Source: Promethearchaeota archaeon (lineage in GTDB: Archaea; Asgardarchaeota; Lokiarchaeia; Sigyniarchaeales; SOKP01). Taken from it: a stretch of 64,000 bases of DNA. The position numbers and the translations under genes were made by a program. The first letter of the stretch is position 1; each line of letters starts with the position of its first letter. The stretch spans positions 8,364 to 72,363 of the forward strand of contig JAEOSU010000048.1 of assembly GCA_016840165.1 (NCBI GenBank), given 5' to 3'. Under the pieces are notes generated by a model. The model was not told the DNA's origin. It searched no databases and was given only the letters and a program-made list of their open reading frames with translations. Positions 1 to 64,000 of the stretch are shown in pieces.

Positions 1-2281
1 ATCGCTGTTTCACAGGAGCAAATACAGTGAAAAAGTCTTTTTGTATTTTTGAAAGACCTTGAAATTTGATAATAATCTTATTTCCAGTAAACGTAGTGGC
101 GTATAGGGATCCAAAGTTATTCCCAAAACCTGAAAATAAAATAATGTCCCCGTTATTTAACTTGGAATCTAATTTAGAGGAATCTTTCACCCGTAAATAC
201 ATTCCTTTTTTGAGATCTGCCAAGGTTCTCACATTATGAATGTTAGAAAATGATTGAGTCCCAGTATAATGTTCATAAATATAATCGTATAGATTAGCCA
301 TAGGTTTCTTTTCAATTTTAAGTATTTCTCCCTTAATTCCTCTACGTGCAATAAGTAATGCTGCTATTGCGTGATCAACAAACCCCTTAGCGGTAACTTG
401 ATTTACTAATTCTCCTTTTTGAAGATGAAAAAGGGCTTCTTTTGTTGTCTTAAATTCATCAACCATGTAAATATCCGGCGTGGGTAATATATTGAGTTGA
501 TCAATTGTATCATCTTTATCTAATGAATCTCCGGTAATATTAAAATAATCGATTAAAAAATTGGCAATAAAAGAAGAACCAGGACCATTACCGATAAAAA
601 CTTTTTTAATTAAGTCTTTATCATTACCCAAAAAAAGATCTAATTCATATCTAATTTGCTCTTCAGAAACAGAACGAGATCTCTTGTCGTCGATACTTCT
701 TTTAAGATTCACATACCATAATGATGGTAAAGCACCTTGTTCGATTAGGCAAAAACCAAAGTGTCTAGTACCAGGGTCTATGGAAAGGATTTTATCTTCA
801 AAATCAAATCTGATTAAGCTAAAATCCGCTTGCCCATTCGTAAGTTTCATAATGGAATTAAAAAATGATTCAAAAGCATAATTTTTTACTTGCAAGAAGA
901 AAGTGTTTGACTTTGACTGATATAAAATATCGATATTGTATTTTTCAATTAGGCTAAAAAGAGCATTATGATTAGAAACTTTTACTATAACATCTTGATA
1001 AGGAATAATTTTGATTATTTTTACTTTTTCTATCGCTCGAGTGATTGCTTGGGCGATATCTCCTTCATTTTTCCCAGAATAAATGTCAATATGCAAACCA
1101 TCTAAATGAAAGGCATCATAAGCTACTGAGGCACCGAGAATGTCATATAATCTTGTAGCTTGGATTCCATCTCGATTTACGGTTAATTTATTTTTTATGC
1201 GCGGAACGATACGTACAGTAGCAGAATTAAAAGTAGCTTTCGTAGATTGATTGATGGTAATTATTCCTTTTAATTTTGATCCAACAATCTCAAAATCGAT
1301 TAAATCTTCTAATCTTTCTTTAAGAAGAGTAAATTGTAGGTCTCCTGTAGCCAGAATGGTAATTTCACTTTTTTTGTAATAATAATCAATATTAGGAATA
1401 ATTTTTTTTATAGATTCAAGCACGTCAATAGCCACCTTAAATTTAATAGGATCCGAAATGGAAATATAAAATTCCTTTCGAGGGACTATTTCCGCTAATG
1501 AATTTATAAGTTTTGGAGAAATTACCTTACCTTTATAGTATTTTGTTCCCAAGTCTATAGAAGACCCTATATTTAGTTGGATCTGAACGATATCTCCTTC
1601 TTGAGCTAGTTTTAATGACTCTCCTTTTAATGTAAATATATTTCTAATCTTAATCTTCTCATTGATCCAAGTATTATTCTTGATATGCCCTGAAAGGATT
1701 CCTACATATATTAGTTCTCCAAATCCTTTTTTATTGTGAAATCCAAGATTAATAAATGATAGATCATCTCCATTCTCTTCTTGTTTTCTAATTTGAATTG
1801 CTATCTTTTCAATCAACTTATCAATTCCAATCAGATTTTTTGAGGAGGTTTTTACAATTGAAGAAATGTGCAATTTTTCAAATTTTTTAATCTCTTTTTC
1901 AATTTTCTCGGAATTAGCATTTGGTAAATCCATTTTGGTTATTGTTAATAATACGGGCAAGTTTTTTTCTATAGCTTTTTCTATAAGCCAGTAAGTTCTC
2001 GCCTGAAATCCTTCAGAACCAGATACCACAAGAACTAATAGATCAGCAATTTCTAATCCTAAAGCAATTCCCCCTTTAAAATCAGCATGACCTGGGGAAT
2101 CTAAGAAATTCACCACGAGATCTTTCTTTGGAATCGGAAATTGAATTATCTTCAAGGATACTGTTGTACCATGATTTAATTCAAAATCTAAAATATCAGG
2201 AAATTTACCACATACTGCATGAATAAGGCTGGATTTACCATGTTGGGCGTGTCCTGCTATTAAAACGTTTAGTGTCCTCAT
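1..2281 (-). CDS. EF-G/EF-2-like translational GTPase fused to a C-terminal YqgF/Tex-like RNase H-fold nuclease domain (3' end at or beyond window edge)
   Basis: Manually translated from ATG at 2281; open for 760 codons to the window edge and not in the ORF track. G motifs: GHAQHGKSS, HGTT, DSPGH, TKMD, TSSK. EF-G-like domain III TGDLQFTLLKERL and domain V SIMKLTNGQADFSL. Then KILSIDPGTRHFG, FIGNGPGS, VDEFKTTKEA, VDHAIAALLIARR. Confidence 0.85.
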   Translation of the reverse strand, partial: MRTLNVLIAGHAQHGKSSLIHAVCGKFPDILDFELNHGTTVSLKIIQFPIPKKDLVVNFLDSPGHADFKGGIALGLEIADLLVLVVSGSEGFQARTYWLIEKAIEKNLPVLLTITKMDLPNANSEKIEKEIKKFEKLHISSIVKTSSKNLIGIDKLIEKIAIQIRKQEENGDDLSFINLGFHNKKGFGELIYVGILSGHIKNNTWINEKIKIRNIFTLKGESLKLAQEGDIVQIQLNIGSSIDLGTKYYKGKVISPKLINSLAEIVPRKEFYISISDPIKFKVAIDVLESIKKIIPNIDYYYKKSEITILATGDLQFTLLKERLEDLIDFEIVGSKLKGIITINQSTKATFNSATVRIVPRIKNKLTVNRDGIQATRLYDILGASVAYDAFHLDGLHIDIYSGKNEGDIAQAITRAIEKVKIIKIIPYQDVIVKVSNHNALFSLIEKYNIDILYQSKSNTFFLQVKNYAFESFFNSIMKLTNGQADFSLIRFDFEDKILSIDPGTRHFGFCLIEQGALPSLWYVNLKRSIDDKRSRSVSEEQIRYELDLFLGNDKDLIKKVFIGNGPGSSFIANFLIDYFNITGDSLDKDDTIDQLNILPTPDIYMVDEFKTTKEALFHLQKGELVNQVTAKGFVDHAIAALLIARRGIKGEILKIEKKPMANLYDYIYEHYTGTQSFSNIHNVRTLADLKKGMYLRVKDSSKLDSKLNNGDIILFSGFGNNFGSLYATTFTGNKIIIKFQGLSKIQKDFFTVFAPVKQR

Positions 2282-2291
2282 CTAAATCTCT

Positions 2292-2744
2292 TTATTCCCT
2301 TCTCTTTCCTTCTAGGCTTTCAAAGTAATCTAATACTGATTCTTTTATTTCAATCGCAGGAAAAATAAGTCTAGATTTATTTACATAATTTATTGCATCA
2401 GTCCAAGTCCAATCGGGATAATTCCTCATTAGCCAAGCTACAATAATACCACCACTCCTACTGATGCCCATTGCACAATGAATCAAAACACTCCCTTTAT
2501 GGATATTATCATCAATAAAATCTAAGATTTCTTGAATATAGTGGTGAGGAGGATACCAATCATCCGGAAAACCCCGATATAAATAATTAAATCCATCAGA
2601 AGTCGGATCATAAAGATCATCTTCCATCAAATTCACTATCGTTTTTATTTTCAATTCTTTGAATTTTTTAAAGTTTAAACGGGGCCAGTAAGCTCCAATA
2701 TAAAGATTCTCATGAACTTGATAAATTTGATCTAATTCTACCAA
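2292..2744 (-). CDS. Dual-specificity protein phosphatase (CX5R family)
   Basis: HCAMGISRSG active site, NLYIG N-terminal motif, FPDD general-acid loop. Confidence 0.9.
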   Translation of the reverse strand: MVELDQIYQVHENLYIGAYWPRLNFKKFKELKIKTIVNLMEDDLYDPTSDGFNYLYRGFPDDWYPPHHYIQEILDFIDDNIHKGSVLIHCAMGISRSGGIIVAWLMRNYPDWTWTDAINYVNKSRLIFPAIEIKESVLDYFESLEGKRRE

Positions 2745-2837
2745 TCCATATGCACTCTGATAATAGTATCAATGTTAATGAGAAGAAAAATATTGTATTT
2801 CATAAAAATTTTCACCATCACCTTTAGAATCTGATAT

Positions 2838-3416
2838 CTAACCATTTTTATTGACTAATAAATGTAGCTTCTCTTTAAGAAATTGAACAATCTTTCTTTT
2901 GATTGGATTGTTAGAGCTTATAAGCGAAGTTATCACACCTATAAGTAAAACTATAAGAAATTGGTTGAATGTGTCGCAAACTCCAAATATACACTGATAA
3001 TATGGAAACTCTAAAAATGTCATTATACAAAAAATCCATAATGCATAGATGCAACTAGCTCCGAGCATAATTATAAGAGACACGTTTAATCTAAAGATGA
3101 TTATAAAGCAGGGAATAACCGTAACAAGGTGAAATAAGGCAAATATAATATTTAATTGAGAGAAATCATATATCATTACAAATAAATAATTAAAAGTTAA
3201 AGGTATAGATAAACTGTTTAATATCTTCTTATTATTAAGAAGTGTGTAATTGGAAATTAATAAAGCATAGACTGAAATTAATAAAATTACCGGTAAATTT
3301 ACAATTATCCCCCCAATTAAAAAAATAATTAGCATAATACTGCTTATGATGAAAAAAATAGTCTTTTTTCTGTTATTTTTATTCTCATTTAAGTTGTTTA
3401 GAAAGCGTTTTGTCAA
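2838..3416 (-). CDS. Hypothetical multi-pass membrane protein
   Basis: 192 aa with about 6 hydrophobic segments; 7 nt from the upstream gene. Confidence 0.6.
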   Translation of the reverse strand: MTKRFLNNLNENKNNRKKTIFFIISSIMLIIFLIGGIIVNLPVILLISVYALLISNYTLLNNKKILNSLSIPLTFNYLFVMIYDFSQLNIIFALFHLVTVIPCFIIIFRLNVSLIIMLGASCIYALWIFCIMTFLEFPYYQCIFGVCDTFNQFLIVLLIGVITSLISSNNPIKRKIVQFLKEKLHLLVNKNG

Positions 3417-3423
3417 CGTGGAG

Positions 3424-4077
3424 TCATCCTCCTATTGGTTTATCTTTATTTTTATATCTTATAAAAAATCTACCAGTATTTAACTTATAATTGACATACT
3501 CGTCCTCAAAATATTCGATTAATATTTTTTCCTCATCTATGGCCTGAAAATATAATCCTAGGGCTCCAATTATATAGAGAAAAAGAAGTAACCAATCTAA
3601 CAAGATCATGATAAAGCCTACGCAAATTAAATTAAATGAGAGATAAATTGGGTGTCGTATTTTACTATATATACCTGAAGTCACTAATTTTTTCGGTTTT
3701 TTAATTCCATCAATAGGATAAAACCAATAAATACCTAATTCATGATAAGCAAGATAAAGACTAACATTTCCTCCTAAAACTAAAGTTAATCCAATAATCT
3801 GTACAATTTCATCAACTAAGCCTAAATCTATACGTGGAATAATTATGGATAAAATATCAAAGAAAAAAATATTTAAACATACAAGGGTTATAAAGATATT
3901 CAAAACCCATACGCCAATACGAGCAAATAATCGTGTTTCTTTAAGTTTCTTCTGAATTTCCTCGTTACTCGAATTATTTTTATTCCGTTTTTTGGTTAAG
4001 ATGATATATGTGATATTATAACCAAAAACTAAAAAGCCGATAATAAGAAAGATTTGAATGATTAGTTTTGGAAACAT
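3424..4077 (-). CDS. Isoprenylcysteine carboxyl methyltransferase (ICMT/PEMT) family membrane methyltransferase
   Basis: LVTSGIYSKIRHPIY and EE..L..YF...Y..Y...TGRF motifs; multiple TM segments. Confidence 0.85.
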   Translation of the reverse strand: MFPKLIIQIFLIIGFLVFGYNITYIILTKKRNKNNSSNEEIQKKLKETRLFARIGVWVLNIFITLVCLNIFFFDILSIIIPRIDLGLVDEIVQIIGLTLVLGGNVSLYLAYHELGIYWFYPIDGIKKPKKLVTSGIYSKIRHPIYLSFNLICVGFIMILLDWLLLFLYIIGALGLYFQAIDEEKILIEYFEDEYVNYKLNTGRFFIRYKNKDKPIGG

Positions 4078-4201
4078 ACGAGCTTAATTCCCCTTAGAAC
4101 GGTAAAATCCAAATCAGCGGCGATAGAGTAAGGAATAATTATTTGAATTTAAAAATATCGTATATTAGCAAGAAATATAATATAGTAAATTGACAGCGTA
4201 G

Positions 4202-4591
4202 CTAAGCTTTGCTTTTTTCAAGATTGCGGCTAGCAATAATATTTATCCCCATTTCTAAAATATTTTCAATTAGAATATCTCCCATCTTGATAGGCGCTTT
4301 TATTTGACTTTGAGCAATAATCTCTAATGCCTCATTCAGTTTGTCCTTTAGTAAGGGTTTATCTGTTCGTACAGGTATTAAGGGAAGTGTTCCATTTTCT
4401 ACTTTCATGGTAGTTGTGAGAATTCTTTTTGGTTCCCGAAACTCTTGTTCAGCATATTCTAAGCCTCTATTGCAGGTATATCCCTCAAAACTTACTTCCT
4501 TATCATCTTTTCCTATTACCTTTATTGAGCATCCTGTGGGGCATACAATACATCGTATAACTTTTATCACATTTTTACTGCTTTCAGCCAT
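4202..4591 (-). CDS. DUF1667 family CxxC metal-binding protein (small subunit of GlpA-like operon)
   Basis: CIVCPTGC...GYTCNRG...P.RILTTT pattern; third gene of the oxidoreductase operon. Confidence 0.85.
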   Translation of the reverse strand: MAESSKNVIKVIRCIVCPTGCSIKVIGKDDKEVSFEGYTCNRGLEYAEQEFREPKRILTTTMKVENGTLPLIPVRTDKPLLKDKLNEALEIIAQSQIKAPIKMGDILIENILEMGINIIASRNLEKSKA

Positions 4592-4593
4592 AA

Positions 4594-5901
4594 TTAAATC
4601 ACCTCATCTTCTTCGATTAATACCTCTAGGCGAGGAATCACTTCAATAAAAATATTATCCGTTTCAATTTTAGTCTCTAGTTTATCAAAGTTTATTTTTA
4701 ATTCAATCATTTCACTTGGAATGACATACACTTTCTTTCTTTTGTAGATAACGTGGTTGTCTTTATCTTTAATTTGAATTTGTACCCTTCTGTCTGGAAA
4801 TTTAACTCGGAAAGTAAAGATAATCTCCTTAGATAAATTTTCCTTATTGATAAAATCAGGTTTTACATAATTAACATTATCACCTGCAATACAATTTATT
4901 TTTCCTTTAGAGGAAATATCCTTACCATAACGAGTATTAATGTACTCAATAGCATTCATTCCAGCTCTTTTAGCTTCGGCACTGACTAAATCTACCAAAT
5001 CATGGACTTGTAAGACGTTTCCACAGGCAAAAATCCCTTCGATATTTGTCTCTAAATTATTGTCAACTATTGGTCCTCCATTATTAGATAGTTCTGCTCC
5101 CGCGTTTAATGTCAATTCATTTTCAGGAATTAAACCTACCGATAAAAGTAAGGTATCACATTCTATGAATTTTTCGGAACCTATGATTCTATCAAAATTT
5201 CTGTCCACTTTGCTTATAGTAACTCCCTGAACTCTGTCTTTTCCGTGAATTTTGGTGACCGTATAGCTTGTAATGAGGGGAATATCATAATCTTCAAGAC
5301 ATTGTACTTGATTTCTTAATAGACCGCTTACATAAGGTAAAATTTCAACAACTGCTTTTACTTCACATCCTTCCCATGTTAAACGCCTTGCCATTATCAT
5401 GCCAATATCTCCACTTCCAAGAATTACATAACTAGTTCCAGGAAGATAGCCTTCAATATTTACGAATCTCTGAGCCTGACCAGCTGTATAGATTCCTGCA
5501 GGTCGAAATCCAGGAATATTAATAGCGCCCCTTGTTCTTTCCCTACATCCCATCGCTAATATTATAGCTTTTGCTTGAATTTCAATTAAACCCTCTTTTT
5601 TGTTCACCGCATAGACTTTTTTCTCTTTTGTAATCTCAATAACCATAGTATCCAATAAATATGGAATTTTCAACTCATTCACCTGATTTATGAAGCGTTG
5701 TATATATTCTGGTCCAGTTAATTCTTCTTGAAATTCTTTAAGTCCAAATCCATTATGAATACATTGAAGCGTGATGCCTCCTAATTCTTTATCTCTTTCC
5801 AAGATAAGTACACTTATATCTGCCTTTTTTACTTCTATTGCTGACGCTAATCCAGCAGCTCCCGAACCAATTATGAGTACATCAGCTTTATATGATTTCA
5901 T
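4594..5901 (-). CDS. NAD(P)/FAD-dependent pyridine nucleotide-disulfide oxidoreductase
   Basis: GSGAAG, QCIHNGFG, AMGCRER, GSGDIG, GIFACGNVLQVHDLVD motifs; ATGA overlap with upstream gene. Confidence 0.9.
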   Translation of the reverse strand: MKSYKADVLIIGSGAAGLASAIEVKKADISVLILERDKELGGITLQCIHNGFGLKEFQEELTGPEYIQRFINQVNELKIPYLLDTMVIEITKEKKVYAVNKKEGLIEIQAKAIILAMGCRERTRGAINIPGFRPAGIYTAGQAQRFVNIEGYLPGTSYVILGSGDIGMIMARRLTWEGCEVKAVVEILPYVSGLLRNQVQCLEDYDIPLITSYTVTKIHGKDRVQGVTISKVDRNFDRIIGSEKFIECDTLLLSVGLIPENELTLNAGAELSNNGGPIVDNNLETNIEGIFACGNVLQVHDLVDLVSAEAKRAGMNAIEYINTRYGKDISSKGKINCIAGDNVNYVKPDFINKENLSKEIIFTFRVKFPDRRVQIQIKDKDNHVIYKRKKVYVIPSEMIELKINFDKLETKIETDNIFIEVIPRLEVLIEEDEVI

Positions 5902-7388
5902 TCAGTCTCACCTTTATTTTTATTTTCAATAAGCCGATCTTTTGTTTTTCCTACGAGAAAATTAGTATATTCGCCTCTTTTAGTAATCTCTTCAGGAGGA
6001 ATATATAATTCTCGCGATAATATTTCAATTACTCGCGGTCGACAGAAACCTCCTTGACACCTTCCCATTCCTGGCCTACATCGGAATTTTATTCCATCCA
6101 CAGTCGTCGCACCTACAGGGGCATGGATCGCATTTAAAATTTCCCTCTCGGGTATTGTTTCACATCTACAGATGATTCTTCCCCACGTAGGATCTTCTTT
6201 AATTTTTTTATCCAATTCTTTCTTTGAGAAATCTTTAAATCTTTCTGGTTTCGGTCGAATTGGATTATAATCCTCTTTAATTTTGAGCTCAACTCCTAAG
6301 AGTTTCAAAAATTCTTCAACTTTTTCAGCTATCGCAAAACAAGAAGTCAAACCAGGCGAAAGAATCCCTGCTACATTTATAAAACCATAGACATCGGTAT
6401 TATCGATAATATAGTCTCCAATTTTATCGGTGATACTATTATAAGGCACCGCTCTTAATCCAGCAAAGTTTTTGATTGATGCTTTTGTAGGTAGATTCGG
6501 TACTAACATACGTCCCCCTTCCAAAATTTCTTTTAACCCTGCCTCTGTAGTTGATATATCTTTTTTATCAGTAATATTTTGAGCATTTGGACCAACAAAA
6601 GTATTTCCATGGAGGGTTGGGCACACTAATATTCCTTTTGATACTTTTGTTGGAATAGGAAAAAGAATTTTATTCAAATGCATTGCATTTCGATCAAATA
6701 AAATATATTCTCCTTTTCTAGGCATGATATCAAAATAGTCTAATCCTACCATTCTTGAAATTCTAGCGGCATATAAACCAGCGGCGTTTATGATATTACG
6801 AGATTTAAATTCACTAGAACTTGTTTTAACTCTAAAAACATAGTTCTGCCTATTGATCCTCTTTACTTTTTCGTTCCGAAAAAAAGACACACCATTCATC
6901 GCTGCATTTTCAGCTAAGGCAAAAGTTAATTCGTACGGACTCACAAGTCCTGCAGTAGGTGCATGAAGAACCCCCACAACATCATCAGTAAGATTCGGCT
7001 CCATATACTTGATTTTTTCCTTATCTAAAATAAGTTCTAATCCTGGAACCCCATCTTCTATACCAAGTTTACGTTCTTCTTCAAGATGTTTTATCTGCTT
7101 GTCTTCTAAAGCAACAACAAAAGACCCATTTCGAACAAAAGGGAAATTAAGTTCTTCATATGCTTGTGTATACAATTTATTGCCCTGAATGCATAGATTT
7201 CGTCTTATATATTCCCTTGATGCGGCATATCCCGCATGAACTACTCCAGAATTAGCTTTTGTTGTTCCTGAAGCAATATCTGCGTCTTTTTCTAATAGAG
7301 CAATATTTATATCATATTTTGATAATGTTCTTGCGATGCAACAACCAGTTACTCCACCACCAATTATTAGGACGTCAAAAATCATCAT
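5898..7388 (-). CDS. FAD-dependent oxidoreductase, GlpA/LhgO-like, with C-terminal BFD-like [2Fe-2S] domain
   Basis: GGGVTG, TKANSGVVHAG, ICRCE...RPGMGRCQGGFC. Confidence 0.85.
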   Translation of the reverse strand: MMIFDVLIIGGGVTGCCIARTLSKYDINIALLEKDADIASGTTKANSGVVHAGYAASREYIRRNLCIQGNKLYTQAYEELNFPFVRNGSFVVALEDKQIKHLEEERKLGIEDGVPGLELILDKEKIKYMEPNLTDDVVGVLHAPTAGLVSPYELTFALAENAAMNGVSFFRNEKVKRINRQNYVFRVKTSSSEFKSRNIINAAGLYAARISRMVGLDYFDIMPRKGEYILFDRNAMHLNKILFPIPTKVSKGILVCPTLHGNTFVGPNAQNITDKKDISTTEAGLKEILEGGRMLVPNLPTKASIKNFAGLRAVPYNSITDKIGDYIIDNTDVYGFINVAGILSPGLTSCFAIAEKVEEFLKLLGVELKIKEDYNPIRPKPERFKDFSKKELDKKIKEDPTWGRIICRCETIPEREILNAIHAPVGATTVDGIKFRCRPGMGRCQGGFCRPRVIEILSRELYIPPEEITKRGEYTNFLVGKTKDRLIENKNKGETE

Positions 7389-7519
7389 TATATCCCCATA
7401 AAAAATAATGAATTTAATTTATTCCGTTATGCATTAATTAGTAAGATTTCTTTAAAATTTAATTAAGTATAGCTTATAATTTAAAGATGATTTATGGCGA
7501 GCTATATGAATGAGAGAGA

Positions 7520-7876
7520 TTAAGAAAAAGTATATATGAGCCATAAAAAGTTAAATAATACTGCCAGTATGATTAATGCAATTGTTAAAGGGTTAAAAAC
7601 AATGTTTCGAAGAGATTTTGTATATTTTAGTTCCAGATTTCCTTTTAAAAGATTGCTAATAGTAGTATTTTTGTTATAGAGTGCCTTCTTCATATGGTAA
7701 GAGCCTAAAAAGCGGGGAGTGGATAGATTGCGAAAAAATTTATTTGGATCTTGGATAGAAAAAGAGTTTAATTTATTATTATTAATAATATCTTCATAAT
7801 CCTCTAAAATATTCGCATTATCTAATACCTTATCAGCTTCAATCTTAGAATCTTTCCTATTATCAACTTTTTTCAT
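7520..7876 (-). CDS. Hypothetical protein with single C-terminal TM anchor
   Basis: Polar N-terminus; C-terminal hydrophobic helix IVFNPLTIALIILAVLFNFLWLI. Confidence 0.55.
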   Translation of the reverse strand: MKKVDNRKDSKIEADKVLDNANILEDYEDIINNNKLNSFSIQDPNKFFRNLSTPRFLGSYHMKKALYNKNTTISNLLKGNLELKYTKSLRNIVFNPLTIALIILAVLFNFLWLIYTFS

Positions 7877-7998
7877 TTTAAAATGTACTCAACGCTGTAA
7901 TTTAATCACTTTTCAAGTATTATATATCTACGCTATTTTAAATTTTTTATGATTATATACAATAAGAAAATTGCTTTTTTTAGGTTTATACCGAACTA

Positions 7999-8412
7999 TT
8001 ACCACAGTGCTTCTTTTAATTTTTGTGTTGGATCTAAGGATTGCTCGACATGGATTCCAAAATCAGAAAAGATACTGATATCGTTGTCCCAGTTTGTTAA
8101 TTTTTCTTGAGTATAAACTTCAAAAAATTTATCAGATATAATCTTTAATTCACCAATAACTTTTTTCTCTTTAACTTTATTGGGAGCACTTCCTACAAAG
8201 AGAAAATCTCTACGCTTTACTATGACAAATCGAATATTAGACATCTCAAAATTAGAAATTCCTCCATCAGATAATTTTTCAGCAAAAGTATTCAAAGCAC
8301 TCATGAGAGCCCCGAAAAGCTGGGGATTTATTCTCTCTTCATCACTTACTTTCGAAAATAATGTGACCCCTGTGCTTGTTAGTATCCATAAATCTCTGAT
8401 TATTTTAGCCAT
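7999..8412 (-). CDS. Longin-like domain protein (Asgard type)
   Basis: LWILTSTGVTLFSK beta-hairpin followed by PQLFGALMSALNTFAEKL helix and three beta strands. Confidence 0.7.
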   Translation of the reverse strand: MAKIIRDLWILTSTGVTLFSKVSDEERINPQLFGALMSALNTFAEKLSDGGISNFEMSNIRFVIVKRRDFLFVGSAPNKVKEKKVIGELKIISDKFFEVYTQEKLTNWDNDISIFSDFGIHVEQSLDPTQKLKEALW

Positions 8413-8597
8413 GATGTTCTCCTGTGTGAAAGTATATCTTGGTAGAAAAAAAAGGCTTAAGATATAATAGCTGAAAATTAATTATTCTTTTTTAATAGTA
8501 TAAATTTCTATTTCTAAAAATATAAAATTATTACCTATTTAAATTTGCTTTTCTTTACAAAAACATCTAAATTCACTTATTAAAGGTTTTACAATTA

Positions 8598-9485
8598 ATG
8601 AAATGGAAAACAAAAATAACAGAACTTATAAAAATAAAATATCCAATTATTATGGGAGCTTTTGCAAGTGTAGGACGAGCTGAATTTGCTGCCAGTTTCT
8701 CAAATGCTGGGGGTTTAGGCATCATTACAGCTCTTAACTTTGGGACAAATGAAGATTTTAAAAAAGAAATGAAGAAAATGAAAAAACTTACCGATAAACC
8801 TTTTGGTGTTAATTTTTCGATAATGCCCCCAATGATGGCCGCAAAAGTACCTCATCCGCGAAATGAAGATTTTTATATGGATTATTTAGATATTGCACTC
8901 GAGGAGGGAATCAAAATTTTTACGACTTCTGCATATCAAGCTCCAAAGATATCTAAAAAGATATTAGATTCAGGATCTATTTGGTTTCATAAATGTACCA
9001 CATTAAAACATGCGCTTTCTGCAGAAAGGTTAGGCGCTCATGGAGTCACGATTGTCGGAGTTGAGGGTACTGGGTTTAAAAATCCCATTCAAAACACTAC
9101 GTTGGTAAATATGACTATGGCTCGAAAATTATTGAAGATTCCCCTCATCGCAGCAGGAGGTATCGGTGACGCAAGAGGCTTTCTTTCCGCCTTGGCAATG
9201 GGAGCTGATGCTGTATGCTTTGGCACAGCAATTTTAGCTACATATGAATGTAAAGCTCCCCAAAGCTATAAACGAAAATTAATTCACCAAGACGTTTTTG
9301 ATGAAGAATTTTACCATAAGATCTTTCACCATCAACTAAAAGATAAAAGTATTTGGAGTTATGCGGCAGGTCATATTGACAAAGAAATGTCAGTTCATGA
9401 ATTTATTGAGAGTGAGATTATAGAAAAGGCAGAAGAAGTATTGAGAGACTGGGGATTTCAAGGAGATAGATTTCAAACCTTTTAG
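8598..9485 (+). CDS. Nitronate monooxygenase / FabK-like FMN oxidoreductase
   Basis: KYPIIMG, SNAGGLG, KPFGVN, IAAGGIGD, GADAVCFGT. Confidence 0.9.
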   Translation: MKWKTKITELIKIKYPIIMGAFASVGRAEFAASFSNAGGLGIITALNFGTNEDFKKEMKKMKKLTDKPFGVNFSIMPPMMAAKVPHPRNEDFYMDYLDIALEEGIKIFTTSAYQAPKISKKILDSGSIWFHKCTTLKHALSAERLGAHGVTIVGVEGTGFKNPIQNTTLVNMTMARKLLKIPLIAAGGIGDARGFLSALAMGADAVCFGTAILATYECKAPQSYKRKLIHQDVFDEEFYHKIFHHQLKDKSIWSYAAGHIDKEMSVHEFIESEIIEKAEEVLRDWGFQGDRFQTF

Positions 9486-9577
9486 AAGATAGTGAGTAAA
9501 ATTTTAAGACTTATATCCATAACTTTAATGGCAATTAAATTTAGTATAAAAAGCAAATTAATTACTAGGAGATATAT

Positions 9578-10858
9578 ATGAAAATAGATTATGGGAAAAA
9601 CGGTCTGGAAATATCCGTTAATCCGAATTGGAATTTAACCATTTTACGACCCATTAATCAAAAAATTATTACAAAACCTATTAAAGCAATTAAAGAAGCT
9701 ATCCGAAACCCCATTGGAAGTATTTCTTTAAAAAACATAATCCAAAAGAAGAGGAAGGATAGCAATGTTTGTATTGTCATTGATGATGCTACTAGACCTG
9801 TTCCAAGTCATCTTATCCTCCAGGCACTCATCGAGGAATTAAACAATTATGGAGTCAAAGATGAGAATATCTTAATATTAATTGCCACAGGATTACATAG
9901 GAGTTCGAATGATGACGAAATTGAGAGGATGGTGGGACAAAAATTAATCAATAGAATAAATATTAAGAACCATCAATCCACAGATAAAGATAGCCTGGTA
10001 TTTGTAGGCAAAACGTCCACAAATAGTCCAATATATCTTAATAGGTACTACTATGAAAGTGATGTGAAGATTCTTACTGGTTACGTTGAACCTCATTTCT
10101 TTTTTGGTTTTTCTGGGGGAAGTAAATCTATTGTGCCGGGGATTGCGGGGGCTGAAACTATTCAAGCCAATCATTCTGCAGAAAATATTGCAGCTCCATA
10201 TTCTCGTTTTGGTATATATGAAAAGAATCCAATGGCTGAAATCTCAACTGAAATTGCTCATATCGCAGGTGTTGATTTCACTATTAATGTCTGTATCAAT
10301 GAAGAACACAAAATTACTCGAATTGCTGCAGGAGATTTATTAAAAGTTCATGATCATCTCGTAGATTATCAATTAAAATATATCTTTAAAGAAATTTCCA
10401 AACCATACGATATTGTAATTTGTGGAAATGGAGGATATCCTTTAGATATTAATTTATATCAAGCAGTTAAGAGTATGGCAATTGGAGAAATGGCAGTAAA
10501 AGAAGGAGGGACTATTATTTCTGTGAATGAATGCTCTGATGGTATAGGTGTAGGTCAAGATCATTTTAAGGCATTACTCTTTTCAAACTTAAAGCCAATA
10601 GAAATTTATGAGAAAATTCGAAATCATCAAATCATGGTTCCTGATCAATGGGAAATCCAAATCTTGGCACGTATAATGATGAAAGCAGAGATTTTTGTAA
10701 TATCCAAATTACTTGAAAATGAAATTGGCAATATTGGATTAAAATATGCAAGTAGTGTCGAAGAGGCTATAGAATTAGCTCTTCATAAGCATAGAAATGA
10801 TGCTAGTATCTTAATCCTACCAAATGGCCCTCAATTATTACCTTTAGTGAGAAATTAG
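9578..10858 (+). CDS. larA: Nickel-pincer lactate racemase family protein
   Basis: DDATRP, ATGLHR, EPHFFFGFSGGSK, GGYPLDINLYQAVK, DQW motifs. Confidence 0.88.
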   Translation: MKIDYGKNGLEISVNPNWNLTILRPINQKIITKPIKAIKEAIRNPIGSISLKNIIQKKRKDSNVCIVIDDATRPVPSHLILQALIEELNNYGVKDENILILIATGLHRSSNDDEIERMVGQKLINRINIKNHQSTDKDSLVFVGKTSTNSPIYLNRYYYESDVKILTGYVEPHFFFGFSGGSKSIVPGIAGAETIQANHSAENIAAPYSRFGIYEKNPMAEISTEIAHIAGVDFTINVCINEEHKITRIAAGDLLKVHDHLVDYQLKYIFKEISKPYDIVICGNGGYPLDINLYQAVKSMAIGEMAVKEGGTIISVNECSDGIGVGQDHFKALLFSNLKPIEIYEKIRNHQIMVPDQWEIQILARIMMKAEIFVISKLLENEIGNIGLKYASSVEEAIELALHKHRNDASILILPNGPQLLPLVRN

Positions 10859-11012
10859 AACTTAATATATCTATAGGATTTATAAAATATAATGGGATAA
10901 GATACCCATATAACATCTGTACGGGCACATATAACAAAGTCTAACAGTAATATTTTTAAATATTGGAGTTACTTAATATTGCATTGGATAATACTATTCA
11001 GTATTGCAAAGT

Positions 11013-11038
11013 TCGTTTTGAATTATAATTTAAAACGA
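11013..11038. promoter_or_regulatory. 26-bp near-perfect palindrome upstream of tfb, possible operator
   Basis: TCGTTTTGAATTA|TAATTTAAAACGA with one mismatch, about 60 nt before the likely tfb start. Confidence 0.35.
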
Positions 11039-11100
11039 TTACATTTTTGTATCTGAATTTAAATAGTATACTTAGAATTAAAAAATGAAATGTGGTAAAA

Positions 11101-12030
11101 ATGAGTTATAGAGACCGACTACGATCTGTCAAAGAGAACTCTGAAACAAAAGCAGGTAGTTGCAGTGAACAGTGTTGCGATAATCCTTGCATTGAATCAA
11201 GAGATGGCGATAATGTCTGCCTAAATTGTGGTATGATTCAAAGCCGAAATCTTGTAGGAAATGAGAGACGTGCATATACTGTAGAAGAGGTTAATAAAAG
11301 AAGAAGAACCGAACCTCGGTGGAGAGAATTCGGACCTCGCACTATGCTACCAAATACCAAGATCGACTCAAAGGGACGTCTGATCAATGCAAAAGGCAAA
11401 ACACTATTTTCCCGCTTATCTAAGATTCAGAATTCGTTGATTTCGAGTATCGAAAGAAATTTCTGGGAAGCAAAGCCAAAATTGAAGATGCTCACATCTA
11501 AAATGAATATCCCTGAATATATCAAAGAAACAGCGTGGAAAATTTATAGTGTAGTTGCTAGGAAAAAATTGACTATGGGACGTTCCATTGATGGTTTTAT
11601 CGCCGCATCCCTCTATGCAGCAATCCGAGTACATGAATTTCCACGCCTTCTTGAAGAAGTGTGCGATGCATCCATGACTCCTCGAAGAACTGTGCATAGA
11701 AGTTTAGGGATGGTAGTAAAAGAGGTCCTTCCAGAAATTGGATTGAAATATAGACCGATTACAGCTGAACAATTAGTATTTCGCTTTGGTAATGATTTAG
11801 GTTTACCAATGGAAGTTCAAAAGAAAGCCATCAATATGTTGACTGAAGCTTCAAAAAATGGGTTATTGCGAACCGGAAAAGATCCGAAAGGATTAGCCGC
11901 AAGTGTCATTTATATGGCCGCAAAGGCAAGTAATTGCCGTAAAACTCAAGCAGAAGTTTCTGAAGTTGCTAAAGTTACAGAAGTCACCCTCAGATCTAGA
12001 TCAAAGCAGATTAAATCAAAGTTGGTATAA
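11101..12030 (+). CDS. tfb: Transcription initiation factor IIB (TFB)
   Basis: Zn ribbon (CC...VCLNCG), two cyclin repeats (MGRS..IAASLY; GKDPKGLAASVIY; TQAEVSEVAKVTEVTLR). ATG at 11101 preferred over GTG at 11092. Confidence 0.95.
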   Translation: MSYRDRLRSVKENSETKAGSCSEQCCDNPCIESRDGDNVCLNCGMIQSRNLVGNERRAYTVEEVNKRRRTEPRWREFGPRTMLPNTKIDSKGRLINAKGKTLFSRLSKIQNSLISSIERNFWEAKPKLKMLTSKMNIPEYIKETAWKIYSVVARKKLTMGRSIDGFIAASLYAAIRVHEFPRLLEEVCDASMTPRRTVHRSLGMVVKEVLPEIGLKYRPITAEQLVFRFGNDLGLPMEVQKKAINMLTEASKNGLLRTGKDPKGLAASVIYMAAKASNCRKTQAEVSEVAKVTEVTLRSRSKQIKSKLV

Positions 12031-12043
12031 AATTAGGAAATAA

Positions 12044-12115
12044 AATTTTCTTTATCTTTTTGATTAGCTATTTTTAAAATTTTTTTGTTTCTTATTTATT
12101 TTTTTATTTTCCTTT
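12044..12115 (+). terminator. T-rich tract after tfb, candidate archaeal intrinsic terminator
   Basis: Several oligo-T runs directly downstream of the stop codon. Confidence 0.4.
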
Positions 12116-12177
12116 ATATCTTAGGATATTAAAGCTTAAAGCTTAAGCATATATATTCGTATTTTATTTGAATTATA

Positions 12178-12918
12178 ATGTCTTACATTGAAAAAAAATA
12201 CAAGAATAATATTTTTGAGACTTTTAATGAGCTTTCAGAGTTTGAAAAAGATATTTTAAATTTATTAAATCATAAATCCATCGCTTATACAGATAAAATT
12301 GCGAAACTGTGTGCGATTTGCAACAAGAAAATTAATCTTATTTTAAAGAAATACTATCCTGAAATTAAAAATATCGATGATAAATTAAATATTAAGGTAT
12401 ATCTCAAGTTTTATTACGATCTCATTGATAAGTTAACGGATTTAGTTAGAAATGTAGAGCAGTTTCAGAACCTAGATGAAAATTATTATAACACTATAAT
12501 CGATTTCATTTTAAATAAAGAAATTTTGATAAAGGGAAAATATAGGGATATATGCTCTAAGGAATTAACTTCTTTCTATGATAAAGAAACAAGGACGCAA
12601 ATAGAGAAGATTTTGATACAAAAAATCGAGAATAAAAATCGAGAATTTTTTTCAATGGGACCCTTAGAGGAGGAAATTAAAAAAGTGGCGCGATCTTATG
12701 GTGCCACCAATGTTTCGATAAAAAAAGCGGGAGAGAAAGAGAGAGACTTGATGTCGGATGCTTACTCAATTATCAGCTACGAGATTAAATCAGAGGCTAA
12801 TTCTGTAGGAATACAAGAAATTGGAAATCGTGTTAAAGATTTCCTAGAATCTAAAAAGTATTTAGTCATTTTAAAACCTAAACTTATTATAACAAACGCA
12901 AAATTACTTCCTGATTGA
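12178..12918 (+). CDS. Hypothetical helical protein
   Basis: 246-aa ORF with typical composition; no motif recognised. Confidence 0.7.
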   Translation: MSYIEKKYKNNIFETFNELSEFEKDILNLLNHKSIAYTDKIAKLCAICNKKINLILKKYYPEIKNIDDKLNIKVYLKFYYDLIDKLTDLVRNVEQFQNLDENYYNTIIDFILNKEILIKGKYRDICSKELTSFYDKETRTQIEKILIQKIENKNREFFSMGPLEEEIKKVARSYGATNVSIKKAGEKERDLMSDAYSIISYEIKSEANSVGIQEIGNRVKDFLESKKYLVILKPKLIITNAKLLPD

Positions 12919-13057
12919 ATTTGATCATTAAAATTTAGCTCAAAATTTAGAGGATATTTTATACCTATTTTTAAGTAACTCGGCATAAGTTCTTTTCCTA
13001 ATAAGCTCTACTAGTAAAATATTTAACGCTACTTACATTAGAAAAGATGATTAACAT

Positions 13058-14533
13058 ATGCCAAAAAAGAGAACTGAAATTCCTTTAACGGGTATTACTG
13101 TAAAAAAGGAAGACGACTTTTCTGCTTGGTACACTGAAATATTGACGAAAGCAGAAATTGCCGACATTCGTTATAATGTGAAAGGATTTGTTGTGTATCG
13201 AGAATGGGCCACAATTACTATTAAAAAAATGTATGCAAAATATGAAGAGTTATTAGAAAAGAATGGGCATTTACCATTAACGATGCCCTCCTTAATACCT
13301 GAATCAAATTTTCATTTAGAAGCACAACATGTGGAAGGTTTTACTCCTGAAGTATTTTGGGTCACTGAAGCAGGTAGTTCTGGTAAATTAAGTGAACGAT
13401 TAGCGCTTCGTCCTACAAGTGAGACTGCTCTATATAAAATGTATCCTTTTTGGATTCATAGTTATAAGGATCTACCATTTAAAAGATATTTATCCTGTCA
13501 AGTTTGGCGTTATGAAACTAAAATGACAAGACCTTTTTTTAGAGGTAGAGAATTCCACTGGATAGAAGCCCATAATGTGTATGCAACCATGGAAGAGGCT
13601 ATGGACCAAGTAAAAGAAGATATGGAAATGGCTTATGAGATGCTTCAAGAAGAATTTGCAATCCCTATTATCTTTTTTGAAAGGCCTCAATGGGATAAAT
13701 TTCCTGGAGCTGTAGCCACGTTTGCGGCAGATGTACTGATGGGTTCAGGAAAAGTGATGCAACAGCCATCAACACATTTACTTGGTCAGAATTTTTCAAA
13801 GCCATTTAATATAAAGTTTGTAGATAAAGATGGGGAGGAAAAATATGGCTATCAGACATGTTATGGCCCTGCAATTAGTAGAATCTATGGAGCAATGATA
13901 GCTTATCACGGAGATGATAAAGGTCTAGTCTTGCCATTTGATTTGGCACCCATTCAGATCATTATTATCCCTATTTTGTTTAAAAGTAAAGAAGAGGCAT
14001 TATTAAATAAAGCAAAAGAGGTTTTTAATTTATTCAAGAATCATTATAAAGTTAAAATTGATGATTCTGATGACTCACCTGGAAGTAAATTTTACAACTG
14101 GGAATTGAAAGGAGTGCCCATTAGAATTGAAATTGGACCTAAAGACTTACAAAAACATCAAGTAGTAATAGTAAAACGACATAATGGTGAAAAACTGGTT
14201 GTGAAAGAAGAGAATTTAATTAATAAAATAAATGAAATCGCTGAAAACTATACAAATGAGATTAAACATAAATCTTTAATTGATTTTGAATCCCAAATCG
14301 AAGAATGTTACGAAAAAGATGCTGCAATAGAAGCAATTAACAACGGGAAAATAGTGGCATGTGGATTTTGCTCGATTGATAAGGATGGAGAGAAATGTGC
14401 GGAAGTTGTAGAAAAAGATTTAGGTGCTTTTGTAAGAGGAAAGCGAGTTGGTGAGGAAAAACGGGAGTTCGCTACCTGCCTAATATGCGGAGAACCCGCT
14501 TCTTGTACAGTTTATCTAGCGAGGAGCTATTAA
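13058..14533 (+). CDS. proS: Proline--tRNA ligase, archaeal/eukaryotic type
   Basis: FSAWY, LRPTSET, RGREFHWIEAH, HLLGQNFSK, HGDDKGL, C-terminal CLICG...ARSY. Confidence 0.97.
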   Translation: MPKKRTEIPLTGITVKKEDDFSAWYTEILTKAEIADIRYNVKGFVVYREWATITIKKMYAKYEELLEKNGHLPLTMPSLIPESNFHLEAQHVEGFTPEVFWVTEAGSSGKLSERLALRPTSETALYKMYPFWIHSYKDLPFKRYLSCQVWRYETKMTRPFFRGREFHWIEAHNVYATMEEAMDQVKEDMEMAYEMLQEEFAIPIIFFERPQWDKFPGAVATFAADVLMGSGKVMQQPSTHLLGQNFSKPFNIKFVDKDGEEKYGYQTCYGPAISRIYGAMIAYHGDDKGLVLPFDLAPIQIIIIPILFKSKEEALLNKAKEVFNLFKNHYKVKIDDSDDSPGSKFYNWELKGVPIRIEIGPKDLQKHQVVIVKRHNGEKLVVKEENLINKINEIAENYTNEIKHKSLIDFESQIEECYEKDAAIEAINNGKIVACGFCSIDKDGEKCAEVVEKDLGAFVRGKRVGEEKREFATCLICGEPASCTVYLARSY

Positions 14534-14664
14534 AACTTTTTCTTACTTGTTTTATTATAGTTTTGTGTGTAAAAAAAACATATTATGTGTTAAAATAACA
14601 TAATTTCATTTTTTGTTATCATTTTAAATAGACTGAATTTATATTTTATTTCGAAAGAAAAAAG

Positions 14665-15231
14665 GTGGAAAAAATGGTAATTACAAAAACTTCAGTCTAT
14701 TGTGGTGAGGATTTCTATTTAAACTCCAATCAGATCCCTTTTGAAGACATAATTCCACCCGTCATAGGATGTCTTATTTCAGATAAAGATGGTAAAGCTA
14801 TTGTCTCTTTTGAGGTCTTTAAAGGTGCAATACAATTTTTCATGAAACAAAAAACGCACTCACATCGAGAAGAAAAACAATTCCAAATTGACCTTATACC
14901 GATGTATGTAAGTGCGATTGAATTGCTCTCTCATGAGCTCAACATACAAGGATTACCTGGAATAGATATAAACGGTGCTAATTTAAAACTCAAGATCATA
15001 TTTTCTTTTAAAGGATTTACAGCAACATTATTCCTCAATCCAACAGTTGATTTTAGCACAATAGAGGAGTTGACGAAAACTTACCTTTCGAATTTATTTG
15101 AGGAATTTGACCTGGAACTGAATAATACTAAACATGTGAGCTCTGATGAGTTCGTTAATTTCTTAGAAAGGGTAGGATTATGCTGGTTAATTGATCTAAA
15201 TGATGAATATCTACGTTTAACTCAAAATTAA
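14665..15231 (+). CDS. Hypothetical protein, divergent longin-like
   Basis: CLISDKDGKAIVSF hairpin then DLIPMYVSAIELLSHEL helix, resembling 7999..8412. Confidence 0.45.
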   Translation: MEKMVITKTSVYCGEDFYLNSNQIPFEDIIPPVIGCLISDKDGKAIVSFEVFKGAIQFFMKQKTHSHREEKQFQIDLIPMYVSAIELLSHELNIQGLPGIDINGANLKLKIIFSFKGFTATLFLNPTVDFSTIEELTKTYLSNLFEEFDLELNNTKHVSSDEFVNFLERVGLCWLIDLNDEYLRLTQN

Positions 15232-15260
15232 TTAAGAAAAAAAAAGAAAAATACAGAACA

Positions 15261-15425
15261 TCAGTTTATTGCACTAATGAGAGATTTATTGGACGATTCC
15301 TCAATTATAAAGATAGATTCCTTATCTTGGTATCCACAATCTAAACATTTTGCTATTTTTGGAGGGAAATAGCGAATTATTTTTGGTCTTCTCATGCTTG
15401 TGCAACTTGGGCATTTATAATACAT
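15261..15425 (-). CDS. Small zinc-ribbon protein (54 aa), not in ORF track
   Basis: Manual translation MYYKCPSCTSMRRPKIIRYFPPKIAKCLDCGYQDKESIFIIEESSNKSLISAIN*; CPxC and CxxCG knuckles. Confidence 0.7.
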   Translation of the reverse strand: MYYKCPSCTSMRRPKIIRYFPPKIAKCLDCGYQDKESIFIIEESSNKSLISAIN

Positions 15426-15567
15426 TTTAAATACCAATTTAAGTGATTAAGTTCCAATTACTTAATTCATAATTTAAACATATAAACCAAACGAAAATAG
15501 ATATTAGCATGGAAAACTTTAATTTAGTTCACTTATTTTCCTTTTTAAAATTGGATATAAGAAGTAT

Positions 15568-16473
15568 ATGGCGGTAAAAGCTCAGAATATATCGGATATT
15601 CATGAAGATGTCTATTTTATTCAAGGAAAAAACCGAGCGAGATATCCATATTCTAATTCTCTACTCTTAGATAATTATATAATAGATACTGGAATCTCAG
15701 GGAAATATTTAAGGAAACTTACACGTACTTATAAAATAGAGCATGTTATTCTCAGCCACTGGCATGAAGATCATATTTCTGGTAACCATTATTTACCAGA
15801 TGCCAAATTCCATTGCCATATTTTAGATAAACCGATCATTGAAAATATCGATAAAATGATCCCTTATTATGATATTGAACATGAAGGCGTTGGACAAGAA
15901 CTGGAAAAAATGTTCACTATGCTAGGTATGAAAGACACTCCGATAGATATTACATTTGATGATAACGAAATAATTGACATAGGCGATAGGATACAACTTA
16001 AAGTACTACATACTCCTGGCCATACGGCGGGACATTGTTCTTTCATTGAATTATCATCGAAGATAGGTTTTCTAGGAGATATAGATTTAACTAATCATCC
16101 TTATTATGGAAATATCGATGCAAATTTGATAGATTTTGAAAAATCGATTCAGAGATTATTGAATATAGATTTTGATATTGTAGTAACTGGGCACAGAGAT
16201 CCAATATTAGGTAAATCATTGATTAAAGAAAAGTTAAAAAATTATCACAACATAATATTGGAGCGTGAAGAGGGCATTCTTGCTGAATTTTCAGAACAAG
16301 ATCAACCTATTAATCCCTCTGATCTAAAGAATAAGAATCTAATCTATAAAGAATATTCTCTATTTGAAGATTTTGAGATTATTGCAGAAGAATTGATGAT
16401 TGAAAAGCATTTTAATAAACTAGAATCTATGAACAAAATTATATCTCAAGGTATTGGATACATTTTAAAATAA
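15568..16473 (+). CDS. MBL-fold metallo-hydrolase
   Basis: SHWHEDH, HTPGHTAGH, GD, TGH motifs. Confidence 0.9.
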   Translation: MAVKAQNISDIHEDVYFIQGKNRARYPYSNSLLLDNYIIDTGISGKYLRKLTRTYKIEHVILSHWHEDHISGNHYLPDAKFHCHILDKPIIENIDKMIPYYDIEHEGVGQELEKMFTMLGMKDTPIDITFDDNEIIDIGDRIQLKVLHTPGHTAGHCSFIELSSKIGFLGDIDLTNHPYYGNIDANLIDFEKSIQRLLNIDFDIVVTGHRDPILGKSLIKEKLKNYHNIILEREEGILAEFSEQDQPINPSDLKNKNLIYKEYSLFEDFEIIAEELMIEKHFNKLESMNKIISQGIGYILK

Positions 16474-16481
16474 TTTAAAAA

Positions 16482-17783
16482 ATGGGAACATCTATGAGCC
16501 GAAATAAACCTTTATTATTTGAGGTATACCCAGGACTAAAAGAAAAGATTCCTTGGGTTCCTATATTATCGAATGTACCCACTTCAGTCGAAAGGCTACG
16601 GCAAGTTGAAAAATATTTAGGAATTGAGGGAGGTGAACTCTGGATAAAGCGTGATGATAAAGATTATCATATCTACGGAGGAAATAAACTGCGGAAGTTT
16701 GAATTTATTTTTGGGAGGATTTTAAAGAAGAAAAGGAAAGGGGTAATTACCATTGGAGGGTATGGTTCCAATCATTGCTTAGCATGTGCAATTATAAGTA
16801 AGCTTTTTAATCTAAAATGCGAACTTTTTTTCTTTCACCAACCACTTACTTGGCATGTTCAACAATCTTTACTCCTTTATAATTATTTTAAGGCAAAACT
16901 TCATTTTAATAAAGGAATTCTTGGTGTAGCATTCAATGCTATTGTTTTTAAGATTTTTCATCCGAAGAATTATGCAATGTTGCCAGGGGGAAGTTTATTT
17001 TTTGGTATTGGCTCTCCATTAGGGATTATAGGTTTTATAAATGCAGCTATAGAATTAAAGCAACAAATTGATTCCGGAATTATAGAAGAACCAGATGTTA
17101 TTTTTGTAGCGGCTGGTACATGTGGAACCGCAGCAGGCTTAATCGCAGGATTTAAATTATTAGGGCTGAAAACCAGAGTTTATGCTGTTGCAGTTAGTAT
17201 GGATTGGATTGTGAATGCCTCTATTATTATGAAAAATGCTAACAAAGCTCTAAAATATTTGAGAAGAAAAGATAAAACAATACCGGATATTCATATTGAT
17301 GAGGATGACTTTGAATTGATTGAAGGATATCTTGGTTCTGAATATGGAGTTAAAACAAAACGAGGACAATTTGCTGTTGATAAAGTTGTGGAATTAGAAG
17401 GAGAAGAAAAAGGCTTTAAACTTGAAACGACATATACTGGTAAAGCTATGGCAGCAGTATTTGATTTTCTTAAATCACAAGAAAATAAAAATAAAAAAGT
17501 ACTCTTTTGGAATACTTATAATTCAAATGACTTAAGTAAGTATCTTAGAGAAACTAAAATGGATTTTAGCAAATTGCCTAAAAAGTTTCATAAATTTTAT
17601 CAAGAAAAAACATTTCAGTGCTGGCAAATTACTGATTGTCCAGAAAATATTAGAAATAATTGTCCCGCTTACTTGAATAGTGAATATCGATTTTGGAAGA
17701 TTACTGAATGTAAACTTGATCCAAAAAAAAGCCAAAAAGCAATTGAATATTTAACAGAAGTTATTACATTGGAAGAAAGCTAA
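16482..17783 (+). CDS. PLP-dependent D-cysteine desulfhydrase / ACC deaminase family enzyme with C-terminal Cys/Trp mini-domain
   Basis: IKRDD, GGNKLRK (PLP Lys), SNH, AAGTCGT, LETTYTGKA; tail CWQITDC...CPAY...FW...C. Confidence 0.85.
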   Translation: MGTSMSRNKPLLFEVYPGLKEKIPWVPILSNVPTSVERLRQVEKYLGIEGGELWIKRDDKDYHIYGGNKLRKFEFIFGRILKKKRKGVITIGGYGSNHCLACAIISKLFNLKCELFFFHQPLTWHVQQSLLLYNYFKAKLHFNKGILGVAFNAIVFKIFHPKNYAMLPGGSLFFGIGSPLGIIGFINAAIELKQQIDSGIIEEPDVIFVAAGTCGTAAGLIAGFKLLGLKTRVYAVAVSMDWIVNASIIMKNANKALKYLRRKDKTIPDIHIDEDDFELIEGYLGSEYGVKTKRGQFAVDKVVELEGEEKGFKLETTYTGKAMAAVFDFLKSQENKNKKVLFWNTYNSNDLSKYLRETKMDFSKLPKKFHKFYQEKTFQCWQITDCPENIRNNCPAYLNSEYRFWKITECKLDPKKSQKAIEYLTEVITLEES

Positions 17784-17788
17784 GAGAA

Positions 17789-19327
17789 TTATTCTTCGGA
17801 TAATGAACTCGTAAATTTAGAGAAATTTTCAACGATTCTCAGAAGAATTTGATACATAGGTTTTACATCTGCTATTTTTAATTGCTCATTTGGAGTATGT
17901 GCATTTTCAACAGTAGGACCTACAGCTACCATCTCAATTCCAGGAATTTTATTTCCTATCTCTCCTGTTTCTAGTCCTCCATGTACAATCGAAGTCTTCA
18001 CATCCTGATTTAAAATTGCTTCATATTGTTCCTTTACATATTTAAGAAACCTTGATTTTGGTTTTGGTTCCCATTCAGGCAAAACTGGTCGGAGTGTCAT
18101 GTTCCAGCCACCAAATTCTCCTAATTGTATCATCTTGCGCCTAAAGCTCTCTAACTCAGTACGGATGAGGCTCCGTGGATATATTTCTATACGGATATTA
18201 TCCCCAAGAGTATGAAGTATTGCAAAATTATTTGAACTTTCTACATTGCCCTTGTGAAAATAGGAATACCGTAATACTCCTTGAGGGATAAGACTTGAAG
18301 TCCTTATGACGAGATTGGTATCTTCAATTGAGAGAGATTTCGTTGGTTTGTCATATTTCCATGAAAGGGTTAAGTGTGGTTCAAAAACTTCAGTACTTTC
18401 TGCGGTAGATTGATAATAATTAGAAATTTTTTCAATTTCTTTCTTGATAATATCCTCAACTATATTTTTATCTGATGAAGTAAAAGCAAACTTTACATCA
18501 GCTTTGCGAGTAATAACATTTGATTTAGTACCTCCATTCCATTCACATAAATGAAGGTCAATTTTTCCTCGTAGCTGGGATAAAATTCTACTCATTAATT
18601 CATTAGCATTGGCTCTTGGAAGATGAATATCATCCCCCGAATGTCCACTTAAAAGTCCATCAATGGAGAGCATCATAAAAAGCAAATTCTCATTATCCTT
18701 GACTTCATTCCACTCAAATTTTTTTTCAAAAAATACTCGTCCCCCACACACCGATCCGATAGTAATTATTCCCAATGGACCACTATCAAGGTTTATCATA
18801 TGTTTGCTCTTAATTCCTAAGGTTTTAACATCTAGGTTCATCGCTCCGGTAAAACCGTCTTCTTCATTGACTGTAAAAAGTACCTCAAGTGGACCATGAG
18901 AGATGTTATCTTGGGTATCCACTATAAGCGCTAAAGCCAATGCAACGCCAATCCCATTATCTGCCCCTAAAGTAGTACCGTCTGCGTCAACCCATTCATT
19001 ATTCTCCTGAATTCTTATTGGAATACCTTGTTGATGGAAATTATAACCATTGGCCCTATCTGTTTCGCAGACCATATCCATATGTCCTTGCAGTAAAAGA
19101 GGAGGCACTTGTTCTAAACCTTGGGTAGCCGCTTTTTTTATTAATATATTTCCTACCTGATCTTCCGTTAATTTTAGCTTCAGATCCTTTTGGTGTGATT
19201 GTTGGACTAACCACTCTTTTATGGTCTCTCTAATTTTATCCTCATGTTTAGAAGGACGAGGAGTATTTGCGATTATATTCTCAAAGATATCCCAGACAAT
19301 ATGAGGTTCTAATTTTTCCCAAACCAT
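17789..19327 (-). CDS. pepD: Aminoacyl-histidine (Xaa-His) dipeptidase, M20C
   Basis: QGHMDMV, TTLGADNGIG, NEEDG, NLDS, GHSG, HGGLE, HTPNE. Confidence 0.92.
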   Translation of the reverse strand: MVWEKLEPHIVWDIFENIIANTPRPSKHEDKIRETIKEWLVQQSHQKDLKLKLTEDQVGNILIKKAATQGLEQVPPLLLQGHMDMVCETDRANGYNFHQQGIPIRIQENNEWVDADGTTLGADNGIGVALALALIVDTQDNISHGPLEVLFTVNEEDGFTGAMNLDVKTLGIKSKHMINLDSGPLGIITIGSVCGGRVFFEKKFEWNEVKDNENLLFMMLSIDGLLSGHSGDDIHLPRANANELMSRILSQLRGKIDLHLCEWNGGTKSNVITRKADVKFAFTSSDKNIVEDIIKKEIEKISNYYQSTAESTEVFEPHLTLSWKYDKPTKSLSIEDTNLVIRTSSLIPQGVLRYSYFHKGNVESSNNFAILHTLGDNIRIEIYPRSLIRTELESFRRKMIQLGEFGGWNMTLRPVLPEWEPKPKSRFLKYVKEQYEAILNQDVKTSIVHGGLETGEIGNKIPGIEMVAVGPTVENAHTPNEQLKIADVKPMYQILLRIVENFSKFTSSLSEE

Positions 19328-19374
19328 AATAAATCAACTCAATTTTTATATTATTTTTAATTGATTATAAGCCT

Positions 19375-20976
19375 TCATTTTGTTGGGTTAATTCGTTTAA
19401 AATACTTCAGATTAAAATCTTGAAAGCATGAGTCCATTGATTCAATATTCTCTAAATCTTTTACAGATAATCTGGTTTGATCGTTCAGATTTTTCGCAGC
19501 CCAGATTAATTTATTAAAAAATTGATGATGCTTATGAAATCTCTGATTTGCATATTCCTTTGCTTGTTTTGTATATAATAGAAATGGCCAATCGCTACCC
19601 TCCATCAATAAAAGTTCTCGTGCAGTTTGTTTGAGAACTCTTTGTTCCCAATCTCCAGAATTTGGGGGATTTTCTAACACATCTTCAAATTGCTTAATCG
19701 AAGAGTTGATGTAGGGCCAGATCCATCCATGCTCAGGATTTAACCATACTTGGAAGTGGCCTCCTTCACCCCAACTACTTTCTTTCATCCTGATAGTCGA
19801 AAAATTTCGCTTATAAACGGATAAATATTCCGAAATGGTTATCATTTCAATATCATTCGCGTTAATTATTGACTGAAATAATAATTTAAGCCACTGAATG
19901 CCTTCTTTCCACCAATGTCCGTATAACTCAAAGTCAAAAGGAGAAACAATAATTCCTTGAGTTCCATATGCATCATAAAATGCGTTAATTTCTTCCTTTA
20001 ATAGGGAAAGATAATGAGTGACATTATCTTTAATTTGTTCCATGGCTTTTTCAGGATGATATAGCTCTTTTGCCTGATTACCAATATCTTTATTTGTAAT
20101 TCTCCAATAATTTAACCCCGATTCTTCATCTTTTTTATGAAATTCCATATAGAACTCATTTCCAGGATATCCTATTTTTGCATCCCAAACTTGCCTGCTA
20201 GCCTTTTTATTCCTTCCAAACACAGAGATTCCGGACTCTAAATCATAACCAATGTTGGTATTTAACCCTATCTTGTTATTCGATTCCAGTATTTCTGCAT
20301 CCAAGATGCCATGGGAATCTACAAAAAAATATTCAATTTCAGAATTATGCAGCCAGTAATCAATACTTTCTCGAAATTCTCCATTAGTATAAATTTTAGG
20401 ACGATATGCACATTCAGGTAACCAGAAACCTTTAGGTGGTTTTCCAAAATATTTCTTATGTGTATCTACGGCTAATTGAATCTGTGAAAAAATACCCGAA
20501 TCGCTTTCCATAAGAGGAAGAAAAGCATGTGTTGCTGCACATGAAATTAATTCAATTATTTTTTCATTTTGTAACCACCTAAAGCTTCCTAAGATATCTC
20601 GATAATAATTATGATAATACGTATCTAAAATATGCTCAAAATTTTTTAAATGCGATTCTGCTAAATCCTTTCTTCTTGGTTGATTCTTAAAGCGTTGAAT
20701 ATCATTTTTAGCTCTCGAAATGAGATTATCCATGTATTCAGTATATCTTTGGTTCATGTATTCATCTGCAAATTGCTCTGCTAAAGTGGGAGTAATGTTA
20801 ATAGTAATTGCTGTTTTTAAATTTTCTTCTTTAAGTTCCCTCAAAATATTTAACATAGGAATGTAAGTCTCATTCATCGCCTCAAATAACCATTCCTCGC
20901 CCGCAGGCCATGTACCAGATTTTTTACACCATGGTATATGGCCATGCAATACTAAACCGAAATAACCTTTACTCAT
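19375..20976 (-). CDS. GH57 1,4-alpha-glucan branching enzyme (DUF1957-containing)
   Basis: LHGHIP, GEEWLFEA, WLPECAY (nucleophile), PFDFELYGHWW (acid/base), SDWPF. Confidence 0.92.
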   Translation of the reverse strand: MSKGYFGLVLHGHIPWCKKSGTWPAGEEWLFEAMNETYIPMLNILRELKEENLKTAITINITPTLAEQFADEYMNQRYTEYMDNLISRAKNDIQRFKNQPRRKDLAESHLKNFEHILDTYYHNYYRDILGSFRWLQNEKIIELISCAATHAFLPLMESDSGIFSQIQLAVDTHKKYFGKPPKGFWLPECAYRPKIYTNGEFRESIDYWLHNSEIEYFFVDSHGILDAEILESNNKIGLNTNIGYDLESGISVFGRNKKASRQVWDAKIGYPGNEFYMEFHKKDEESGLNYWRITNKDIGNQAKELYHPEKAMEQIKDNVTHYLSLLKEEINAFYDAYGTQGIIVSPFDFELYGHWWKEGIQWLKLLFQSIINANDIEMITISEYLSVYKRNFSTIRMKESSWGEGGHFQVWLNPEHGWIWPYINSSIKQFEDVLENPPNSGDWEQRVLKQTARELLLMEGSDWPFLLYTKQAKEYANQRFHKHHQFFNKLIWAAKNLNDQTRLSVKDLENIESMDSCFQDFNLKYFKRINPTK

Positions 20977-21096
20977 ATCTATAAAAATGAGAAATAGAAT
21001 TATATTTTTATCTAAATTCTCATTAGAGCAAGAATAAATCCAAATTAGAAATTTTTAAAGATATTTTTAAATTCACCTTCACTTTAGTTTTCAATC

Positions 21097-21855
21097 ATGA
21101 ATCAGTGGACTTTATTCTTAATTATTTTAGCTTGTATTATTTTAGTTATCCTAATTTTTAGTGTACCTCGGAAAAAAATTGAAAGAATTGTCAGTATAGA
21201 GGCGCTTGATGATCCTGAGGTAGCAAAAGCATTTGAGAAAATGACTAACTTTTTTCCATTTAAAATACTGCGGAAAAGAATTATATCTGAATTAAAGCAT
21301 TATGATTTGCATGGAATATTGGTAGATGTTGGATGTGGTTCTGGAAATCTTGCTGTACAAATTGCTAATGAATTTAATGATCTTGAACTTATAGCTATGG
21401 ATTTATCAAAAGAAATCCTTAATTTAGCTAAGATTAGAGCTACAAAAGCTCACTTGGATGAAAAAATTAAATTTAAAATAGGAAGTGTTGAGAAAATTCC
21501 TTTAGATGATAAATCTGTAGATTTTATTATCAGTTCTCTTTCTTTACATCATTGGTACGACCCTAAACTTGCATTTAAAGAACTTTTACGTATCATAAAA
21601 GATGATGGAATCATTCTTATTTTTGATTTTCGTAGGAATTCACGCAGATTTTTCTACGGATTGCTGAAATTTGCTACGAAAGTTGTAGTACCAAATGCGT
21701 TAAAAAAGATTAATGAACCATTAGGTTCATTAAAAGCAGGGTATATAACTGAGGAGTTAAAGGCCATGTTTAGCGATCTAAATATAAAAGATTATGTTAT
21801 TAAACCATATCTGGCTTGGATGTTTATTAGTATTAAAAAATCATATGACTTATAG
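21097..21855 (+). CDS. Class I SAM-dependent methyltransferase with N-terminal membrane anchor
   Basis: VDVGCGSG, SLHHW motifs; hydrophobic N-terminus. Confidence 0.9.
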   Translation: MNQWTLFLIILACIILVILIFSVPRKKIERIVSIEALDDPEVAKAFEKMTNFFPFKILRKRIISELKHYDLHGILVDVGCGSGNLAVQIANEFNDLELIAMDLSKEILNLAKIRATKAHLDEKIKFKIGSVEKIPLDDKSVDFIISSLSLHHWYDPKLAFKELLRIIKDDGIILIFDFRRNSRRFFYGLLKFATKVVVPNALKKINEPLGSLKAGYITEELKAMFSDLNIKDYVIKPYLAWMFISIKKSYDL

Positions 21856-21929
21856 AGATAACTAAGACTTTTTAAAGATTGTAAATTCCATTTTCTAGAA
21901 GTATTTATAACTTCAGTATACTATACAAG

Positions 21930-23111
21930 ATGATTATTATGACAAGTAAACCTAAAGCAATTGTTTCACCACCATCTAAGGAGGAGTTGAACTACCGATT
22001 AGAAAAAGTAAGAAATGAGATGAGAAAGCAACAATTAGATTATTATGTCTCCTTTGATCCGGTGAATATTTATTATTTAACCAATTTTGCGAATAATGTA
22101 CATGAGCGTCCATTTATTTTAATAATTAAGGGTAATGATACACCTAGTATGCTAGTGCCGCTATTAGAGAAAAGTCATGTTGAATCTAGAGCTTTATGTG
22201 ACCTCAATTATGAATCTTATTACGAATTTCCCGCTCCTAAAGGTCAAAACTGGTATGATGTGTACCAGAATTTAATTGATAAAGATAAAAAAGTAGGTGT
22301 CGAATCATCATTACCGATAGGAATCTCACATCGAACACCGGGAAATAAGGTTGTTACAGATATAATTAATGAAGCACGTATAATAAAAACTGACTATGAA
22401 GTCGGACGCTCGGTTCATGCATGCCGGGTGATTAACAAAGGGCATAAGGAACTTTTAAAAATGTGTCAACCAGGAATCCATGAATTTGCAATATACCAGA
22501 AAATCACAGGAATAATGACTTCAAAAATTATTACTGATATCCCCAACGCTAATTTCATGGTATGTAAAACTACCGCAGCAGTGTGGCCACCTTCTTTTTC
22601 TCATGATCCTCATATCATTCCGAAAATTTTTGCACAGATGGAAGAGGGTGGACCTCACGTCTCGATTGTGTATGCTCAAGTAGATGGATATGGAGTAGAA
22701 ATTGAACGCACATTTTTCCTTGGCAAAGTATCAGAGAGAGCAAAAAAAGTATTTGATGTTATGTTTAATGCAAGAGAATATGCTTACAGTATGCTTCAAC
22801 CGGGAGAGTTAATGAGTGAGATAGATAAAAAAGTTCGAAAATTTATAACAGAAAAAGGATACGGGGATTATATTATTCATCGAACTGGACACGGTCTAGG
22901 AATAACTGGTCATGAAGCTCCATTCTTAGCTGAAGGTTATGACAGAGAACTTGAGCCAAATATGTTAATTAGCGTTGAACCAGGGATATATATCCCAAAT
23001 TTAGGAGGCTTTAGGCACTCGGATTCAGTATTGATTACAGAAGATGGTTTTATTAAGTTATCAAAAGCGCCAGAAACCATTGAAGAACTTACGATTCCTA
23101 TTAAAAAGTAG
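21930..23111 (+). CDS. M24 family (Xaa-Pro peptidase/creatinase-like) hydrolase
   Basis: Creatinase_N-like N-domain, HRTGHGLG..HEAP, SVEPGIY; some metal ligands altered. Confidence 0.85.
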   Translation: MIIMTSKPKAIVSPPSKEELNYRLEKVRNEMRKQQLDYYVSFDPVNIYYLTNFANNVHERPFILIIKGNDTPSMLVPLLEKSHVESRALCDLNYESYYEFPAPKGQNWYDVYQNLIDKDKKVGVESSLPIGISHRTPGNKVVTDIINEARIIKTDYEVGRSVHACRVINKGHKELLKMCQPGIHEFAIYQKITGIMTSKIITDIPNANFMVCKTTAAVWPPSFSHDPHIIPKIFAQMEEGGPHVSIVYAQVDGYGVEIERTFFLGKVSERAKKVFDVMFNAREYAYSMLQPGELMSEIDKKVRKFITEKGYGDYIIHRTGHGLGITGHEAPFLAEGYDRELEPNMLISVEPGIYIPNLGGFRHSDSVLITEDGFIKLSKAPETIEELTIPIKK

Positions 23112-23133
23112 AGTTTTCTCTAAGCTATTTATT

Positions 23134-25494
23134 CTAGTAGGAGGTATGTTCAGTTCTTTTAATAATTTCATCCTGCAAATCATTGCCTAAATTTACAAAA
23201 TAATCACTATAACCTGCAACTCTGACAATTAAATCACTATATAATTTCGGAGAGTCTTGTGCTGCTCGTAATGTATTCGCTGACACGACATTAAATTGGA
23301 TATGATGACCACCATTCTCAAAATAAGATCTAATCAAATTAGCTACTTTTTCAATACCTTCAATAGTTTTTAGCAATTCTGGGGTAAATTTTTGGTTTAA
23401 TAATGTACCGCCAGTTCGTAAATGATCGATTTTAGATGCTGAATTGAGAACGGCAGTTGGTCCATTGACATCCATACCTTGAACAGGTGAGATTCCTTCA
23501 GAAAGAGGCATTTGTGATCTACGACCATCAGGAGTAGCCCCAGTCACTTTCCCAAAATAGATATGAACGGTAGTAGGAAGTAGGTTTATATGATATGCTC
23601 CACCTTTTGTATTTGGGCGATTTTCAACAATATTATATACCATATCAAATACTATTTTAGTCAATTCATCAACATAGTCATTGTCATTACCATACTTAGG
23701 TGTTTTTGACAGAAATTTCTGATGAAGAGTCTCATATCCTTGAAAATCTTTATTTAATACTTCAACCATCTTTTCCATGGATAAAATTTCTTTATCAAAA
23801 ACATTATATTTTATGGACGCTAGTGAATCAGTAATCGAGCCCATCCCTACAATTTGAATGTAAGAAGTGTTATACTTCGCACCTCCATCATTATAATCCT
23901 TTCCTTTTTTAATGCAATCCTCTATTAAAAGAGATAAGAATGGGGCGGGACTTTCTGCCCATATACGTTCAATTATCTGATTGCCTTTTATTTTAATATC
24001 AAGAAAATACTGTAATTGCTTATTATAAGCATCTAAAAAAGCTTTAAAATTGTTAAAACTGGAACAATGGCCTGTTTTTAATCCAATCTGTTTGCCAGTC
24101 TGAGGGTCGATACCATTATTAAGAGTTATTTCGAGAATTTTGACTAAATTGAAATAACCAGTCAAAATATAAGATTCCTTTCCAAAAGCACCAACTTCTA
24201 CACAACCGCTTGCTCCTCCATTTCTTGCATCCTCAATTGATTTTCCTTGTCTTATTAATTCTTGAATAATAAGATCGGTATTGAAAAGTGATGGTTGCCC
24301 AAAACCTGTTTTAATGATCTCTAAAGCTCTTATTAAAATTTGGTCTGGAGTTTTTTTACTGACTTGTACGTTACTACTAGGCTGAACTATTCTCATCTCT
24401 TCAATAACATCCAATAGCATATAAGATAATTCATTTACTCCATCAGTCCCATCCTCTTTTAATCCACCAATGTTAATATTGCAGAAATCAGTATAGGTAT
24501 TACTTTCTTCGGCGGTAACTCCTACTTTTGGTGGTGCAGGTTGATTGTTGAACTTAACCCAGAACGCTTGAAGGAGTTCATAGGCTTTTTCTCGTGTTAA
24601 AGAACCATCTTTTATTCCTTGAGTATAAAAGGGATAAAGATGTTGATCTAATCTTCCAGGATTAAAGGAATCCCATGTATTATATTCTATTATTACACCT
24701 AAATGAATAAACCAGTAATGTTGTAAGGCTTCCCAAAAATTTCTTGGTCGATTAGCTGGCACATGCGAACAGATTTCTGCCAAAGTAAGTAATTCTTCTT
24801 TTCTTGTCTCATCATTTTCTAATTCAGCCATGTTTGCAAGTTGTACTGAATAGCGTTTTGCTAAATTAATAATAGCATCAGCTACTATATTCATTGCTCT
24901 TAACTGCTCACGTTTATTGAAAGCATCAGGATCGTTAAAAAAATCAAGGAGTTGCATATTAATTTGTATCTCATTTTTAAGATCTAATAATCCTTTCTGC
25001 CAAATCTGCTTTCCTGCGACAGTATGACCCGGTGCTCGTTGTTCCATAAATTCTGTAAAGATACCTGTCTCGTAAGCATCAATCCAATTGTTATCCATTT
25101 GATTGAATATTTGATTTCGAATTGAACGATGTTTCCAATATGGTATAATTATCTCTTCACTTTGACGCTTAACTTCATCAGATACGGCAAATGATACTTT
25201 TGGTCTATTATCAAGTATTTCTAAATCTTGAATACTATGACAACATACTTCTGGATAAGTTGGAGTCGCATTTGGTTCAGGTCCTCGTTCTCCAACGATT
25301 AACTCCCCTTTATTGATACATAGCTTTTTATTATCCAACAGATATTTAAATGCTTTTGCTCTTCTTACTGGGGGAGTCTCTTTGAAAGCAATATCTTTTT
25401 GATAGAATTCAGTAATCAATAATGCTCTCTCTAAAGAGATCTTGGGCGTTGCCTGAAGACTTTGATTGCGAAGTTTTTCAATTCTATGATTCAT
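23134..25494 (-). CDS. hypD: Glycyl radical enzyme, trans-4-hydroxy-L-proline dehydratase type
   Basis: FMEQRAPGH, WDSFNPGR, EESNTYTDF, SGCVE, GYFN, LLPTT and RVAGYS match the HypD residue pattern as I recall it. Confidence 0.82.
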   Translation of the reverse strand: MNHRIEKLRNQSLQATPKISLERALLITEFYQKDIAFKETPPVRRAKAFKYLLDNKKLCINKGELIVGERGPEPNATPTYPEVCCHSIQDLEILDNRPKVSFAVSDEVKRQSEEIIIPYWKHRSIRNQIFNQMDNNWIDAYETGIFTEFMEQRAPGHTVAGKQIWQKGLLDLKNEIQINMQLLDFFNDPDAFNKREQLRAMNIVADAIINLAKRYSVQLANMAELENDETRKEELLTLAEICSHVPANRPRNFWEALQHYWFIHLGVIIEYNTWDSFNPGRLDQHLYPFYTQGIKDGSLTREKAYELLQAFWVKFNNQPAPPKVGVTAEESNTYTDFCNINIGGLKEDGTDGVNELSYMLLDVIEEMRIVQPSSNVQVSKKTPDQILIRALEIIKTGFGQPSLFNTDLIIQELIRQGKSIEDARNGGASGCVEVGAFGKESYILTGYFNLVKILEITLNNGIDPQTGKQIGLKTGHCSSFNNFKAFLDAYNKQLQYFLDIKIKGNQIIERIWAESPAPFLSLLIEDCIKKGKDYNDGGAKYNTSYIQIVGMGSITDSLASIKYNVFDKEILSMEKMVEVLNKDFQGYETLHQKFLSKTPKYGNDNDYVDELTKIVFDMVYNIVENRPNTKGGAYHINLLPTTVHIYFGKVTGATPDGRRSQMPLSEGISPVQGMDVNGPTAVLNSASKIDHLRTGGTLLNQKFTPELLKTIEGIEKVANLIRSYFENGGHHIQFNVVSANTLRAAQDSPKLYSDLIVRVAGYSDYFVNLGNDLQDEIIKRTEHTSY

Positions 25495-25573
25495 AATATC
25501 TATTTCAATTGAATATTAATCAGAATTAATGTTTAAGTTTGACTAATATTATCAATTAGGAAGATTTGAAGGA

Positions 25574-26074
25574 TTAAATTTCATTCATTATTTGACTTAG
25601 TGATTTTCTAAGGGTTGGTTTTGGAATGTTTCCTCTGATATATCCAAAAGGTAAGATGGTGAGTAAATAATCCTCTTTATTAATCCCTAATAACTTTTTA
25701 GCCTTTTCTCGATCCATCGAACCAATCGAACAAATTCCAATGCCTAATGACCATGCCATTAACATCATCTGCATTGAAACTAAAGAAGTATCGATCTTAT
25801 ACCAGTTCGGACTTTCGGAGGTTTTACCAACTATTACAATCGCTAATGGAGCACGCTTAAAAAATTTACCATAAATCGCTGTTTCTGAGACTTTTTGTAA
25901 TATCTCCTTATCTTTAATAATGATAAATTCCCATGGTTGACGATTAGAAGCGCTTGGAGTCCATCTCCCCGCTTCTAATATCATCTTAAGATGTTTCTCC
26001 TTGATTTCTTCTTTTTGAAAAGCCCGAATGCTACGTCTTTCCTTGAGAAACTCAAGAAATTCTTTTGGATCCAA
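25574..26074 (-). CDS. Nitroreductase family protein
   Basis: RRSIRAF, TPSASNRQPW, SLGIG motifs. Confidence 0.92.
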   Translation of the reverse strand: MDPKEFLEFLKERRSIRAFQKEEIKEKHLKMILEAGRWTPSASNRQPWEFIIIKDKEILQKVSETAIYGKFFKRAPLAIVIVGKTSESPNWYKIDTSLVSMQMMLMAWSLGIGICSIGSMDREKAKKLLGINKEDYLLTILPFGYIRGNIPKPTLRKSLSQIMNEI

Positions 26075-26166
26075 CTTAAGTAAAAAAAACCCCAGATCAA
26101 TTTAAAGATGATTTTTATATTCTATTCAAATTCACAACATAAAAAAATAATGATAAGATATTCTAA

Positions 26167-27570
26167 TTGATGTCATTTAGAGAATTAAAAGCAAATTATT
26201 TACATAAAAAGCAAGGTGTTAGTCATAGATCGGAAGAATATAAATTAATGGCAAAACATTACCCAGGACGCCATGAACCCCACGATAATTTTCTCTATGC
26301 TTTTCTTTGTCTGGTCTATGAAGGTGTGGATAAAATTGACAAGATTAAAAAACGGATGCGTCCTTTGTTTATTGCCGCTACCAATCAAGTTCTTGTGACT
26401 GATGAAGACGTAGAAGAGTATTTCTTAATCGCAAAAAAAGAGAAATTAATTAAATTCAAATCAGACAATATTATCGAATTAACAGAAGAGGGAAAACGGT
26501 TAGTAAAGGTAAGTTATTATCATAATCTTTATACCTCACATTACATGCGGATTTTTTTCTCTGAAAAAACCGCCATGGGTGCGACTGCTATATTTTTAAT
26601 TATTTTGTCTATCATGAAAATTCTCACTGGTTTACAGCTTGGTTCACAAGCAATGTTAACGGAAGGATTTGAAAATTTAACAGATTTAATCAAAATTGGG
26701 ATTATCGTGATTTTGAGTTTCAAATTCAAAAGAGATAAACTAGCAAGTATTATAATTATTGGGATAATGCTTTTTACGGGATTTAGTTTGATTTGGTCAG
26801 GAATTGAAGATCTATTAAACCCAAGCTCAATAATACCCACAATCCAAGCATATATCATTGGAATTGTCTCAATAGTTTTGAATTTTGGTTTATTGTTTCT
26901 TAAAGGTATGGTGGGAAGAATATCTGGGAATTTATCCCTTCTAAGTGATTCTAAAGATGCATCATTAAATATTCGACTCTCCGTGGGTGTATTAATTGGT
27001 TTGACATTTGCTATTTTTAAGATTTACTTTGTAGACGCAATAGTGGGAATTATTATTGCGATTTTGGTATTTATTGATGGAATTACAATTATTCGAGAGT
27101 TGCTTGTTAAGGAGGAGGATTTTGAAATAAGTTCGATAAAAGTATATGCTGATAATCTATACAATACCCGATTAACTGCTTATATCATTGGTAGTATTCG
27201 TAGAGAAGATTTGACTATTCAAGAATTACTATCTAATTTTAAGAGTGGCTTATCCGCTGGACGCTTATATTATGAGGGGTTTGCAGATTTTTTCTATACC
27301 AATTTGGATGTGAATGTTGCTAAAAAACATTTGGAGCAATTAATTAAGGGAAACTATATTGAAGAACGAAATGGAACCCTATATCTTACCCAAAAAGGAC
27401 TTAAAACATTCTACAAAGCAAAGGAAAAGGAGTTTAGACAAAGAGCGCAAAATATTGCTCAAGGACCTAGTATCACTCCAAAATTTATATCATGTATCGT
27501 ATTTTTTATCTTATTTATATTGTTGATTATATTTGCTCCACAACTCAACCAATGGTTAAGCAGTATTTAA
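26167..27570 (+). CDS. Cation diffusion facilitator-like membrane protein flanked by winged-helix-like domains (paralog 1)
   Basis: GSQAMLTEGFENLTD, SLLSDSKD, VDAIVGIII CDF-like TM core; IELTEEG and LYLTQKG wing-like motifs. Confidence 0.7.
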   Translation: MMSFRELKANYLHKKQGVSHRSEEYKLMAKHYPGRHEPHDNFLYAFLCLVYEGVDKIDKIKKRMRPLFIAATNQVLVTDEDVEEYFLIAKKEKLIKFKSDNIIELTEEGKRLVKVSYYHNLYTSHYMRIFFSEKTAMGATAIFLIILSIMKILTGLQLGSQAMLTEGFENLTDLIKIGIIVILSFKFKRDKLASIIIIGIMLFTGFSLIWSGIEDLLNPSSIIPTIQAYIIGIVSIVLNFGLLFLKGMVGRISGNLSLLSDSKDASLNIRLSVGVLIGLTFAIFKIYFVDAIVGIIIAILVFIDGITIIRELLVKEEDFEISSIKVYADNLYNTRLTAYIIGSIRREDLTIQELLSNFKSGLSAGRLYYEGFADFFYTNLDVNVAKKHLEQLIKGNYIEERNGTLYLTQKGLKTFYKAKEKEFRQRAQNIAQGPSITPKFISCIVFFILFILLIIFAPQLNQWLSSI

Positions 27571-28820
27571 TCGGTTGGCCTATTATTATAAAAATCAGAA
27601 TCAAGATTAGGATATATTTTCTTTTTTCTACCATCTTTTCTTAACTTTATAAGATTCAATTCCTTAAGCTTTTCTAAGTGATAATGAATAGTTTTATGAT
27701 CAACTTTGAATTTATTTTTGATTAAATTATTCCAAATTCCGGGATTTTCTTCTATCATTTCTAAAATCTCTAAAGTTAATCTACTCTTACTTAGTTGAAG
27801 ATCTATATTCGAGATGGGATTTTTTTGATAATATGGAAAGTAGGCAATAAATTTTCCTATTCTTTTCTTACCAATAACTTTGTATGTTTCGAGGATGTCT
27901 AAATGCCAAACTAAATTGCCTGCTGCTAGTCCTGTCCGCCGAAGTAATTCATTAAAGTGTACTCCGGGTTCCTTCAATATTATATCTATGATTTTATTTC
28001 TATTCTCGTTTTCTAAGACCTCCTCTAAAGAAAGACGATGTGCTCCTTTTTCAATAGGTATTGTCCTTGTTTTTAGATATTGGAAATAATCTTTTTTTGA
28101 GATTAAAATACCTATTGCTCCAACTCCTATTGCTCCTATAACAATAACCAAGATCCATATCCATCCATTAAAAACATCACTTAATTCAAAATATGTAATG
28201 AAATAATCCTTATCCGCTTCCAAGTCATATAGTATCCCTTCAAAGAAAACTTCTGAACTTGATTCATTTACTTTTTCTAAAGTTTCGATTAATTCCCAAG
28301 AATCTTTTGTGTTATCATAGATCGCTAAGGAATACTTTGTTTCAGGATTAAATCCATATTTGGGTAATTTTGATCCTTCAATAGTTAGTTTTTCTACCGT
28401 CGTATTAGTTTTTACTCGAAAGATACAATTATAGCGATATTGAAACGGAGTACCCTCCTTCACAGGTCCCTGTGGAGTTTTAGTCATTCCAAAATTTTGA
28501 ATATTTGGTTTTGAAGTAATATTTAGGAATATTGGATTAGAATTATTTATTTGAAAGTAGGTTTGGCGATCTCTTATTCCATTATCATATTCAATGTGAA
28601 GATCTATTGATGTATTAGTAGTAATGTCAAAAATAATCTGATTAGAAAAAATATATTTCACGGTTTCATTCGGATTGATATGATCATCGGTTGACAATCC
28701 ACCAACGTTTACGGTTCTTGATGCTAATATCTGGGTTAATAGCAAATTAAACTCAAAAAACACTAACAAGAGAAAGAGTAAACTCAACCACTTTTTTCTT
28801 GCTATTTTCAAAGAACCCAT
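27567..28820 (-). CDS. Membrane-spanning transcriptional regulator: signal/TM, ectodomain, TM, tandem wHTH
   Basis: N-terminal hydrophobic helix, sequon-rich ectodomain, TM WIWILVIVIGAIGVGAIGILI, then PGVHFNEL..GNLVWHLDIL and PGI...TIHYHLEKL. ATG 28820 preferred over 28934, which overlaps the upstream gene. Confidence 0.8.
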   Translation of the reverse strand: MGSLKIARKKWLSLLFLLLVFFEFNLLLTQILASRTVNVGGLSTDDHINPNETVKYIFSNQIIFDITTNTSIDLHIEYDNGIRDRQTYFQINNSNPIFLNITSKPNIQNFGMTKTPQGPVKEGTPFQYRYNCIFRVKTNTTVEKLTIEGSKLPKYGFNPETKYSLAIYDNTKDSWELIETLEKVNESSSEVFFEGILYDLEADKDYFITYFELSDVFNGWIWILVIVIGAIGVGAIGILISKKDYFQYLKTRTIPIEKGAHRLSLEEVLENENRNKIIDIILKEPGVHFNELLRRTGLAAGNLVWHLDILETYKVIGKKRIGKFIAYFPYYQKNPISNIDLQLSKSRLTLEILEMIEENPGIWNNLIKNKFKVDHKTIHYHLEKLKELNLIKLRKDGRKKKIYPNLDSDFYNNRPTD

Positions 28821-28887
28821 TTTAACTATTCTACTTTTATGTTTAATTAATAAATTATAATAATTGAAAAAAAAAAAATAATTGGAT

Positions 28888-29586
28888 TTAATTTGTAGTT
28901 CTTTTTCTTTTACGTATGTAAATGATTGATCCAATGATAGCTACCGCAATAGCTCCTACAAACACACTAACAACAATTACCATTGTGTAATCAGGAATTA
29001 AAATGGTCCAATATGAAAAGTGTGTGATTTCTGCAGTTAAGTAGTCATCTTGAACAGTTGTTGGAACAGCTACCCATTCACCTGTAGCTTCATCATAATA
29101 TGCCCATGTACCAATTCGATTCTCATTAGTTGCTCGAATTCTAATCTGTGCCTTTGTAAATGTACCATTACAATCAAGATTACATACAAAACCTTCCTGA
29201 TATTGAAAGCGATTTCTGTTACGTATTTGATAAGTATTCCCCATCATTAGTCCTAATTCTTTTTGTTCTTCAGTGCAGGTCATATTCATAAGTAGATCGC
29301 CATTTCCTTCTATTTCAATGATAAAATCTTTATTTGCTAGTTTATGGGTTTCGCAATCTCCCTCAAGGAATAAATTCACATTTGCCATGAATCGAAGTCG
29401 TAAATTAAATTGAAATGCAAGCATAGTCATTTCATTAGCGTTTACATTTGCTTGCCAATGATCCGTTGCAACTGATACTTGTTTGTCAGTAGAGGGAATA
29501 GTAGCAGCAACATTTGCGGTTAGGAACGTCGAGAAAATCAACAGTAACGCAAAAGAACCAATCAAATATTTGCCATATTTTTTCAT
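28888..29586 (-). CDS. Secreted, C-terminally anchored surface protein
   Basis: Signal peptide, beta-rich domain ending THFSYW, TM helix, basic tail RKRKR. Confidence 0.75.
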   Translation of the reverse strand: MKKYGKYLIGSFALLLIFSTFLTANVAATIPSTDKQVSVATDHWQANVNANEMTMLAFQFNLRLRFMANVNLFLEGDCETHKLANKDFIIEIEGNGDLLMNMTCTEEQKELGLMMGNTYQIRNRNRFQYQEGFVCNLDCNGTFTKAQIRIRATNENRIGTWAYYDEATGEWVAVPTTVQDDYLTAEITHFSYWTILIPDYTMVIVVSVFVGAIAVAIIGSIIYIRKRKRTTN

Positions 29587-29794
29587 TATATTTTAAGCAC
29601 CTAAATTGCTTTAATTATAAAGAAATAATGCCATATTAAAAGGATTAAGGAATAATCTTTCCCATATTAATTGATAAAAATGTCCTTATATGATTTTCCA
29701 ATATTTCAAATTATCTCAAGAAAGAAGAGATAGGTTTATAATATTATTTAATTCCTTTATTATTATTAACAAAAAATGACGAGTAATTAGAATT

Positions 29795-31753
29795 TTGACT
29801 CATTTAAATCGTTCTAAAAAAAAAGCAATTAAATTAATTCTATTTTCTTTAATACTAATTTTATTATTAAATTTTAACCAACATGTTATCATTCAAGATA
29901 ATGTCAGTATCGAAAAACTTTTAAGTTCTGATAATGAGTTCACCCCTAAAGGGATAAGATTAACGGCAACAGAGGCACCTAATGAATCAATTATAATATC
30001 CTGGTATACTGAAAGTCAAGCTTCTGATCCAGAAGTAGTGTACTCAAAAGATAGTTTATTAGGGGATAATTTAACAGAACCGGCTTTAGTAAATGGTGTT
30101 GATGGTACTTATATTTATAATGTTTATTTATCTGATCTGGATGCAAATACCACCTATTTTTATCAAGTCTATTCTAGTTCGTCTGACTATAGAGAGATTT
30201 TAAATTTTACAACAGCTTCGAATAGAACAGTAAGTAAGCTGAAATTTATGTTCTTTGGAGATTCACGTACACAAAGAGAGCAAAGGAGTGAGCTTGTGGA
30301 GCAGGCTATGGAGAATTTTGATGATATTGATTTTTTCATTCATACTGGTGATATAGTTGAAGATGGTACTATTCAGAGTCAATGGAATGCCTACTTCGAT
30401 GATATAGAACCTTTAAGTAGAAAGGCTCTTGGATATTTTATTGAGGGAAATCATGAAAAATTAGATGGAAATATGTATGAAAATATCTTATTACCCTCAA
30501 ATGGAATTAATTCTTATTACTATTCATTTAACATAGGTCCAGTCAATTTTATAGGTTTAAATACTGAACGCGACAGAACCATTCAAACAAGTTGGTTAGA
30601 AACAGAGCTCCAAAAGGCTCAGCAAGATAATGATACATTATGGAAATGCGTTTATATGCATCAACCAATTTTTAATTCTATGCCAAATCGTCAAGATTTA
30701 AATGATTTAATCTCTGAGTGGTGCCCTCTCTTCGAAAAATACGACGTTGATCTTGTATTTGCAGGACATAACCATTATTATGAAAGAAGTTATCCTATGA
30801 GTCGATTTAAATTTTTTGACAGTTCAAGTTCCTATGAATTTGAAAATCCATCAAATCCTATGTATGTAATAACGGGGGGTGCTGGAGCACCATTATATGA
30901 ATTAGCCGCTAGTCCAGATTATGCTCCTTTCTATAATAGCACCTATCATTTCGTAATTGTTGACGTAAATGTGGATGATATTAATGAGAAAACTAGCCTG
31001 AATTTCGAGACATGGGCTATGCCGGATGACTATAGTAATATTTATTTAATTGATAATATGACGATAATAAAAAGAGGAGCAGAAGTTAATATTCATAAAC
31101 CCGTAGATTATAACTTATATGGTAAAGACTCACCCGAATTTAATGTAACTATTGATCAATTTAAATTAAAACCCGATTGGTTTACTTTAAATAGTACATG
31201 GTATAAAATCAATGAATCTTCAACTAATTATTTATACACTGGTTCCACTGGCAAAATCGATCAAGATGCTTGGGAATTAATAGAGAATGGGACTGCAATT
31301 ATCTCATTTTGGGCTAATGATTCTTTAGGTAACCATTATTCCTCAGAACTTACACTTAGAAAAGACATTATTGCCCCAAATTTAACTTTAGAATATCCTG
31401 AATCAAGATTGCAATTTGGTAAAGAATCTCCAAATTTCATTATTATTGTTAATGAATTTAATTTAGATAAAATATGGTATACGATTAATATAAGTAATGA
31501 GAAATATTTCTTCACGAGCAATTCAAGTATTGAACAAAGTTTATGGAGTAATTTACCCGATGGAAGTTATAGAATTAGTTTTTTTGCTAACGATACCATG
31601 AATAATACTGCACATATAGACGTAATAATCGAGAAAAGAGAATCTATTGCTTCAGAACCTGAGTCTGATTTTATTTTTACAATAATATACTATAGTGTTT
31701 TTTCTCTTATACTTATATTAGCAGTTCTTAATATGTTTAGAAAGAAAAAATAA
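29795..31753 (+). CDS. Purple acid phosphatase-family metallophosphoesterase, surface-anchored (FN3-like, catalytic, two Ig-like repeats, TM)
   Basis: GDSR, HTGDIV, GNHE, MHQP, GHNHYYER; two repeats ending ANDSLGN / ANDTMNN; N- and C-terminal hydrophobic helices. Confidence 0.88.
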   Translation: MTHLNRSKKKAIKLILFSLILILLLNFNQHVIIQDNVSIEKLLSSDNEFTPKGIRLTATEAPNESIIISWYTESQASDPEVVYSKDSLLGDNLTEPALVNGVDGTYIYNVYLSDLDANTTYFYQVYSSSSDYREILNFTTASNRTVSKLKFMFFGDSRTQREQRSELVEQAMENFDDIDFFIHTGDIVEDGTIQSQWNAYFDDIEPLSRKALGYFIEGNHEKLDGNMYENILLPSNGINSYYYSFNIGPVNFIGLNTERDRTIQTSWLETELQKAQQDNDTLWKCVYMHQPIFNSMPNRQDLNDLISEWCPLFEKYDVDLVFAGHNHYYERSYPMSRFKFFDSSSSYEFENPSNPMYVITGGAGAPLYELAASPDYAPFYNSTYHFVIVDVNVDDINEKTSLNFETWAMPDDYSNIYLIDNMTIIKRGAEVNIHKPVDYNLYGKDSPEFNVTIDQFKLKPDWFTLNSTWYKINESSTNYLYTGSTGKIDQDAWELIENGTAIISFWANDSLGNHYSSELTLRKDIIAPNLTLEYPESRLQFGKESPNFIIIVNEFNLDKIWYTINISNEKYFFTSNSSIEQSLWSNLPDGSYRISFFANDTMNNTAHIDVIIEKRESIASEPESDFIFTIIYYSVFSLILILAVLNMFRKKK

Positions 31754-31995
31754 TTGGGAAGTATCTCTGATTTATCTTTCCAATTTTATTAATTAAATAA
31801 AGATCTATCAATAATAATCGTATAGTTAAGGAAAACTTAACATTAAAAATAAAGAGTATTATATTATTCCATATAACTAAGATAAAATTATTATAGATTT
31901 TAAAATATAATAAAAATAATAAAAAGAAATTCGTGTTAATTAAATTTTAAAATGAATTTCATTGAAAATATAAAGAGATAAGTGGAGAAGAACTT

Positions 31996-34251
31996 ATGAG
32001 TTTAAAAGAATACACCAAAGAAATATTCACGAGATATGGTTTTACTGAAGAGCAGATTTTAGTCTATTTAGTATATCTAAGAGTGCCAAGGGCGACTTCA
32101 TCAGAAGTATACCTTCATTTAATGGAAGATCATGAAGAGTTGACTTATGAAAAAGTACTAGAAATTACCGATTGGCTGGTGGAAAAAGGTTTTCTTAAGA
32201 AAATCCCTGGTATTGTGGATCGATTTATACCTTTAGAGCCATTCTTTGAATTATATACCAGTGAATCTGAAATTTTTCGCAATGAAATTGCCAAAATTAA
32301 AGATACGATATTGGCAGATCAATCAAAACGTTTTGAAAAGCTAGAGTCTATTCAAGATAAGAGTATAGATGAGGTGTCAGTTGCCGTTGATAGTCAGTTA
32401 AAATCATTTTTTGAAGATTCTGACACAAAAAGCAATAATAAACGAGATAGAATTAGTAATGCTAGAAATCGGTTTACAGACACCGCAAAAACCTTAGAAG
32501 AAAATCTTCATAAGATCTCTGATACTATGAATTCCGATTTGAAACAATATAATGATACACAAGTTAAGGAAAATGAATCGACTATAATGAAGACCAAGGA
32601 AGACTTAACCAATCTTATCGCTGAACTTTTAAATGATTTTTCCAAACGTGTTGAAGATTTAGAAAAGGAATTAAAAAATGAACTGGATGAGCATGTAGAG
32701 CGACATAAAAATATCTCCAATGATTTAAAACCGAGAATGGAACAAATCTTAGAGAAGTATTTAGAAAGAATGGATAAAATCATAACTGACCTAAAAGAAA
32801 GGATTTCAAACCTTTTAAAAGAACATTTAACCCATCTTAAACATACTACAGATACTTTACAGACCAATCTGAAATCTGTCGTTGATGATAGACATCGATT
32901 ATTAACTGATCAATCCAACGAGTTCAAAACGATGACTCTCACTTTAATTGACAACCTCTTAGAGCATGCGAATCGTTTTACTGATTTCTCAGCCGATATG
33001 GCTAAGAAAGGGTTCTTCTGGTTAGGTAAGAAGAAAAAGTATAAAGCACGACACGAAACCACTATTCAAAACATCTTGAAATATACTGAACCTATGAAAG
33101 AGGACTTTATCAAAGTCACAGAAGAATACATTAGCAATACACGAAATACTGCTGATAGTTTGAAGGGAGAGGTGACTGATATTATGAACAAGGAGAATGA
33201 TAATGTAGTGACCGAAACGAATGAATTAGATAACAAAGCACAAGAAACTATTAACGTGCAATTGGAAACTTTAGCAACAGATATGGCAGGAGAAATCGAT
33301 ACCACCCTACAGAGTGGCGTAAAAGATTGTTCCGATACAACCATCAAATTAAAAGATTCTTTAGAAACATCCCTAAAGCAACATCACAGGGAGTATGGAG
33401 ATGCAATCAATACACATAAAGAAGCAAGTCTTAAGCATTATACTGAATTTGATAATGATGTAAAGCGTTTCAATGAAAATTGGACACGTGAAGTTGATAA
33501 TAAGTTTATGGGGGGCAAACGAGATGCAACCGAGAAAATAACCTCAGAGATTAGTCTTTTTGGTGATGAAACTGCCGATTTGGACAGAAATCTCACTGAA
33601 ATGCTCAGCGATCATAAGTCAAAATATGAGGAAAATGCAAAAACCCTTCAGAATAGCTTATCTAATACTACCCGCGATACCACCCAAAATATTAAGGATG
33701 CAATTGCTGATTTTACGCTTCAGTTCATGAATTCTATCGACGATTCGACCGAGTTAGCTGAAAATAACGAGGAAAAATTAAAAGATATCTATAATGCCGC
33801 ATCAAGTATCCCAGAAATTAGTGAAATTACCACTTGGCAGATTATTGGTAGAGATGCATTAGTTGCAGCTATTAAGGATGCGATTTTCCGCGTTAAATCT
33901 TCAATAATCATAGTTATGCCTGTTGTGATTCCAGAAGTTCTACAAGTTATAAGTGAATATGCGTACCAAAAGAAAGCAGTACGATTCCTTTTAACAGCTT
34001 CATGGGAAATGGGCCAATATGGTCCTATTATCCAAAAGATGATGCAACTTGGCAATATTCAATTTCGACAGTTATCAACGAAAGGTGAATTTTTTGCGCT
34101 CACAAGAGATGCTGAGGAAGTTATTATTGGTCCTCACACTACAAATGAAAAAGAGATGATTAGTGTAATCTCTAATCAAGAAGCTTACGCAAAGTTATAC
34201 AGCCAATTTATAGGTCCTATCTTTCAAGCTAACTCAAGACCTATTAAATAA
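31996..34251 (+). CDS. TrmB-like wHTH + long coiled coil + TrmB/PLD-like C-terminal domain
   Basis: GFTEEQILVYLVYL...LVEKGFL...F.PL.P N-terminus; ~500 aa charged helical region; IIGRDA...SSIII...RDAEEVII C-domain. Confidence 0.7.
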   Translation: MSLKEYTKEIFTRYGFTEEQILVYLVYLRVPRATSSEVYLHLMEDHEELTYEKVLEITDWLVEKGFLKKIPGIVDRFIPLEPFFELYTSESEIFRNEIAKIKDTILADQSKRFEKLESIQDKSIDEVSVAVDSQLKSFFEDSDTKSNNKRDRISNARNRFTDTAKTLEENLHKISDTMNSDLKQYNDTQVKENESTIMKTKEDLTNLIAELLNDFSKRVEDLEKELKNELDEHVERHKNISNDLKPRMEQILEKYLERMDKIITDLKERISNLLKEHLTHLKHTTDTLQTNLKSVVDDRHRLLTDQSNEFKTMTLTLIDNLLEHANRFTDFSADMAKKGFFWLGKKKKYKARHETTIQNILKYTEPMKEDFIKVTEEYISNTRNTADSLKGEVTDIMNKENDNVVTETNELDNKAQETINVQLETLATDMAGEIDTTLQSGVKDCSDTTIKLKDSLETSLKQHHREYGDAINTHKEASLKHYTEFDNDVKRFNENWTREVDNKFMGGKRDATEKITSEISLFGDETADLDRNLTEMLSDHKSKYEENAKTLQNSLSNTTRDTTQNIKDAIADFTLQFMNSIDDSTELAENNEEKLKDIYNAASSIPEISEITTWQIIGRDALVAAIKDAIFRVKSSIIIVMPVVIPEVLQVISEYAYQKKAVRFLLTASWEMGQYGPIIQKMMQLGNIQFRQLSTKGEFFALTRDAEEVIIGPHTTNEKEMISVISNQEAYAKLYSQFIGPIFQANSRPIK

Positions 34252-34284
34252 TAATATATTAACAGAATACGCATTTTAGTTAAA

Positions 34285-34306
34285 TTATTTTCTTTTTTCT
34301 TTTTTT
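34285..34306 (+). terminator. Oligo-T tract after the TrmB-like coiled-coil gene, candidate terminator
   Basis: TTTTTCTTTTTTCTTTTTT about 35 nt after the stop. Confidence 0.4.
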
Positions 34307-34367
34307 CACATCAAAATTTAAATAATATCTTAATTAATAACTATTAATTACAAATCATTGTGATTTT

Positions 34368-35093
34368 ATGGCTTTAACTCCGATTGAGATATTACATAGC
34401 AGTTTTAGTTTAGTTGCTGTTTTAATTTCCATTCTAATCGGGCTGATAATTATTTCAAAGTACTTTAAGATTAGGCAACGTAACATCCTCCTTATCGGAA
34501 TTTTTTGGACGGGTTTAACATTTCCGTGGCTCCCAACAGTCATTACTTTCATTATGATGCTCACTGTGGGATATGGTCTAACAGTAGAGGGATTTATTCT
34601 TATAGGAATTATGATCCTTCCAATAACGGTTTTGTGTGGATTAACGGCATTTACCAGCTTATTAGGCATAAGAAAACCAAAAAGAAGAGTGATTTTATTA
34701 TCTGTTTTAGTCTTTAATTTAATTTTTGAGGGTTTAATATTCTATTTTCTCTTTACTGATGTAAGTGTTATTGCTACTTTAGAAGATGTATTGATTATTG
34801 AATGGAGTGTATTTAGTCAGATTTACTTTATAATTAATTTAGTATTATTTTTAGTGACCGGAATACTTTTTTCGAGAAAGTCGCTACAATCAGAAAGCAG
34901 AGAAATTAGATTTAAAGGCAAGCTCCTGATGGCTGCCTTTATCTCATTTACGATTGGGACTGTACTAGATTTTGCGATACCCAATCCTTTGACTTACATT
35001 GTTGCGCGATTAATTTTATTATCTAGTTCTATTGAGTTTTATATTGGTTTTCTTTTACCTGAAAGGATTAAACGACTATTATTTAAAGAATAA
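34368..35093 (+). CDS. Hypothetical ~7-TM membrane protein
   Basis: Seven hydrophobic segments; C-terminal FYIGFLLP. Confidence 0.7.
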   Translation: MALTPIEILHSSFSLVAVLISILIGLIIISKYFKIRQRNILLIGIFWTGLTFPWLPTVITFIMMLTVGYGLTVEGFILIGIMILPITVLCGLTAFTSLLGIRKPKRRVILLSVLVFNLIFEGLIFYFLFTDVSVIATLEDVLIIEWSVFSQIYFIINLVLFLVTGILFSRKSLQSESREIRFKGKLLMAAFISFTIGTVLDFAIPNPLTYIVARLILLSSSIEFYIGFLLPERIKRLLFKE

Positions 35094-35170
35094 AATAGAT
35101 TTTCTTTCCTTTTTTTTAATTTTTAATAAAATGAGAAATAGGGACTAATATATCGATATTTTAGATAGTA

Positions 35171-36457
35171 TTAATCCCATGTAGCCTTCTTTATACTTTC
35201 ATCATCGTCCTCTTCATGGATTCTCTTCAAATTAATGTCAGAATATCCTGGAATAATATTAAGTAATCTTCTCATCGCGTTTTCTACATCTTTAGCAGAG
35301 GCAATAAATCTACCAACTATTAATATATCAGCACCCATATCTAACGCGTATTTTGCGCTTTCTGGCTCAATTCCACCAGCCACAGCAACTAATACACGAT
35401 CTCTTCCTGATACTAATTTTTGATCAGCAAATGCAGCTTTAATTTTAGGCACTAATGCCCATCTTGCCTTCTGAGCCGCATCAGGTGACTGTGCTGCATC
35501 AGGTGCCTGTTCTACATCAATTGCTCTATGTAAAATAACCACATCGGGTACTTCTCTTAATGATTTCATCTTCGCAATGGGATCGGGGACTTCCATGGTA
35601 TCGACAAAGCCATAGATTCCAAGACGACGCGCTTCCAAGAGAAATTTATCGATTGAAGATGAGGAGGCGAGTCCTGAACAAACTACAGCATCAGCAGTTG
35701 CATCAAAAGAGAAATCAACTTCTAATTTACCTACATCCAATGTTTTTAAATCAGCAACGATGAATTTTTCAGGAGCAACTTCTCTAATCTGTTTGATTGC
35801 TTCTACGCCATATTTTTTGAGAAAAGGAGTTCCTGCTTCTAATATGATTCTATCACTTTTTGGTAAGTCTCTAACGACTTTTAGTTGTTTTTGCATATTT
35901 GGTGCATCTAAGGCTAATTGAACATAAGGAGGGCGGAATAATCTCGGAACGCGCATAGCAGCTACAGGATGTTTAGCTCGATCTTTATCATAAAAGATTT
36001 TCTCAATTGGAGGATAAGATTTTAATGCTCTTTGAAGAGCTAATTTTGTTGCTCCATAATTATATTGAAAGATTTTTCTATAATCCGTCGCTTCAGGGTG
36101 AATAAAAACACTCACAATTATAAGCCAATCATCAATCTTATTTAAAGGAATAATACCCTCTTCTACGGCATCTGCCACTCCTTTTGCAACCGCAGCTTGA
36201 GCAGGACCAAATATCTTATTCGCATCCTCCATCTTAGCAACTGTGACTTTAGGGATAATAAGGGTATATGGTTTTGGCAACAAATTTGGTCTAATGCATG
36301 CTAATAATCCTCCATGACCCATACTCGGCGCACTGATAGCGTTTGCAAATGAGACTCCAATAGGACCATCTTTTGAACCCAAAACTACATCAACATGGGC
36401 GAGATTTGGTGCTTCTCCAATTAAAGCCTCTCCGACATAATATTCTACTTTAGCCAT
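35171..36457 (-). CDS. fae-hps: Bifunctional formaldehyde-activating enzyme / 3-hexulose-6-phosphate synthase
   Basis: VGEALIG..AHVD, FGPAQAAVA, YNYGAT (Fae); QLALD, EAGTP, ADLKTLD, HRAID, AVAGGI, IVGR (Hps). Confidence 0.93.
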   Translation of the reverse strand: MAKVEYYVGEALIGEAPNLAHVDVVLGSKDGPIGVSFANAISAPSMGHGGLLACIRPNLLPKPYTLIIPKVTVAKMEDANKIFGPAQAAVAKGVADAVEEGIIPLNKIDDWLIIVSVFIHPEATDYRKIFQYNYGATKLALQRALKSYPPIEKIFYDKDRAKHPVAAMRVPRLFRPPYVQLALDAPNMQKQLKVVRDLPKSDRIILEAGTPFLKKYGVEAIKQIREVAPEKFIVADLKTLDVGKLEVDFSFDATADAVVCSGLASSSSIDKFLLEARRLGIYGFVDTMEVPDPIAKMKSLREVPDVVILHRAIDVEQAPDAAQSPDAAQKARWALVPKIKAAFADQKLVSGRDRVLVAVAGGIEPESAKYALDMGADILIVGRFIASAKDVENAMRRLLNIIPGYSDINLKRIHEEDDDESIKKATWD

Positions 36458-36673
36458 AATTTATACAAAGCTTTTTAATTATTTATATTAATATATTTTA
36501 CAGATAATATTTTTAAATTGTTAAGTACATTAAATTAGAGTTAATTCTCTCTTAATAAAATTATCTAATTAAGACAAAGCAATAATTTTATAATCTTTAT
36601 ATTAAATATTCGTGGAATGGGACTAAAGTAAATTATATATAGTTGAATTTTTATGTGATAATAGGATTCAATA

Positions 36674-36997
36674 GTGAGAGGTGGAATATACATTATTGGA
36701 GTGACTTCAAAAGGAAAGTACCCAAAAGAACCCAGAAATGGGAATTATTTGGTAATTTGTAGAAAAGATTTTATTGATTTCAAGGAACGAGATAATAAAT
36801 CTATACTTGAATATTTAAGTACACTAGTTGCCAATTATGAAAAAAGAGGGTTAAATCCAGATAGGATAAAAATACAAAAGAAGAATTTAGAACAGATTAA
36901 GGAATTAATTGATCAAGGAAATGAAAAAGTAGCCTTTCGAAATTTTATGAGAACTTTTCCTTCGTGCTTACCATACAGAGATAAAGGATTTAGATGA
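36674..36997 (+). CDS. Hypothetical protein
   Basis: 107-aa ORF in an otherwise empty interval; no motif recognised. Confidence 0.5.
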   Translation: MRGGIYIIGVTSKGKYPKEPRNGNYLVICRKDFIDFKERDNKSILEYLSTLVANYEKRGLNPDRIKIQKKNLEQIKELIDQGNEKVAFRNFMRTFPSCLPYRDKGFR

Positions 36998-37041
36998 TCA
37001 ATGAATTGCCAAGAAAGTTAGAATAATTAATTATTAAAAAT

Positions 37042-38403
37042 TTAATCTGTAGAGTGAAATTTCTCCAATTCTTTTGCGATTTTAAACATTGCAATTAATT
37101 GCTGGAGATTAAGATCAGGAGTTTCAAAAATGATGTGTTGGCAATCAAATTTTGAGAAATCCTTTTCAATAATTTTAATTTGATACTTCTCTTGATTTTC
37201 CCATAATTTAGATCCAGGATAAGGAGTGGCAGCAAAGTATTCAAGCTTGTCCTCATGAGTTAAAGGTAATTTTCTTATATAATTTACTGTTTCTTGAAAT
37301 GTGGATTCATTCTCTCCAGGTAATCCTAAAACAAAGTAGCATTGAACTGCTATACCATGTTTCTTAAGATTTTTTAATCCATTTAAAACCTGTGTAGGAT
37401 CTTGGTACTTAAAATTGGCATATAGCACTTCCTGACTAGCAGATTCAATCCCCGTGGCGACAAGTTTACAGCCAGCCTCTTTCAATAGTTTGGCATCATA
37501 GTCTTTTATCGAATCTACCCTTAATTCACATCCCCATGGTATAGTAATCTGATTTGTAATAAACATATTGCAGAAGTTATGTAAAAATCCTTTGTTAATA
37601 TTGATATTATCATAAAAATTAATATATTCATAATTTTGGAGTGAAATTATATCCCTGATTTCTGAGAGAATAGAGGAAATATTGCGAATTCTTACTTTCT
37701 GAAAAAGACTTTGCCTTGAGCAAAAGGAACATTCATTTGGGCAGCCTCGGTTGATGATAACATTTGCTACTTTATAATAATAGTTAGGTTGTGATAATTT
37801 ATAACGAGCAGGAAGCGGTTGATCCTCCAAATTAACAATTTCAGGATATCCCGTAAAATATACCTTTCCTTTAGATGTTTTGTAGGCTAGTCCTCTTATT
37901 AATTGTACTTTGTTAATGAAATCCTTATGATCTATTAACTTTTTTTGTAATTGCATTAATAGCTCTGATAATTGTATAAATGATATTTCCGATTCTCCTA
38001 CACAAATAAAATCTATAATTGATTCTGTCATAAAAATTGTATCATATAAGAAAGAAACATGTGGTCCTCCAAAAACAATAACAGCACTAGGATTATATCT
38101 TTTAATAAATTTTGCGATATTTATTGAATATTTATAAGTATTAGTAAGACAAGTTATCCCGAAAAGATTATATTTCTTGGATATTTCCTTAAAAATTGAT
38201 TCTAATTCATCAATCGATAGATCAAAATATTGTTCTAGATCTAAAACGTCAACATCCATATTATAACGCTCTAACAGAGCGGTTAAATATAAAAGTCCTA
38301 AACTTGGTTCTCTGAAATATTCTGACTGAAACTCGGAAGGTTTTGTGGTTTTAGGATTTATTAAAAGAATCATTTCCTTATTAAAACTATTCTGTTTTAT
38401 CAC
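37042..38403 (-). CDS. Cobalamin-binding radical SAM protein
   Basis: PSLGLLYL, GGPHVS, GESE, RGCPNECSFC, GIESAS, PYPGS; real start may be ATG 38373. Confidence 0.92.
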   Translation of the reverse strand: MIKQNSFNKEMILLINPKTTKPSEFQSEYFREPSLGLLYLTALLERYNMDVDVLDLEQYFDLSIDELESIFKEISKKYNLFGITCLTNTYKYSINIAKFIKRYNPSAVIVFGGPHVSFLYDTIFMTESIIDFICVGESEISFIQLSELLMQLQKKLIDHKDFINKVQLIRGLAYKTSKGKVYFTGYPEIVNLEDQPLPARYKLSQPNYYYKVANVIINRGCPNECSFCSRQSLFQKVRIRNISSILSEIRDIISLQNYEYINFYDNININKGFLHNFCNMFITNQITIPWGCELRVDSIKDYDAKLLKEAGCKLVATGIESASQEVLYANFKYQDPTQVLNGLKNLKKHGIAVQCYFVLGLPGENESTFQETVNYIRKLPLTHEDKLEYFAATPYPGSKLWENQEKYQIKIIEKDFSKFDCQHIIFETPDLNLQQLIAMFKIAKELEKFHSTD

Positions 38404-39214
38404 TTTCAGTTAAGTTTTCAGAGGGCAGTGATTCAGGAATTTTAAAAGCTTCAAAAAGAGAATCAAGATTACCGGATTTATTATACTTCTCTTCGGGAAT
38501 TGTAGGAATCTTAAGTCTTAATGTTTTAACCGCTTCATGCTCCTTAACAAATAATTCTACCCCTTGTAATGATTTATCCCTCACTACGATTCGTATTGAA
38601 TAATTGCGGTCGTTGAAGAATGTAAATCCATTATTTAATCTTCCCATCTTTACGGGTTCAATACTAACTTTCTCTTCTTTTAAAAATGATTTAGGGATTT
38701 CCTCTTCTGAATAAATATTTCCTCCTAAAATAAGAAATACTCTATTGAGATGTTCAGGAATGGGATATTCTTTTGTATTTTCTAGTACTTTATTTAAGTG
38801 TGGGCTTTTAATAGCAATGGTTCCTACAGTAGAGTCTTCGGAAGGTTTCTCAAACGCATCTTTATCAATTGTTTGTGCTCTTCCAGGCCCTAAGGGTTTA
38901 TCTAAAATTTCTTGAAATTCCTTATCCTCTTCAGAATAGATATTTAGAGGATAAATTCTGTAAAACATTCGTAACTGTTTTCTAAGCTTATCTGCTAGAA
39001 TTCCACCGAAAATCTGGAGTTTAAGTGAACTATATGGTCCGTTATAGGTCCAAATTTTTTTTGTATCGTGATCGACAAGGAGAAAGACTTTATGATTATT
39101 TAAAGGATTGATTTTATCGCGTACAAACTCCCCATCTGATGCATCTACCGTTAAGAAGTAAGGAAATTCTCTTACTTCGATAACTTCAAAAATTTGCATT
39201 GAGTTAAATCCCAC
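38387..39214 (-). CDS. Gelsolin-like domain protein with uncharacterised C-terminal half
   Basis: VFLLVD...IWTYNG..SS......A..L...EEDKEF pattern of a gelsolin segment. Confidence 0.6.
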   Translation of the reverse strand: MGFNSMQIFEVIEVREFPYFLTVDASDGEFVRDKINPLNNHKVFLLVDHDTKKIWTYNGPYSSLKLQIFGGILADKLRKQLRMFYRIYPLNIYSEEDKEFQEILDKPLGPGRAQTIDKDAFEKPSEDSTVGTIAIKSPHLNKVLENTKEYPIPEHLNRVFLILGGNIYSEEEIPKSFLKEEKVSIEPVKMGRLNNGFTFFNDRNYSIRIVVRDKSLQGVELFVKEHEAVKTLRLKIPTIPEEKYNKSGNLDSLFEAFKIPESLPSENLTESDKTE

Positions 39215-39368
39215 ACTTGTGCTATACTTTTACTTAGTAATTTTCGATAAAATAAATTTTATTGTTTTTTCAATTCAATCCTAATTATTCAAAACTCCTT
39301 AAATCAATAAAATTTTTATATTTTAGGACATTCTTCATAGTAATTCTCGTTTTGTAAGATTGATAAAC

Positions 39369-39773
39369 ATGAGTTCGGAGAAAAGAGTTTACAAGTTGAA
39401 CATTTCTGGTGGAAACACTGGTCCCGGTAAAGGATTATCCAAATTAATTGAGATCGATGAGAAAAAATTTCGATTTGAGGGTATGAAGATTGGTGATTCA
39501 ATTAAAGGTGGTCTATTAGGATTTCCAAATTATGAATTCCAAATCACTGGAGGATCAGACGCTAGTGGATTTCCTATGAGGAAGGATGTCCACGGTCCTG
39601 TGAAAAAGAAAATTTTGGTCTCCAAAAGAGCTATTGGCTATAAACCACGTAGAAAAGGACAGAAGAAACGTAAAACAGTAAGAGGAAATGAAATTTCCTA
39701 TGATATGACGTTGATTAATCTTAAAGTCACAAAATATGGAGAAGCGGAGTTATTTAAAGGAAAAGAAGAGTAG
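39369..39773 (+). CDS. rps6e: 30S ribosomal protein eS6
   Basis: YKLNIS, ITGGSDASGFPM, KRKTVRGN. Confidence 0.95.
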   Translation: MSSEKRVYKLNISGGNTGPGKGLSKLIEIDEKKFRFEGMKIGDSIKGGLLGFPNYEFQITGGSDASGFPMRKDVHGPVKKKILVSKRAIGYKPRRKGQKKRKTVRGNEISYDMTLINLKVTKYGEAELFKGKEE

Positions 39774-39789
39774 TTAGGAGGAGAGAATT

Positions 39790-39972
39790 ATGGTAAAAGT
39801 AAAAAAATGCTCATTCTGCGGATATGATATACCAATCGGTAAGGGACACATGTTTATTAAGAAAGATGGAACTATTCTTAATTTTTGTACTCCTAAGTGT
39901 AGAAAGGCAATGCTGGTTGCGAAAAAGAATCCACGAAAAACACGTTGGACTATATATTACGGGAAACAGTAG
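39790..39972 (+). CDS. rpl24e: 50S ribosomal protein eL24
   Basis: CSFCG.DI..GKG...FC..KC...PRK..WT; AGGAG SD upstream. Confidence 0.95.
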   Translation: MVKVKKCSFCGYDIPIGKGHMFIKKDGTILNFCTPKCRKAMLVAKKNPRKTRWTIYYGKQ

Positions 39973-40075
39973 AGTCTTAATATTATATTAATTGAATAGT
40001 GATTGGTTATAAATCTTAAACTTAACTTTTTGAAACCAGTAGATAAATTGATTTATTAGTTAAATGAAATTCTTT

Positions 40076-40276
40076 TTATTGTAATCGAGAGAATTTTAAA
40101 AGATCATCTAGTAAATCTACTTGAGATACAATCATTCTCTGGCAACAAAACCTCTCAATGCCCAATTTTTTGAATGCTGATTTAGCAGATTCCCCTTTTT
40201 CTATAAGCTCTAAATAAGGTTCATATATATGGGCAATAAGTTTTCCACATGAAAAGCAGCGGATTGGAATTATCAT
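40076..40276 (-). CDS. rpoN: RNA polymerase subunit Rpo10 (N)
   Basis: MIIPIRCFSCGK...LGI.RFCC.RM. Confidence 0.96.
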   Translation of the reverse strand: MIIPIRCFSCGKLIAHIYEPYLELIEKGESAKSAFKKLGIERFCCQRMIVSQVDLLDDLLKFSRLQ

Positions 40277-40444
40277 AATTTGTTTACTCGTGAATTTATT
40301 ATTCTAATTCATACTTTTTTATAAGAACTAAAATATACCATAGAAAAAAAAATTTTGGTTTTTACCAATTTTTTATCTGAAACATCTGGAAAGCAAAAAT
40401 TTTATTTTTAATCGGATATTATTTAGTTCATTAAAAATCGATGA

Positions 40445-40481
40445 TTTATGAAAATATATTAAGAAAATATATTTGAAGGAG
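40445..40481 (+). promoter_or_regulatory. Putative kink-turn in the L7Ae 5' UTR overlapping the SD
   Basis: UAU bulge + GA (40450-51), 9-bp stem 40452-60/40466-74, GA (40475-76), then AGGAG; C-stem weak. Confidence 0.45.
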
Positions 40482-40487
40482 AAAAAA

Positions 40488-40859
40488 ATGAGTTATGTAA
40501 AATTTAAAGTTCCTGATGCTGTAAAAAATGAATTAAAAGAAGTAATCACAAAAATAGCTGAAACTCGCGATTCAAAAATAAGAAAGGGATTTAATGAAGT
40601 TACTAAATCAATTGAAAGAAGTTTAGCAAAATTAGTGGTTATGGCGGAAGATGTAAGTCCCCCAGAAATATTATTTCACATTCCCTTGCTCTGTGAAAAC
40701 AAATCTATTCCCTATGGGTATATTTCTACTAAAAAGGAATTGGGAAATTTGGTAAGAATTAATGTCGGTTCAGCAGCAATCGCTCTTGAAAAGCTCGGAA
40801 CTAATAATGAAAATGTGTTAGATAATCTGATTAAAAAGCTGGGAGAATTAAAAAAGTAG
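40488..40859 (+). CDS. rpl7ae: Ribosomal protein L7Ae (eL8)
   Basis: SYVKFKVP, IRKGFNEVTKSIER, AEDVSPPEI, KKELG; ATG 40488 follows AGGAG. Confidence 0.95.
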   Translation: MSYVKFKVPDAVKNELKEVITKIAETRDSKIRKGFNEVTKSIERSLAKLVVMAEDVSPPEILFHIPLLCENKSIPYGYISTKKELGNLVRINVGSAAIALEKLGTNNENVLDNLIKKLGELKK

Positions 40860-40873
40860 AGAAGTGAAATTCT

Positions 40874-41119
40874 ATGGTTAAATTGGATAAGTCAAAAGGT
40901 TCACAAGTGGATGATTACTCTATTCCTGCAGAGGTTATAGATATTGTTGGAAGGACTGGTTTAACAGGTGAAATCAATCAGATTAAGGTTCGTATTCTCG
41001 AAGGGCCTGACAAGAATAGAATTTTAACCCGAAATGTTAAAGGCCCGATACGAGAAAATGATATCGTAATCTTACGCGAAGTAGAAAGAGAAGCACGAAA
41101 GATTAGAAAAAGACGATAA
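40874..41119 (+). CDS. rps28e: 30S ribosomal protein eS28
   Basis: GRTG..GE..Q..VR, RNVKGP, EREAR. Confidence 0.96.
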
Positions 41120-41136
41120 GGAAATGCTAAAACCGA

Positions 41137-41334
41137 TTACTTATCAAAAAATTCCAATAGCTCTAAATTTTTATCTTCATTCTCAATAAATTCTCTGAGA
41201 GCAGTACGAATAGCCTCAGATCGGCTTGGAACAATTTTTAATTTGATTAGTTTTTGAATATTTTTATCATAACATTCTGGGATATTTATAGTAATATTCC
41301 GCATTCTAGGAGATTTTTTTTCATCGTCAGACAA
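41137..41334 (-). CDS. Ribbon-helix-helix (CopG/Arc/MetJ) protein
   Basis: NITINIP...SRSEAIRTALR. Confidence 0.85.
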   Translation of the reverse strand: MSDDEKKSPRMRNITINIPECYDKNIQKLIKLKIVPSRSEAIRTALREFIENEDKNLELLEFFDK

Positions 41335-41584
41335 TTTACCTGATACCTAACCCAACATAATTATAGAATATGAATTTAATCCATATTAAATGGAATAAGA
41401 ACAGCTAAAATATTGAATACCCTTTATCTGTTCCACCTTTTTGATAATAAAATATAAGTTAAACTTGTTTATAAAATTATCTCTCCCTATATAAAGGTTC
41501 CTATATCATATGTAAATTATTTTGACAGATTTATTTTCAAGTTGAACATTATTAACTTTTAATTTATATCAATTTGAAAATATT

Positions 41585-42271
41585 TTATTCACATTTATTA
41601 GTGTCTCTCTTCACATATCGTCCCCGACGTTCAATAGCAGAAATATTCTTTATAATTAGTTTTGATTCATTCTTTTCGACTGTTTTATATATAGATCGAT
41701 ATCCTTCCAGAAAGGCATCAAAACAGGGCTTAAAATCGCTTCCATGAGTTGAAACTAAAACTCGTTTAAATAGATGAATATCAACACTCTTGTCCTCAAT
41801 AGAATCAGAATATTCATGAAGTCCAAAATCGATGAAAAAAATTTGGTTCTTTTCAGTAATAATGATATTACTGGTCGTTATATCTCCATGCACATGCCCA
41901 TTAATATGGAGTCTGGCTACTTGCTGTCCTATATCATGAAAGATATTTTTTTTCTTTGAATTTGTTAATTTATACATTATTTCTTTTAATTTATGGCCTT
42001 CAATATATTTCATAATAATAAGAGCTTTTTCTGTATCGATCTCAAATACTTGAGGGATATTAATTCCCTCCTCTTTTAATTTAATTAATGCTCTCCCTTC
42101 ATTCAGAGTTCTTGTCGTTCTAATAGTGTAATCAAGTGATTCTTCGCGATATTTTTTTTTAATTCGATGTTTAAATATGACTTTTTTCCCAAACCAATAA
42201 CCCGCATAAATATTTGCTTCAGCTCCTTTATGCAAGAGCTCTTTTTGTATAATTAAATTTGAATCAATCAT
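41585..42271 (-). CDS. bud32: KEOPS complex kinase Bud32
   Basis: KGAEA, RT..E.R, HGDITTSN, IDFGL, VDIHL, RRGRY; adjacent to kae1. Confidence 0.95.
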   Translation of the reverse strand: MIDSNLIIQKELLHKGAEANIYAGYWFGKKVIFKHRIKKKYREESLDYTIRTTRTLNEGRALIKLKEEGINIPQVFEIDTEKALIIMKYIEGHKLKEIMYKLTNSKKKNIFHDIGQQVARLHINGHVHGDITTSNIIITEKNQIFFIDFGLHEYSDSIEDKSVDIHLFKRVLVSTHGSDFKPCFDAFLEGYRSIYKTVEKNESKLIIKNISAIERRGRYVKRDTNKCE

Positions 42272-42274
42272 GAT

Positions 42275-43288
42275 CTAGCCTCTCCAAGGTATTGATAAAG
42301 TGTCCATTCTTTCTTTTGGATCAATTACGGTAAAACGATTATCGTGTTCTCCTTCTGATTGATATCTCAATACACCTGTCCAAGCTATCATAACGCCATT
42401 ATCTCCGGCATACTTATGAGGTACAACTTCAAATCTTGCATTATGCTCTTTACTTATATATGCAATCATCTCTTGTAACCGTTTATTAGCCGCAACTCCA
42501 CCTGTTAATAACACTTCTTCTTTTTGCGTGTGAGCTAATGCACGTTCAGTAACCTCAGTTAGCATAGCAAATGCTGTTTCTTGCAAGGAATATGCTATAT
42601 CATTCCTCCCGTAGGCTTTTCCAAAAGAGTCACTTTCGATCAATTTTTTTGCTGCGGTATATAATCCAGAAAAGGATAAATCCATTCCCTTAACAACATA
42701 AGGTAATGAAAGATATCTTTTTGATTCTTGTGCTAGTTTCTCAATCTTAGGACCTCCTGGATGAGATAATCCAATATCACGAGCAAACATATCAATCATA
42801 TTTCCAATGGAAATATCCAAAGTTTCTCCAAATATTTGGTATTTGCCTGATTCATAGGCACTTACAATCGTATTCCCTCCAGAAACATATAATGTCAATG
42901 GATCATTAATATTACACATCAGGCGTCCAATTTCTATATGAGCAATACAATGATTCACCCCGATAATTGGAATATTAAGCAATTGACCGAGCATTCTTGC
43001 GACTTGAGCACCAATTTTTAAGATCGGCCCTAAGCCAGGACTTTTACTAAATGCAATTAAATCAATATCACGTATTTTACATTCAGCATCGTTAAGAGCT
43101 TTCCGAATTACACTCATAAAGTTATTTAGATGTTGTTCTTTAACCAAATAAGGATGAAGCCCTCCTTTTTCAGGGATAAATGTGTCATTAGCCACACTAT
43201 AGACCTTTCCATTAAAATCCATTATTCCAACGGACCAAGTGTGGGCTGTGGATTCGATTCCTAAAACCAGCTTAGTATTGAATTTCAT
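42275..43288 (-). CDS. kae1: tRNA N6-threonylcarbamoyltransferase Kae1
   Basis: LGIESTAH, NHCIAHIE, SGGNT, GGVAAN, DNGVMIAW. Confidence 0.96.
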   Translation of the reverse strand: MKFNTKLVLGIESTAHTWSVGIMDFNGKVYSVANDTFIPEKGGLHPYLVKEQHLNNFMSVIRKALNDAECKIRDIDLIAFSKSPGLGPILKIGAQVARMLGQLLNIPIIGVNHCIAHIEIGRLMCNINDPLTLYVSGGNTIVSAYESGKYQIFGETLDISIGNMIDMFARDIGLSHPGGPKIEKLAQESKRYLSLPYVVKGMDLSFSGLYTAAKKLIESDSFGKAYGRNDIAYSLQETAFAMLTEVTERALAHTQKEEVLLTGGVAANKRLQEMIAYISKEHNARFEVVPHKYAGDNGVMIAWTGVLRYQSEGEHDNRFTVIDPKERMDTLSIPWRG

Positions 43289-43373
43289 GAATAGTGAATT
43301 TTATATGTGATATTTTTTTAGCGTATATCTTAAAATTAGTGGTAGAAAAATTATAATTTTTGTTACAAGTAAA

Positions 43374-43607
43374 TTAGTTAGATTTTGTACGTTTTCTAGG
43401 AGATCTTCGTCTTCTTGCGACTGTCGCCGCTCCTTTCTTTCCTTTTCTCTTAAAAACAGTATAACCACAATTACCACATGTCGATCTATCATAGTGATCT
43501 GCGAGAAAATATGATGGTCCACACTTTGGACAAGTCCTATGATTTATAATTAATTTTCCATCTTCTATCTCATACATTTTTGAAATATCAGTTATTTTAA
43601 TCACCAA
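43374..43607 (-). CDS. rps27ae: 30S ribosomal protein eS31 (S27ae) with basic C-terminal extension
   Basis: CPKCG..FLA.H.DR..CG.C zinc finger; conserved rps24e-rps27ae-kae1 order. Confidence 0.93.
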
Positions 43608-43625
43608 ATTTACTAATATTATTTT

Positions 43626-43982
43626 TCATTCAAACTCAAGTAGATGTTTGAATGGTTCCTTTCTCTTCTTTAGGCGATATATTTCTGTTCTTTTTTCGGG
43701 TTCTAAGTTCCTTACTTGAATGTGAAATGGTTCGTAAAATTGAAGATCCTTAGGATCTTCGTAAATATTTACTTTCCCCATGGTATAGGCTGAGCCGAAA
43801 TGCGTGTTCATATTTCTAATAATAGTGAGTCGTTCATTGGCATTCTTCATTGCAGCAACTTTTTTTTTAACTTCCAATCGGTTTGGAGACCCTTTACCAA
43901 AATGATCTATTCTAAATCGAATTTCAGTTCTATTAATTAAATCGTTCTTTTTCTCTTCCAGTAATTCTACTTTAAATGACAT
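43626..43982 (-). CDS. rps24e: 30S ribosomal protein eS24
   Basis: N.LI.R.E, H.GK.SP.R, T.FG...G...IY. Confidence 0.92.
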   Translation of the reverse strand: MSFKVELLEEKKNDLINRTEIRFRIDHFGKGSPNRLEVKKKVAAMKNANERLTIIRNMNTHFGSAYTMGKVNIYEDPKDLQFYEPFHIQVRNLEPEKRTEIYRLKKRKEPFKHLLEFE

Positions 43983-44131
43983 TTTAATGCCTAATAGCTT
44001 ATATTGACAGAATTTATCAGTTACTTCACAGATAAATCTAATTTAGTATGAGTAAAGAAGGATAAGAAATAAAATTTTTTGTTTTTCCCTAATAAAATGT
44101 ATTTGAATATGAATGAAGTAGAATTTAGTAG

Positions 44132-44719
44132 TTAATCTTGCTTCATAATGGATATGAACTTCTTTACCAACTTTTTTATTCTCTTAGATACATCCACCAT
44201 AACGATGCCTTCGGGAAGAGGATTCTTTGAATCGGTGATCGGAGGTTGTCCATAAAACACCAGGGTTTTACAATTTTCAATAAGAGGAAGCATTAAAACT
44301 AAAGGAAGAACCAGTAAATCTTCTTCTCCTTCGGTGATCTTTAATAAAGTTCTTGCGTTTGATTTGATAATTTGGTCTAAAATTTCGAAACTTTCCTCTG
44401 GAATTGTTCCACTTGGACTCTTAAATTCTATTATTTTATCAAAAAAGATATCGAACCCTAAGGTAATTTTATCTCTTTGAGTTTTCTCATCAATAATACA
44501 TAATCTAATAAATGCTTTCAAATAGCTATTTTCAAGAAAATCTTTTGAGACAATATCACCTACCAAATAAATCCTAATAAGACTATGCTCTTTTGAATAT
44601 TCTTTTATCAACTGTTCTACTTGAGGAATGGTTTGTTCTCTTGTACCTGAAATTAATTTACCTAAAGGCTGTGAAAACTTATGTCTTTCTTTTTCAGGTA
44701 TTTTTAAGTTATTTGGCAT
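44132..44719 (-). CDS. GTP-dependent dephospho-CoA kinase (DUF359)
   Basis: VGD, IIDEKTQR, P.GTI, GEEDLL, YGQP; conserved position after spt4. Confidence 0.9.
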   Translation of the reverse strand: MPNNLKIPEKERHKFSQPLGKLISGTREQTIPQVEQLIKEYSKEHSLIRIYLVGDIVSKDFLENSYLKAFIRLCIIDEKTQRDKITLGFDIFFDKIIEFKSPSGTIPEESFEILDQIIKSNARTLLKITEGEEDLLVLPLVLMLPLIENCKTLVFYGQPPITDSKNPLPEGIVMVDVSKRIKKLVKKFISIMKQD

Positions 44720-44788
44720 GATGCTAATGAAGAGGAAAGCTATTTTTTTTATACTAAGTTAAGAGTAATAATACATTTATGAAAAAAG

Positions 44789-44977
44789 TTATCTAACTCT
44801 TAATGCATACTTCCCAGGATAATGAATCTTAAGATATTCTGCAAATTTAGATTGTTCTGGTTTAATAACTATAACTTCACCAGTGTAATCCTCACTTAAT
44901 GTATGAGTTTTACATTTAGGACAAAGTTGATCATTTCTCGTAATTAAATGACAATTTTTACATGCTCTTTCTTTCAT
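44789..44977 (-). CDS. spt4: Transcription elongation factor Spt4 (RpoE2)
   Basis: ACKNC...CPKC...S.DY.G...PGKYALRVR; ATG 44977 preceded by GGTGA. Confidence 0.95.
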   Translation of the reverse strand: MKERACKNCHLITRNDQLCPKCKTHTLSEDYTGEVIVIKPEQSKFAEYLKIHYPGKYALRVR

Positions 44978-45005
44978 AGAAAAAATCACCTATCAATTAA
45001 TCATA

Positions 45006-45602
45006 TTACATTCCATTATTTTCTTCATCTGCTTCTGATACTTTATTTTTATCAGCATATTCTTCTTCAATATCCGCTTCTATCCATTCTGGTTTGCCTA
45101 AGAACCTTTGTCTCATAGTTAAACCTAATTTTCCGCTTCTACCAGTTCCTAATGACACGGCAATTATCTTCGCTCTTACCATATCATTTACTTCTAAAAT
45201 TTTTCCTGTTTCTTTACCTATAAATCGGTTCCCTACTTGTTCATATGAGATATAATCATCGCAGATTTGGGAGACATGAACCAAACCATCTAAGGGTCCT
45301 AATCTGATAAAGGACCCGAAATCAACAATTTCTACCACCTCTCCTTCCACAACTTCGGAGATCATAGGCTTAAATGCAAGAATTGAAAATTCAACTTCAT
45401 GAAATGTATTTGCGTTTCCAGGAATTATAATCCCTGGACCTACTTCAATGACATCAACAATTGCGATGATGAATCCATAGTCACGGGTGATAATTCCCTC
45501 ATAATCTTCTGAAAGGATGATTCTTGAACTGACCTCTTTTGGTTGATCGAACAAGAAAGGAGGAATTTCTACTTTCGCGGTAATTTGATATAATTTAAAA
45601 AT
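45006..45602 (-). CDS. rpoE1: RNA polymerase subunit Rpo7 (E'), apparent ATT start
   Basis: EVVEGEV, FIRLGPLDGLVHVSQI, GLTMRQ..LGK..WI. The conserved N-terminus (I)FKLYQITAKVEIPP lies upstream of the track's TTG and begins at ATT 45602, after AGGTG. Confidence 0.93.
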   Translation of the reverse strand: MFKLYQITAKVEIPPFLFDQPKEVSSRIILSEDYEGIITRDYGFIIAIVDVIEVGPGIIIPGNANTFHEVEFSILAFKPMISEVVEGEVVEIVDFGSFIRLGPLDGLVHVSQICDDYISYEQVGNRFIGKETGKILEVNDMVRAKIIAVSLGTGRSGKLGLTMRQRFLGKPEWIEADIEEEYADKNKVSEADEENNGM

Positions 45603-45708
45603 AATTTAGCACCTGCATAACAGACGAACTATAGTGAATATACATATGTAGAATAAAATTAATATTTTGTGGTTTTATGAGAATGAGGCAGTACTTATGA
45701 AAGTGATT

Positions 45709-46089
45709 TTAGATTAATTGTGCAATTTTTTCGCATGTACGCCTGCAGTCTAGTAATATCAATCCGAGTCGTACATCCTTGGCTGCAGAGACCGTTAATA
45801 CTGCATTTGGGCCCGCTTGGAGTACTAGGAGATATCCGTCGCTTCCTCTAATATATAATTGATCAAAATCACCTTTCTGCATCTCGATAATTGCCCTTTC
45901 GGATAAAGAAAGTAAGGCAGCAGTCATAGCGGCAATCCTAGTCTCATCAACATCCCGTGGTAGAGCAGAAGCAATCGGCAATCCTTCAGCAGAAACAATA
46001 GCTGCGGCTTCTACTTCAGGAATAGCGGCTAACAATTTTTTAAGCAAATCATCGAGTGAATCTGGCGTACTGGACTCCACTTTAGACAT
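45709..46089 (-). CDS. Roadblock/LC7 (MglB-like) protein
   Basis: AAIVSAEGLPIASAL, IAAMTAALL, LGLILLD. Confidence 0.93.
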   Translation of the reverse strand: MSKVESSTPDSLDDLLKKLLAAIPEVEAAAIVSAEGLPIASALPRDVDETRIAAMTAALLSLSERAIIEMQKGDFDQLYIRGSDGYLLVLQAGPNAVLTVSAAKDVRLGLILLDCRRTCEKIAQLI

Positions 46090-46332
46090 TCTCCTTCATG
46101 TACTAAAAAATTTTGTTAATATATATAATAATAAGTGAGTATTTAATATAACCTATTAATTAACTTCAACCATTACTTATATTTAAAGTAGATTGGTATT
46201 ATTTATTTTTTTTGTTTCTTTTGTGTTTAATTATTTTTTTTTATTTAGAGCTTATTAAGTTTTATAATATGTAGGTAAGAATCTCATTTGGTAGATTGGA
46301 TTACAGTACTTAATGATTTTAGAAAATATTTA

Positions 46333-47925
46333 TTATTTGAAATAGCGATAAATAAGCTTTTTAGCATCAGAAAAAGGATTTATTTTTCCAGTAAAGTGAG
46401 CGAGCTCATATGCAAATTGCTGTTCGAATGACTTTGTAAATACATCTAATTTTTTAGAGAGCACAGGTAAATATTTAGTAGAAATTAAGGCAGAAATGAC
46501 TGATTTTCCGTAAGAAAAGTAAATTTTCACGCCCTCCTTGTCGATAATGTTTAAATTTTTATCCTGATCTGTAATTTCTGAGATTAATCCTATGATTCCC
46601 GTAAATCCACCAGTTATGAGGTCCTCACTAGGGATGTTTTTTTTCTGATCTGGTTTAAAGTCTTTGGTATACAAACATACTGCGGCTGAGTTAAAAACAT
46701 ATAAACTTTGCAATGAATCAGCCCAATCTGCCTCCTTATAGGAAAGTATTTCAGGGAGCGTGCCTATCCAAATAAGGGTGACAATAAGTAAAAAGGGACT
46801 CAATCCTTGCAGATAAAGGGGAATCCAATAAAAAAATGGTGGATTGGACAAATATACTTTATTCAAAGCAAAATGAATTATAACTCCTACAATTAAACCC
46901 ATCATAAACACCAAGAGAAAACTGCAAATCATTCTAGCACGGTATTTAATCGCATTCCTCTCAGTAGAAAAATCAGCTGAGAGGGTGAATAAAATTATAA
47001 AAATTATTGGAATAGAAACTCCAAAAAATATTGAGTTATATATAATTGGGTTTTGAAATATTCCAGCAAAAATGAATATCGATGAAATTATGAGCAATCC
47101 TGCAGAAAATGTCCATTTCCTTCCAAAATTATCTAATGCTACTCCAAATATTATAAATAGAAGCATGAATAATGGAACAAAGATAAATGGGCTAATGATA
47201 AGTTCTCCATAAGTCGAAAAAGCATTACCAAGTATAAATCCAAAAATCAAAAATACTAAGATATAACCAAGGATGTGGTAGGCTCCTGTAAGAATATGAA
47301 AAAAATTTTTATTAGATTTGAGCCTTTCCTCATTTTCTCTATATATGTAGTTTTTTGAAATGTAATAAATCGAAATTAACAAGAAGGATTCAATGATGAT
47401 TATGATAATGGTATTTCCCAAAGTAATAAGCATGATGAGATGAGAAACTATGAAAGAGATGAAGAATAAATATCCTAATAATCTACCCCTATTTAGTATA
47501 TTTGATTCATGAATATAAATGGTTAGAAGATCTATTATGAATAAGCCCGTAGACAAAATCATCAGAGATAATCCAATATGCTGAAAAAAATCTCCAAAAA
47601 GCACTAAAATCAAGCCTATTATAGTAATAGGTGAAATAATTAGTAATAACCTAACCCGATCTTTTATTTTATCGACTATAAATCCCGCAAAAACAATTGT
47701 GAAAAAAATTGCCAGGATAAAGGTTAATCCAAGACCGTTGAATAATAATTCTTGCAGACTAAATTCTAAGATATGCACCACGATAAAGTTTAGGGCTATT
47801 GTACAAAAGAAAAAGCATATAAGAAAATAGAGAAATCCACGTCGAGTTATAGAAAGATCTCGAATGAATAATCTCCGAAATCTAAAGATCTTCGAATAAT
47901 CCTTTAATAATTCTTCAATATCCAT
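46333..47925 (-). CDS. MFS-like 12-TM membrane protein fused to a C-terminal longin-like domain
   Basis: Motif-A-like GFIVDKIKDR and GVALDNFGRK; E..NRGRLLG; C-terminal LYVFNSAAVCLY...DLITGGFTGIIGLISEI. Confidence 0.72.
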   Translation of the reverse strand: MDIEELLKDYSKIFRFRRLFIRDLSITRRGFLYFLICFFFCTIALNFIVVHILEFSLQELLFNGLGLTFILAIFFTIVFAGFIVDKIKDRVRLLLIISPITIIGLILVLFGDFFQHIGLSLMILSTGLFIIDLLTIYIHESNILNRGRLLGYLFFISFIVSHLIMLITLGNTIIIIIIESFLLISIYYISKNYIYRENEERLKSNKNFFHILTGAYHILGYILVFLIFGFILGNAFSTYGELIISPFIFVPLFMLLFIIFGVALDNFGRKWTFSAGLLIISSIFIFAGIFQNPIIYNSIFFGVSIPIIFIILFTLSADFSTERNAIKYRARMICSFLLVFMMGLIVGVIIHFALNKVYLSNPPFFYWIPLYLQGLSPFLLIVTLIWIGTLPEILSYKEADWADSLQSLYVFNSAAVCLYTKDFKPDQKKNIPSEDLITGGFTGIIGLISEITDQDKNLNIIDKEGVKIYFSYGKSVISALISTKYLPVLSKKLDVFTKSFEQQFAYELAHFTGKINPFSDAKKLIYRYFK

Positions 47926-48000
47926 AAAATCACATTCTTAGAGCATTTAATATAAAGTATTTATAATTATAAGTAATTTATGTTATAATTTAAGATGATC

Positions 48001-49059
48001 TTAGTCCAACTTAAACTTTTTAGTAGAATCAATCATCATTTTAACATTTTCGGGTTTGCAGCTTTTATCTAGTTGTTGAGTAGGGCTAACAGTTAACGGA
48101 GCATGGAATTTACGGGATTTAGAAATCAACTTCGTAATATATTCTTTTACCTCAGTAGTGTTACCATATGATAGCAAACTCATATCTAAGTTGCCAATAT
48201 AGCAAATATCTTTTGAATAACGTTTAAATAATTGAAAGATATCCACACCCGCGCTAGGTTCCAAACTCTGAACAGCATCGAATCCCAGATCAATGAATAA
48301 AGGGAATAAATCAGTAATATAACCATCAGAATGAAGGATTATTCTTCCTTTATTCTCATGGATGTAGTTTACAATATCGCTATAGGATGGAGAAAATAGT
48401 TTTTTCCATAATGAAGTTGGAATAAAGGAGCGGTTCTTATAGCCACAATCGTCAGCAATAAGAAAAAATTTAGTACCAACTTTTAATAGCTCGGAAATAA
48501 GTTTTTTTAAGAAGGTTAAAAAAAAATTAATGACATAATAGATAAATTCTATATCTCTCTTTAGCATTTTGGAAAAATAAGAAAATCCCATAGACTGCCA
48601 TGTTTTTTCAAACAATCCTGGTAAAGAAAGGATGAGCATAAGGTGATCTTTTGCTTGAAAGAGATATTTCGAAAGATTATTTAGCTGTATTTTTGGAGGA
48701 AGTGTTAAATATTTCCAAGAATCTATGGTCTTTCTATTTTTAAATACACCATCCCATGTATACCAATTGTCTTTTGTTTTTTTTCTCCCCCATCCATCAA
48801 CTTGTACATCCTCATTTAAGCTATAACCACCCTCCCCGCGTCGGAAATCCCAGAGTGATATAGCATCAAAACCCATCTTAGATATATAAGAGTAATCACG
48901 ACCGTTTACATAAAAAGTATTCTTATTTATAATGAGAGGATATTGAGCTTTATAGTTATTGATAAATTCTGTATCAGGATATCCGGTACAATAGAGAGGA
49001 ATTGAATTTGTAAGCTCTCTTGATAAAACTTTAATAAAATTTATAGAACGATCAAGCAT
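48001..49059 (-). CDS. Uroporphyrinogen decarboxylase / MtaA-like methyltransferase family protein
   Basis: VDGWG, ADDCGYK, ILHSDG, SLEPSAG, GNLD, PEN. Confidence 0.82.
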   Translation of the reverse strand: MLDRSINFIKVLSRELTNSIPLYCTGYPDTEFINNYKAQYPLIINKNTFYVNGRDYSYISKMGFDAISLWDFRRGEGGYSLNEDVQVDGWGRKKTKDNWYTWDGVFKNRKTIDSWKYLTLPPKIQLNNLSKYLFQAKDHLMLILSLPGLFEKTWQSMGFSYFSKMLKRDIEFIYYVINFFLTFLKKLISELLKVGTKFFLIADDCGYKNRSFIPTSLWKKLFSPSYSDIVNYIHENKGRIILHSDGYITDLFPLFIDLGFDAVQSLEPSAGVDIFQLFKRYSKDICYIGNLDMSLLSYGNTTEVKEYITKLISKSRKFHAPLTVSPTQQLDKSCKPENVKMMIDSTKKFKLD

Positions 49060-49178
49060 CCTTAAATTATAACGGTCTAGAAATTAATCATGTTAATATT
49101 GATTAACAATAAATCAAAGAATAATTATTTGATTATTAATTATTAAAATAATTGTTATTATTGGTTAAAGTGTAAATT

Positions 49179-50336
49179 ATGGATGCCTATTGGACCATCA
49201 TTGATGGTGTATATAATACCTCCCTTACTTTGTTCTTTTTCATCTTAATGTTTTTAATGTTTTTTATTGGAAGAAAGGGATTACGGGCAAAGAATAGGTA
49301 TGGAGGAGTCTCTTCTATAATATGTGGTGTATGTTTTTTAATTTTTGGTTTTTATAATTCTCTCTTCAGATTTTTTCCATATCCTTATAATGGATTTATG
49401 ATCTGGTGGATTTCCTTTAATTTATTACTTAATATATTATTTTCTATGACAATTAAAAGGACTAAAACAAAAATGGAAACCAAATCGCTAGGTGATATTA
49501 CATCGAGCGAGAATAGCAAAAAATCTTCGATATTACAAAGATATATATTAAGAATGACGAAAGAGGATCCTTACCAAGAAGATATTACTATCAAAATGGA
49601 AGTAATTCGGAAAAGCTTTCATTTAACAGGATTTTTAATCTTGATTGCATATTATGGACTATTCTTAATACCCCCTTTAGCCCAAATTGTCAATGATAGT
49701 GTCATTGTATTTATAAATCAAGTAAAACCTTCATACAATTTCTTGTGGGGCGCAATTTCGGATTATCCATATAGTATTGGTGATTTTAATGCCGTAATTG
49801 GTCTAACAATGTTTGCTTTAATGGCATCCTTGGTTTTTGCCATTATTTCTGATATAATTAGAATAATGTGGGGTCCAGAATATTCCATCTTTAACTTTTT
49901 AACCAAATCGATGTTAAGAAATAAGGAAAGAAATGCTGCTGGCCCCCAAATCTACATAATTACCGGATTTATCTTTAGTTATATGCTTTATATGGCGGGA
50001 ATCATTCATATTTCAGCTTTTTTTGCAGGAATCTTAATTGCATGTCTTTCAGATGCTGCAGCAGCACTGATTGGTCGTAATTTCGGAAAACATAAAATTA
50101 AGCTAAGAAATAATGAAGTAAAATCAATAGAAGGGTTTGCTGCGGGAGTAATTGTTGCCTATGTAATTGGATTTTTTTTAGTAGGTCCAATCTATGCAAT
50201 AATCGGTGCCGTGATATTTTTTATAACAGATTACTTACCTGCGTTTACTGCAGATAATATTTTAAATCCAATTTTTATTCCAATTGGAATACAATTATTT
50301 ATAGCACTTTTAGGATTACCAGTAGGAATATTTTAA
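49179..50336 (+). CDS. CTP-dependent lipid kinase family (dolichol/phytol/diacylglycerol kinase-like) membrane protein
   Basis: RKSFH, LR.KE, SDAAAALIGR.FG, KSIEG, DNI motifs. Confidence 0.85.
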   Translation: MDAYWTIIDGVYNTSLTLFFFILMFLMFFIGRKGLRAKNRYGGVSSIICGVCFLIFGFYNSLFRFFPYPYNGFMIWWISFNLLLNILFSMTIKRTKTKMETKSLGDITSSENSKKSSILQRYILRMTKEDPYQEDITIKMEVIRKSFHLTGFLILIAYYGLFLIPPLAQIVNDSVIVFINQVKPSYNFLWGAISDYPYSIGDFNAVIGLTMFALMASLVFAIISDIIRIMWGPEYSIFNFLTKSMLRNKERNAAGPQIYIITGFIFSYMLYMAGIIHISAFFAGILIACLSDAAAALIGRNFGKHKIKLRNNEVKSIEGFAAGVIVAYVIGFFLVGPIYAIIGAVIFFITDYLPAFTADNILNPIFIPIGIQLFIALLGLPVGIF

Positions 50337-50366
50337 ACATAAAACGATATATTTTAGTTCATTATT

Positions 50367-51200
50367 ATGTCGCAATTGATTGATGATTTGAAAGATGTTA
50401 GGTTGGCTATATTTGATCTTGATGGAATTGTTTATCGTGGAAATAATGAAATTCCAGGGGTAGCAAACATTATAAAAAGATTGAAAGCAAGGTCCATTCG
50501 AGTTGTGTTTAACTCAAACAATTCGACTTTAACTCGAAAGATGTATGTGGAAAAATTAAGAAAGTTTCAGATAGCCAGTACTATTGATGATATCTTCACT
50601 AGCGCTTACATTACTGCTGAAGAGATCAGTAAGATAAAACTTAATGCACAAATTTATATTATTGGAGAAAAAGGGTTAAAAGAAGAGCTAAAAGCAAAAA
50701 ACCACCAAATATGTGAAGATGTAATAGAACCTAATACTATTGATTTTGTAATAGTGGGATTAGATCGAAACTTTAATTATAAGAAGTTAGCAATCGCTCA
50801 AAACTGCATTTCTCAAGGTCATGCTCAGTTTTATGCAACAAATACAGATGCTACTCTACCAGAGAATGATATTGAACTTCCCGGAGCTGGATGTATGGTT
50901 GCTGCGCTAGAGAGATGTGTTTCTCAAAAACCAATAAGTGTTTTTGGAAAGCCCTCTCCTTTAGGAATAAAAATGATATTAGAAAAAACAAAAATTCAAC
51001 CCTATAATACGGTTATCTTTGGAGATCGGTTAGATACAGATATTATGGCGGGCAATCAAGCAAGAATCAAGACAGTACTTGTTTTAACAGGAGTGACTAC
51101 AAAGGAAAATATCAATGAACTTAAGGAAAAAAAAGATATTATGGAGAACAATTTATTCCCAAATATAATCATCAATTCCTTAGAAGAAATATTTGTATAA
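50367..51200 (+). CDS. HAD-superfamily IIA hydrolase (NagD-like)
   Basis: FDLDG, SNNS, GKP, GDRLDTDI, VLTG. Confidence 0.93.
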   Translation: MSQLIDDLKDVRLAIFDLDGIVYRGNNEIPGVANIIKRLKARSIRVVFNSNNSTLTRKMYVEKLRKFQIASTIDDIFTSAYITAEEISKIKLNAQIYIIGEKGLKEELKAKNHQICEDVIEPNTIDFVIVGLDRNFNYKKLAIAQNCISQGHAQFYATNTDATLPENDIELPGAGCMVAALERCVSQKPISVFGKPSPLGIKMILEKTKIQPYNTVIFGDRLDTDIMAGNQARIKTVLVLTGVTTKENINELKEKKDIMENNLFPNIIINSLEEIFV

Positions 51201-51245
51201 AGGGGAAAATTAATTCCTATCTAGCAATCATATTATGAGATCAAG

Positions 51246-51785
51246 TTAAGAGAATTTTGCACGTTGAATCATTAATTTTGTCATCTCATAAAAAATATCC
51301 TCAACATTCTGGCCATTCTTAGAGGAACACTCAACATACCCATAAAGATTGTATTTTTTCGCCAGTTCATAAGCTTCCTTACTTGAAACTGTTCTTTTGT
51401 ATTGTAAATCCAATTTTCCACCGACCATAATCACCGGAATCTGTTGATAATTACCAATATACCCTTTTTTAAAAATAGTGATCCAGTCATGGAAGTTCTT
51501 TAAACTGGAATATCTGGTGATATCATACATGAAGATTCCTCCAGATGCGCCAACAACATAGCTTGGTAATAAAAAGCGGAAGCGATCTTCTCCAGCAAAG
51601 TCCCATATTTGAAGGCTAACTTTCTTATCATCAACTATGAGTTTTTTAATGTGAAAATCTACTCCAATAGTCATTGTAGAGTTTGATTTAAACACCCCAG
51701 TTAAATAACGATTAACTAAAGTAGTTTTTCCTACACCACCATCCCCAAATAGGCAGACTTTGAACATTACATCGCTTTCCGACAT
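51246..51785 (-). CDS. Rab-like Ras-superfamily small GTPase
   Basis: GDGGVGKT, TIGVDF, LQIWDFAGE, RFRFL...Y, GKLD, ECSSK; no C-terminal Cys motif. Confidence 0.93.
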   Translation of the reverse strand: MSESDVMFKVCLFGDGGVGKTTLVNRYLTGVFKSNSTMTIGVDFHIKKLIVDDKKVSLQIWDFAGEDRFRFLLPSYVVGASGGIFMYDITRYSSLKNFHDWITIFKKGYIGNYQQIPVIMVGGKLDLQYKRTVSSKEAYELAKKYNLYGYVECSSKNGQNVEDIFYEMTKLMIQRAKFS

Positions 51786-52168
51786 AATAACCAGATTTTT
51801 TAACCACAAAAATAGTAGTTAAAATTCAAATTGTATTATTAATAATAGTTGTTTCTTAAAAATTATTAGTTATACAAGATATTAAATATATTTAGTTTAA
51901 TTTCATAATATTTTTTTTTATTTTCAGGTCTTATTGAGTTCATATTAGAAGAGATGAATTGAGAGAAAAAAATGGCAGAATCCGCACCTAATTCTAACTA
52001 TTTTACTTCAGTTGGTAAAGCAAGAACAAGGATAAGTTAAGATCAGATTTTTAAAAGATTACAAAAGAAAGGTAAATATAAAAAGAATAAATAATCTCTT
52101 TATTTTTTACTTTATTGGCTTAAGAGACATGTTTTAATAGACTGATTGCTTTTCCTAATTAGGTCAAT

Positions 52169-53332
52169 ATGGGAACAAAGATCGCAATCGTTAATGTAAA
52201 AGAGTATGATTCTATTCAAGATGCTATTGTAGCCGCGATACAATTGGTGGAAGACTCATTTAAATTTAACATTCTGGATTGTAAAAATATTTTATTGAAA
52301 CCTAATTTATTAAGAGCCACAAAAGATGCATGTACTCAACCAGAATTTGTAGATGGAACATTGGCATATCTAAAACAAAAAAAGATTCCAAAAGAAACTA
52401 TAAATATCGGGGATTCTCCAGGGCAGATAAATACATTTGCTTCAAAAATCGCTCAAAAAGTAGGAATTTATGACGTTGTTGAACGAGAGGGCATAAATTT
52501 TATCGATTTCGAGCGAGAAGTACCTGTTAAGGTTAAAATTGAGGGTGCATTACGATTTAAAGAGTGCTATATATCAAAACCTGTTATTGATTGTGATCTT
52601 CTTATAGATTTGCCAAAGCTAAAGACTCATGGAGAGGCAACGATCACTGGGGCAATAAAGAATTATTGGGGGATCATTCCAGGTGGATTAAAAGCTAAAA
52701 CACACCTGTTAGGTAAAACTGCTGATCAATTCGGAGAGGTGCTTGCCGATAATTATTCATGGGTCGTAAAAAATAAACCTAATCGATTAATTGTATATGA
52801 TCTGCACACTATTATGCAGGGAGCCATGGGCCCTGTGAGTGGGCGGATGAAAAATTGGAATTTAGTTTTAGCAGGTACTGATGAATTGGCTCTTGATACG
52901 GTAGCACTCGAAATTGGAAAGTATAAAGGGCTTCAATATGTACCACATCTAAAAAATGCTTATGAAAGAGGTTTAGGTATCGGAGATTTGAATGAGATCG
53001 AGATTGTTGGAATTCCTTTAGAAGAAGCAAAAAAAATGACGCCTAAATTTAAAGTACCTGGAAGACGCATGACTAAACTAGCAACATCTATTACGGGAGG
53101 GATAGTGTATCGAATCACGAAGCGTATCCCAACACTAATCAAAAAAAAATGCGCTCAATGTGGCCAATGTTCAGAAATCTGTCCTGCTATGGCTATAGAG
53201 TTCAAAAAAAATGAATATCCACGATTTAATCGAGATGTGTGTATCTCTTGCCTATGTTGTATGGAGATATGCCCTCAAGAAGCGATAAAAGCTAAAAAGA
53301 GAGGTTTCTTTGGTCTATTTCATAAATATTAG
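52169..53332 (+). CDS. DUF362 protein with C-terminal 2x[4Fe-4S] ferredoxin domain
   Basis: LLKPNLL, GDSP, PKLKTH, GAIKN..G; CAQCGQC...CP and CISCLCC...CP. Confidence 0.9.
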   Translation: MGTKIAIVNVKEYDSIQDAIVAAIQLVEDSFKFNILDCKNILLKPNLLRATKDACTQPEFVDGTLAYLKQKKIPKETINIGDSPGQINTFASKIAQKVGIYDVVEREGINFIDFEREVPVKVKIEGALRFKECYISKPVIDCDLLIDLPKLKTHGEATITGAIKNYWGIIPGGLKAKTHLLGKTADQFGEVLADNYSWVVKNKPNRLIVYDLHTIMQGAMGPVSGRMKNWNLVLAGTDELALDTVALEIGKYKGLQYVPHLKNAYERGLGIGDLNEIEIVGIPLEEAKKMTPKFKVPGRRMTKLATSITGGIVYRITKRIPTLIKKKCAQCGQCSEICPAMAIEFKKNEYPRFNRDVCISCLCCMEICPQEAIKAKKRGFFGLFHKY

Positions 53333-53387
53333 AGATCATTTATTTCTTAAGAGTTAAAGTAAATTTAAAAAATAACAAAGAAAAATT

Positions 53388-53783
53388 ATGAATTCTGAAG
53401 ATGGGAATAATACTAACAAAAGTGAAAATTTATCCCAATTCCTTACCGAATTGAAGGAAGAAGGTAAGTTTCAAGGAGTTTTGTTATCTTATAGAGATGG
53501 AGAGGATATTTGTAGCGTCTTTAATGAAAGTATTAAAACCATTAACATTCAAGAATTATCTTCAATGTGTGCATCAGTATTGGAGGGTGCTAACAACCTT
53601 AGAAAGTTAATAGGTGAGGAGAAGTTAACCAAAATAGTCACAGAATTAAATTCTTATACTCTCATTATTGTTCAATGTGATAAAAATGTATTTTTAACTA
53701 TTATTGCTGATTTTGATTCCCGTGTAAATCTAATATTAGATTCTATTGAAAAGTATCAAAAAAAAATAATTTTTTTGTATTGA
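53388..53783 (+). CDS. Roadblock/LC7 domain protein (divergent)
   Basis: GVLLSYRDG, ELSSMCASVL, beta-beta-beta-helix C-half. Confidence 0.75.
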   Translation: MNSEDGNNTNKSENLSQFLTELKEEGKFQGVLLSYRDGEDICSVFNESIKTINIQELSSMCASVLEGANNLRKLIGEEKLTKIVTELNSYTLIIVQCDKNVFLTIIADFDSRVNLILDSIEKYQKKIIFLY

Positions 53784-53812
53784 TTCTGTGAATTATAAAG
53801 TCATAACTGAAC

Positions 53813-55078
53813 TTAAGTAGCCTTATCTATGAAATTTATGTATTGAACACATATATCGACTACTTGACCTAAAGCTTCTTTTTCAATGACTTCGGGCGTA
53901 TCAAATCGTGTATGGTAGTAAGGAGCAAGGGTTTCTGAGAGGTTAAGACCTCCGATAGTGGTCGCAGGAATCTCTTTTTTACTAAATGCCGCAGCATCAG
54001 TAGCACCGAAGGGCAGTTTACCTAATTTAGATAAAGGATTGATCTTTTTCGCTATATCGTATATGGGTTTATAAACCTTAGGATCATGGGTAGCTCCTAT
54101 GCCCGGTTCCTTAGTAAGAATTTCCAATATATCTTTCTTTGCAATACCATCCATATTTACAACATGCGTATTAGAAGCTTTTAAATCTCTTAAATGTGCG
54201 CTAATATATCGTTTTGAGCCTCTAAGCCCAGCTTCCTCACCTGCAAAAGAGATTAAGTAGATCCGAGTATGGGCAGGGAACATTTCTGATTCCTTATTAT
54301 CGGATAAACATTTACCTATTCCTAATACAATAGAAACTCCAGACAAATTGTCGAATGCTCCAAGTACAGGTTTGTAGCTATGGAAAAAAACATAGGCTAA
54401 TGCGATTGGAATAAAGGCAAGAAAGAAGATACCAAACCCAAAAAATAGAAGATCAAAACCTATGGAAAGTATTTGAAAGATTATTTTAATTATAATAACT
54501 ATAAATAAAACTGCAACCCCAAAATAACCAAAATTAATAATAATTTGGCCAAATCGCTTAAAATAGTAAAAAGTGTTAAACTCAAACTGCGAATCGTGAT
54601 GAGCCGAAAAAATGATACTATTTTTTACATCATTTTTTGGATTAATAACACCAATAACGTTTTTTGATGTTTTCTTCGGAAACAAGAAATCAAAAAATTC
54701 ATGATACTTCATTACTTCGGTTATAAAATAGCTTATTGTTATTATTACTAAAATTACTGCGATTAAAATAAATAAAAAGCTTACAAACATCGGTAAGGGA
54801 AGGATATTAAGGTCTATTAATAGTGAAAGCCAATAGAGGCAAATAGAAATTAACGCTAATAGTGCACCATACCTAATACCACCTAAAAAAGCGTGTGGAC
54901 TACTGATATATTCTTCTTGATGAGTTGTATCACAGAATTTTTGCATCTCCTTTTCTACTTTATCACCAGCAAGAAGTTCTTGTTCCGTTCCAGACTCTCG
55001 GGGTCCAATTTCATCACAGATGTCTTTAATAAACTGTAACATATAATTATTTAAATTATCATCAACCATTATTATCAT
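53813..55078 (-). CDS. Membrane-bound M28 family peptidase
   Basis: IGPR.SGT..E, AHHDS, GAFDNLSG, GEEAGLRGS, TDA, YHT..D; four TM insertions. Confidence 0.88.
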   Translation of the reverse strand: MIIMVDDNLNNYMLQFIKDICDEIGPRESGTEQELLAGDKVEKEMQKFCDTTHQEEYISSPHAFLGGIRYGALLALISICLYWLSLLIDLNILPLPMFVSFLFILIAVILVIITISYFITEVMKYHEFFDFLFPKKTSKNVIGVINPKNDVKNSIIFSAHHDSQFEFNTFYYFKRFGQIIINFGYFGVAVLFIVIIIKIIFQILSIGFDLLFFGFGIFFLAFIPIALAYVFFHSYKPVLGAFDNLSGVSIVLGIGKCLSDNKESEMFPAHTRIYLISFAGEEAGLRGSKRYISAHLRDLKASNTHVVNMDGIAKKDILEILTKEPGIGATHDPKVYKPIYDIAKKINPLSKLGKLPFGATDAAAFSKKEIPATTIGGLNLSETLAPYYHTRFDTPEVIEKEALGQVVDICVQYINFIDKAT

Positions 55079-55146
55079 CTAACTTATATGAAAATAATAT
55101 TAATATTGAGAAAAACAATATTTTTCAAAAACTTTGGTTTTTTATT

Positions 55147-56025
55147 ATGAAAAGAGATTTTTTGAGAAACGAAACATTTGAAGGCACTTTTCCCTATATA
55201 CCTCATTACCAAGAGATCAACGACTTTCAGATGCATTATGTTGATGAAGGAGCAGGTGAACCAATAGTTATGTTCCATGGCATGCCAACTTGGAGTTATC
55301 TTTATCGAAATTTTATTGAGAGTTTGTCCAAAAACAATAGAGTAGTCGTGCCAGATCAAATGGGATTCGGAAAAAGTGATGTTCCCCAAGATAAACCTTA
55401 TCGACTCGAACAGCACCTGGATAATACCATTAAATTGCTAGTAGGGCTTGATTTACATGATATAACGTTAGTTGTGCAGGATTGGGGAGGTCCAATAGGA
55501 ATTGGTTTTGGAGTTCATCACCCAGAAAGGATCAAACGAATGGTAATTATGAATACCAGTATTGGAGTTATGAAGGAAGGATCTAAACCATGGTATCAAC
55601 CATTAGTAGAAAAAGGGATTTATGAATCGGTTATCTCCAATATTGGAGATCTAGTAAAAAGTGGAATCTATAATAAAAATATGGTCAATGGTATCATGCT
55701 AAAAGCCTATAATGCTCCCTTCCCCGATAAAGAATCACTTATAGGAGCTTTTGCGTGGCCAAAAGATATTCCTGTAGGAGATTCCCATCCTAGTGCTGCA
55801 ATAATGAAAAAGATTAGAAATAATCTAGACGTTTTAAAGGATAAACAGAAAATTTTGATTTGGGGAATGAAAGATCCAATTTTTCCTATAAAAACGATCT
55901 CATGGTGGGAAAAAAGCTATCCAGGAATTAAGAAATTTGAAATCGAAAATGCCTCTCATTTTCTGCAAGAGGATGCTCCCCAAGAAATTATACATATTAT
56001 TCAGAACTTTATAGCCGAGAGTTAA
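55147..56025 (+). CDS. Haloalkane dehalogenase-like alpha/beta hydrolase
   Basis: MHYVDEG, HGMPTWSYLYR, VQDWGG (Asp nucleophile), WG.KD, SHFLQED. Confidence 0.85.
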   Translation: MKRDFLRNETFEGTFPYIPHYQEINDFQMHYVDEGAGEPIVMFHGMPTWSYLYRNFIESLSKNNRVVVPDQMGFGKSDVPQDKPYRLEQHLDNTIKLLVGLDLHDITLVVQDWGGPIGIGFGVHHPERIKRMVIMNTSIGVMKEGSKPWYQPLVEKGIYESVISNIGDLVKSGIYNKNMVNGIMLKAYNAPFPDKESLIGAFAWPKDIPVGDSHPSAAIMKKIRNNLDVLKDKQKILIWGMKDPIFPIKTISWWEKSYPGIKKFEIENASHFLQEDAPQEIIHIIQNFIAES

Positions 56026-56151
56026 TTTGGCATTTTCCATTTGACGCAGCAAATTTTAATTGAATCATTAATTTTTAAACCTCAATAATTTATTAAGCTT
56101 TTTAATCAAAACAATGAATAAATTAAAATCTAAATTAGATGTGATTAGTTT

Positions 56152-58188
56152 ATGGTGTTAAAAGTTAAAGAGGGGATGACTCCGCAAGAAATAGAAGAGT
56201 TCACATCTCATGCATTATTAGAAATGACTTTGAAGGAAAAAGTACATTTAATGTCAGGGTATGATTTCTATAAAATTTTTTTAAAAGATAGAGGTAAAGG
56301 AAGGAGCGTAATACCTGGAGGAGGGCTTGAAAGACTTGATATTCCTCCCTTTCGATTCATTGATGGTCCACGAGGGGTTGTAATTCCAGGTTCTACATGT
56401 TTTCCCGTCTCAATGGCACGAGGGGCTAGTTGGGATATAACGCTTGAGGAAGAAATCGGTGAAGTAATAGGGAAGGAAGTCCGAGCTCATGGGGGTAATC
56501 TTTATGGGGCTCCATGTATCAATCTCCTACGTCATCCTGCATGGGGACGAGCCCAAGAAACATATGGAGAAGATCCATATCATCTCGGCGAATTAGGTTC
56601 GGCATTATCTCGGGGAGTACAAAAACATAATGTAATGGCAACTATAAAACATTTTGCCGCAAATAGTATTGAGTATTCCCGGTTTAAAGTTAACGTGGTG
56701 ATGAATGAACGCACTCTTCGAGAAGTATATCTTCCCCATTTCAAGAAATGTATTGAAAATGGATGTGCGACGGTAATGAGTGCATATAATAAAATAAATG
56801 ATAAATATTGCGGACATAATGCTCATCTATTAAGGGAAATTCTTAAGGGAGACTGGCAGTTTAAAGGTTATGTCCATTCTGATTGGATGGATGGACTATA
56901 TGATACGGTCGCTGGTATAAAAGGGGGATTGGACGTCGAGATGCCTCGAGCGAAGCATTATGGAAAAAAATTAATAAAAGCAGTGGAGAAAGGTGAGGTA
57001 TCAATTGATCTTATCGATGATGCCGCACGTAGGATAATATGGACTGTGCTTCGCTACACTACAAAAGTTGATCTACAGCAATATCCTCCAGATTTAGTTG
57101 GTTGTGAGGAACATATAAACCTTTCGCGTAAGGTAGCAGAAAAAAGTATGGTATTGCTTAAAAATTCGAATAATTTACTCCCATTAGAAATGAATACCCT
57201 CAAAAAATTAGCAATCTTCGGAAGATTAGCGGATTTAAAAAATACGGGGGATCATGGAAGTAGCCAAGTGCATCAAGATAATATCATCACTCCATTACAA
57301 GGAATTAAAAGATTTGTTGAGGATAAAGTTGAAATAATATATAATGATGGAAAGGATCTAGAAGAAATAAAAAATCTAAGTAAAAATGCTAACGCGGTGA
57401 TTGCTGTTGTGGGCTACACATTCCGTGATGAAGGAGAGTATGTCCGCCAGTTTATACGAAAGGCAGGAGATCGAGAGAGTTTAAAACTAAAGGAACGTGA
57501 TAAAAATCTCATTCTAGCTGCTTCTGAACAAAACTCAAATGTTATTGTTGTGATTGTCGGAGGGAGCGCCGTCATTTTGGAACAATGGATAGATAATGTT
57601 AAAGCGATTTTGATGGCGTGGTACCCCGGAATGGAGGGAGGGACTGCTCTTGCAGAAATAATATTTGGTAAAGTTAATCCCAGTGGAAAACTGCCGTTTA
57701 CAATTCCAAAAAATGAGTCCGATTTACCGTTTTTTAAAACTCATATAGATGAGATTGAATATGGATATTATCACGGCTATACATTAATGGAAAAGAAAGG
57801 AATTGTCCCTCGATTTCCATTTGGTTTCGGGTTAAGTTATACACAATATGAATATAGCAATTTAATAGTTAACACCTCTGAGGATAGTATAAAAGTATCC
57901 ATCGATGTTTCTAATATTGGAAAGATGCCAGGTGAGGAAGTAGTTCAAGTTTATGTGGGATTTGAGCAATCAAATATAGATAGACCTAAGAAACTCCTCA
58001 AGGGATTCAGAAAGGTCTTTTTAAACTCAAATCAAACACAGAAAATATCTATTGAAATTCCTAAAGAGGAGCTTGGGTGGTATAATCCTGAAACAAAGAT
58101 GTGGGAAATAGAAGATATTAAGTACACTATATACGTAGGAAGCTCCTCTAAAGAAGAGGACTTAATCTCGACAGAAATAATATTTTAG
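56152..58188 (+). CDS. GH3 beta-glucosidase (no signal peptide)
   Basis: DGPRGV, WGRAQETYGEDP, KHFAAN, SDW nucleophile, FPFGFGLSYT, FnIII tail. Confidence 0.93.
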   Translation: MVLKVKEGMTPQEIEEFTSHALLEMTLKEKVHLMSGYDFYKIFLKDRGKGRSVIPGGGLERLDIPPFRFIDGPRGVVIPGSTCFPVSMARGASWDITLEEEIGEVIGKEVRAHGGNLYGAPCINLLRHPAWGRAQETYGEDPYHLGELGSALSRGVQKHNVMATIKHFAANSIEYSRFKVNVVMNERTLREVYLPHFKKCIENGCATVMSAYNKINDKYCGHNAHLLREILKGDWQFKGYVHSDWMDGLYDTVAGIKGGLDVEMPRAKHYGKKLIKAVEKGEVSIDLIDDAARRIIWTVLRYTTKVDLQQYPPDLVGCEEHINLSRKVAEKSMVLLKNSNNLLPLEMNTLKKLAIFGRLADLKNTGDHGSSQVHQDNIITPLQGIKRFVEDKVEIIYNDGKDLEEIKNLSKNANAVIAVVGYTFRDEGEYVRQFIRKAGDRESLKLKERDKNLILAASEQNSNVIVVIVGGSAVILEQWIDNVKAILMAWYPGMEGGTALAEIIFGKVNPSGKLPFTIPKNESDLPFFKTHIDEIEYGYYHGYTLMEKKGIVPRFPFGFGLSYTQYEYSNLIVNTSEDSIKVSIDVSNIGKMPGEEVVQVYVGFEQSNIDRPKKLLKGFRKVFLNSNQTQKISIEIPKEELGWYNPETKMWEIEDIKYTIYVGSSSKEEDLISTEIIF

Positions 58189-58206
58189 AATTAAGGAATT
58201 TAATCC

Positions 58207-59634
58207 TTAAAGTGAATTCATCCACTTAGGATCGATTTCATCAAGAGCATTCTCAATATGTTTACGAACATCAAAGTTATCATCACCTAAAGCGTTGATT
58301 AAGAATGGTAGGGCATTTCTGTCTTTAATTTTTCCTAATGCTTTTGCTGCAGAAGAACGGATTCGGGGATCTTTATCCTTTAAAAGAGGGGGGATCATTC
58401 TCAGGATCATCTCGCTTTTAATATTTCCAAGGGCTTTGATCGCCCAACTTCGAACATATATGTCTTCATCATTAAGGCATTGAATAAGAGGCTCAATTAC
58501 AGCATCAGTCTCGATTTTAAATAGAATATGGACCACTGCTCTGCGAACTCGCCAATCAGGATCATTTAAATGTAGCATGGCATTTTGAATCACTTCGGAG
58601 GTACCTATTGCGGATAAAGCATTGGTAGCCGCTCGACGTACTCCACTTTTTTTATCGTTTAAGAGGTCAAATAAGTTTGGAATAGAATCTACATGGTGAA
58701 ATTTGCCTAAAATCTTAGCGCAATATTTACGAACTTGCCATTCTTTTGCAGATAATCCAGTAATAATCCCATCGTCCATATGATCATTTTTTTTAGCAAT
58801 TCGGATAAGTGCTTTAAAAGTGTTATTTCTTATCTTTGCATCTCTACTGTTTAAGTTTTTAATTAATTTAGATGACGATTTTGGATTCTTTAGCAACCCA
58901 AGTAACTTTATAATTTCTCTCCTCAGTTCTATATCTCTCTTATTTAGCAAAGGATACAGTATGGTCAAATTATCGTGTTTTTTTAAAATTTTATAAAGCG
59001 TACCGAGAGTTACATCCCTCAACTCAGAATTATCACTTTTTAATAGAGGTAAAAGAGGTTTAACCGTTTCCTTGCTCCCGATATGGCCTAAAGCTTGAAC
59101 TGCTTCTATTTGTACTTCTATATTTTTATCGTCTATCATTGTGGTTATTACTTCAAGATGAGTTCTACCCGCAACCTTCTCTAGTGCAGATATGGCATTT
59201 TTCCTTACTAAAGCATTCTTATCTTGAAGAAGTTTTATAAGACTCTCGGTTGAATTCTTATCCTTAAGTTGTCCTAATATTAAAGCAATAGATTTTTTAA
59301 TGTTGAAATTCTCATTATTGATATAAGCAAGTACTTGATTCAAATTAACATTTTTTACTAGTTTAACAATGTTAGAAATTAAATCATCATAAATCTCTAA
59401 TCGGAATTGAGTAAGATCAATTAGTGGTTCCAAAGCTTCTTCTACTCCTTCATTGCATAGATAATTAATCGCTATTGCTTTATTTTCTATGATGGGATCC
59501 TTTAAAGCTTCTAAATATAGAGGGATAACCCTTGATTTTGCTTCATTTTGAAAAGTGAGTAACATCTCTTTTCTCATTACTCCGTTTTTCTCATGAAGAT
59601 ACTGCGAAACAAATTCATTTTGATGGAGAGTCAT
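58207..59634 (-). CDS. HEAT/PBS-lyase-like repeat protein
   Basis: About a dozen ~31-aa repeats of L...L.D....VR..A..ALG. Confidence 0.9.
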   Translation of the reverse strand: MTLHQNEFVSQYLHEKNGVMRKEMLLTFQNEAKSRVIPLYLEALKDPIIENKAIAINYLCNEGVEEALEPLIDLTQFRLEIYDDLISNIVKLVKNVNLNQVLAYINNENFNIKKSIALILGQLKDKNSTESLIKLLQDKNALVRKNAISALEKVAGRTHLEVITTMIDDKNIEVQIEAVQALGHIGSKETVKPLLPLLKSDNSELRDVTLGTLYKILKKHDNLTILYPLLNKRDIELRREIIKLLGLLKNPKSSSKLIKNLNSRDAKIRNNTFKALIRIAKKNDHMDDGIITGLSAKEWQVRKYCAKILGKFHHVDSIPNLFDLLNDKKSGVRRAATNALSAIGTSEVIQNAMLHLNDPDWRVRRAVVHILFKIETDAVIEPLIQCLNDEDIYVRSWAIKALGNIKSEMILRMIPPLLKDKDPRIRSSAAKALGKIKDRNALPFLINALGDDNFDVRKHIENALDEIDPKWMNSL

Positions 59635-59730
59635 ACGATATAGTACCTGACACTTGAGTTAAATTACATCAGTAAAAAAGAAGTAAAAGTAAATCTATTT
59701 AATTTTATCAAAAAGCAAAAGTAAAATTGC

Positions 59731-61152
59731 TTAAATACTTGCTAACCATGAATTTAAGCTATTAATGATGGGGGGTCCAAAAATAATCAATAATGTAATA
59801 AGTGCTATACAAATTACTGAAGAGATGATTGTGGTTATTTTTTTTGAAGCTCCTTTATGCAGATGTTTTGTATGAGTAAATCTTTCAACCTTTTTGAGAT
59901 TAAAGTAACTTTCATTTCCTTTATTTGTCAATTCCAATTTGAAATTCGAATTTTTTATATATCCCCCCTCAATTAAGGTATCTAAATATTTAGCTGCGAC
60001 TTTTCCTTCCAAATCACTATAAAAAAAGTCAGCAAAACCATTATAGAATTTTCGACCAAGGTTTAGCCCTTCTTCAAATTTTTGCAGTAAAGTTTCTCGA
60101 TCCAATGATTCTCTAGCGACATTAGCCAAAAGATATCCGGTAAGTTTATTGTCATAGAGGTTATCTGCAAAAATTTTAATCATTGAAAGATCAAATTCTT
60201 CACGTTTCTGTATGATTTCAACCAGAATTTCAATTCCTTCTTTTGACACGATGATAGCAATTATGATCGCAATAATAGCATCAACGAAATATATGTTAAA
60301 AATGGCAAAGGTCAGCCCGATCATAACACCTGTAGATATCAGCATATTTAGCTTAGAATCTTTTGAATCACTAATTAAAGATAAATTACCCGATGTTTTT
60401 CCTACTAACCCTTTTAAGAACATTAATCCCAGATTGAGAAGAATAGATAAGATTACAATAATATATCCTTGAACGGTTGGAAAGATATCCGAGGGAAATA
60501 ATAAAGCTTCAATACTAGTCCAGATTAGGCTTATTCCAGTAAGGAGCATCATCACTAATATGATTATACTCGCGAGTTTATCTTTTTTTAATTGTAAGCT
60601 AACGATTACAATAATACCTACTTTAATAAGATCGGTAAGATTTTCAAATCCGTCTGTAATCATTCCTTGTGATGAAATCTGCAGACCGATAGCAATTTTT
60701 AAAGTCGATAGAATTATTAAAAATAGAGCAGTAATAGCCATGACTGCCTTTTCGCTCAAAAACTTCTTTAACCAATAAGATTCATGTTGTATTTCGAGAT
60801 AACAACTCTCAACATAAATTCGACCTTCCTTTGTCAATGAAAGAACGGAATTTTCGGTAATTTGAACATATTTTTTTGATAGTGTTATACTAAGATATTC
60901 ATCCACATTTTTTTCAGTAATCACGAGCTGTCTCATTGTCGTTGTAAACATATATCGCATTTGCTTTTTTATTTCTTCTAAATTGGTGGTCCCATCATAA
61001 ATTAAGGCTAAAAATGAATATAAAAAATCATCTTGGGGCCCTCCACCACTAGGATACAACTCTTTCTGTGATTTTAAACCCATCTCATGAAAATGTTTTG
61101 AATTTCTGACGGTAGGAAACTGTGATTTTAAAAGTTCTAAGCCCATAAGCAC
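59731..61152 (-). CDS. Cation diffusion facilitator-like membrane protein flanked by winged-helix-like domains (paralog 2)
   Basis: Colinear with 26167..27570 (FLY.FL.L.Y.G, ENLTDLIK, SDSKD, YFVDAI, ADNLY, GFADFFY). Confidence 0.7.
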   Translation of the reverse strand: MLMGLELLKSQFPTVRNSKHFHEMGLKSQKELYPSGGGPQDDFLYSFLALIYDGTTNLEEIKKQMRYMFTTTMRQLVITEKNVDEYLSITLSKKYVQITENSVLSLTKEGRIYVESCYLEIQHESYWLKKFLSEKAVMAITALFLIILSTLKIAIGLQISSQGMITDGFENLTDLIKVGIIVIVSLQLKKDKLASIIILVMMLLTGISLIWTSIEALLFPSDIFPTVQGYIIVILSILLNLGLMFLKGLVGKTSGNLSLISDSKDSKLNMLISTGVMIGLTFAIFNIYFVDAIIAIIIAIIVSKEGIEILVEIIQKREEFDLSMIKIFADNLYDNKLTGYLLANVARESLDRETLLQKFEEGLNLGRKFYNGFADFFYSDLEGKVAAKYLDTLIEGGYIKNSNFKLELTNKGNESYFNLKKVERFTHTKHLHKGASKKITTIISSVICIALITLLIIFGPPIINSLNSWLASI

Positions 61153-61480
61153 ATCAATTTATAAAAATATACAATAAATTAATTATTTTTTAAGAAAGAA
61201 TATTTATTTTTAAATAATTAGGAGTCACTAATTTGTTTAACAATAAATTCCATAAAAAGTGGTTAATTAGAAGATACTTTAATTATTAATGCTAAAAAGA
61301 AATATAACGAAGATTTAATGGGATATTTATATGTCTTCATACTATAAAATTAGACTTAATCGGTAAAAATACTGTATCTGCGAAGATAGATGAATAATAT
61401 TATGAAAGTTCAACCAATAAGTTATAAAATCAGCTGAAATTATTGATCTCTGAGAAAAATTAATTGGAAAAAGTGAGTTT

Positions 61481-61915
61481 TTGGTTAATGGAATACAATC
61501 GCTATTAGAAAAATATGAACATAAGGGAAAATGTGGTATCTTTTTCAATTTGAATGAAATTAAAAATCCGCTTGATATTATCGGGGTATTAGATCTTTTA
61601 AAGTATAAAATCCAAAACTGGGGCAATACTAATCTCTATAGTTATGAAGGAACGTTATTTGATTGCAATATTATCATTATTGTAGGTTCGAAGAGTATTG
61701 ATGAGGCTATAACTATTAGTATATTTGTATATTTATCACGATTGATTGCTGAAGATCCTAAGATATTAAAAAATATCCCAGTTTTTGAAAATATAGGCTC
61801 AATAGAGAGAATTCTCAAAAAAGAATTTGAATTAAATATGAAAAAGGGGTATCCAAATAACCCCCATCTGGAGAAAAAATTGAAACTGCATTTGGAGAAG
61901 CTCTTAAAAAAATGA
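61481..61915 (+). CDS. Hypothetical protein
   Basis: 144-aa ORF; no motif recognised. Confidence 0.55.
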   Translation: MVNGIQSLLEKYEHKGKCGIFFNLNEIKNPLDIIGVLDLLKYKIQNWGNTNLYSYEGTLFDCNIIIIVGSKSIDEAITISIFVYLSRLIAEDPKILKNIPVFENIGSIERILKKEFELNMKKGYPNNPHLEKKLKLHLEKLLKK

Positions 61916-61934
61916 CTTTCGGACAGTAAAATTT

Positions 61935-62381
61935 TCACGGATTAGGGATTAAACATCTTTCTAGCTGTCCAAAAACAATTTCATTGATAGTTTTTTTAAT
62001 ATACGTTTCAAAAGATTTGTATTTCCTGACATCTGTACCGTTACATTTTGACATAATATCATGATACTTTGATAAAAACATATCAGTGAAAAACTCTAAT
62101 TCTCGGTGGGCACGTGTTTCACTAACAATGGATCGAGAAATGCCAATGAACTCAAGCTCTTCTTTTAAAATGAAGGTGATACGATATTTTCTCCCTTCAA
62201 TGGAAAGCAACTCATCTTCTAATGAAAGATTATAAAATCCTTTTATTGCTTCTAAAAAACCCCCGAAAATGACCTCGTCAGTGATTATCTCTGAGGCTGT
62301 ACTAAATATGACTTTTCCTCCATCTTTAATGATTAAAAAATCTTGAAGATATTCCACCACTTCTCTAAAGCCTACCGACAA
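61935..62381 (-). CDS. Longin-like domain protein
   Basis: FLIIKDGGKVIFS hairpin, DEVIFGGFLEAIKGF helix, C-terminal DVRKYKSF as in 7999..8412. Confidence 0.65.
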   Translation of the reverse strand: MSVGFREVVEYLQDFLIIKDGGKVIFSTASEIITDEVIFGGFLEAIKGFYNLSLEDELLSIEGRKYRITFILKEELEFIGISRSIVSETRAHRELEFFTDMFLSKYHDIMSKCNGTDVRKYKSFETYIKKTINEIVFGQLERCLIPNP

Positions 62382-62494
62382 TAATTCAATGAAATAGATA
62401 TTAAGAAGTTAATAAATTTCTATTTAAATATAAGTAATATCCAAGCCTTTATCAAACTCATTCTTAAATATAAGTTACACTCTATTAAAATAAT

Positions 62495-62737
62495 ATGAAC
62501 AGATGTCAGTATTGCCATAAACCAGTTTCAGAGAATCAAATAATTTGCATGAATTGTGGATCTCAAATTAAACCTCTTCAAATTAAGCGAAGATTTTTTG
62601 GAGTGAAGCGCAATGTTTACTTGTTTATTCATCATAATGCAATTCCAGAAAAGGTGTTATTAAGTGAAAAAGAGGATCTTCACAGAGAAGGTTTCACCCT
62701 TCCAAATGGGAATATGACATTAGACCATTGGCTTTAG
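62495..62737 (+). CDS. Zinc-ribbon domain protein
   Basis: CQYC...CMNCG. Confidence 0.6.
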   Translation: MNRCQYCHKPVSENQIICMNCGSQIKPLQIKRRFFGVKRNVYLFIHHNAIPEKVLLSEKEDLHREGFTLPNGNMTLDHWL

Positions 62738-62821
62738 AAAAATATACAAAATTATAATCTAATACCTTTTATTTACCCAATATTTTTAGTCCATAAGTAA
62801 AATTAATCGTAATCTTCCATA

Positions 62822-64000
62822 ATGTATAGCCCAAATAAGAATAAAATCATAGGAAAACTAAGAAGCGGATACACACCAATCGAAATTACTCCAAACAAAG
62901 CATTATCTTCTACATTTAAGAATATATTTAAACCACTAATCAAAAGGAAAGATTTGGATTTCTTTTTTGAATTATATAATATGAATGACATAAATTTAAA
63001 GGCATGGAGTTTTTTGGGAATATATCATATTTTAGAAAATAAGACAGATATTAAGGATGAGAATAAGGATAAGCTCCATTCACTAGTATTAGATTTACTA
63101 AATGAAAAAAGTGAAGTTACTTATTATGGAGGATCGGTAGAGACTCGAGCTACATTAAGAGAACATCATGTAACGAGATTAGTCGAGTTAGAGAATTCTT
63201 TAATATTTGAAGCTGTTTTGGAGTACTGCAATTCGTTTAAAGGAAGCCCTGATGGTGTGATCATGGAGCTCGTAGAACACGTTTTGTCTTATTCTTCCGA
63301 AAAATCCATAGAAGATATGATACTACACTTCTCAGAATCAATAGGAAGTGATGAAATCGGTAAAAAAATTTCATTAATGAATAGTTTCGGGAATTTATAT
63401 AAAAAAGTAGCTCTACAGCGAAAAGCAGAGATTACTAATTTATTTAAGGAATATTTAGAATATCCAAAAGATAAGGAAAAAAATAATTTACCTAAAAAAC
63501 GGAAATTAGAAGAACTCATTTTTAAAGTTGGAGCACTATTAGAGTTAGACCTTGAAGAAGAAACCTTAACGTTTGTAGATTCATTAAAATATCCTTTGGA
63601 TTCTTTAGATACTATTGCTTCGAGATATAAAAATAATCAAAAATTTCGAGCAATACTTTTAAAAAAGTTACAAGAGAGCGAAAATCCCCATTTCATAGTG
63701 GAATTACTCAAGGCAATTTTGGTTTCAAAAGATGAGATTCCTAAATGGGAAGATTTGGTTATTGATAATGTTACAAAATATCACCTTTCCGATGGAGATC
63801 TTATAACAGCCATGCAAAATTCGGGATTAATCAGTGAAGAAATGATGCTCTCCTTCCTAAATAAAGCTAGTGAATGGTCTTTAAAGTTTTTGAGAGATTA
63901 TCTTATACAATACCCCGAGAGATTGGATGATTGGGGGAATTTAAATAAAACACTAATTGATATATTACAATCATATAATAATCCAAAAAAGGACTTAAGT
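62822..64000 (+). CDS. Hypothetical alpha-helical protein, truncated at window end (>=393 aa), not in ORF track
   Basis: Manual translation from ATG 62822 (MYSPNKNKIIGK...LKAWSFLGIYHIL...) stays open to 64000. Confidence 0.7.
   Translation, partial: MYSPNKNKIIGKLRSGYTPIEITPNKALSSTFKNIFKPLIKRKDLDFFFELYNMNDINLKAWSFLGIYHILENKTDIKDENKDKLHSLVLDLLNEKSEVTYYGGSVETRATLREHHVTRLVELENSLIFEAVLEYCNSFKGSPDGVIMELVEHVLSYSSEKSIEDMILHFSESIGSDEIGKKISLMNSFGNLYKKVALQRKAEITNLFKEYLEYPKDKEKNNLPKKRKLEELIFKVGALLELDLEEETLTFVDSLKYPLDSLDTIASRYKNNQKFRAILLKKLQESENPHFIVELLKAILVSKDEIPKWEDLVIDNVTKYHLSDGDLITAMQNSGLISEEMMLSFLNKASEWSLKFLRDYLIQYPERLDDWGNLNKTLIDILQSYNNPKKDLS

Follow-up and report, generated by a model that had tools for sequence, protein, structure and literature searches.

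To our knowledge, the EF2-family GTPases characterised to date all work on the ribosome by mechanical means, whether in translocation or back-translocation, in the displacement of drugs, in recycling or in assembly checks, and we know of no member with an enzyme domain able to cut RNA. LepA and BipA carry a family-specific C-terminal domain after domain V. RelE, Cue2 and SmrB are ribosome-dependent endonucleases. Among the YqgF proteins, DrYqgF is an active RNase (PMC9601230), and mutation has demonstrated that its activity requires all three carboxylates of the active site (PMC9601230; PMC3985635). E. coli YqgF, in work cited in PMC9601230, reportedly processes pre-16S rRNA only in 70S ribosomes.

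Here, a gene from a Promethearchaeota archaeon of the Lokiarchaeia is described in which an EF-G/EF-2-like GTPase is fused to a YqgF-type domain. A literature search found no description of an EF-G-family/YqgF fusion, in line with a preliminary description of this DNA that knew of none, and the combination is undescribed so far.

Gene and domain architecture

The window analysed is a stretch of 64,000 nucleotides of contig JAEOSU010000048.1 (C27), and the fusion gene lies at its very start (Table 1). The gene was first reported as an unlisted minus-strand reading frame of at least 760 codons, and it is present exactly as claimed. Extending the contig, as had been proposed, located the stop codon at contig positions 8362-8364 (window base 1 plus the two bases before the window), and the gene is therefore complete at 760 aa. 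Each of the motifs quoted in the preliminary description was found in its place, far beyond chance. The G domain contains GHAQHGKSS (aa 10-18), ELNHGTT (34-40), DSPGH (61-65), TKMD (115-118) and TSSK (145-148), and further along the protein are TGDLQFTLLKERL (312-324), AFHLDGLHIDIYSG (390-403), KILSIDPGTRHFG (497-509), FIGNGPGS (562-569), YMVDEFKTTKEA (605-616) and VDHAIAALLIARR (635-647). These motifs are invariant in a 25-sequence alignment of the family, in which identity falls to 34 %.

Table 1. Features of the fusion gene and its upstream neighbour, with window coordinates and the evidence for each
Feature	Residues	Window position	Strand	Evidence
GTPase-YqgF fusion gene, complete	760 aa	1..2281	(-)	Coding part 2-2281
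G domain	1-168	1778..2281	(-)	Pfam GTP_EFTU, 88 bits; motifs invariant
Domain II, beta-barrel	172-256	1514..1768	(-)	Model secondary structure; TetO/TetM profile match; EF-G_D2 in ortholog
Domain III, beta-alpha-beta-beta-alpha-beta	266-338	1268..1486	(-)	hhalign to Asgard aEF-2; TetM/TetO and RF3 alignments
Shortened domain IV	339-427	1001..1267	(-)	Structure alignment to aEF-2 6u43; motif conservation
Domain V-like, PxQD..V.V ... F.xFFNSLMK.S.G.A	428-494	800..1000	(-)	hhalign; collinearity
YqgF/RuvX-type RNase H-fold domain	496-655	317..796	(-)	VIA; Foldseek; Atlas clusters; ortholog Pfam RuvX; triad
Short helical linker, low model confidence	656-690	212..316	(-)	
Basic beta-barrel, no known family	691-760	2..211	(-)	Strand pattern; charge
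Dual-specificity (Cys-type) phosphatase gene, upstream		2292..2744	(-)	Pfam DSPc, 62.2 bits; conserved flank

A fusion of this kind could in principle arise when assembly or gene calling unites two separate genes. The gene is indeed in two pieces in a few genomes, being divided between two contigs in G150 and interrupted by an internal TGA in G164, but nothing was found that supports an artefact. The search for other genomes with the same architecture, a check that had been suggested, found the whole arrangement in about 95 full-length homolog clusters (55-83 % identity), drawn from independent assemblies, and more than 30 independent genomes have it as an unbroken frame of 760-795 aa. Conservation in the family alignment also runs without a break through the junction between domain V and the YqgF domain. 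One short library match, P0125, was looked up, and it is a fragment located 88 nt from the end of a contig. The homolog clusters, the position of P0125 and the frames in more than 30 genomes refute the artefact reading, which we consider next to impossible. The combination of GTPase and nuclease is real, conserved and dispensable.

An EF-G/EF-2-class body

The N-terminal region had been described as a translational GTPase G domain without a G' insert (aa ~1-165), and this holds. With 88 bits in Pfam GTP_EFTU (cut-off 26.5), it belongs to the translational GTPase superfamily, and its 168 aa contain neither G' nor G''. The P-loop (GHAQHGKSS), the switch I residue T40, switch II (DSPGH, with the predicted catalytic His65), TKMD and TSSK are all present, and G15, K16, S17, T40, D61, G64, H65, T115, K116, D118, T145 and S146 are invariant across 25 sequences. 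The best partial NCBIfam matches of the G domain are LepA (85 bits), IF-2, SelB and Tet.

For aa 165-500, a single-sequence Pfam scan returned no family even at E 10, so the assignment had to rely on profiles and folds. Searched as a profile, aa 170-495 match domains II-III of TetO/TetM (E 1e-5), and the ortholog P0127 matches Pfam EF-G_D2 at 31.4 bits (cut-off 27). Domain III aligns with the Asgard aEF-2 profile in hhalign with a probability of 90 %, at P 1.7e-6 compared with P 0.71 for the reversed control. The arrangement that marks the EF2 family, a domain II barrel followed by an EF-G-type domain III, is thus present. Domains II-V align collinearly with aEF-2, and for domains III-V the hhalign match to Asgard aEF-2 has a probability of 82 % (P 1e-5), with reversed controls that are not significant.

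Domain IV is about half the usual size, at ~90 aa, and its match to aEF-2 by sequence is not significant (hhalign P 0.065). By fold, VIA alignments cover the main segment of aEF-2/EF-G domain IV, with a model range that extends to residues 425-468, those to ribosome-bound EF-G stopping at residue 425. A near-invariant motif, SGKNE(D/E)DIAQA, stands where aEF-2 has its diphthamide loop. In the domain V-like region, aa 424-486 align on domain V of aEF-2 with P 0.0075, and domains IV and V together with P 0.0018 (reversed controls 0.23-0.35); the beta-alpha-beta-beta-alpha order is right, and the model is poor here (pLDDT 36-68). Neither Pfam EFG_IV nor EFG_C matches the fusion protein. Elsewhere in the window, a faint EFG_C match at 33085-33213 (E 0.3) falls within a coiled-coil protein of 751 aa and was judged a chance match.

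The predicted model of the whole protein is of moderate quality (pLDDT 69.7, pTM 0.48, from a 25-sequence alignment), so its relative placement of the nuclease is tentative. A Foldseek search of the body, as had been proposed, returned archaeal EF-2, EF-G, LepA and TetM over ~640-750 columns (E 4.5e-26). The best VIA match is aEF-2 6u43 (Z 31.1, rmsd 3.5 A, 422 residues), which pairs model residues 1-468 with chain residues 14-648, a range that by PhoEF-2 boundaries (PMC5887453) takes in domains G, II and III, the main segment of domain IV and the beginning of V. These results support an EF-G/EF-2-class five-domain GTPase with the order G-II-III-short IV-V. The motifs for domains II-V had been listed in EF-G order, and this order is borne out as collinear, with domain III recognised by sequence; domain IV is supported by its fold and not by its sequence, and domain V gives a weak sequence signal.

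Compared with aEF-2 and EF-G, the fusion protein shares the domain order G-II-III-IV-V, the folds, the GTPase motifs including the switch-II His and, by sequence, domain III. However, it has neither G' nor G'', its domain IV has ~90 aa rather than ~190, the family's own SGKNE(D/E)D replaces the diphthamide loop of aEF-2, and the protein, which is dispensable, adds a 265-aa C-terminal extension of nuclease and barrel. A G domain without an insert is also found in LepA and BipA (PMC4342817). The best sequence matches are to LepA (EF4) for the G domain and to TetO/TetM for domains II-III. Nevertheless, LepA, BipA/TypA and TetM/TetO, EF2-family paralogs whose roles are other than translocation, are bacterial or organellar proteins with non-nuclease C-termini, and in the tree the fusion family is not nested among them.

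A YqgF/RuvX-type nuclease domain

The second half of the original claim, that aa ~496-648 match the YqgF/Tex RNase H-fold family with acidic catalytic candidates retained, is upheld by folds, ortholog Pfam matches and an invariant triad. The fold is RNase H-like and closest to YqgF structures. In VIA comparisons, the domain matches the Tex YqgF domain with Z 13.3 (rmsd 3.0, 129 aa, 19 % identity) and DrYqgF with Z 11.5 (rmsd 2.5, 107 aa), followed by RuvC (11.3), MtRuvX (10.6), BsYqgF (10.5) and EcYqgF (10.3). Atlas comparisons place it with the RuvX and Tex clusters, with a TM of 0.73 by target for RuvX. The window protein itself gives a partial match to Pfam RuvX (PF03652) of 13.5 bits, under the cut-off of 29.2. 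Among its divergent orthologs, P0095 (33.2), P0123 (31.1) and P0121 (30.7) exceed this cut-off and P0122 scores exactly 29.2, with matches that cover nearly the whole profile; at E<0.1, 11 of 25 family members match. PDB searches with the C-terminal profile (RuvC, E 0.9) and with the YqgF region of P0095 (RuvC, E 0.054) returned nothing significant.

YqgF/RuvX proteins have a relocated active site, with an Asp on beta1, a Glu after beta5, an Asp in the last helix and no acid on beta4 (PMC9601230; PMC3985635). We took these three carboxylates as the mark of the family, and all are found here: D502 (beta1), E609 (end of beta5) and D636 (last helix) are invariant in the 25 sequences, down to 34 % identity. 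Strand beta4, FIGNGPGS, is acid-free, and no member has an acidic residue on or after it. Both catalytic centres of the fusion protein, that of the GTPase and that of the nuclease, are intact. The motif DE(R/F)x(S/T)(S/T)xEA is one that we take to be common to the fusion family and the bacterial YqgF consensus. The domain shares its fold with YqgF/RuvX (PF03652; DrYqgF 7w89, EcYqgF 1nmn; Z 10.3-11.5). It differs in being one domain of a 760-aa archaeal GTPase, whereas YqgF is a standalone protein of ~140 aa, and in an insert of variable length, up to ~25 aa, before beta5, and the window protein falls under the Pfam cut-off. On this basis the YqgF/RuvX-type domain is apparently active and predicted to cut RNA.

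Two related families were considered and set aside. RuvC identity is contradicted by the missing catalytic beta4 Glu and fourth carboxylate, and by a sequence match of only E 0.9. Tex and Spt6 offer a loose parallel, in that the succession from a YqgF domain through a short helical stretch to a small barrel recalls their YqgF-HhH-S1 arrangement; membership was rejected, with no Pfam match to Tex_N, Tex_YqgF, HHH or S1 and with the third carboxylate, D636, present. Of the initial YqgF/Tex-type label, the YqgF part therefore stands and the Tex part does not: by its sequence features the domain is RuvX-type rather than Tex-type, because RuvX is the only Pfam match and the third carboxylate, missing in Tex, is kept. 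A Pfam RuvX search of the genome itself gave zero matches and missed this gene too, so it says little about the absence of a standalone YqgF.

The basic C-terminal barrel at aa 691-760 was absent from the preliminary description. It has a net charge of +8 (family median +7), and neither Pfam, in six members, nor the Atlas features gave a match. Its helix falls between strands 4 and 5, an order that seems to resemble an SH3 barrel more than an S1/OB one.

Phylogeny, distribution and locus

The family is closed: 1.84 billion representative proteins contain 15 matches, always fused, and the family is almost confined to one family of Lokiarchaeia-type Asgard archaea. A translational GTPase tree had been proposed, and one was built from the G domain and domain II. 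Here the fusion family is monophyletic (support 97/96) and falls outside a 97/95 clade that contains both Asgard aEF-2 lineages, LepA, BipA and EF-G-like proteins. With a sampling that leaves out SelB, eIF2-gamma, RF3, Tet proteins and eukaryotes, it groups with the EF2-family clade, apart from aEF-1alpha and IF2/aIF5B, at 91/85, below the confidence threshold of 95/80. We read the fusion family as a lineage of its own that branches deeply among EF-G/EF-2-class translational GTPases.

The genome also encodes a separate canonical aEF-2. The possibility that the fusion protein is the aEF-2 orthologue was rejected given this second gene, the missing G', the position outside the aEF-2 clade and the alignment of the aEF-2 loop HEDPRH with SGKNEG. 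That the protein is distinct from canonical aEF-2 and from SelB, as originally stated, agrees with the separate aEF-2 and with the position in the tree, which was sampled without SelB. The fusion protein probably serves as an accessory factor rather than as the translocase.

Within the window's genus, the gene was found in 11 of 42 genomes, in every case with a DSP phosphatase gene on one side and a Zn-ribbon gene on the other. Of the other 41 genomes, 30 lack it, and completeness is 98-100 % in many of these; there the slot is empty or holds only a small membrane-protein gene, and tblastn at 12 empty sites detected no gene remnant (all E > 0.4). Since the gene is absent from most genomes of the genus and leaves a clean slot, it is dispensable. 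The DSP gene ends 10 nt before the ATG of the fusion gene. A dedicated partnership between the two was rejected, as 40 of 41 genomes of the genus have the DSP gene, which stays in position whether or not the fusion gene is there. PADLOC has no defence-system model that matches the fusion protein or its two neighbours.

Possible function

The EF-G-like body probably brings the YqgF nuclease to the ribosome under GTP control, and the GTP-gated, ribosome-docking ribonuclease proposed in the preliminary description is thus a plausible reading. In its GTP form the body would dock at the ribosomal factor-binding site, setting the nuclease and the basic barrel beside ribosome-bound RNA (mRNA, tRNA or rRNA). 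This RNA would then be cut. As is the case for other translational GTPases, activation of the invariant switch-II His would come from the sarcin-ricin loop, and GTP hydrolysis would free the factor. We infer ribosome binding and RNA cleavage, and with them a target and a biological role, from the architecture, and an accessory GTPase that docks, cuts ribosome-bound RNA and is then released by hydrolysis seems somewhat more probable than the contrary. Because 30 of the 41 other genomes do without the gene, an essential role in rRNA maturation is unlikely, and absence from about three quarters of the genus makes any core role doubtful. Given its dispensability, the gene more likely has a conditional role, which might be the removal or inactivation of ribosome complexes that are stalled or unwanted, a stress response or conflict.

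Alternatively, the protein could be a GTP-driven enzyme that processes RNA or remodels RNPs off the ribosome, as Snu114 does in the spliceosome. Snu114, an EF-2 paralog that acts off the ribosome, is as good a match to the model as aEF-2 (Z 29-30, rmsd 4-5 A), with the highest identities, up to 22 %, which counts against docking, although no more than 1 unit separates the Z scores of Snu114, aEF-2 and EF-G. The groove that binds the aP1 stalk in aEF-2 lies between G and G' (PMC5887453). Without G', the fusion family lacks this site, which also counts against ribosome docking, and it branches outside the classical EF2-family clade. aIF5B and aEF-1alpha have no G' either and bind the stalk elsewhere. 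The invariance of the switch-II His and of the full trGTPase motif set, and a locus to which no partner RNP genes are linked, speak against an off-ribosome enzyme, and we regard it as unlikely.

Other readings keep the ribosome and give up the cutting, or the reverse. With a body like that of TetM, BipA or LepA and C-terminal modules like those of Tex and Spt6, the factor might remodel or protect ribosomes while YqgF and barrel serve only to bind or anchor RNA. The C-terminal module is structurally closest to Tex (Z 13.3), whole Tex proteins align loosely over YqgF and barrel (Atlas, C-terminal model residues 1-264, TM 0.49-0.50), Tex was without demonstrated nuclease activity as of PMC3985635, and EF2-family paralogs typically displace rather than catalyse (PMC4342817). 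Yet the three YqgF carboxylates are invariant to 34 % identity, whereas Tex lacks the third (PMC3985635); Pfam matches RuvX and not Tex_YqgF; and an identical triad occurs in DrYqgF, whose RNase activity is established (PMC9601230), all of which makes a non-cutting role improbable. A GTP-regulated nuclease for branched DNA, processing Holliday junctions like RuvX and unrelated to translation, appears more doubtful still. The domain's Pfam name is Holliday junction resolvase, RuvC is close behind YqgF by fold (Z 11.3), and mycobacterial and H. pylori RuvX cut junctions, according to accounts in PMC9601230 and PMC11466669; but DrYqgF and EcYqgF have no resolvase activity (PMC9601230). The beta4 Glu of RuvC is missing, and the locus has no linked DNA-repair genes. 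Nor do we know of any EF-G-class GTPase that acts on DNA.

If the docking-and-cleavage proposal is correct, the family might represent a new functional class, an EF-G-shaped GTPase that docks in the GTP state and cleaves ribosome-bound mRNA, tRNA or rRNA with its YqgF domain, although we hold this tentatively and a little short of an even chance. Such a protein would be an archaeal functional counterpart of RelE, Cue2 and SmrB, delivered and timed by an elongation-factor chassis. It would also couple GTPase-timed recognition of the ribosome to RNA cleavage in a new way, in the archaeal lineage closest to eukaryotes, and would provide a covalent ribosome link for YqgF, whose substrate remains debated. 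As the gene is present or cleanly absent at the same locus within one genus, carriers and non-carriers are directly comparable.

An always-fused protein family

The minus-strand reading frame singled out in the preliminary description is a real gene. It ends exactly at the window edge and encodes a complete protein of 760 aa, in which every motif quoted in that description was found at the residues assigned to it. The source genome is 3.6 Mb in size with 30 % GC, and the window covers positions 8364-72363 of its contig C27.

A word-indexed search recovered a family of ~95 full-length clusters of 735-786 aa at 55-83 % identity. Their only name is "GTP-binding protein", and their assigned taxon is Lokiarchaeota/Promethearchaeia. 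The search also returned a few more distant members (34 % identity), which carry the label Asgardarchaeia. Of 1.84 billion representative proteins, just 15 matched a profile lacking the G domain (aa 170-760): seven full-length clusters sharing this architecture, fragments, and an EF-G-like protein that is unrelated and matched in domains II-III. The single short match looked up ends up 88 nt away from the end of its contig. The non-G part therefore has no detectable relatives among these representatives outside a family that is always fused.

Full-text literature searches found no paper describing a GTPase-YqgF fusion, in agreement with the preliminary description, which knew of no such EF-G-family protein. 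The word "nuclease" is nowhere used in a survey of translational GTPases (PMC4342817), nor "GTPase" in a survey of the RNase H superfamily (PMC3985635), and a paper on Asgard EF-2 mentions no nuclease (PMC6143161). Phylogenetic position, per-domain statistics and a presence/absence polymorphism at a fixed locus are added here.

A separate EF2-class GTPase

GTP_EFTU is the only Pfam family found in the fusion protein (aa 2-161, 88 bits), while NCBIfam gives partial G-domain matches, the best to LepA, IF-2, SelB, Tet, TypA and RF3. The G motifs are invariant throughout the family alignment, including His65 of DSPGH, and the G' insert is absent, as previously described. In Foldseek, the full-length AlphaFold2 model (pLDDT 69.7) matched archaeal EF-2, EF-G, LepA, TetM and Snu114 over nearly the entire length of those proteins (E down to 4.5e-26). 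The best match in the VIA structure comparison was Methanoperedens aEF-2 (Z 31.1, rmsd 3.5 A, 422 residues), with model residues 1-468 aligned to chain residues 14-648. Read against the published PhoEF-2 boundaries (III 387-466; IV 467-624 and 701-735; V 625-700; PMC5887453), the alignment extends from G through II, III and the main segment of IV into the beginning of V.

Profile comparisons agree in part with the EF-G order of domains III-V proposed earlier. A profile of aa 170-495 matched TetO/TetM domains II-III (E 1e-5). Against an Asgard aEF-2 profile (hhalign; column-reversed controls P 0.11-0.71), domain III matched at 90 % (P 1.7e-6) and III-V were collinear over 212 columns (82 %, P 1e-5). 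Domain V alone was weak, yet correctly placed (P 0.0075), but domain IV alone was not significant (P 0.065). Domain IV is about half the size usual in aEF-2 and, at the position of the diphthamide loop, carries its own near-invariant SGKNE(D/E)DIAQA.

The source genome also encodes a canonical aEF-2 (contig 1), aEF-1alpha and aIF5B. A tree built from G plus domain II (299 columns) recovers the fusion family as monophyletic (97/96) and places it outside a 97/95 clade comprising both aEF-2 lineages, LepA, BipA and EF-G-like proteins. The family and that clade group together (91/85), leaving aEF-1alpha and IF2/aIF5B outside. This position suggests a separate, deep EF2-class lineage rather than a recent aEF-2 duplicate, in a tree with limited sampling and long branches, and fits the earlier distinction from canonical aEF-2.

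Most relatives carry two aEF-2 paralogs, as already published for Asgard archaea (PMC6143161); one was found in the source genome. Its 697-aa open frame has no P-loop that could be found, compared with ~730-755 aa and a P-loop in relatives. The missing N-terminus may lie in another reading frame or reflect an assembly error.

A probable RuvX-type nuclease domain with a basic barrel

The model of aa 496-760 (pLDDT 73.9) matched RNase H-fold proteins in Foldseek. In an independent ranking, the Tex YqgF domain came out on top (Z 13.3), ahead of D. radiodurans YqgF (11.5), RuvC (11.3) and other YqgF/RuvX structures (10.3-10.6), and the Atlas search returned RuvX and Tex clusters. Pfam RuvX was matched in 11 of 25 family members, weakly by the window's own protein (E 0.095) and over nearly the whole profile by divergent orthologs (33.2, 31.1, 30.7 and 29.2 bits; cut-off 29.2).

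Across 14 sequences, with identity down to 34 %, no variation occurs at D502 in beta1, at E609 and E615-A616 where beta5 ends, or at D636-H637 in the last helix. G564, G566 and G568 after beta4 are also invariant, with no acidic residue there. The beta4 carboxylate of RuvC is thus absent, and the site is YqgF-specific, a type in which this carboxylate has moved to beta5 and three carboxylates are left (PMC3985635; PMC9601230). Because the third carboxylate, absent from Tex, is retained, the domain is probably RuvX-type. Of the "YqgF/Tex-type" label in the preliminary description, the YqgF part therefore stands and the Tex part probably does not. In DrYqgF, the equivalents of the triad D502, E609 and D636 (D22, E106, D122) are needed for Mn2+-dependent RNase activity, and for E. 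coli YqgF, processing of pre-16S rRNA has been reported solely in 70S ribosomes (PMC9601230).

A short, poorly modelled helical linker leads to a predicted five-strand beta-barrel (aa 691-760; net charge +8, family median +7) with no Pfam family or Atlas feature match. Integrase core-plus-SH3 chains (Foldseek) and whole Tex proteins (Atlas) align loosely across nuclease and barrel. A basic barrel beside a nuclease would fit nucleic-acid binding.

A variable slot between conserved genes

A profile search found the fusion gene in 36 of 400 phylum genomes, nearly all in one family (33/134). Within the window's genus, it occurs in 10 of 41 other genomes, and a second query agrees; many gene-less genomes are 98-100 % complete. 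The flanking genes, encoding a dual-specificity phosphatase (DSP; 62 bits) upstream and a 113-aa Zn-ribbon protein immediately downstream, occur in 40/41 and 36/41 genomes, respectively. Wherever both flanks were recovered in a carrier, they directly enclose the fusion gene; in one carrier, the contig ends inside the gene.

Coordinates of the fusion gene, its neighbours and related loci
Feature	Location	Strand	Assignment
Fusion gene	window 2-2281	-	EF-G-like GTPase, YqgF nuclease, basic barrel
DSP phosphatase gene	window 2292-2744	-	Pfam DSPc; one flank of variable slot
Zn-ribbon gene	contig C27 7934-8275, just before window	-	other flank of variable slot
Membrane-protein gene, upstream of DSP gene	window 2838-3416	-	no family
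Membrane-protein gene, upstream of DSP gene	window 3424-4077	-	PEMT/ICMT-type membrane methyltransferases, Pfam 37 and 35 bits
Three tightly packed genes (129, 435, 496 aa)	window 4202-7388	-	read from sequence
751-aa protein	window 31996-34251	+	Pfam: only apolipoprotein-like, coiled-coil-type matches
Canonical aEF-2 of source genome	G000 contig C1 7929-10019	+	
L071, fusion locus in a relative	G271:C3:115800-119250		
Split fusion gene in a relative	G164:C29:1620-3055		

Counting the window's genome among 41, the slot holds the fusion gene in 11, a gene for a conserved ~95-aa two-TM protein in 19, and nothing in 11. Gaps at four empty sites measure 90-144 bp with nothing inside, and no remnant of the fusion gene was seen at the twelve empty sites examined. 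In G235 the two inserts occur together, giving DSP-fusion-TM-Zn. Slot states cluster by lineage on the flanking-gene tree; its backbone is weak, and it places carriers at three or more positions, with a minimum of three changes. Apart from one genome, the fusion-gene tree largely agrees with it. In other genera, the DSP and Zn-ribbon neighbours are each kept at 4 of 11 loci. The pattern is most simply explained by an old arrangement of four genes, followed by clean, clade-wise losses. This makes the fusion gene dispensable. The DSP phosphatase, present with or without it, is a conserved flank; its candidacy as a dedicated partner was rejected. No known defence model matches.

At L071, the gene trees disagree: the fusion gene falls with the window's trio (96 % SH-aLRT), the flanking genes with another carrier clade (99/97). 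Recombination or a long-branch artefact may explain this. In another relative, the gene is present as two adjacent pieces separated by an in-frame TGA, which would fit a pseudogene, a frameshift or a sequencing error.

Possible function

Both catalytic centres are under strong constraint, and over its first 490 residues the protein is shaped like a ribosomal factor. The evidence best supports a reading in which it would deliver its YqgF nuclease to ribosome-bound RNA under GTP control, in an accessory and conditional role. Alternatively, it could be a non-ribosomal RNP enzyme: Snu114 shows that the same chassis can work off the ribosome, and the stalk-binding groove of aEF-2 is missing from the fusion protein. 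Two further candidate roles are a non-catalytic scaffold that binds RNA and a nuclease acting on DNA junctions. All three rank below GTP-gated delivery because the triad is invariant, the translational GTPase motifs are complete and a RuvC-type site is absent.

Elsewhere in the window, an EFG_C match (E 0.3, genome search) in the 751-aa coiled-coil-type protein was dismissed as chance. The three tightly packed genes look like an FAD-dependent oxidoreductase cluster, because the two larger products carry N-terminal GxGxxG dinucleotide-binding motifs.
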